Shown: in pieces, positions 1 to 12,372 of the stretch
How the letters are laid out: each line of letters opens with the position of its first letter
How positions within the stretch are numbered: the first letter of the stretch is position 1
Made by a program: the position numbers and the translations under genes
Source of the DNA: Planctomycetes bacterium RIFCSPLOWO2_12_38_17
GTDB lineage: Bacteria > Planctomycetota > Brocadiia > Brocadiales > Brocadiaceae
DNA: 12,372 nt
Assembly (NCBI GenBank): GCA_001830285.1
Contig: MHYY01000153.1
Span: 1 to 12,372 of the forward strand
Reading direction: 5' to 3'
The notes under the pieces: model-generated
The model's database searches: none
The model's input: only the letters and a program-made list of their open reading frames with translations
What the model was told of the DNA's origin: nothing

Positions 1-601
1 ACATACCACAAGCCTTATCCGTATTTTTATAACATGACCAACTTATATGCAATGGTGCATCCAGAGAGACACCTATTTTTATAATTTCTGATTTCTTCTT
101 ATTTATAAGTGGAGTTTCCACTTCAATACAAGTTGTTGGTTTTGTTCCTAATTTTATTAATTTATTGAAGACGTCATAATAGGCTTGTTTACAATCAGGA
201 TAACCAGGACTGTCTTGTTCTACAGCACCAATAAATATCTTCTTTGCCCCTATTACCTCTCCCCACGAGACGGCAATTGTTAAGAAAAGTGTGTTCCTGA
301 ATGGGACATAAGATGTAGGAATTTCTTTGCTATCAGGATTTGCAACCTGGACATCAATATTTGAGTCCGTCAGGCTTGATCCTCCAACCTTACAAAGGTA
401 GTCAATATTTGCTGTAAGAATTCTGTTCCCTGGAATATTGTAAAAAGAGGCAATATCGTAAAATGCCTTAAGCTCCCTCGATTCTGTACGCTGACCGTAA
501 TTAACATGCAATAAAGCAAGTTGATATTGTTTGCTTGCTATCGCCGTTGCTACACAGCTATCTATACCGCCGCTTAACAGCACAATAGCAATATCTTTCA
601 T
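1..601 (-). CDS. queC: 7-cyano-7-deazaguanine synthase QueC. It is partial: the C-terminal end runs off the window at position 1.
   Basis: I translated the minus strand by hand from the ATG at 601-599. This gives MKDIAIVLLSGGIDSCVATAIASKQYQLALLHVNYGQRTE..., which contains the PP-loop SGGxDS motif. Further in come ...FIGAVEQDSPGYPDCKQA... and, at the window edge, ...DKACGM, the start of the C-terminal Cys zinc cluster. The frame stays open for all 200 codons. The gene is missing from the ORF track because it has no stop codon in the window. It begins 4 nt downstream of the queE stop, which suggests one operon. Confidence 0.9.
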   Translation of the reverse strand, partial: MKDIAIVLLSGGIDSCVATAIASKQYQLALLHVNYGQRTESRELKAFYDIASFYNIPGNRILTANIDYLCKVGGSSLTDSNIDVQVANPDSKEIPTSYVPFRNTLFLTIAVSWGEVIGAKKIFIGAVEQDSPGYPDCKQAYYDVFNKLIKLGTKPTTCIEVETPLINKKKSEIIKIGVSLDAPLHISWSCYKNTDKACGM

Positions 602-605
602 TTTG

Positions 606-1241
606 TTATACACCCCTAGTATCTGGTTCCCAGATATATTTATGTAGCTGAAGTTGGAATCTTACATTAAGATCGTCTTCCAGAATCCATTTAACCACAT
701 TCTTTGGATAGGTTGTACCAAATACAGTTCCTATCAAGACGTTTGTAATTTCAGATAAATTATATTTCTTTATTATATCTTTTGCCCAGTCATAATCGTT
801 TCTTGAATTTAATACAAATTTTACTTCATCAATTTTTGAAAGGTACTCAATATTCTTCCAGTTCATGAGGTGTGTCATGTAACTGTCTGGGCATTTTATA
901 TCCATTATTTTAATAGCTTCTTTTGAAATTATGCTGATATCGCAACTCCCATTTGTCTCAACCATAACTGTATGTTTTTTATTTATAAGTTCAGTAATTA
1001 AATAGGGCGTTTCAATGTTAAATAAAGGCTCACCGCCAGTTACACAAACTAATTTTGACCTTAGCGTATCAACGCTTTCAATAATTGAATTAATTGACAT
1101 TTCTTTCCCATCTTCAAAGGCATAAGTAGTATCACAGTAACTACAGCGCAAGTTACAGCCAGTTATACGAATAAAAATGCATGGTAAGCCCGCATATGAA
1201 GTTTCACCCTGAATACTCTTAAAGATTTCATTAATTTTCAT
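606..1241 (-). CDS. queE: 7-carboxy-7-deazaguanine synthase QueE (radical SAM)
   Basis: The 211-aa ORF has the N-terminus MKINEIFKSIQGETSYAGLPCIFIRITGCNLRCSYCDT. This is the QueE-type IFxSIQGE signature followed by the CxxxCxxC radical SAM cluster motif. Its size and its position next to queC both fit. Confidence 0.93.
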   Translation of the reverse strand: MKINEIFKSIQGETSYAGLPCIFIRITGCNLRCSYCDTTYAFEDGKEMSINSIIESVDTLRSKLVCVTGGEPLFNIETPYLITELINKKHTVMVETNGSCDISIISKEAIKIMDIKCPDSYMTHLMNWKNIEYLSKIDEVKFVLNSRNDYDWAKDIIKKYNLSEITNVLIGTVFGTTYPKNVVKWILEDDLNVRFQLQLHKYIWEPDTRGV

Positions 1242-1467
1242 GAGATGTATAAAATACTTAATTAATTTTAAATCGTAAATATTAATATTTCAATTTACTG
1301 TTTTATTATACTATAAATAAAATTTATTTAATCAATTATTTCATAACATTTATACTTAAATTAAGTTGAAATACAATTTCAAATAGCTTATATTCATTCC
1401 CGAATGAAATGTTACAAAATAATTATTTATATAAATTTATTGTTCATATTTTTAAGGAGGATAAATT

Positions 1468-2070
1468 ATGTCAACAATTATAAAAGATGATATTTTGCAA
1501 AAAAAGAGCAAGGAAACAGGTGGCAAAGAAAAAGTTAATAAAATAATGGATACAATTGTTGAATCATCATTGCATCCGACTATTGTTAAACCTGAAAAAC
1601 AAGCACCATCTGGACCAGCCAAACCCTCAAAAATAATTGCTAAACAAAATATTTTTAGCGGTGTAGTATTAATAGAGGGAGAAAATGCTGAAGACCTTAA
1701 TGATATAAAAGGAAGGCTTATAAATGAGCTAAAACCTTCGAATGAGATAGAGTCAATCATAGTAGACCGTATTATTTCTAATATATGGAGATTAAAGAGA
1801 TGTCTGAATATTGAGAGTCAGATTCTTGAGTATGAAACATCTTGTATTCAGGAATACAAACAAGGACTCTTTAGAGTCAAAAAAAGGACAGAAAAGGAAT
1901 TGAATCAATTAAAAGCCTTAAAGATTGCCGAAAACAGAAACAAGATTAGGGAATTAATAAATTATGAAACAATATTGGAAGAGCAAACATTTAAGGCTTT
2001 AAATGAGTTAAACAAAGTCAGGAGTCAAGATTCGAAACAAGAAAATAAGGCAAAAAAAACGAAGAAATAA
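1468..2070 (+). CDS. Hypothetical protein. It is Lys/Glu-rich and predicted to be helical or coiled-coil in its C-terminal half. Function unknown.
   Basis: This is a 200-codon open frame in DNA where stop codons are frequent. A strong Shine-Dalgarno sequence, AAGGAGG (1454-1460), lies 7 nt upstream of the ATG at 1468. The protein has a Pro/Lys-rich N-terminal segment, a central ...ENAEDLNDIKGRLINELKPSNEIESIIVDRIISNIWRLKR... block and a Lys-rich tail. I recognise no catalytic motif. Confidence 0.7.
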   Translation: MSTIIKDDILQKKSKETGGKEKVNKIMDTIVESSLHPTIVKPEKQAPSGPAKPSKIIAKQNIFSGVVLIEGENAEDLNDIKGRLINELKPSNEIESIIVDRIISNIWRLKRCLNIESQILEYETSCIQEYKQGLFRVKKRTEKELNQLKALKIAENRNKIRELINYETILEEQTFKALNELNKVRSQDSKQENKAKKTKK

Positions 2071-2091
2071 TCTTTATAATAAAGTAAATTT

Positions 2092-2122
2092 AATAAATAA
2101 CTTTGGATAAAAGTTGTTTATT
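2092..2122 (+). terminator. Possible weak, AT-rich stem-loop downstream of the hypothetical gene
   Basis: AATAAATAACTTT (2092-2104), a GGATA loop, then AAAGTTGTTTATT (2110-2122). This forms a 13-bp stem with one G.U pair. The stem is almost all A/T and no clear U-tract follows, so it is only a weak terminator candidate. Confidence 0.3.
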
Positions 2123-2274
2123 GCAACATAATATATATTATCGGACGTTATAAATTTTGTATGCAATCTTATCGTATTTTAGTAAATACATCCTATTCTC
2201 CCCTTTTATTTGTTTGTTGATTTATTTATAGATAATTTTTCTTGAAAATACGTAATTTTGAATAAAAATTGTTA

Positions 2275-2303
2275 TTGACAATATAAAATATGTCTGCTAA
2301 TAT
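2275..2303 (+). promoter_or_regulatory. Sigma70-type promoter candidate for the ACP/lipid operon
   Basis: TTGACA (2275-2280), a 17-nt spacer, then TAATAT (2298-2303). A TG at 2295-2296 sits one base before the -10 hexamer, giving an extended -10 of TGcTAATAT. The upstream flank is A/T-rich and UP-element-like. The site lies about 78 nt upstream of the ACP start. The AT-rich background raises the chance of a false positive. Confidence 0.5.
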
Positions 2304-2380
2304 CTTCAACTTATGATATAAATGAGCTAATTTAAGTATTCATTTTTCAAATTTTGCAAGTTATAAAAAGGAGGCAAATT

Positions 2381-2650
2381 TTGAACGCAGGAGATGTTGA
2401 AAAAGGTGTCACGGCAATTGTTGCCGAAGTAACTGAGTTAGATGAAAAAGAAATCTGGGAAAAGCGGGATGCAAATTTCTTTAAAGACCTTGAGATAGAT
2501 TCACTTTTAGCACTTGAGATACTTGCACTTATTGAAAAGAAATTTAAAATACAAATCCCTGAAGAAAAACTTGTTGATATTACATCTTTAAGCGCTACAA
2601 TTGGTTTGACAAAGACTGTGTTAGCCGAGAGTGGCAAACTCACTTCCTAA
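2381..2650 (+). CDS. Acyl carrier protein, a dedicated cluster-specific ACP
   Basis: The phosphopantetheine attachment motif DLEIDSLLALE is present, with the Ser codon at 2501-2503, and the helical ACP pattern ...ILALIEKKFKIQIPEEKL... follows. The ORF track starts at a TTG at 2354. I prefer the in-frame TTG at 2381 because AAAGGAGG (2367-2374) sits 6 nt upstream of it. This gives an 89-aa protein of typical ACP size. Confidence 0.88.
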   Translation: MNAGDVEKGVTAIVAEVTELDEKEIWEKRDANFFKDLEIDSLLALEILALIEKKFKIQIPEEKLVDITSLSATIGLTKTVLAESGKLTS

Positions 2651-2680
2651 TTTTATTGATAGTTAATTTAGCATGTCATA

Positions 2681-2747
2681 AGTTTTTACCCCCATTTATA
2701 TCCTTCTATATTATTATGATGGAGATAAAGGGTGGTAAAACTTTTTT
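2681..2747 (+). terminator. Imperfect long hairpin plus T-tract between the ACP gene and fabZ. It may be a partial terminator or attenuator.
   Basis: AGTTTTTACCCCC (2681-2693) can pair, with bulges, with GGGTGGTAAAACT (2730-2742). TTTTTT (2742-2747) follows directly. The intervening segment can extend the stem (TATCCT with GGAGATA, one bulge). The structure sits inside the 151-nt ACP-fabZ spacer. Confidence 0.35.
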
Positions 2748-2801
2748 ATAGAAAAAGAAAATTAAATATTTAGTTAATTATAAATAGAGGTAAATATATC
2801 T

Positions 2802-3251
2802 ATGATACTATTTGAGGAAATTCGGAACCTACTACCTCAAAAATATCCTTTTTTGTTCATTGATAGGGTTGTTGAGTTTGAAGAAGGAAAGAAAATTGTT
2901 TGTGTGAAGAATGTCTCTGGAAACGAACCTGTTTTTGTTGGCCACTTTCCTGATTTTGCAATCATGCCGGGTGTTTTAATAATAGAAGCAATGGCACAGG
3001 CATCAATAATATTATTTAAAAAGAGTCTGGCTATTAAACATGGTGAGAACACAGTTTTTTTGCTTGCTTCTGTTAGTAATGCAAGATTCACGAAACCAGT
3101 TTTCCCAGGCGACCAGCTTTTAATTGAAATTATTGTTGAAAAGATTGTTTCAAAGGGAGCTATAGTTCACGCAACAGTAAATGTTGGCGAAAAAACAGTT
3201 GCAAAAGCTAATTTAACTTTCGGTATTGCTGAAAAAGGCACATTAATATAG
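2802..3251 (+). CDS. fabZ: 3-hydroxyacyl-ACP dehydratase, FabZ family (hot-dog fold)
   Basis: The 149-aa protein begins [57 protein letters not shown]. This aligns almost residue for residue with the E. coli FabZ core. The catalytic His (GHFP, codon 2943-2945) and Glu (IEAMAQ) are both present. GAGG (2787-2790) lies upstream of the ATG. Confidence 0.95.
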
Positions 3252-3255
3252 TTCT

Positions 3256-4473
3256 ATGAATAGACGCGTAGTAATAACAGGCGTGGGGATGATAACCCCT
3301 ATAGGTTCTGGTAAAGATGTCTTCTGGAAATCGCTTATCGCCGGAGAATCCGGGGTTGATAATGTAACATGTATTGATACATCTGAATATAAAGTTCATA
3401 AGGGATGTGAGGTTAAGAACTTTAATTATTCAAATTATATCAAGAACGGCGTACTTAAGAAGATCGGTAAAGGCTCACAGTTTGCTATAGCAGCTACAAA
3501 GCTTGCTCTGGATGATGCGAGAATTGATTTTAATAATATAGATTTGGAGAGAATTGGGGTTTCTATGGGAACAACTGCAGGTGAAATACAAATTCTTGAA
3601 AAAGTCAACTATATACGCCATAAAGAAGGAGAAGATAATGTAGACCCTGATTTATTTTTAATGCATCCGTGCAACAACATCCCTGCTAACATTGCAATCG
3701 AATTTGGTTTTAAAGGACCAAATACCATTATTCCTACTGCATGTGCAGCTGGTAATTATGCGATTGGATATGCTTATGACCTTATCAAATTTGGCAGAGT
3801 GGACTTGATGGTTGTTGGCGGCTCAGATCCGTTTTCTAAAGTTGCATACACAGGTTTTGCAAGGTTAGGAGCAATCGCACCTGAAATATGCCAGCCGTTC
3901 GATAAGAATAGAAAAGGAATGATGGTTGGTGAAGGCGCTGGGATGCTTCTTCTTGAGTCACTTGAACATGCACAAAAAAGAGGTGCTAACATTTATGCAG
4001 AAATTATAGGTTATGGTCTTAGTTGTGATGCATATCATATTACCATTCCGCATCCGGACGGCGAGGGTGTGGTTTCCGCTATGAAGAAAGCACTTCAAAG
4101 TGCAAACTTAAAACCTGAAGATGCTCAATATATTAGCGCTCATGGCACAGGAACTCCTTCAAATGATAAGGCAGAAACAATTTCAATAAAAAAAGTATTT
4201 GGTGACAAACCAAAGAATCTTGCCATTAGTTCAATAAAATCTATGATTGGGCATACTATGGGTGCGGCAAGCGCAATTGAGGCTATTACATGCGCGTTAG
4301 CTGTACAGAATGATATAATACCACCAACAATTAATTATGAGACGCCCGATCCCGAGTGCGACTTGGATTATGTTCCTAATGTAATGCGGAAGCAGAAGGT
4401 AAATATCGCACTAAACAATGCCCATGCATTTGGTGGGAACAATAGTTGTTTGGTCGTGAAAAAATTTACATAA
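3256..4473 (+). CDS. fabF: Beta-ketoacyl-ACP synthase, FabF/KAS II-like, catalytically intact (KS-alpha-like subunit)
   Basis: The 405-aa protein has a complete Cys-His-His triad. The Cys lies in [12 protein letters not shown] (codon 3742-3744), the first His in [14 protein letters not shown] and the second His in [15 protein letters not shown]. The C-terminus [14 protein letters not shown] is typical. The gene starts 4 nt after the fabZ stop. Confidence 0.93.
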
Positions 4474-4503
4474 TAAGAAATTTACTGCTTGTTAGAGTAT
4501 ATT

Positions 4504-5745
4504 ATGGAAAAAACAAGAATTGTTGTTACAGGTATTTCAGTCATCTCCCCTGTTGGGACAGGGAAAGATGAATTTTGGAAAAACTTGACAAATGGTGTAT
4601 CAGGTATAAAGCCTGTTACTCTGTTTGATGTGAGTAAGTTTAACAGTAAACAAGCCGGTGAGATAACTGATTTTGATGCAAAAGTGTATTTAGGACCAAA
4701 GGGCATTCGCCACATTGACAGGACTTCCCTGCTTGTATCTTCAGGGACTGTGCTTGCTTTCAGAGACGCCAACATTGAAAGCAATACTTATAGCGAAGAC
4801 GAATTAGGAATTGTTGTTGGCTCAACTTATGGGAGTATCGATAGTATTAGTTCGTTTGATTTTCAGTCTTTGCGTGAAGGTCCCAATTATGTTAATCCAA
4901 TGGATTTCCCCAATACAGTGTTGAATGCGCCTGCTAGCCGTGCCTCCATTTTCTGTAAAGCCAAAGGTCTTAACACTACGATTTCAAATGGTGTAACAAG
5001 CAGTATTGACGCTATTATTTATGCATCCGATTTTTTACGTATGGGTCGAGCAAGGGCAGTAGTCGCTGGTGGAGTACATGGATTAACCCATGATATATTC
5101 TGGGGTGCGCATAATTCAAAAATTTTAGCAGGAAGCAGGAATGGAACGCTGGAAATTAGCTCGCCTTTTGATAAAAGAAGAAACGGAATGATTATCGGTG
5201 AGGCTTCAGCACTTGTTTTCCTTGAGACACTGGAAGATGCACTTAAGAGAAATGCTCATATATATACAGAGATTAAAGGTTACGGAACTGCATTTGATCC
5301 AAAGATGTCTACAACAAAAAATTATCAGATTGAAGGCAACAAGCGTGCTATTATAGATGCAATAAAAAATGCCAATTTAACAGTACACGATATTTCCTGC
5401 ATTTATGCAAATGCATATTCAGGCGTCTATGGCGATATTATGGAAACGCTTGCTATTAAAGATGCATTTGGTATGAAATCAAAACTAATACCTGTAACAG
5501 CTATCAAGTCAATGACTGGGGAGTGTTTTGATGCATCTGGTGCTTTACAAACAATAGCCGCCATCATGTCAATTAGAACAAATACTATTCCACCCACAAT
5601 TAACTATAAGGAACCTGACCCCGAGTGTGATTTAGATTATGTACCTAATAATAGCAGGGTTGTTCCTGTTAAAAACGTGCTCATAAATTCATTTTCACGC
5701 CTTGGCAACAGTTCTGCCTTAATAATTTCAAAATACAAACAATAG
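4504..5745 (+). CDS. Ketosynthase paralogue lacking the catalytic triad. It is chain-length-factor / KS-beta-like.
   Basis: The protein has the thiolase/KS fold throughout: VVTGISVISPVGTGKDEFW at the N-terminus and INSFSRLGNSSALII at the C-terminus. The active-site Cys position reads TTISNGVTSSIDA (Val codon 4993-4995). His1 reads ANAYSGVYGD (Tyr) and His2 reads KSMTGECFDASGA (Glu). The ORF track starts at a TTG at 4489. I prefer the ATG at 4504 (MEKTRIVVTG), which matches the KS N-terminus, although neither start has a clear RBS. Confidence 0.85.
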   Translation: MEKTRIVVTGISVISPVGTGKDEFWKNLTNGVSGIKPVTLFDVSKFNSKQAGEITDFDAKVYLGPKGIRHIDRTSLLVSSGTVLAFRDANIESNTYSEDELGIVVGSTYGSIDSISSFDFQSLREGPNYVNPMDFPNTVLNAPASRASIFCKAKGLNTTISNGVTSSIDAIIYASDFLRMGRARAVVAGGVHGLTHDIFWGAHNSKILAGSRNGTLEISSPFDKRRNGMIIGEASALVFLETLEDALKRNAHIYTEIKGYGTAFDPKMSTTKNYQIEGNKRAIIDAIKNANLTVHDISCIYANAYSGVYGDIMETLAIKDAFGMKSKLIPVTAIKSMTGECFDASGALQTIAAIMSIRTNTIPPTINYKEPDPECDLDYVPNNSRVVPVKNVLINSFSRLGNSSALIISKYKQ

Positions 5746-5748
5746 TAC

Positions 5749-7203
5749 ATGTTATCATCAGAAGTAGGCATACAATCCACAAAGAGAAATAAAATATACT
5801 CACATTACGACGTTATTATAATTGGCGCAGGTATAGCAGGTCTTGTTTGTGGTGCATTTCTCGCCAGAAGTGGAAAGAAAGTACTCGTAGTTGAACAACA
5901 TTTTATTCCAGGTGGTTACTGCACATCTTTTAAAAGGAAGGGATTTAACTTTGATGCGGCAGTTCATCATATAGGAGGTTGCGGCAAGTGGAGCATTGTT
6001 GGTCGTTGTTTTAAAACACTCGGAATTGAGATGGATTTTTATCACCTCGATCCAATGGATAATTTAATCTTTCCAAGCTTCAATATAGAAATCCCCGCTG
6101 ATTTAGAGAAATACATATCACAGTTACAAAATCGCTATCCTTCTGAAAAAGAAAGTCTTAAGAATTTTTTTCAGGATTACGTGAAGTTATATCGGGCTAC
6201 GTTCAACATTGAAAAGAGTCAAATCATTGATAAATACAAAGACCAGACATACGCTGAGATGTTAAATAGTTTTTTTGGGAATGAAGAACTAAAGATGGTG
6301 CTTTCTGGTCAGTGGGGTTATATAGGTCTCCCCCCTACTCAAGCGTCTGCCGTCGGTATGTGTCAAATGATGATTAATTATTTAAAGGACGGTGCATTTT
6401 TTCCGGCTGGTGGCACTCAAGAGTTTACGAATGCAATTTTTAAGAAATTTATTGATTTCGGTGGACATGTCATGTTATCATCCGAAGCAAAAGAAATTCT
6501 TTTAGATAATAAAAGTGTAAAAGGTGTTAAATTACACGACGGCAAAGAGATACCTGCTAGCACAGTTGTTTCAAATATAGATGCATATCAAACTTTTTTT
6601 TGCTTACTTGATGGTAATATAGATGCAACCTTCCTTGAAAAAATTGGAAAAATGAAGGAAAGTTGTTCTTTTTCCCTTCTGTATCTTGGTTTAGGAGAAG
6701 AACCGGATTTAAGTAAATTAATTAGGGGTTTTTATCATACATCTATAGATACAGATGATATGGATAAAGAGTGGATGTATATTTCCGTCCCAACAAAGAT
6801 TTATCCAGGGTTGGCTCCAAAAAATAAACAAATAATATCAGTAGTTGTTTATTTTAAAGATGAATTGTATAATAATATTAGCAATTGGAACTCTTTTAAA
6901 GAAGAAATGACGACGAGAACTATTAGTCGTCTCGAATCATATGTTCCAAATATAAAAAATTATATCGAGGTTAAAGAAGCTGCTACGCCAAAAACTCTTG
7001 AGCGATATACTTTAAACAAGAATGGTGCCGCATATGGTTGGGCAGTTAGTGTTAATCAAATATGGGAAAACAGGTTACCCCAGAAAACGCCAATTAATAA
7101 TTTATATTTAACAGGCCACTGGACAAGACCCGGTCCTGGAATTTGTGCCGTTGTCTCTTCTGGCTGGGGTGTCTCAAATTTAATAATGGAGAATTGGAGG
7201 TAA
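5749..7203 (+). CDS. FAD-dependent oxidoreductase, phytoene desaturase (CrtI/CrtISO/RetSat-like) family
   Basis: The 484-aa protein has an N-terminal dinucleotide-binding fold, YDVIIIGAGIAGLVCGAFLARSGKKVLVVEQHFIPGGYCTSF, with GxGxxG at 5824-5841. The C-terminal segment NLYLTGHWTRPGPGICAVVSSG is the type of C-terminal FAD motif found in the CrtI family. The gene starts 3 nt after the preceding stop. I cannot tell from the sequence whether it acts as a desaturase, isomerase or saturase. Confidence 0.82.
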   Translation: MLSSEVGIQSTKRNKIYSHYDVIIIGAGIAGLVCGAFLARSGKKVLVVEQHFIPGGYCTSFKRKGFNFDAAVHHIGGCGKWSIVGRCFKTLGIEMDFYHLDPMDNLIFPSFNIEIPADLEKYISQLQNRYPSEKESLKNFFQDYVKLYRATFNIEKSQIIDKYKDQTYAEMLNSFFGNEELKMVLSGQWGYIGLPPTQASAVGMCQMMINYLKDGAFFPAGGTQEFTNAIFKKFIDFGGHVMLSSEAKEILLDNKSVKGVKLHDGKEIPASTVVSNIDAYQTFFCLLDGNIDATFLEKIGKMKESCSFSLLYLGLGEEPDLSKLIRGFYHTSIDTDDMDKEWMYISVPTKIYPGLAPKNKQIISVVVYFKDELYNNISNWNSFKEEMTTRTISRLESYVPNIKNYIEVKEAATPKTLERYTLNKNGAAYGWAVSVNQIWENRLPQKTPINNLYLTGHWTRPGPGICAVVSSGWGVSNLIMENWR

Positions 7204-7212
7204 ATAATAATT

Positions 7213-8673
7213 ATGAAAAGAAAAATGATGTTAATTAACCCGCACAACCCTGGTAGATGTGGGGAAGAGAGTATTACAGTAATTGTACAGATGCCTCTGA
7301 ATCTTGCTTATATTGCCGCCCTTACACCTGGTGATTGGGAATTTGATGTCATTGATGAAAACATTGATCTCGCAATGGATAATAATGGTGAAATTACCTT
7401 TGCCCCTGTTGATCTAGTATGTATTACTGCGGTTACCTATCAATCTCCTAGGGCATATAAAATTGCCACTGCATGCAGAAAGAGGGGTATGCCTGTAATT
7501 ATGGGTGGTATACATACCTCTGTAATGACAGAGGAGGCTGTAAATTATGCCGATGCAGTTTTTGTAGGCGAGGCAGAGGATGTATGGCCGCAAGTAATTA
7601 GGGACTTTGAAGCAGGTAAACTGAAAAAGGTTTATAATGGTGGTTTACCCCCCCTATCCTTGATGAAAAAAGTATATCCTAATCGTGAGATCATGAAAAG
7701 GAAATACAATTATAAATTCTCGTCCATCGTAACAACTAAAGGATGTCCAAATTACTGTGACTTCTGCAGCGTTCCAACATTCCAGGGTAGAAAATTCAGG
7801 GAGAGACCATATGAAGATGTGCTTGATGAAATGGCCGCGACGGATTATAAGGGACTGATGCTTGCAGAGGATAATTTCTACGGACACGGAAAAAAGTCAA
7901 ACGAAAGGGCAAGAAATCTTTTTAAAGGGATGGTGGAAAAGGGTATTAAAAAAGATTGGCTGGGATTTACAGCCCTGAACATATCTCAGGATAAAGAAAC
8001 TTTGGATTACATGGCTAAAAGTGGTTGTTTTGGAATGCTTATCGGTATTGAATCAACCAATGAAGCTGTTTTACAGAAGATGAATAAACGTGTAAACCTG
8101 AAATTGGGTACAGATAGTTATTTTGACTGCATCCAAAAGATTCACGACGCAGGATTAGTTGTTTGGGGCTCAGTCGTATTTGGCGCCGATGGTGATGATA
8201 AAGATTCCTTTAAGAGGATGACAGACTTTATACTTGAAAATAATATTGATATTTTGACATTTGGAATAAATTGCCCCTTTCCCAAGACACAATTATATGC
8301 AAGATTGGATTCCGAAAAGAGGATCTTCAGGAAGAATTATCCGGAGGATTGGCAATACTATGATACAGCGCATGTCGTTCACAGATTTGTTGACATGACA
8401 CTCGAAAATTTCATTGATGGTATGCAGTATGTATACGACCATATTTATGCAGGCGATAACTTAAGAACCCGTTTCAGGAACTCAATCAAGACTACAAACA
8501 ACCCAAGAAACTCCATGTTTGCATTCAGGGTAGGCTCTGATTGGAAACAGGTATTTGAGCAGGTATTGCAGAACTTGAAAGAATTATATAATTCTGGTGA
8601 TTATTATGTTGACTGCTATAAGTCAAAAGCTGTAACAGTTGAAAAACCTATCTTGGAAACTGCCACAACATAG
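7213..8673 (+). CDS. Radical SAM enzyme with an N-terminal cobalamin (B12)-binding domain (class B radical SAM)
   Basis: The 486-aa protein has a CxxxCxxC motif in TTKGCPNYCDFCSVP, with Cys codons at 7744-7746, 7756-7758 and 7765-7767. A Rossmann-like B12-binding-type N-terminal domain precedes it (...DLVCITAVTYQSPRAYKIATACRKRGMPVIMGGIHTS...AVFVGEAEDVWPQVI...). TGGAGG (7195-7200) lies upstream of the ATG. The gene starts 9 nt after the preceding stop. Confidence 0.9.
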   Translation: MKRKMMLINPHNPGRCGEESITVIVQMPLNLAYIAALTPGDWEFDVIDENIDLAMDNNGEITFAPVDLVCITAVTYQSPRAYKIATACRKRGMPVIMGGIHTSVMTEEAVNYADAVFVGEAEDVWPQVIRDFEAGKLKKVYNGGLPPLSLMKKVYPNREIMKRKYNYKFSSIVTTKGCPNYCDFCSVPTFQGRKFRERPYEDVLDEMAATDYKGLMLAEDNFYGHGKKSNERARNLFKGMVEKGIKKDWLGFTALNISQDKETLDYMAKSGCFGMLIGIESTNEAVLQKMNKRVNLKLGTDSYFDCIQKIHDAGLVVWGSVVFGADGDDKDSFKRMTDFILENNIDILTFGINCPFPKTQLYARLDSEKRIFRKNYPEDWQYYDTAHVVHRFVDMTLENFIDGMQYVYDHIYAGDNLRTRFRNSIKTTNNPRNSMFAFRVGSDWKQVFEQVLQNLKELYNSGDYYVDCYKSKAVTVEKPILETATT

Positions 8674-8705
8674 TATGTTGATACATAAATAAAGTAATAC
8701 AATAT

Positions 8706-8748
8706 AAAGGCACATCAACAGTTTAATTGATGTACCTTTCTGTATTTT
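8706..8748 (+). terminator. Rho-independent-type terminator ending the lipid operon
   Basis: AAAGGCACATCAA (8706-8718), an 8-nt loop, then TTGATGTACCTTT (8727-8739). This forms a 13-bp stem with one C/A mismatch. A T-rich run, CTGTATTTT, follows. The structure begins 33 nt after the radical SAM gene stop. Confidence 0.6.
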
Positions 8749-8801
8749 GATTAGATTCTCTTATGAGCGATTTCCTCAAGTAGTCAGCAAAAGGACAGGA
8801 C

Positions 8802-8830
8802 TTGTTAACTTAAGTAAAATATCCTAAATT
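8802..8830 (+). promoter_or_regulatory. Candidate sigma70-type promoter for the micro-ORF/lpd unit
   Basis: TTGTTA (8802-8807), a 17-nt spacer, then TAAATT (8825-8830). The site lies just downstream of the operon terminator and 21 nt upstream of the ATG at 8851. The hexamers are weak and the DNA is AT-rich. Confidence 0.3.
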
Positions 8831-8850
8831 AAGGAAAGGGAGGCCAAGTA

Positions 8851-8979
8851 ATGATTGGCAAATTATTATCTTTATCAATGGAAAAATCAATTATTCCTGA
8901 CATCAGTCCAAAGGCAATTTTGATTATTACAATTGCACTTATTTTTGTTATATTGTTCACCTGGAAAAAGGAGGGATAA
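8851..8979 (+). CDS. Putative 42-aa small membrane protein. This micro-ORF is not in the supplied ORF track.
   Basis: The ATG at 8851 follows GGGAGG (8838-8843) after a 7-nt spacer. The translation is MIGKLLSLSMEKSIIPDISPKAILIITIALIFVILFTWKKEG*. It contains one clear hydrophobic helix (AILIITIALIFVILFTW) followed by KK. Its TAA stop (8977-8979) directly abuts the TTG start of lpd at 8980, and the lpd Shine-Dalgarno sequence lies inside its last codons. Confidence 0.4.
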   Translation: MIGKLLSLSMEKSIIPDISPKAILIITIALIFVILFTWKKEG

Positions 8980-10419
8980 TTGCCTGATAGGAACTCAACC
9001 TTTGACCTTGCTATCATTGGTGGAGGTCCAGGTGGTTATGTAGCTGCAATAAAAGCTGCCCAATCAGGATTAAAAACTGCTCTTGTTGAAAAGAATAAAG
9101 TCGGCGGTACATGTTTGCATCAGGGTTGTATCCCAACAAAGGCACTTCTTTACTCTGCCGATCTTTATAAAAAGTTTCAAAGGGCAAATGAATATGGAAT
9201 TGCAACTGATAAATTAAGCTTTGATTATTCACAGTTTCATCGTCGTAAAGAAACCGTTGTTAAGCGCTTATTTCAAGGGGTTCAATTTTTACTAAAAAAG
9301 AACGGTGTCGAGGTTTTCGAAGGAGAAGGGTGTCTTACATCTCCAAATAACATATCTATACGAAAAAGTAAAACAGAAATCGACAAGATAAATGCTAAAT
9401 ATATTATATTTGCAACTGGGTCTATTCCTCTCATACCTATTTCAATTCCTTACGATAAGAAATATATACTTACAAGCGATGATATTTTAGTACTTGAAAA
9501 AATACCGAAGTCCATCATAATTGCAGGCGGTGGTGCCGTAGGGATAGAATTTGCACATCTATTTAATATACTCGGGGCAAAAGTTACAATCATAGAACTT
9601 CTGGACGATATCCTCCCGTCCGAAGATAAAGACATCAGTACCACGTTGAGAAAGATATTTATTAAAAGAGGTATAGATGTCTTCACAGGTACCTCTCTTG
9701 AAAAAGTTGAAATTAATAATTGTGCTAATGTTACAATAAAGAGAAAAATATCCCTACCCCCTATCGGCACCGAGAGTTTTACTTATCAAAATGAGTTTTT
9801 AAAGGTAGATTGCTTGCTCCTCGCATTAGGCAGAACACCCGCATTAAGTAATATTGGCTTAGAAAGTTTATATTTGAATTTTAAAGGAAATAATCTTCAA
9901 ATTAATGAAGTAATGGAAACAAGTCAAAAAGGGCTTTTTGCAATCGGAGACATTACAGGCCCCCCTCTCCTTGCCCATAAAGCCTCAAAACAAGGCTTAA
10001 TTGCTGTAGATTATATTTCAGGAAAGAAACCAATTCCGTTAAATTATCAGAATATCCCTAGGGTAACATACTGTTCTCCACAAGTTGCCAGTATTGGGGT
10101 CACACAGGAAGAGGCAGAAAAGAAAAGATACAAAATAAAAACCGGAAGATTCCCTTTTATAGCTAATAGTAAGGCAATTATAGATGGGGATTATGAAGAT
10201 GGATTTGTGAAAATCATCGCAGATGAAAAACACGGTGAGATTTTAGGACTTCATGCAATAGGACCAAATGTAGGTGAGTTCATATGGGGTATATCTCTTA
10301 CTACTGCACTTGAAGGAACGGCTCATGAACTATCAAATAATATATTTCCCCACCCTACTCTGTCTGAATCTATTTTAGAAGCAGCCCTTGCTGTGGTTGG
10401 TAAACCAATCCATAATTAA
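8980..10419 (+). CDS. lpdA: Dihydrolipoyl (dihydrolipoamide) dehydrogenase, the E3 component
   Basis: The 479-aa protein has the FAD fold FDLAIIGGGPGGYVAAIKAAQSG and the redox-active disulfide GGTCLHQGCIPTKALL. It also has the NAD fold IIAGGGAVGIEFAHLF, the GDITGPPLLAHKA motif and the C-terminal HPTLSE catalytic His-Glu motif. It uses a TTG start at 8980, with AAGGAGGG (8968-8975) just upstream. Confidence 0.93.
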   Translation: MPDRNSTFDLAIIGGGPGGYVAAIKAAQSGLKTALVEKNKVGGTCLHQGCIPTKALLYSADLYKKFQRANEYGIATDKLSFDYSQFHRRKETVVKRLFQGVQFLLKKNGVEVFEGEGCLTSPNNISIRKSKTEIDKINAKYIIFATGSIPLIPISIPYDKKYILTSDDILVLEKIPKSIIIAGGGAVGIEFAHLFNILGAKVTIIELLDDILPSEDKDISTTLRKIFIKRGIDVFTGTSLEKVEINNCANVTIKRKISLPPIGTESFTYQNEFLKVDCLLLALGRTPALSNIGLESLYLNFKGNNLQINEVMETSQKGLFAIGDITGPPLLAHKASKQGLIAVDYISGKKPIPLNYQNIPRVTYCSPQVASIGVTQEEAEKKRYKIKTGRFPFIANSKAIIDGDYEDGFVKIIADEKHGEILGLHAIGPNVGEFIWGISLTTALEGTAHELSNNIFPHPTLSESILEAALAVVGKPIHN

Positions 10420-10492
10420 TCTGTCTAACTATGAACGTTTCTCAGAAATATACAACCCTTATAGAATCAATTAATAAATAATCCAATCAAAA

Positions 10493-12190
10493 ATGAACAA
10501 CAAGGCAAAGATTGCGTATTTTTCAATGGAGATTGGTCTCTCGAACAATATGCCAACTTACAGTGGTGGTTTGGGAGTCCTTGCAGGAGATACTATAAAA
10601 TCAAGCGCTGACCTTAAAATCCCTCTGGTTGCCGTTACATTAATTTCTAAAAAAGGCTTTTTCCGCCAGGATATTGACCCAGAAGGAAGACAGATTGAAT
10701 ATCCCGTGAATTGGGAACCTTCCAAATATTTGATACATTTACCTAAAAAGGTGGATGTGCAAATTGAAGGTCGTAAAGTTTGTATTTATGCGTGGAGTTA
10801 CAAAGTACGAAGTGTTACAGGCGGGGAAGTTGAAATTATATTTTTAGATACAGATAACAAAGAGAATACAACAGAGGATAGAGAAATTACTGCCTACTTA
10901 TATGGCGGTGATGATTGTTATAGACTTAAACAGGAGATTGTGCTTGGTATTGGAGGTGTGCGAATGCTCCATGCACTTGGATTTCATATAAATAAATATC
11001 ATATGAACGAAGGCCACGCCAGTTTCCTTACGCTTGAATTGTTGATAATGAGCAAGAGAGATGTTGAAAGCGTCTGGGACGAAAGGTGGGTATGGGATCT
11101 CGATGCTGTTAAAGATTTATGTGTCTTTACTACTCATACACCGATTGAGACTGGTCATGACAAGTATACTTATGATTTAGTAAAGAAAGTTCTCGGTGAA
11201 ACAGTACCAATTGAGATACTTAAAACACTCGCTGGTGAAAATCAACTTAATATGACATTGCTTGCACTAAATTTGAGTAAATATGTTAATGGTGTAGCAA
11301 AAAAACATGGTGAAGTTTCTAAAAGTTTATTCCCTGGTTACGAGATTAATGCAATTACAAATGGTGTTCATTCTTTCACATGGACATGTGGAAGTTTTGT
11401 GAAATTATACGATAAATATATTCAAGGATGGGCAAATGAACCAGAGTTATTTGTCCGCTCAGAAACCATACCTGATGAAGAATTATGGGAAGCCCATATT
11501 AAAGCCAAGGATGATTTATTATCTTTTGTAAAACAGACTAATGGTATCGAATTAAATAGAGAATCATTAACCATTGGATTTGCAAGGAGATTTACTTCAT
11601 ACAAGAGGGCTGACTTAATTTTTACAAATCTGGAAAGACTTTTAAAAATAGGCGAGAAATGGAGTATACAGATTATTTACGCTGGTAAGGCACATCCAAA
11701 AGATACTCCAGGAAAGGATATAATAAAAAGGATTAATGAAATTGAAAAGACAATCAGGGACAAAATCAGAGTCGTCTTTTTGAAGGATTACAATATTGAT
11801 ATGGCATTAAAACTGATTTCTGGTGTTGACGTTTGGTTAAATACCCCCTTGCGTCCACGAGAGGCATCGGGCACTAGTGGTATGAAAGCTGCCCATAACG
11901 GTGTAATAAATTTCAGCATTTTGGATGGCTGGTGGATCGAAGGACATATTGAAGGCATTACAGGATGGTCTATAGGTCCAAAACCATTTGAAACTTTACT
12001 TACCAACACAAACGATGCAGCCGATGCGGAAGATTTATATAATAAATTAGAAAATACAATTGCGCAGATATATTATAATGATAAAGAACAATGGATAAAA
12101 ATCATGAAGAACTCTATAAGTAAAATTGCTTATTATTTTAACAGTCACCGCATGATGCGCCGGTATGTAACAGAGGCATATCTAAGATAA
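10493..12190 (+). CDS. glgP: Alpha-glucan (glycogen/maltodextrin) phosphorylase, short-form GT35 family
   Basis: The 565-aa protein has the N-terminus IAYFSMEIGL...MPTYSGGLGVLAGDTIKSSADLKIPLVAVTL, followed by HMNEGHASF. The PLP-lysine region PREASGTSGMKAAHNGVINFSILDGWW is also present. All of these are characteristic of the alpha-glucan family phosphorylases. Confidence 0.92.
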   Translation: MNNKAKIAYFSMEIGLSNNMPTYSGGLGVLAGDTIKSSADLKIPLVAVTLISKKGFFRQDIDPEGRQIEYPVNWEPSKYLIHLPKKVDVQIEGRKVCIYAWSYKVRSVTGGEVEIIFLDTDNKENTTEDREITAYLYGGDDCYRLKQEIVLGIGGVRMLHALGFHINKYHMNEGHASFLTLELLIMSKRDVESVWDERWVWDLDAVKDLCVFTTHTPIETGHDKYTYDLVKKVLGETVPIEILKTLAGENQLNMTLLALNLSKYVNGVAKKHGEVSKSLFPGYEINAITNGVHSFTWTCGSFVKLYDKYIQGWANEPELFVRSETIPDEELWEAHIKAKDDLLSFVKQTNGIELNRESLTIGFARRFTSYKRADLIFTNLERLLKIGEKWSIQIIYAGKAHPKDTPGKDIIKRINEIEKTIRDKIRVVFLKDYNIDMALKLISGVDVWLNTPLRPREASGTSGMKAAHNGVINFSILDGWWIEGHIEGITGWSIGPKPFETLLTNTNDAADAEDLYNKLENTIAQIYYNDKEQWIKIMKNSISKIAYYFNSHRMMRRYVTEAYLR

Positions 12191-12192
12191 GC

Positions 12193-12372
12193 ATGCATAA
12201 AATCCTCATAAATGTTAAGGCTTTTATTTTTGACCTTGACGACACACTTTATGATTGTAGTGGTACTCTTGTATTACATGGACGGAAAAAGGTTGCAAGT
12301 AAGATAGCAAATTTAATTAATTGTTCAGAAGAAGATGCATATCTTCTCCAATTTAAAATAGAGGAAGAATAC
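12193..12372 (+). CDS. HAD-superfamily hydrolase. It is partial: only the N-terminal 60 codons are present and the gene runs off the window.
   Basis: The ATG at 12193 lies 2 nt after the glgP stop. The hand translation is MHKILINVKAFIFDLDDTLYDCSGTLVLHGRKKVASKIANLINCSEEDAYLLQFKIEEEY. It contains HAD motif I, DxDxT (FDLDDTLY). The frame is open to the window end. Confidence 0.7.
   Translation, partial: MHKILINVKAFIFDLDDTLYDCSGTLVLHGRKKVASKIANLINCSEEDAYLLQFKIEEEY

Follow-up and report, generated by a model that had tools for sequence, protein, structure and literature searches.

What might a carrier protein, a dehydratase, a ketosynthase with a dead partner, a flavoenzyme and a radical SAM enzyme build together in a Brocadiaceae bacterium (35% GC), and could the product be a ladderane, one of the ladder-shaped membrane lipids of anammox bacteria? 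The question is raised by six co-directional genes in a 12,372-nucleotide stretch of DNA, the whole of which we call the window and to which metagenome contigs are 99.9% identical. In the order ACP, FabZ, KS, dead KS, CrtI-fold flavoenzyme and cobalamin-domain radical SAM enzyme (Table 1), the genes are separated by 151, 4, 30, 3 and 9 nt, confirming the coordinates and tight junctions reported in an earlier, sequence-only reading. Every motif on which that reading had based its ACP, FabZ, KS, flavoenzyme and radical SAM assignments is present on direct inspection, and the domains pass Pfam gathering scores (PP-binding, FabA, ketoacyl-synt N and C (twice), Amino_oxidase/NAD_binding_8, and B12-binding with Radical_SAM). 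Searches for tRNA genes, Rfam families, repeats and IS elements found none, and the proposal of a core-genome trait fits the present lineage.

Together the genes form an orthologue of the published Cluster I (kuste3603–3608), a known cluster that has been studied since 2009 and whose proteins are now the subject of active structural work. The sequence-only reading had identified this combination with the cluster put forward for ladderanes in anammox Planctomycetes (Rattray 2009, PMC2649909; Javidpour 2016, PMC4790861), correctly so, the window being from a Brocadiaceae genome and its cluster a true orthologue. The synteny comparison with anammox genomes that it proposed reveals an identical six-gene order in Kuenenia (CP049055.1), where an Lpd-like gene follows the cluster as it does in the window; identities to the Kuenenia proteins are 91% (ACP), 79% (FabZ), 88% (KS), 80% (KS-like), 71% (PDH) and 85% (radical SAM), so that at 71–91% the cluster is better conserved than the adjacent Lpd at 63%. 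The radical SAM protein and its Brocadia sinica counterpart share 91% identity. Gene order is also kept in two more distant Brocadiales-type loci, which, together with its conservation in Kuenenia, indicates that the arrangement is more than chance, and the cluster occurs in every anammox genus seen (Brocadia, Jettenia, Kuenenia, Scalindua and groundwater lineages). For four of the six, the best PDB match is the crystal structure of an anammox-specific protein (7AUF; 8AYD/7QV0; 9S5H chain B; 9S5H chain C).

Table 1. Genes and candidate regulatory features of the Cluster I orthologue in the window.
Feature	Position	Strand	Evidence
sigma-70-like promoter candidate, TTGACA-17 nt-TAATAT, TG extension	2275..2303	+	10/12 matches + TG
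amxACP, dedicated acyl carrier protein, 89 aa	2381..2650	+	Pfam PP-binding 51.5 bits
hairpin then CUUUUUUAU, ACP–FabZ spacer (151 nt)	2684..2749	+	spacer MFE -29.3 kcal/mol, z -2.3
amxFabZ, 3-hydroxyacyl-ACP dehydratase variant	2802..3251	+	NF000582 FabZ 152.8 bits, cutoff 113
amxFabF2, active ketosynthase	3256..4473	+	PDB 9S5H chain B E=3e-250
amxFabFmut, catalytically dead chain-length-factor-like KS partner	4504..5745	+	PDB 9S5H chain C E=1e-229
CrtI-fold FAD flavoenzyme ("PDH", kuste3607 orthologue)	5749..7203	+	Pfam Amino_oxidase + NAD_binding_8
radical SAM enzyme, N-terminal cobalamin-binding-type domain (kuste3608 orthologue)	7213..8673	+	Pfam B12-binding 38.7, Radical_SAM 54.5 bits
hairpin downstream of radical SAM gene	8706..8739	+	5+7 bp stem, one C.A mismatch, fold z -2.1

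Among the FAS-like proteins, amxFabF2 has the triad Cys163/His296/His333, while amxFabFmut carries Val/Asn/Glu in place of Cys/His/His, the same residues as Kuste3606 (Table 2, PMC2649909); we took its start as ATG 4504, with which public gene calls agree, an in-frame TTG lying at 4489. Public gene calls also agree on the amxACP start, a TTG 6 nt after GGAGG (2370–2374) that we adopted at 2381 rather than the 2354 of a mechanical ORF list. The protein has its phosphopantetheine site at Ser41 in a DSL motif and matches amxACP of PDB 7AUF at E=1e-44, against only ~1e-6 for canonical ACPs. In amxFabZ, His48 and Glu62 lie in GHFP and IEAMAQ motifs, and the diagnostic residues Ile69/Thr96/Val115, the amxFabZ signature defined in PMC10139942, are all present; the closest structures are 8AYD (E=8e-73) and 7QV0 (E=2e-59).

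The two remaining enzymes are less sharply placed. The flavoenzyme has the motif G26xG28xxG31 and a conserved C-terminal GHWTxPGPG, and its AlphaFold model (pLDDT 85.7) best matches the solved folds 4REP (TM 0.82), 4DGK and 5MOG. In the radical SAM enzyme the motif C178xxxC182xxC185 is invariant across 18 homologues, no NCBIfam model reaches its cutoff, and the folds nearest its model (pLDDT 85.8) are those of AprD4, MgmA, TsrM, TokK, CysS and OxsB. Cobalamin binding is predicted from its sequence; AprD4, the nearest solved fold, has a cobalamin-type domain but is not known to use cobalamin.

Biochemical evidence on the cluster comes from orthologues 79–91% identical to the window proteins. 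A dedicated carrier protein has been shown, and amxFabZ is specific for short chains on amxACP, refusing the organism's canonical ACP and acting poorly beyond C8 (PMC10139942). The KS/CLF-like unit that the sequence-only reading had proposed has since been demonstrated with Brocadia fulgida orthologues, whose KS/dead-KS heterodimer decarboxylates malonyl-ACP and prefers C6–C8 (bioRxiv 10.64898/2026.05.19.726425). When kuste3603–3608 were expressed in E. coli, all six proteins were detected, yet neither ladderanes nor polyunsaturated fatty acids were made (PMC4790861). Isotope labelling agrees with canonical synthesis in the linear portion of the lipid only, and is at odds with building the ladder portion by a polyene cascade or ring by ring (PMC10139942).

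Profiles from Pfam and NCBIfam find no ketoreductase, enoyl reductase, malonyl transferase, KAS III, PPTase, thioesterase or acyltransferase encoded in the window, as previously claimed, nor do the identical public contigs contain them up to 10 kb on either side. The cluster thus needs enzymes from outside, as the sequence-only reading itself conceded despite heading it "self-contained"; its caveats (a candidate function only, negative heterologous expression, partner enzymes encoded elsewhere) hold. We consider it somewhat probable that in this Brocadiaceae anammox bacterium the Cluster I orthologue encodes a type II FAS/PKS-like module that depends on its own ACP, most likely contributing to ladderane lipid synthesis. 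The amxFabF2/amxFabFmut heterodimer would decarboxylate malonyl-amxACP, priming the chain, and would then extend a short chain to about C6–C8; its 3-keto group would be reduced by a ketoreductase encoded outside the cluster, and amxFabZ would dehydrate amxACP-bound substrates only. The CrtI-fold flavoenzyme may then desaturate the resulting enoyl- or polyenoyl-amxACP or isomerise its double bonds, and on the same substrate the cobalamin-domain radical SAM enzyme might abstract a hydrogen atom, leading to C–C bond formation, or transfer a methyl group. We infer the ladderane link, which the authors of the structural work themselves treat as indirect, as we do any role for the last two enzymes and the choice among three published types of route, of which separate synthesis of a short linear chain, later joined to the ladderane moiety, best fits the biochemistry so far.

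The distribution of the cassette bears directly on this reading. Uncultured bacteria that clearly lie outside the Brocadiales also carry complete colinear cassettes, on contigs of 60–72% GC; two of these contigs belong to MAGs bearing the labels Acidobacteria and Myxococcota. The cassettes are native there, their GC content matching that of the flanks; all pair a live with a dead KS, four of five have a bulky FabZ tunnel residue 69, and their radical SAM and KS proteins lie nearer to Cluster I than to the paralogous kuste2803/2804 type. They are embedded in larger clusters with FabG, FabD, PPTase, crotonase, ferredoxin, extra KS/CLF pairs and a second B12-type radical SAM gene. Carrying the cassette is therefore not enough to mark an organism as a ladderane producer, which qualifies the claim in the literature that ladderane producers exclusively carry the cluster. 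Occurrence of the block in non-ladderane makers with an ordinary product, named earlier as evidence that would count against a ladderane role, is borne out in part: the block does occur in bacteria not of the anammox type, but no product is assigned there. It is possible, though on balance doubtful, that the cassette's product is a modified short acyl or polyenoyl unit with no ladderane specificity of its own, either serving as a building block or forming a distinct lipid or polyketide, and common to anammox bacteria and uncultured Myxococcota, Acidobacteriota and other Planctomycetota. The cyclobutane rings would then be made by other loci (for example kuste2802–2805 or kuste3335–3352) or not by cassette genes at all. 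All these features of the high-GC cassettes favour such a unit, as do the negative expression result and Desulfotalea psychrophila, which has related clusters and polyunsaturated hydrocarbons and no ladderanes (PMC2649909). However, identities of only 38–62% mean that the chemistry may differ, the high-GC carriers are known from genes alone and may have ladderane-like products, and the cluster is universal and highly expressed in anammox bacteria.

The absence of an enoyl reductase from the window cluster and every extended cassette fits an unsaturated intermediate. It would also suit an aryl-polyene or other pigment-type type II PKS cluster, as would the KS/dead-KS pair, ACP and hotdog dehydratase and the ApeI-like and ApeP-like families among the precomputed Pfam matches of FabZ. 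This is nevertheless very unlikely: an adenylating or aryl-loading enzyme and an export gene are missing from the window and 10 kb either side, along with the ketoreductase, thioesterase and acyltransferase, and for each of the four FAS-like proteins the anammox-specific structures are by far the best match. We know of no aryl-polyene clusters with CrtI-fold and B12-type radical SAM genes, which also counts against that product. Nor do we find it credible that the flavoenzyme signals a pathway to carotenoids or isoprenoids, with the FAS genes as mere neighbours. Its fold is nearest CrtD and CrtI and its best NCBIfam matches are carotenoid isomerase and crtI_fam, but these score far under their curated cutoffs (170.8 versus 586.9 and 160.8 versus 238.1 bits), no phytoene or squalene synthase gene was found nearby, and kuste3607 lacks phytoene desaturase activity and fails to complement crtI (PMC4790861); only 3 and 9 nt separate the gene from those on either side, and its linkage to the KS pair and radical SAM gene is kept across phyla. 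Redundant housekeeping paralogues with no special product are scarcely plausible either. FabZ and KS do score near the housekeeping FabZ and FabF models, yet one KS is catalytically dead, amxFabZ refuses the canonical ACP, the canonical FAS II cluster of Kuenenia lies elsewhere (kustd1386–1391, PMC4790861), and the tight linkage of the flavoenzyme and radical SAM genes would go unexplained.

Regulatory signals proposed around the dedicated module fare less well than its genes. The promoter site exists, ~78 nt upstream of the ACP start, but is near chance level in AT-rich DNA (68 such sites in the window versus 53.7 ± 6.5 in shuffles) and alone is not significant. The 3′ hairpin is likewise real, but on the plus strand the T-tract said to follow it is interrupted (CTGTATTTTG), and a terminator scan picked up the site on the minus strand only, making it a weak intrinsic-terminator candidate. 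In Kuenenia the ACP–FabZ gap is 48 nt and the spacer hairpin of the window is not kept; here that hairpin could possibly act as a partial terminator or attenuator.

The gene calls, the short intergenic distances (151, 4, 30, 3 and 9 nt from ACP through the radical SAM gene) and the domain assignments, all above Pfam gathering scores, agree with the six-gene operon that the sequence-only reading had proposed, and every motif on which that reading relied is present: the DSL of the ACP, the FabZ motifs, the KS triad, the GxGxxG and C-terminal motifs of the flavoenzyme, and CxxxCxxC in the radical SAM enzyme (rSAM). Its statement that the window encodes no KR, ER, MAT, KAS III, PPTase, thioesterase or acyltransferase is likewise correct, and identical public contigs extend the absence over 10 kb on each side. 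The promoter-like site and the downstream hairpin that it had cited do exist, but each is statistically weak when taken alone, and we have dropped the two as independent evidence of an operon. Searches of the window for tRNAs, Rfam families, repeats and IS elements were all negative.

Genes and other features of the window, in order along the plus strand
Feature	Position	Strand	Remarks
QueC (partial)			5' flank
QueE			5' flank
200-aa protein	1468-2070	+	5' flank, immediately 5' of the cluster; Lys/Glu-rich; no Pfam or NCBIfam match
Promoter-like site	2275-2303		Weak by statistics
ACP	2381-2650	+	TTG start 6 nt past GGAGG; DS41L motif
Hairpin in ACP-FabZ spacer	2684-2749	+	Long hairpin, then CUUUUUUAU (z -2.3)
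FabZ	2802-3251	+	GH48FP and IE62AMAQ
KS	3256-4473	+	C163/H296/H333 triad
KS-like	4504-5745	+	V/N/E in the KS triad columns
CrtI-like flavoenzyme	5749-7203	+	GxGxxG; conserved C-terminal GHWTxPGPG
B12-domain radical SAM enzyme	7213-8673	+	C178xxxC182xxC185
Hairpin	8706-8739		Weak by statistics
42-aa hydrophobic ORF	8851-8979	+	MIGKLLSLSMEKSIIPDISPKAILIITIALIFVILFTWKKEG
Dihydrolipoyl-dehydrogenase-like gene (Lpd)	8980-10419		3' flank; TTG start
Alpha-glucan phosphorylase			3' flank
HAD hydrolase (partial)			3' flank

The cluster is almost certainly an orthologue of Cluster I, the published anammox set kuste3603-3608, and as such is an already known feature. In Kuenenia (CP049055.1), one of the genomes against which synteny was to be compared, the six genes lie in the same order and on the same strand and are followed by the same 42-aa ORF and Lpd-like gene, with protein identities to the window of 91% (ACP), 79% (FabZ), 88% (KS), 80% (KS-like), 71% (the flavoenzyme, PDH) and 85% (rSAM); the order is also identical in L002, a Brocadiales-type locus. 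The best PDB matches are the anammox proteins themselves, 7AUF for the ACP (amxACP, E=1e-44), 8AYD for FabZ (amxFabZ, E=8e-73), and 9S5H chains B (amxFabF2, E=3e-250) and C (amxFabFmut, E=1e-229) for the KS and the KS-like protein. The ACP matches 7AUF, 9S5I_E and 7QV0_D at E=1e-44 to 8e-36 and canonical ACPs at about 1e-6 or weaker. Diagnostic residues point the same way. In an alignment with an E. coli FabZ reference, the window FabZ carries Ile69, Thr96 and Val115, the signature described for amxFabZ, in which Ile69 replaces the canonical tunnel Gly, and Ser/Thr96 and Val/Ile115 stand at two canonical Lys/Arg positions (PMC10139942). The intact triad of the window KS and the V/N/E of its partner correspond to amxFabF2, which keeps Cys-His-His, and amxFabFmut, which has Val (Thr in Scalindua) for Cys and Asn, Glu or Cys for the two His (bioRxiv 10.64898/2026.05.19.726425); Kuste3606 has Val163/Asn298/Glu333 (PMC2649909). 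By gene order, identity and diagnostic residues, the window supports the earlier interpretation as a ladderane candidate, and the references to Rattray 2009 and Javidpour 2016 behind it prove accurate (PMC2649909; PMC4790861).

All six window proteins find their best matches in Brocadia or Kuenenia. The rSAM shares 91% identity with its orthologue in Brocadia sinica JPN1 and 85% with the one in Kuenenia stuttgartiensis; for the flavoenzyme, orthologues in Brocadia, Jettenia, Kuenenia and Scalindua give 59-79%. These identities, together with the shared downstream flank, indicate that the host is a Brocadiaceae anammox bacterium, in answer to the taxonomic check that had been proposed. The contig that carries the cluster also has a multihaem cytochrome gene; no hydrazine synthase was found on the DNA examined. 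The window (35.2% GC) is 99.9% identical in DNA to the metagenome contigs L081 and L083.

The surroundings of the cluster differ between the two anammox lineages. GC content is 41% at the Kuenenia locus against 35% in the window, and upstream Kuenenia has Iso_dh in place of QueC, QueE and the 200-aa protein, whose gene is present on all identical metagenome contigs and missing ahead of the cluster in Kuenenia. Mobile elements flank that copy of the cluster, with several transposase genes and a group II intron reverse transcriptase at L094 1-934 and 13388-21461, whereas the window copy has none nearby. Downstream, the adjacent Lpd is 63% identical to its Kuenenia counterpart (L094:11649-13073), well below the cluster proteins (71-91%). 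The 42-aa ORF that precedes it, skipped by most gene callers, has its own GGGAGG ribosome-binding site and a stop codon that abuts the Lpd-like gene's start; it is identical at 37 of 42 positions to the equally placed Kuenenia ORF (L094:11520-11648). We considered the ORF and Lpd as seventh and eighth genes of the cluster and rejected the idea: they trail it in the window lineage and in Kuenenia, but not in the Brocadiales-type loci L001 and L002, and the absence of the ORF after the cluster in these two loci indicates that it travels with Lpd rather than with the cluster.

Several minor features of the DNA around the genes may be recorded here. The hairpin downstream of the rSAM gene pairs better on the minus strand, where G.U replaces C.A, and our scan flagged the minus strand only; no minus-strand gene ends there. 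The spacer hairpin could act as a partial terminator, boosting ACP over the downstream enzymes; in Kuenenia the ACP-FabZ gap is 48 nt, against 151 nt with hairpin and U-run in the window, and the hairpin is not kept. Nothing credible as a cobalamin riboswitch or other structured RNA was seen upstream or in this spacer, the best Rfam E-values (0.18 and 0.9) both falling inside genes. Some 0.6-1.7 kb past the right end of the window (L081:15762-16817) lie two components of a cobalt transporter, CbiM and a PDGLE-domain gene; they are four genes downstream of the B12-domain rSAM gene, a closeness that may be coincidence. In published work, cbiOMQ appears in a figure of ecologically relevant genes that compares anammox with non-anammox bacteria (PMC9387917).

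The AlphaFold model of the flavoenzyme (pLDDT ~86, pTM 0.89) shows the three-domain fold of CrtD, CrtI and PDS, matching 4REP at TM 0.82 and 5MOG at TM 0.74, with 4DGK also matched. CrtI/CrtD/PDS desaturases and CRTISO isomerases share its fold and its FAD-binding Rossmann motif, GxGxxG, but are only 15-20% identical to it, and it scores below the NCBIfam cutoffs of crtI_fam (TIGR02734; 160.8 bits against 238.1) and carot_isom (170.8 against 586.9). Its own small subfamily comprises 280 protein clusters at E<=1e-60, with members only in anammox bacteria or in carriers of the cassette, the colinear six-gene order of Cluster I.

Domain profiles and an AlphaFold model (pLDDT ~86, pTM 0.86) give the rSAM a class B architecture, with an N-terminal Rossmann-type B12 domain (PF02310, 38.7 bits against a cutoff of 32.1) and a radical SAM barrel (PF04055, 54.5 against 29.5) whose C178, C182 and C185 are invariant among homologues. 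The nearest folds are AprD4, MgmA, TsrM, TokK, CysS and OxsB (TM 0.58-0.68, identity 12-18%). AprD4, the nearest of all, has a B12-type domain and yet is not known to use cobalamin; neither cobalamin use nor the type of reaction, whether methylation, rearrangement or cyclisation, can be read from the sequence of the window enzyme. CysS, judging by PDB entry titles, offers a precedent for pantetheine-tethered substrates. No NCBIfam model reaches its curated cutoff for the rSAM. The best, TIGR04072 (rSAM_ladder_B12), scores 88.4 bits against 360, and we rejected it as a different family despite its name; the extra rSAMs of two cassette loci described below (L091 and L093) are likewise far below its cutoff.

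Other assembly systems resemble the cluster in part. As in the highly reducing type II PKSs (ishigamide Iga11/Iga12, actinorhodin KS/CLF), an active KS and an inactive homologue are encoded side by side, and 6KXD, an Iga11-type ketosynthase, gives E=1.5e-100 with the window KS; in the window this is a gene pair, the heterodimer being known from the B. fulgida proteins only (E=3e-250 and 1e-229 to the window's). Classical aromatic-PKS CLFs have Gln in the active-site Cys position, where the KS-like protein of the window has Val, and the anammox cluster differs from type II PKSs in being FabF-derived, in its lipid context and in lacking KR, cyclase and tailoring genes. Aryl-polyene clusters are accompanied by loading, KR, thioesterase/acyltransferase and export genes, and none of these companions lies in the window or within 10 kb on either side.

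Two further comparisons involve radical SAM genes. The paralogous anammox cluster kuste2802-2805 comprises ACP synthase, radical SAM, FabF and non-canonical FabB, and loci of its type (L003, L004, L096) join a B12-type rSAM of the same family to a live and a degenerate KS. The rSAM of this type is 52-55% identical to that of the window (62% in L096) and the KS only 48%; the rSAM gene comes first, followed by the KS pair, and ACP, FabZ and flavoenzyme genes are missing. Clusters of Desulfotalea psychrophila, Geobacter and Pelobacter hold, like the window, FabF paralogues with radical SAM and phytoene-dehydrogenase-like genes, with an rSAM only 33-36% identical to that of the window. Their synteny is chiefly with kuste3335-3352, and the product in D. 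psychrophila is polyunsaturated hydrocarbons, with no ladderanes (PMC2649909). The loci L013:10001-17296 and L017:6871-15613 from Geobacter MAGs are probably the ones to which Rattray et al. referred in that genus. Each has two B12-type rSAM genes together with FabZ, a KS and a short KS-like gene, and lacks a PDH within 10 kb.

Complete cassettes occur outside the anammox bacteria. The reference-genome scan yielded at least four close loci among the matches listed, and a tree of the rSAM family (neighbour-joining, midpoint-rooted and without support values) separates five groups: the anammox Cluster I clade, the kuste2803-type paralogues (L003, L004), a clade around a stand-alone rSAM (L090), and two more clades whose members are 53-63% identical to the window. 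Five of the loci sampled from these two clades and from a nearby outlier have complete colinear cassettes, in a soil MAG ("Acidobacteria bacterium 13_1_40CM_2_60_7", GCA_036790625.1; L085-87), in a Myxococcota MAG (GCA_964649065.1; L091) and on three metagenome contigs (L089, L092, L093), the taxon labels being those given by MAG submitters. All non-anammox carriers among the named matches are MAGs or metagenome contigs, with no cultured organism. The order in each is ACP, FabZ, KS, dead KS, amine-oxidase/CrtI-fold enzyme and B12-type rSAM. These loci have 60-72% GC, against 35-52% for the Brocadiales loci, and the GC content of each cassette equals that of its flanks, which argues that the high-GC cassettes are neither chimeras nor recent imports.

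The high-GC proteins are 38-62% identical to those of the window, the L085 cassette giving 58% for ACP, 51% for FabZ, 57% for KS, 38% for KS-like, 45% for PDH and 58% for rSAM. They stand closer to Cluster I than to the paralogous anammox cluster, with rSAM identities of 57-62% against 49-51% (kuste2803 type) and KS identities of 51-57% against 41-45% (kuste2804 type). The KS keeps its CHH triad in all five, and its partner is dead, with AFD, ECD, SGE or EHE in place of the window's V/N/E; in FabZ, a bulky Ile or Leu occupies tunnel position 69 in four cassettes out of five (Ser in L092), and the residues at positions 96 and 115 are non-basic in every one. Signatures regarded as anammox-specific are therefore largely properties of the cassette. 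The high-GC clusters also carry genes missing from the anammox version, namely FabG-type reductases, FabD (above cutoff), a PPTase and KAS III, as well as crotonases, an FdxA-like ferredoxin, a second B12-type rSAM, extra KS pairs, an FGE/EgtB-like domain and a cyclase-like protein, with a PaaK-like ligase and an OlsC/LpxO-like lipid hydroxylase in L091; none of these clusters showed an enoyl reductase. Two of the loci, L089 and L091, have the order PDH, rSAM, rSAM, KS, KS-like, which could be taken for a fusion of Cluster I with kuste2803-2805; we dropped this explanation, the second rSAM (50-53%) and KS (39-42%) being equally distant from both anammox types.

Ladderanes, the most strained natural lipids known, have been proposed as a high-energy fuel scaffold and are used as a biomarker of a process by which much of the oceans' fixed nitrogen is lost. 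Their biosynthesis has been an open problem since 2002, and we know of no genetic system for anammox bacteria. Studies of orthologues show that amxFabZ dehydrates (3R)-3-hydroxyacyl chains on amxACP only, with a strong preference for C6-C8 (PMC10139942), and that amxFabF2 and amxFabFmut of B. fulgida form a KS/CLF-like heterodimer that decarboxylates malonyl-ACP and favours C6-C8 in crosslinking (bioRxiv 10.64898/2026.05.19.726425). Kuste3607 did not desaturate phytoene or replace crtI in vivo, and expression of all six genes in E. coli gave detectable amounts of every protein yet no ladderanes or polyunsaturated fatty acids (PMC4790861); an active form of the Cluster I radical SAM enzyme was not obtained (PMC10139942). 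The authors of the structural work note no direct evidence tying the cluster to ladderanes (PMC10139942; bioRxiv 10.64898/2026.05.19.726425). Of the three types of published ladderane route still considered, the one that makes a short linear part separately agrees best with this biochemistry. We lean, with modest confidence, towards participation of Cluster I in ladderane synthesis; the failure of heterologous expression, the results of labelling and the cassettes found outside anammox bacteria have lowered that confidence. For the flavoenzyme and the radical SAM enzyme, any particular role is doubtful at best.

The cluster has been called exclusive to ladderane producers (PMC10139942; bioRxiv 10.64898/2026.05.19.726425). 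Complete cassettes on contigs of 60-72% GC, two of them from Acidobacteria- and Myxococcota-labelled MAGs, do not uphold this exclusivity, a failure that concerns a claimed property of the family and not the membership of the window in it. Genome-mining surveys do report "ladderane BGCs" in many phyla, but these are loose antiSMASH calls, for example 1.2-kb fragments with KS and ACP, and we rejected them as equivalents of the cassette; a non-exhaustive literature search found no account of the complete Cluster I cassette, signature residues included, in organisms other than anammox bacteria. In a far-reaching reading, with native copies in Myxococcota, Acidobacteriota (Vicinamibacteria-type) and non-Brocadiales Planctomycetota, the cassette would be no invention of the anammox bacteria and not specific to ladderanes. 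The data are compatible with Cluster I having been acquired from, or sharing ancestry with, such cassettes. On that reading one of two consequences would follow, which we think conceivable but rather unlikely: either cyclobutane/ladderane-type lipids or close relatives are made outside anammox bacteria, or the accessory genes of the high-GC clusters are the missing partners of the pathway; such partners, if real, would explain the failure of kuste3603-3608 alone in E. coli. Heterologous reconstitution could instead target a compact, self-contained cluster, for example of the L093 type. The window contributes a further orthologue of the foremost candidate cluster and by itself leaves the picture unchanged. 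Occurrence of the cassette outside anammox bacteria matters more, in that its presence in unrelated bacteria weakens the exclusivity argument behind the ladderane assignment of the cluster.

Partial and rearranged relatives were met in the same comparison. A Planctomycetota locus of 72% GC (L088) has KS, KS-like and rSAM genes, and a PDH of the subfamily apparently lies elsewhere in the same MAG. In L095:8610-11395 (40.7% GC, JGI 3300010413) there is a PDH-rSAM pair only, with a HEPN/nucleotidyltransferase pair and no ACP, FabZ or KS upstream; its rSAM is 73% identical to that of the window and the adjacent PDH only 45%. L096 joins a kuste2803-type unit to a crotonase, a KR and a small muconolactone-isomerase-like (MIase) gene, and such a protein adjoins rSAM/KS units in two unrelated loci (L089:13026-13412 and L096:15775-16113). 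In L089 and L092, the gene for the FGE/EgtB-like domain protein sits between FabZ and KS. The stand-alone rSAM paralogue of L090:7398-11425 (GCA_051388875.1, 44.5% GC), 59% identical to that of the window, adjoins menaquinone genes of the futalosine-pathway type (VitK2_biosynth and a CofH_C radical SAM) rather than FAS genes, and its clade includes several sequences with a Brocadiales label.

Follow-up and report, generated by a model that had tools for sequence, protein, structure and literature searches.

A ketosynthase paralogue without a catalytic triad in a Brocadiaceae Cluster I locus: very probably an amxFabFmut orthologue with a chain length factor-like role

The biosynthesis of ladderane lipids is an unsolved pathway, and the main candidate for it is a group of six genes in anammox bacteria known as 'Cluster I' (KustE3603-3608), a link that is so far correlative only. 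Among the few parts of the pathway that are now understood is a pair of Cluster I proteins, an active ketosynthase (KS) and a catalytically dead paralogue encoded beside it. The stretch of DNA analysed here, referred to as the window, comprises 12,372 nucleotides of contig MHYY01000153.1 from Planctomycetes bacterium RIFCSPLOWO2_12_38_17 (GCA_001830285.1), and it raises the question of what a full-length ketosynthase can be for once all of its catalytic residues have been replaced. The answer that we regard as very probable is that the gene at 4504-5745 encodes an orthologue of amxFabFmut (Kuste3606), an obligate heterodimer partner that lacks the catalytic triad and works in the manner of a type II polyketide synthase (PKS) chain length factor (CLF).

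Six consecutive genes on the plus strand follow the order ACP-FabZ-KS-dead KS-CrtI-like-B12 radical SAM, which is the gene order of Cluster I. Together with their neighbours they are the following:

Minus strand, 5' end of the window: QueC-like ORF, partial
606-1241, minus strand, 5' end of the window: QueE
2354-2650, plus strand: cluster-specific acyl carrier protein, orthologue of amxACP (Pfam PP-binding, 1.3e-13)
2802-3251, plus strand: FabZ-type 3-hydroxyacyl-ACP dehydratase, orthologue of amxFabZ (Pfam FabA, 2.5e-27)
3256-4473, plus strand: active ketosynthase, orthologue of amxFabF2 (intact triad, 90% identity to chain B of PDB 9s5h)
4504-5745, plus strand: catalytically dead ketosynthase paralogue, putative CLF-like partner, orthologue of amxFabFmut (82% identity to chain C of PDB 9s5h)
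5749-7203, plus strand: CrtI/phytoene-desaturase-family FAD oxidoreductase of Cluster I (Pfam Amino_oxidase and NAD_binding_8)
7213-8673, plus strand: B12-binding radical SAM enzyme of Cluster I (Pfam Radical_SAM and B12-binding)
8980-10419, 3' of the six-gene cluster: dihydrolipoyl dehydrogenase
10493-12190, after the dihydrolipoyl dehydrogenase: alpha-glucan phosphorylase

Rfam and tRNA scans found no RNA features in the window. In Brocadiaceae, Lpd follows the cluster.

The dehydratase exceeds the cut-off of the NCBIfam FabZ model (NF000582, 152.8 bits), the acyl carrier protein scores under the cut-offs of the canonical ACP equivalogs in NCBIfam, and below cut-off are also the matches of the CrtI-like protein (crtI_fam, 160.8 bits) and of the radical SAM enzyme, whose top NCBIfam match is rSAM_ladder_B12 (TIGR04072, 88 bits). 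All four genes are syntenic: the dehydratase in all anammox loci, the CrtI-like gene across anammox loci, the acyl carrier protein with 82-94% identity across Brocadiaceae loci and 76-83% in Scalinduaceae and in a Brocadiales clade of about 60% identity, and the B12 radical SAM enzyme with 72-97% identity in those Brocadiales loci where the enzyme matches as one stretch. The six-gene order recurs in every fetched Brocadiales locus long enough to contain it, covering Brocadia, Jettenia, Kuenenia, Loosdrechtia, Scalinduaceae and the clade of about 60% identity. The closest database protein to the dead KS, at 99% identity, is named Ca. Wujingus californicus (Brocadiaceae), and the next-best matches come from Brocadia, Jettenia and Kuenenia. 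For the window, the analysis mainly establishes that a Ca. Wujingus-like genome of the Brocadiaceae has an intact and orthodox copy of the KS/dead-KS module.

The reading frame at 4504-5745 opens with an ATG and encodes 413 amino acids (the mechanical ORF begins at a TTG at 4489), with both ketoacyl-synthase Pfam domains in a full-length FabF fold. Against the NCBIfam fabF model (TIGR03150) it scores 322.3 bits where the cut-off is 493.75, and with Val, Asn and Glu at the triad positions it is not a canonical FabF. These positions were assigned in a MAFFT alignment of both window KS proteins with E. coli FabF (NC_000913.3) and about 150 homologous KS-fold ORFs from related loci. The upstream KS retains the complete triad, as an earlier note on this DNA had claimed: C163 (3742-3744), H296 (4141-4143) and H333 (4252-4254) lie within the motifs TACAAG, AHGTGT and GHTMGA. 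The informative sites of the dead KS are listed below:

4831-4923, plus strand: helix-loop-helix motif of the dead subunit, residues 110-140, including Phe135 (4906-4908), Thr138 (4915-4917) and Val139 (4918-4920)
4993-4995, plus strand: GTA codon of Val164, at the position of the catalytic Cys (MAFFT against C163 of E. coli FabF; HMMER against B. subtilis FabF)
5410-5412, plus strand: AAT codon of Asn303, at the position of the first catalytic His (MAFFT and HMMER, in agreement with Asn298 of Kuste3606)
5416-5418, plus strand: TAT codon of Tyr305, at Thr305 of FabF, which is Thr300 in FabB numbering (alignment; Tyr300 of Kuste3606)
5521-5523, plus strand: GAG codon of Glu340, at the position of the second catalytic His (MAFFT and HMMER)

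None of the three triad positions of the dead KS holds a Cys or a His. The hand alignment of the earlier note had read the replacement of the Cys by Val at exactly the codon found here and that of the second His by Glu, and both readings stand. It was mistaken about the first His, for which it gave Tyr next to a two-residue deletion before a GD: AHGTSTPAGD and ANAYSGVYGD align ungapped, Asn303 occupies the His position and Tyr305 lies two residues off. The register with His replaced by Tyr and with a deletion is ruled out alike by HMMER against B. subtilis FabF, by MAFFT and by Table 2 of Rattray et al. 2009 (PMC2649909). At the accessory positions the dead KS has Y305, G307, K335, Q349 and an Arg in place of Phe400. 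Since the window protein and 45 homologues from the databases, 46 aligned sequences in all, have the V-N-E combination, as do almost all Brocadiaceae loci, the pattern is not due to chance.

The same set of substitutions has been tabulated before. Rattray et al. 2009 (PMC2649909, Table 2) list Val163, Asn298, Tyr300, Gly302, Lys328, Glu333, Gln342 and Arg392 (FabB numbering) for Kuste3606, and the window protein has identical residues at all eight active-site positions, which shows that the observation of the earlier note was real and that a single residue had been mis-assigned. An amxFabFmut protein was defined by Val or Thr, Asn or Cys, and Glu at the triad positions and by Tyr, Gly, Gln and Arg at accessory positions; the window protein combines these V/N/E and accessory residues with full-length similarity to the orthologue, the expected gene context and occurrence in Brocadiales. 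To the Kuenenia proteins (loci L020-L022) it is 79-80% identical. Its counterpart in the PDB is chain C of 9S5H/9S5I (82% identity over 411 amino acids, E = 8.8e-230), and that of the active KS is chain B in these two entries (90% identity, E = 3e-250), both identities having been counted over the printed alignments. The two entries match the Brocadia fulgida amxFabF2/amxFabFmut heterodimer of a 2026 preprint (10.64898/2026.05.19.726425), the text of which does not give the codes.

The biochemistry of this orthologous pair has been described in the preprint for the Kuenenia and B. fulgida proteins (10.64898/2026.05.19.726425). amxFabF2 and amxFabFmut co-purify; either protein alone shows no activity and does not react with acyl-ACP crosslinking probes, and the heterodimer converts malonyl-ACP to acetyl-ACP by decarboxylation and also forms acetoacetyl-ACP, beyond which no elongation was detected in vitro. 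The catalytic triad is present in amxFabF2 only, which is also the subunit that is crosslinked to acyl-ACP probes, and the decarboxylating and condensing role is assigned to it as a working hypothesis. Its acyl tunnel is partly lined by Phe135, Thr138 and Val139 of amxFabFmut. The heterodimer prefers C6-C8 probes, and in F135G/V139G mutants of amxFabFmut the relative preference for C6, C8 and C16 probes is shifted; the chain-length evidence comes from a non-physiological crosslinking reaction. amxFabFmut has a tunnel of its own that leads to the mutated triad, is occupied by PEG in the crystal and gives no access to the active triad. The specificity of heterodimer formation is ascribed to a negative motif on the KS and a positive one on the dead KS; in the window proteins, the charged residues of segments 110-140 and 196-206 add up to -4/+1 versus -3/0, a crude linear count, and not a surface potential, in which this asymmetry is not reproduced.

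F135, T138 and V139 of the window dead KS are identical to those in the B. fulgida structure, and the tunnel and metal-site residues of the active KS agree with the B. fulgida chain wherever the two were compared. Given identities of 82% and 90% and the identical interface and tunnel residues, we infer that the window pair would heterodimerise and that the dead KS would be inactive on its own. The dead KS would form an obligate heterodimer with the active KS encoded 30 bp upstream, which requires it as a dimer partner in this scheme. All thioester chemistry would fall to the active subunit, namely acyl transfer to Cys163, decarboxylation of malonyl-ACP and Claisen condensation. The dead subunit's helix-loop-helix with Phe135, Thr138 and Val139 would wall part of the active subunit's acyl tunnel and thereby bias the chain length, and the pair as a whole would operate as part of the putative ladderane cluster's own ACP/FabZ/KS module. 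As to the physiological product, we infer a short or medium-length acyl-ACP. The earlier proposal of a condensation-dead, CLF-like partner that shapes the acyl tunnel gains support from the resemblance of the window proteins to the crystallised pair and from the biochemistry of the latter. Its argument that a Val at the Cys position speaks against decarboxylase activity is consistent with the data as far as the dead subunit is concerned; it does not extend to the complex, given that the orthologous heterodimer decarboxylates malonyl-ACP.

The pattern of conservation was assessed in a set of 65 full-length homologues of the dead KS, taken from anammox bacteria and from other groups. The most conserved 20-residue stretch of the family falls at residues 126-150, F135 is present in 65 of the 65 sequences and T138 and V139 in 64 each. 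Few positions vary as much as the Cys equivalent (V, F, E, M, Y or I; 2.13 bits), and in the partner KS family the corresponding motif varies more than the protein does on average (1.85 versus 1.10 bits). An invariant tunnel motif combined with a variable Cys site is what one would expect of selection directed at the dead subunit's contribution to the partner tunnel and not at its former active site. Control of product chain length through a tunnel at the subunit interface would have two lines of supporting evidence, the crosslinking of orthologue mutants and the location of the gate residues in the most conserved motif of the family.

Three other readings of the gene deserve consideration. 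The loss of all three catalytic residues together with the gating Phe could mark a decaying fabF duplicate, a pseudogene in the making that has no function. The reading frame is however intact and full-length, and the dead KS is under strong purifying selection like its neighbours: dN/dS is 0.135 against a locus of 96% identity (L001), 0.03-0.04 against loci with estimable dS, and 0.03-0.14 overall against orthologues, which is similar to the neighbouring genes and argues that it is not a decaying duplicate. Orthologues furthermore occupy the same position throughout Brocadiales, relatives occur in other phyla, and an orthologue has been expressed and folds into a defined heterodimer. Pseudogene decay, the least credible of the readings, is effectively refuted by the dN/dS values and the conserved Brocadiales orthologues. 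More can be said for a catalytic or ligand-binding role of the dead subunit itself, which might bring a non-FAS II building block, for instance a ladderane unit made beforehand, into fatty-acid synthesis, or might bind a lipid in the second tunnel. Rattray et al. 2009 (PMC2649909) saw in Kuste3606 a possible enzyme with a new substrate that recruits a non-FAS II moiety, and the current evidence favours a non-catalytic partner over this view. In the vestigial pocket Lys335, Asp311 and Glu314 are invariant among the 65 homologues and position 340 is always acidic (Glu in 56, Asp in 9), and the PEG-occupied second tunnel reaches the mutated triad. This constellation could reflect structural constraint or a residual function, of which we favour the former; the Lys/Asp/Glu network is kept in active KSs too and may therefore be structural in the dead KS. 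Against a role of its own also stand the Cys-equivalent position, which varies freely (V, I, T, E, F, M, Y or G), and the gating Phe400, replaced by Arg, Tyr or Pro in the family. The isolated orthologue is inactive and is not crosslinked, its tunnel does not reach the only triad, and the proposal is explicitly rejected in the preprint (10.64898/2026.05.19.726425). We consider such a role improbable.

Still less probable is a classical type II PKS CLF function, in which the dead subunit would act as a chain initiation factor and itself decarboxylate malonyl-ACP for priming. The glutamine of aromatic CLFs reportedly serves decarboxylative priming, a role that is credited to work by Bisang et al. 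in 1999. For such a function speak the products of the orthologous heterodimer, acetyl-ACP and acetoacetyl-ACP, which neither subunit makes alone, and the adjacent KS/dead-KS gene order, which resembles that of type II PKS clusters (both genes lie on the plus strand, the KS up to 4473 and the dead KS from 4504). The dead KS nevertheless has Val164 in place of the CLF glutamine, as the earlier note had remarked, and Gln occurs at this position in none of the surveyed homologues; both His residues needed for decarboxylation are lost as well. An explicit statement on the glutamine for highly reducing type II CLFs was not found in PMC8358021 and PMC12664062. In bit scores the dead KS is closer to B. 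subtilis FabF (258), to the orthologue of its own partner (243) and to the actinorhodin KS (161) than to the actinorhodin CLF (134). In a tree of sampled FabF-like sequences only, the dead-KS clade is separate and monophyletic in 39 of 40 neighbour-joining bootstraps. The preprint, moreover, gives decarboxylation and condensation to amxFabF2 as its working hypothesis. Strictly speaking, the dead KS, CLF-like in function, does not belong to the type II PKS CLF family, because it has Val and not Gln, scores higher against FabF and KS proteins and forms its own monophyletic clade. On the simplest reading of the sequences it probably arose independently from a FabF-like ancestor.

Proteins of this kind are not confined to anammox bacteria. 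The dead-KS clade includes proteins of 37-51% identity from Omnitrophota, Thermodesulfovibrio, delta-proteobacterial and Acidobacteria MAGs, in which the Cys site is Phe, Met, Tyr, Ile, Glu or Gly, the first His is Ser, Asn, Cys, Thr or Ala and the second is Glu or Asp. They belong to the same monophyletic clade as the window dead KS and conserve F135, T138 and V139. An active KS with 50-57% identity to that of the window is found close to the dead KS at most of these loci; many of them also carry genes for FabZ, ACP, FabG and a CrtI-like protein, in some cases together with one for a fatty-acyl reductase. Compared with the window, the gene order differs in that the dead KS comes first, FabG is present and a fatty-acyl reductase often so; a homologue of the B12 radical SAM enzyme was found by tblastn in three non-anammox loci only, at 26-39% identity. 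One candidate (P0054) appeared to be an intermediate with Val-His-His at the triad positions; its N-terminal half is of the dead-KS type and its C-terminal half of the KS type, the contig measures 2.5 kb, and it is most likely an assembly chimera. The occurrence outside anammox is likewise not new, given that the 2009 study of Rattray et al. (PMC2649909) had pointed to divergent paralogues of FabF and to syntenic clusters in Desulfotalea and further bacteria; the Kuste2805-type paralogues and Desulfotalea clusters of that study may be of the same kind as the non-anammox pairs found here. In four Omnitrophota/Planctomycetales loci the KS/dead-KS pair adjoins Mdh, Lpd, a LipB-like protein and a lipoyl carrier. 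A speculative extension, which we think rather unlikely, is that KS/dead-KS did not originate for ladderanes specifically and constitutes an old, portable module of several phyla in which the invariant F135/T138/V139 gate fixes the chain at about C8 and the short acyl-ACP is handed to varied tailoring enzymes, with some lineages perhaps feeding octanoyl-ACP to lipoylation. If so, the module would supply its short acyl-ACP to the B12 radical SAM enzyme in anammox bacteria and to a fatty-acyl reductase with a CrtI-like enzyme elsewhere.

The finding itself is already known, the substitutions since 2009 (PMC2649909) and the heterodimer, its structure and the role of the tunnel since 2026 (10.64898/2026.05.19.726425), and the window adds no new biology beyond these publications aside from two modest additions. 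Family-wide conservation, with an invariant motif and a vestigial Cys site that is free to vary, independently supports the tunnel-shaping role, and the extension of the dead-KS clade outside anammox tempers the claim of a module unique to ladderane producers.

The closest known system is the amxFabFhet of B. fulgida and Kuenenia stuttgartiensis (KustE3606/KustE3605), with which the window pair shares the V/N/E residues, F135/T138/V139 and the six-gene order, and from which it differs in that the organism belongs to a different genus and the window is low in G+C (about 0.28-0.40). The preprint calls amxFabFmut the first chain-length-factor-like protein in a fatty-acid-type pathway (10.64898/2026.05.19.726425). 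The KS-alpha/CLF pairs of type II PKS systems, including those for actinorhodin (1TQY), ishigamide (Iga11-Iga12, 6KXD-F), anthraquinone (AntD-AntE, 6SMO/6SMP) and aryl polyenes (ApeO-ApeC), likewise consist of an active KS and an adjacent dead paralogue, and they too have a tunnel at the dimer interface and a chain length that is influenced by the dead subunit. The window dead KS departs from them with Val rather than the Gln of aromatic CLFs at the Cys position and as a full-length protein that is closest to housekeeping FabF, unlike type II PKS CLFs, and the pair is embedded in a FAS-like cluster with ACP and FabZ, whereas type II PKS pairs reside in a polyketide cluster.

The residues that replace the catalytic triad of the dead ketosynthase (KS) differ between lineages of the Brocadiales. 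In loci L029-L038, which represent a Brocadiales clade whose dead KSs share ~60% identity with the window protein, the Cys position is occupied by Glu, which places a negative charge at the site where the Brocadiaceae carry Val, and the two His positions by Asn and Asp (E-N-D overall; Asn and Glu in one case). Scalindua-type dead KSs read V-C-E or T-C-E at the triad positions.

P0054, a database homologue of 410 aa from a 2.5 kb contig, at first sight displays Val-His-His at the triad positions; its N-terminal half resembles the dead KS and its C-terminal half the active KS. It is probably an assembly chimera of the two adjacent paralogues rather than an evolutionary intermediate. In two Brocadia MAG contigs the dead-KS match spans ~1.7 kb rather than 1.24 kb (L009, 8001-9707; L010, 9-1716) and the active KS of L009 is broken into two tblastn pieces, which suggests frameshifts or assembly errors in these records.

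Dead-KS/KS pairs also occur outside the anammox bacteria, in Omnitrophota, Thermodesulfovibrio and delta-proteobacterial and Acidobacteria MAGs, where the dead KSs belong to the same monophyletic clade as the window protein (L039-L080, e.g. L041 7944-16201, L043, L052, L053, L059 and L080). The genes around these pairs encode FabG, ACP, FabZ, a CrtI-like oxidoreductase and, in many cases, a fatty-acyl reductase, and their dead KSs retain the tunnel residues F135/T138/V139. A tblastn screen recovered a homologue of the window B12 radical-SAM protein in only three of these non-anammox loci, at 26-39% identity.

A dihydrolipoyl dehydrogenase (Lpd) gene lies 3' of Cluster I in most Brocadiaceae loci (8980-10419 in the window), and in four Omnitrophota/Planctomycetales loci genes for Mdh, Lpd, a LipB-like protein (LplA-B_cat) and a lipoyl-carrier protein precede the pair, upstream of the dead KS (L040, L041, L050 and L052; e.g. 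L041 4324-7443). Given the C6-C8 preference reported for the orthologues (10.64898/2026.05.19.726425), the KS/dead-KS module is possibly tied to octanoyl-ACP and lipoylation; the neighbourhood could equally reflect inherited synteny within the PVC group.

Further ORFs of the window are as follows:
within 1-1241, minus strand, QueC-like partial ORF (queuosine precursor gene), running off the 5' end
606-1241, minus strand, QueE (queuosine precursor gene)
1468-2070, plus strand, Lys/Glu-rich ORF of 200 aa between QueE and the ACP gene
12150-12372, plus strand, partial ORF running off the 3' end

The Lys/Glu-rich ORF has no match in Pfam or NCBIfam. A conserved counterpart, 44-89% identical, occupies this place in most Brocadiaceae loci; the ORF is absent from Kuenenia, Scalinduaceae and more distant loci.

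The preprint text places the amxFabFmut gene just upstream of amxFabF2 (10.64898/2026.05.19.726425). The window (3256-5745) and all Brocadiales loci examined show the opposite order, with the active KS first and the dead KS second. This is the arrangement of type II PKS clusters, in which KS-alpha is followed by the CLF.

Follow-up and report, generated by a model that had tools for sequence, protein, structure and literature searches.

Ladderanes are fused cyclobutane lipids that were discovered in 2002 and whose biosynthesis has been a puzzle ever since; their fused cyclobutanes have, to our knowledge, no other biological precedent. The field's main candidate for the key ladderane steps is a pair of enzymes, a CrtI-like flavoenzyme and a B12-binding radical SAM enzyme (rSAM); the anammox rSAM has so far defied production in other hosts, and genetic tools for anammox bacteria are lacking. 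In Kuenenia these enzymes are KustE3607 and KustE3608, the last two products of "Cluster I" (KustE3603-3608), which has been put forward for ladderane synthesis since 2009 (Rattray 2009, PMC2649909), is reported to be highly expressed in anammox bacteria and has been claimed to be exclusive to ladderane producers (PMC10139942; 2026 preprint). According to the literature, direct evidence for a link between Cluster I and ladderanes is absent, no polyunsaturated or cyclopropyl fatty acid has been found in anammox bacteria, E. coli expressing Cluster I showed no new fatty acids, and isotope labelling is at odds with simple ladderane schemes.

The stretch of DNA analysed here (the window, 12,372 nucleotides from Planctomycetes bacterium RIFCSPLOWO2_12_38_17) carries the following features:

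2275 to 2303, plus strand: promoter-like site TTGACA-17-TAATAT with an upstream TG, a consensus match and candidate operon promoter
2354 to 2650, plus strand: acyl carrier protein (ACP), amxACP ortholog, PF00550 at 51.5 bits, with a DSL phosphopantetheine attachment site
2802 to 3251, plus strand: FabZ-type 3-hydroxyacyl-ACP dehydratase (DH), amxFabZ ortholog, NF000582 at 152.8 bits (cutoff 113)
3256 to 4473, plus strand: ketosynthase (KS) with an intact Cys-His-His triad, predicted active, amxFabF2 ortholog
4489 to 5745, plus strand: dead KS, chain-length-factor-like partner (CLF), amxFabFmut ortholog, triad changed to Val/Met/Asn
5749 to 7203, plus strand: CrtI-superfamily FAD flavoenzyme, 484 aa, "PDH-like", KustE3607 ortholog
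7213 to 8673, plus strand: radical SAM enzyme with an N-terminal B12-binding domain, 486 aa, class B fold, KustE3608 ortholog
8706 to 8739, no strand assigned: 14-bp inverted repeat, a terminator-like hairpin 33 nt past the rSAM stop

The six genes lie on one strand in the order ACP, FabZ, KS, dead KS, flavoenzyme, rSAM. The coordinates of the last two genes and the 3-nt and 9-nt gaps before them, as given in an initial annotation of the sequence, proved exact on an ORF check: TAC is all that separates the end of the dead-KS ORF at 5745 from the flavoenzyme ATG at 5749, and the flavoenzyme stop codon TAA occupies 7201-7203 and is followed by the rSAM ATG at 7213, which is preceded by GGAGG 12 nt upstream. 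The promoter-like site stands directly before the ACP gene and is the strongest in the region. The hairpin, placed on the minus strand in the scan, also has a T-rich tail on the plus strand and likely marks the end of the operon. Among the loci with at least 1.5 kb of DNA downstream (n = 38), the flavoenzyme gene is directly followed by that of the rSAM in 36, over a GC range of 35-72% and down to a flavoenzyme identity to the window of about 41% (L084); this is far more than chance would give. Together, the short intergenic gaps, the one flanking hairpin and a gene order conserved over large evolutionary distances support the prediction, already made in the initial annotation, that the tail pair is co-expressed with the ACP/KS genes.

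Judged by gene content and identity, the operon is the ortholog of Cluster I in another Brocadiaceae lineage, and its tail pair has already been described, as KustE3607/3608 of that putative ladderane cluster. Against its Brocadia counterpart the rSAM shows 91% identity, and against that of K. stuttgartiensis (P0008) 85%, at 100% coverage. For the flavoenzyme, identities to Brocadiaceae/Kuenenia proteins are 71-77%, the figure of 71% being measured to the P0179 cluster, which includes K. stuttgartiensis entries, and it clusters at 90% identity or more with a protein of Ca. Wujingus californicus, family Brocadiaceae, which makes a Wujingus-like anammox bacterium the probable source of the window. 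The two Kuenenia tail-pair proteins have consecutive accession numbers. The rSAM is among the best-conserved genes of the cassette (83%, against 66% for the flavoenzyme), and the ACP is 76-94% identical across 21 complete anammox-type cassettes. The cassette is kept in every anammox family sampled, basal ones included, and the anammox rSAMs form a separate clade in the rSAM tree.

The same cassette occurs outside the anammox bacteria. All six genes are present in MAG contigs of soil Acidobacteria (GC 0.60) and in a non-anammox Planctomycetota contig (GC 0.70), and a Myxococcota-labelled contig carries ACP-DH-KS-CLF-flavoenzyme and then ends. The non-anammox cassettes add a FabG-type ketoreductase (KR, 288.8 bits) and a FabH (353.5 bits), and some of them lie within larger clusters that also encode SRPBCC cyclase-like, MIase-like, ECH and AMP-ligase proteins and further rSAMs. 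An rSAM-KS-CLF module directly follows the cassette in non-anammox loci such as L152, L093 and L084 and forms a second locus in Kuenenia. The dehydratases of related loci match the ApeI-like Pfam family. These cassettes contradict the published claim of exclusivity and, since their hosts are not known to make ladderanes, the chemistry of the cassette cannot be both ladderane-specific and sufficient.

A rather unlikely reading to be weighed here is that Cluster I has nothing to do with ladderane rings and makes some other polyketide-like lipid or metabolite in anammox bacteria and several non-anammox phyla alike, with the ladderane machinery located elsewhere. It fits the complete cassettes in high-GC Acidobacteriota and Planctomycetota, the contig-truncated one in Myxococcota and the larger clusters around some of them, the case in the literature leans partly on the exclusivity that these loci contradict, and no experiment in the literature links Cluster I to ladderanes. 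However, the cassette is universal among the sampled anammox families and reported as highly expressed there, the anammox versions form their own rSAM clade, no rival ladderane candidate has so far been convincing, and a precursor chemistry shared between phyla would be compatible with a ladderane role.

The synthase part of the operon points to short, unsaturated intermediates. The KS keeps its Cys/His/His triad, while the adjacent paralog, 36% identical to it, has Val/Met/Asn in the same columns and is for that reason predicted to be catalytically dead; this pattern of an active KS with a triad-less paralog is present in every related locus checked. According to the literature, Val stands at the Cys position of the dead KS in most anammox species, and orthologs of the dead KS heterodimerise with the KS (bioRxiv 10.64898/2026.05.19.726425). 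A preference for short C6-C8 substrates has been reported for the orthologous FabZ (PMC10139942) and KS/CLF. No enoyl reductase (ER) was ever found in the cassettes, including the non-anammox ones with their own KR and FabH. Because the module has no ER, cycles of KS/CLF, KR and FabZ would produce thioesters of short, conjugated enoyl or polyenoyl chains, the KR being presumably a FabG from elsewhere in anammox genomes and one encoded in cis in the non-anammox versions.

This bears on the "type a" route of the literature, to which the first of three hypotheses in the initial annotation corresponds: the flavoenzyme would be a true desaturase that puts several double bonds into a long, saturated acyl-ACP from ordinary FAS, and the rSAM would then trigger a radical polycyclisation to a ladderane. 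The route is a long-standing proposal (PMC2649909, PMC4790861), rSAM enzymes can initiate radical chemistry anaerobically, and the flavoenzyme does align over its full length with CrtI and CrtD-type desaturases. We nevertheless regard it as unlikely: long chains do not suit the orthologous FabZ and KS/CLF, which prefer C6-C8, the literature records no polyunsaturated fatty acids at all, either from anammox bacteria or from E. coli in which the genes were expressed, polycyclisation has been computed to be unfavourable, and the first desaturation of a saturated chain would, following Rattray et al., be hard for a CrtI-type enzyme. Sequential desaturation is moreover not needed, as ER-less KS/CLF-DH(-KR) systems, to which the cassette belongs, yield polyenes directly and would do so without a desaturase. 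All three hypotheses, this one included, are essentially those of the literature, where cyclopropane and methyl variants related to the third, an rSAM methyltransferase, have also been published (PMC2649909, PMC10139942, PMC13459092).

Residues 29-479 of the flavoenzyme match NAD_binding_8 and Amino_oxidase, the FAD Rossmann motif GAGIAGL occupies residues 26-32, and the alignment with CrtI (4DGK) covers residues 23-482 with E = 1.5e-22; the predicted structure has a pLDDT of 47. In the curated-family profile search, the protein scored far below the cutoff of every carotenoid and HpnE model, the best match being the carotenoid isomerase TIGR02730 (170.8, cutoff 586.9), with TIGR02734 crtI_fam at 160.8 (cutoff 238.1). 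TIGR02730 is also the top model for 18 of 18 family members and for all 37 wider relatives, again below cutoff in each case and by a small margin over crtI_fam. The flavoenzyme belongs to an uncharacterised CrtI-superfamily clade that is marginally closest to the carotenoid isomerase model and comprises at least 150 clusters (50% identity) with scores above 240 bits. More distant CrtI-like relatives (31-34%) likewise lie downstream of KS/CLF pairs, so the association is a recurrent pattern and not a one-off. The initial annotation had implied an acyl chain as an unusual class of substrate for this family; its acyl nature is supported.

The database names on orthologs ("phytoene dehydrogenase", "prolycopene isomerase", "diapophytoene desaturase") would suggest an ordinary carotenoid or hopanoid enzyme (CrtI/CrtN/CrtD/CrtISO/HpnE) that happens to lie beside a fatty-acid operon. 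This is effectively refuted. The scores are below cutoff throughout, the gene keeps its place between those of the CLF and the rSAM in the 36 of 38 loci mentioned above, Kuste3607 cannot substitute for CrtI and gives no lycopene in an E. coli strain (PMC4790861), and domain and curated-family profile searches found no crtB/crtE-type genes in the window, in agreement with the initial annotation. The missed cutoffs and the failure of Kuste3607 to replace CrtI support a non-carotenoid acyl substrate, probably ACP-bound, as had been proposed.

In the rSAM, the B12-binding domain PF02310 (38.7 bits, cutoff 32.1) and the Radical_SAM domain PF04055 (54.5 bits) are both recognised, and C178-x3-C182-x2-C185 is invariant in 31 homologs. 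The nearest folds to its AlphaFold model (pLDDT 89.7) are AprD4 (best), TsrM, MgmA, TokK, CysS and OxsB, none of them more than 19% identical; AprD4 shares the B12-binding domain but does not use cobalamin. Of these, CysS and TokK are known with pantetheinylated ligands, so there is precedent in class B for substrates tethered to a carrier. The best-scoring curated HMMs include PhpK, HpnR and MgmA, all far below their cutoffs, the BchE, OxsB and HpnJ models reach 65-84 bits where 481-578 would be required, and the non-methylases HpnJ, BchE, AprD4 and OxsB match as well as the methylases do. The class B enzymes characterised so far are mostly methyltransferases. Known non-methylating Cbl-rSAM enzymes catalyse ring formation or skeleton rearrangement (PMC13598231). 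Since the fold and HMM neighbours comprise both kinds, our assignment of the rSAM as a cyclase is a preference. In the same curated search the rSAM reached only 88.4 bits with TIGR04072 rSAM_ladder_B12, "lipid biosynthesis B12/radical SAM protein" (cutoff 360), a model for another rSAM family, presumably the one found in the other Kuenenia cluster, which Desulfotalea has as well. Pairing of an rSAM with KS/CLF also occurs without the flavoenzyme, as in L083 and loci of the kuste2803-2805 type, the paralog kuste2803 being 53% identical to the window rSAM. No orthology of the flavoenzyme to a carotenoid enzyme, or of the rSAM to a characterised enzyme unrelated to lipids, was found. We agree with the initial annotation that sequence does not choose among its three hypotheses, and fold and context do no better.

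The second and third of these can be combined into a self-contained synthase, in which the flavoenzyme supplies the missing enoyl/dienoyl reduction and the rSAM is a cobalamin-dependent methyltransferase that installs methyl branches during chain growth, possibly as cyclopropane precursors. The non-anammox cassette consists of FabH, ACP, KS/CLF, FabG, FabZ and exactly these two enzymes, so that the flavoenzyme occupies the place where an ER would complete the cycle. FadH/OYE-type dienoyl-reductase-like genes are found with related modules, methylation is the chemistry of most characterised class B enzymes, and PhpK, HpnR and MgmA among the HMMs and TsrM, TokK and CysS among the structures are compatible with it. 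Jaw5 offers a precedent for iterative rSAM action alongside chain extension (PMC13459092). On the other hand, a FadH-like gene and the flavoenzyme occur together in L086, so they are not simple substitutes, and the methylase HMM scores are far under their cutoffs and equalled by non-methylases. We also know of no CrtI-family enoyl-ACP reductase, and of no matching methylated lipid common to anammox bacteria, Acidobacteriota and Planctomycetota. We hold this combined scheme to be a tentative possibility.

The reading we prefer, with a probability of about 0.5, is that the KustE3607/3608 orthologs form one unit with amxACP, amxFabZ and KS/CLF and tailor ACP-carried enoyl or polyenoyl chains, the flavoenzyme by isomerisation or saturation and the rSAM by C-C bond formation. 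We infer that the substrate stays ACP-tethered and that the flavoenzyme acts first, isomerising (E/Z) or regiospecifically saturating C=C bonds that are already present instead of desaturating a saturated chain; this isomerase/saturase role is proposed from the HMM preference of roughly 10 bits and from context. The rSAM would next form a C-C bond by radical chemistry on the same tethered chain, ring closure or rearrangement being favoured over methyl transfer. In anammox bacteria, the output would most likely be the ladderane moiety or a precursor of it, made together with the second rSAM-KS-CLF module encoded elsewhere. A more far-reaching and doubtful reading is that the pair is the catalytic core of a two-module, ER-less KS/CLF system that builds cyclobutanes stepwise on ACP-tethered (poly)enoyls, and that does so also in uncultured Acidobacteriota, high-GC Planctomycetota and possibly Myxococcota, yielding ladderane-like or other strained-ring lipids. 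If this were true, ladderanes would be undermined as an exclusive anammox biomarker, and non-anammox enzymes would be on offer for pathway reconstitution.

The window itself is one more ortholog, and the comparative result is more useful. Non-exclusivity removes one argument for the ladderane assignment. The modules scattered in Kuenenia are contiguous in some other phyla, with their own KR and FabH and never an ER, which defines a minimal gene set to reconstitute, and the survey supplies many divergent high-GC homologs that may express better.

Among known systems, CrtI, CrtISO and CrtD share full-length, fold-level homology and the FAD Rossmann motif with the flavoenzyme, which differs in its KS/CLF rather than crt context, its scores below the family cutoffs and an ortholog without phytoene desaturase activity. 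BchE, OxsB and HpnJ have the N-terminal B12 domain and radical SAM core of the window rSAM, to which methylases are similarly (weakly) alike, but act on unrelated substrates and show at most 19% structural identity. The highly reducing type II PKS systems (aryl polyene Ape, ishigamide Iga, cinnamoyl-lipid) use, like the cassette, a discrete ACP, KS/CLF, a FabG-like KR and a FabZ/ApeI-like DH without an ER; their products are pigments or peptide acyl caps. The anammox KS/CLF and FabZ prefer short chains. We know of no B12-rSAM partner in these systems. The cinnamoyl route does place isomerase, electrocyclisation and desaturation steps on a tethered polyene (PMC6510318). In jawsamycin biosynthesis, the radical SAM cyclopropanase Jaw5 acts on enoyl thioesters of the ER-less iterative PKS Jaw4 and forms contiguous small rings during chain growth (PMC13459092). 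Jaw5, however, does not have the B12-domain class B architecture, Jaw4 is a type I PKS, there is no flavoenzyme partner, and the rings are cyclopropanes with the extra carbon from SAM. The Kuenenia module kuste2802-2805 (AcpS, B12-rSAM, KS, dead KS) has its own KS/CLF and the paralogous rSAM (CAJ73554.1, P0108 cluster), but places the rSAM first in gene order and has no ACP, FabZ or flavoenzyme. The closest system is Kuenenia Cluster I (Rattray 2009; Javidpour 2016; Dietl 2023; Granatino 2026 preprint), from which the window differs in its lower GC (35%) and its flanks (QueE, Lpd, alpha-glucan phosphorylase) and in nothing essential, the order of the six genes being identical and the Cys-to-Val change in the CLF the same.

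On one strand of the window (12,372 bp, 35% GC) lies a series of ORFs, and a CrtI-superfamily flavoenzyme and a B12-domain radical SAM enzyme (rSAM) are encoded by the last two genes of its six-gene cassette, behind an ACP, a FabZ-type dehydratase (DH), a KS and a dead KS (CLF). The features of the cassette are as follows.

2275-2303, promoter-like site, the best in the region, upstream of the ACP gene
2354-2650, ACP
2802-3251, FabZ
3256-4473, KS, with Cys/His/His kept
4489-5745, KS paralog, with Val/Met/Asn in the Cys/His/His columns
5749-7203, flavoenzyme, 484 aa
7213-8673, B12-domain radical SAM enzyme, 486 aa
8706-8739, 14-bp hairpin, 3' of the rSAM gene

The spacings reported in the initial annotation, 3 nt between the stop codon of the KS paralog and the flavoenzyme ATG and 9 nt from the flavoenzyme stop to the rSAM ATG, are exact, and its description of the paralog as a dead KS agrees with the three substituted residues. 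A GGAGG sequence lies 12 nt upstream of the rSAM ATG. As also stated there, crtB/crtE-type genes are absent from the window, and an Rfam search of the window returned no riboswitch or other RNA.

The neighbors of the cassette in the window are QueE, an unassigned 200-aa ORF, dihydrolipoyl dehydrogenase and alpha-glucan phosphorylase. The QueE-like radical SAM gene (606-1241, minus strand) is under both QueE equivalog cutoffs (256 vs 300 and 213 vs 260). The Lys/Glu-rich 200-aa ORF (1468-2070, plus strand), without a match in Pfam and NCBIfam, is flanked by this divergent gene and by the promoter-like region of the ACP operon. On the other side, a hydrophobic ORF of 42 codons (8851-8979, plus strand; MIGKLLSLSMEKSIIPDISPKAILIITIALIFVILFTWKKEG) is preceded by a Shine-Dalgarno-like aaggaaagggagg, and its stop codon directly precedes the TTG with which the dihydrolipoyl dehydrogenase gene starts at 8980. 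The GC content of the window is below the 38-52% of the other collected anammox-type cassettes; within the operon, it is higher in the rSAM gene (0.39-0.40) than in the flavoenzyme gene (0.34-0.37).

The six genes are arranged as in Kuenenia "Cluster I" (KustE3603-3608), where amxACP, amxFabZ, amxFabF2 and amxFabFmut are followed by a phytoene-dehydrogenase-like protein and a cobalamin radical SAM enzyme (bioRxiv 10.64898/2026.05.19.726425). For the window rSAM, identity is 91% with proteins of Ca. Brocadia and 85% with that of K. stuttgartiensis. The flavoenzyme shares 99% identity with a protein from a JGI metagenome and 71-77% with those of Brocadiaceae/Kuenenia; the Kuenenia orthologs of the two enzymes have consecutive accession numbers. 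A 68,119-bp JGI contig (L133) matches the window with 100% identity across all six genes, and the flavoenzyme's cluster at 90% identity or more includes a Rifle-groundwater Planctomycetes MAG protein and Ca. Wujingus californicus (Brocadiaceae). Cluster I was proposed for ladderane synthesis by Rattray et al. 2009 (PMC2649909) and was expressed in E. coli by Javidpour et al. with no lipid phenotype (PMC4790861). Its ACP, FabZ and KS/CLF pair have been structurally characterized, and FabZ and KS/CLF were found to prefer C6-C8 chains (PMC10139942; bioRxiv 10.64898/2026.05.19.726425); in the 2026 papers its rSAM is still listed as a proposed "ladderane synthase". Given this orthology, gene order and published history, the pair is a rediscovery of an already known candidate system, to which the window contributes one further ortholog. 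The three hypotheses of the initial annotation (desaturation followed by rSAM cyclization, a saturase role for the flavoenzyme, and an rSAM methyltransferase) likewise largely restate published proposals.

About 70 related loci were collected and annotated against the proteins of the window and of one acidobacterial locus. The rSAM gene is directly 3' of the flavoenzyme gene in 36 of the 38 loci whose downstream DNA extends for 1.5 kb or more. Of the two exceptions, one is a fragmentary gene; the sole true exception is a Desulfobacterales MAG locus (L086, 7089-15256, GCA_013375395.1) without an rSAM gene, which encodes in order a FadH/OYE-like reductase, a flavodoxin-like protein, a CrtI-like flavoenzyme 38% identical to that of the window, KR, ACP, DH, KS and CLF. 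The pair is co-organized and co-inherited with the ACP, the KS/CLF pair and the FabZ-type dehydratase and, in complete clusters, also with FabG and FabH, an enoyl reductase being absent. Mean identity to the window over 21 complete anammox-type cassettes (ACP 84%, rSAM 83%, KS 81%, DH 75%, CLF 73%, flavoenzyme 66%) places the rSAM among the most constrained genes of the cassette and the flavoenzyme as the least constrained.

The cluster has been claimed to be exclusive to ladderane producers (PMC10139942; bioRxiv 10.64898/2026.05.19.726425), which is contradicted by cassettes outside anammox bacteria, assigned as such from MAG labels and base composition. A complete cassette is found on Acidobacteria MAG contigs (GC 0.60; identity to the window of 58% for ACP, 51% for DH, 57% for KS, 38% for CLF, 45% for the flavoenzyme and 58% for rSAM), on a 436-kb Planctomycetota contig (GC 0.70) and on more high-GC metagenome contigs, and a Myxococcota-labeled assembly carries ACP-DH-KS-CLF-flavoenzyme running to the contig end. 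The next-best relatives of these flavoenzymes are anammox proteins. In a neighbor-joining tree, the non-anammox cassette rSAMs fall within a family well apart from other B12-rSAMs, which among the matches listed are at most 38% identical. A genome-contig profile search with the rSAM alignment had at least four family members among the matches listed, Kuenenia not being one of them, and it offers no basis for presence or absence of the cassette in cultured species. No earlier report of the cassette in non-anammox bacteria was found in the literature searched; generic antiSMASH "ladderane-type" calls in other phyla had been noted. With this distribution, the possibility that the product of Cluster I is some other lipid gains weight.

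The non-anammox cassettes additionally encode a KR of the FabG type (288.8 bits) and, as a divergent member of its family, FabH (353.5 bits), and none of them encodes an enoyl reductase (ER). Beside non-anammox and basal-Brocadiales cassettes (L084, 5718-6260 and 13026-13412; L085, 5146-5598 and 18554-19216; and L121), small proteins of the muconolactone-isomerase fold, SRPBCC (Polyketide_cyc2) proteins and a ferredoxin are found repeatedly; they may have accessory roles, as cyclases or chaperones and as electron donors.

Anammox genomes also contain a paralogous module, AcpS-rSAM-KS-dead KS (kuste2802-2805), with an rSAM 53% identical to that of the window. In several non-anammox clusters (L084, L092-L094, L152), the cassette is immediately followed by another rSAM and another KS/CLF, and this contiguity suggests one two-module pathway that is split over two loci in anammox bacteria. 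The large cluster of L152 (2545-20683, GCA_964649065.1, GC 0.69), seen also in L092, has four B12-domain radical SAM genes, two of them divergent and beside an enoyl-CoA hydratase and two in tandem 3' of the flavoenzyme, together with a second KS/CLF, KR, a metallo-beta-lactamase-fold protein, inositol-1-phosphate synthase and a DVU_1553-like AMP ligase. Its two divergent rSAMs are not members of TIGR04072 (56 bits), which we take to be the rSAM family of the other Kuenenia cluster, and we therefore do not claim that such clusters unify all Kuenenia loci. The comparison removes the exclusivity argument and adds a self-contained gene set from FabH to KR, fused in some lineages to the second module, with divergent homologs as a pool for biochemical work.

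The flavoenzyme contains the FAD Rossmann motif and can be aligned over its full length with CrtI (4DGK; E=1.5e-22 alone, 160 bits with the family profile) and with the CrtD-type desaturase 4REP. No curated family cutoff is reached (carotenoid isomerase 170.8 against 586.9, crtI_fam 160.8 against 238.1, CrtO 133.6 against 1000, CrtD 132.6 against 549.7), and the clear orthology to a carotenoid enzyme that was looked for is absent. A carotenoid or hopanoid role was rejected on these scores and on the failure of kuste3607, the Kuenenia flavoenzyme, to replace CrtI for lycopene synthesis (PMC4790861). The carotenoid isomerase model ranks first, by a small margin over crtI_fam, for each of the 18 family members and 37 wider relatives scanned. 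The AlphaFold model of the flavoenzyme, from 21 sequences, has a pLDDT of 47. A sharp boundary in a word-index search had pointed to a small, closed family; this idea was dropped, since an exhaustive search gave 1430 representatives at E<=1e-30 (the best 150 of the 1430 scoring 240-544 bits) in a continuum of uncharacterized relatives at 31-40% identity. CrtI-like relatives at 31-34% identity to the cassette enzymes also occur in another architecture, on high-GC metagenome contigs with ACP, KS, dead KS, an HMG-CoA-reductase-like protein, the flavoenzyme and an acyltransferase (L149, 4050-13622; L150, 4314-11679), both loci being without an rSAM. KS/CLF systems served by a CrtI-type enzyme are therefore seen repeatedly and form an uncharacterized theme. 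No characterized CrtI-like enzyme of a type II PKS polyene pathway was found in the literature searched; a phytoene-dehydrogenase-like enzyme that may act in cinnamoyl-lipid biosynthesis was not counted as evidence.

Three points weaken the classical route, in which the flavoenzyme desaturates a chain and the rSAM starts a cascade on it: the partner enzymes FabZ and KS/CLF prefer short chains, PUFAs are absent from anammox bacteria and from expression strains, and an ER-less module requires no desaturase. The alternative of a flavoenzyme supplying enoyl reduction and an rSAM that methylates is attractive because in the self-contained non-anammox cassettes the flavoenzyme sits exactly where the ER is missing; we know, however, of no CrtI-type enoyl-ACP reductase, and the Desulfobacterales locus has a FadH-like gene alongside its flavoenzyme. 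A 669-aa gene of this FadH/OYE-like (2,4-dienoyl-reductase-type) kind also follows AcpS-rSAM-KS-dead KS in Ca. Subterrananammoxibius californiae (L004, 9467-16877) and is absent after the paralogous module of a Kuenenia-type locus (L147, 7578-11960); it is a weak hint of dienoyl chemistry.

In the rSAM, CxxxCxxC is invariant with no further invariant cysteine, and the B12-binding domain is above the Pfam threshold. Its best curated matches are all far under cutoff (TIGR04072 88 against 360, HpnJ 84 against 578, PhpK 82 against 600, HpnR 80 against 650, MgmA-type 69 against 360, BchE 65 against 481), and orthology to a characterized enzyme unrelated to lipids is not seen. The predicted structure (pLDDT 89.7) retrieved AprD4, TsrM, MgmA, TokK, CysS and OxsB from the PDB with Foldseek, none of them above 19% identity. 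The rSAM is as close to methylases as it is to ring-forming or rearranging enzymes, and function is discriminated by neither sequence nor fold, which extends to the model the earlier statement that the sequence alone cannot choose among the three hypotheses.

ER-less type II systems (aryl polyene, ishigamide, cinnamoyl lipids) release conjugated polyenoyl-ACPs. In the cinnamoyl route, an isomerase, pericyclic ring closure and desaturation are then needed (PMC6510318). Our preferred reading, with a probability of about 0.5, is that both enzymes tailor an enoyl or polyenoyl chain, probably a short one, on amxACP, the flavoenzyme adjusting C=C bonds and the rSAM forming C-C bonds. The flavoenzyme would act by E/Z isomerization or selective saturation, in line with its marginal resemblance to carotenoid isomerase and with the FadH-like genes in related modules; within this reading a non-desaturase role is slightly favored. 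For the rSAM, presumed to work by radical chemistry, ring formation or rearrangement has not quite an even chance, and methyl transfer is only slightly less likely. It may act iteratively with elongation, as suggested by its tight linkage to KS/CLF pairs and by tandem duplication. The closest mechanistic precedent for an rSAM coupled to elongation is Jaw5 of jawsamycin (PMC13459092).
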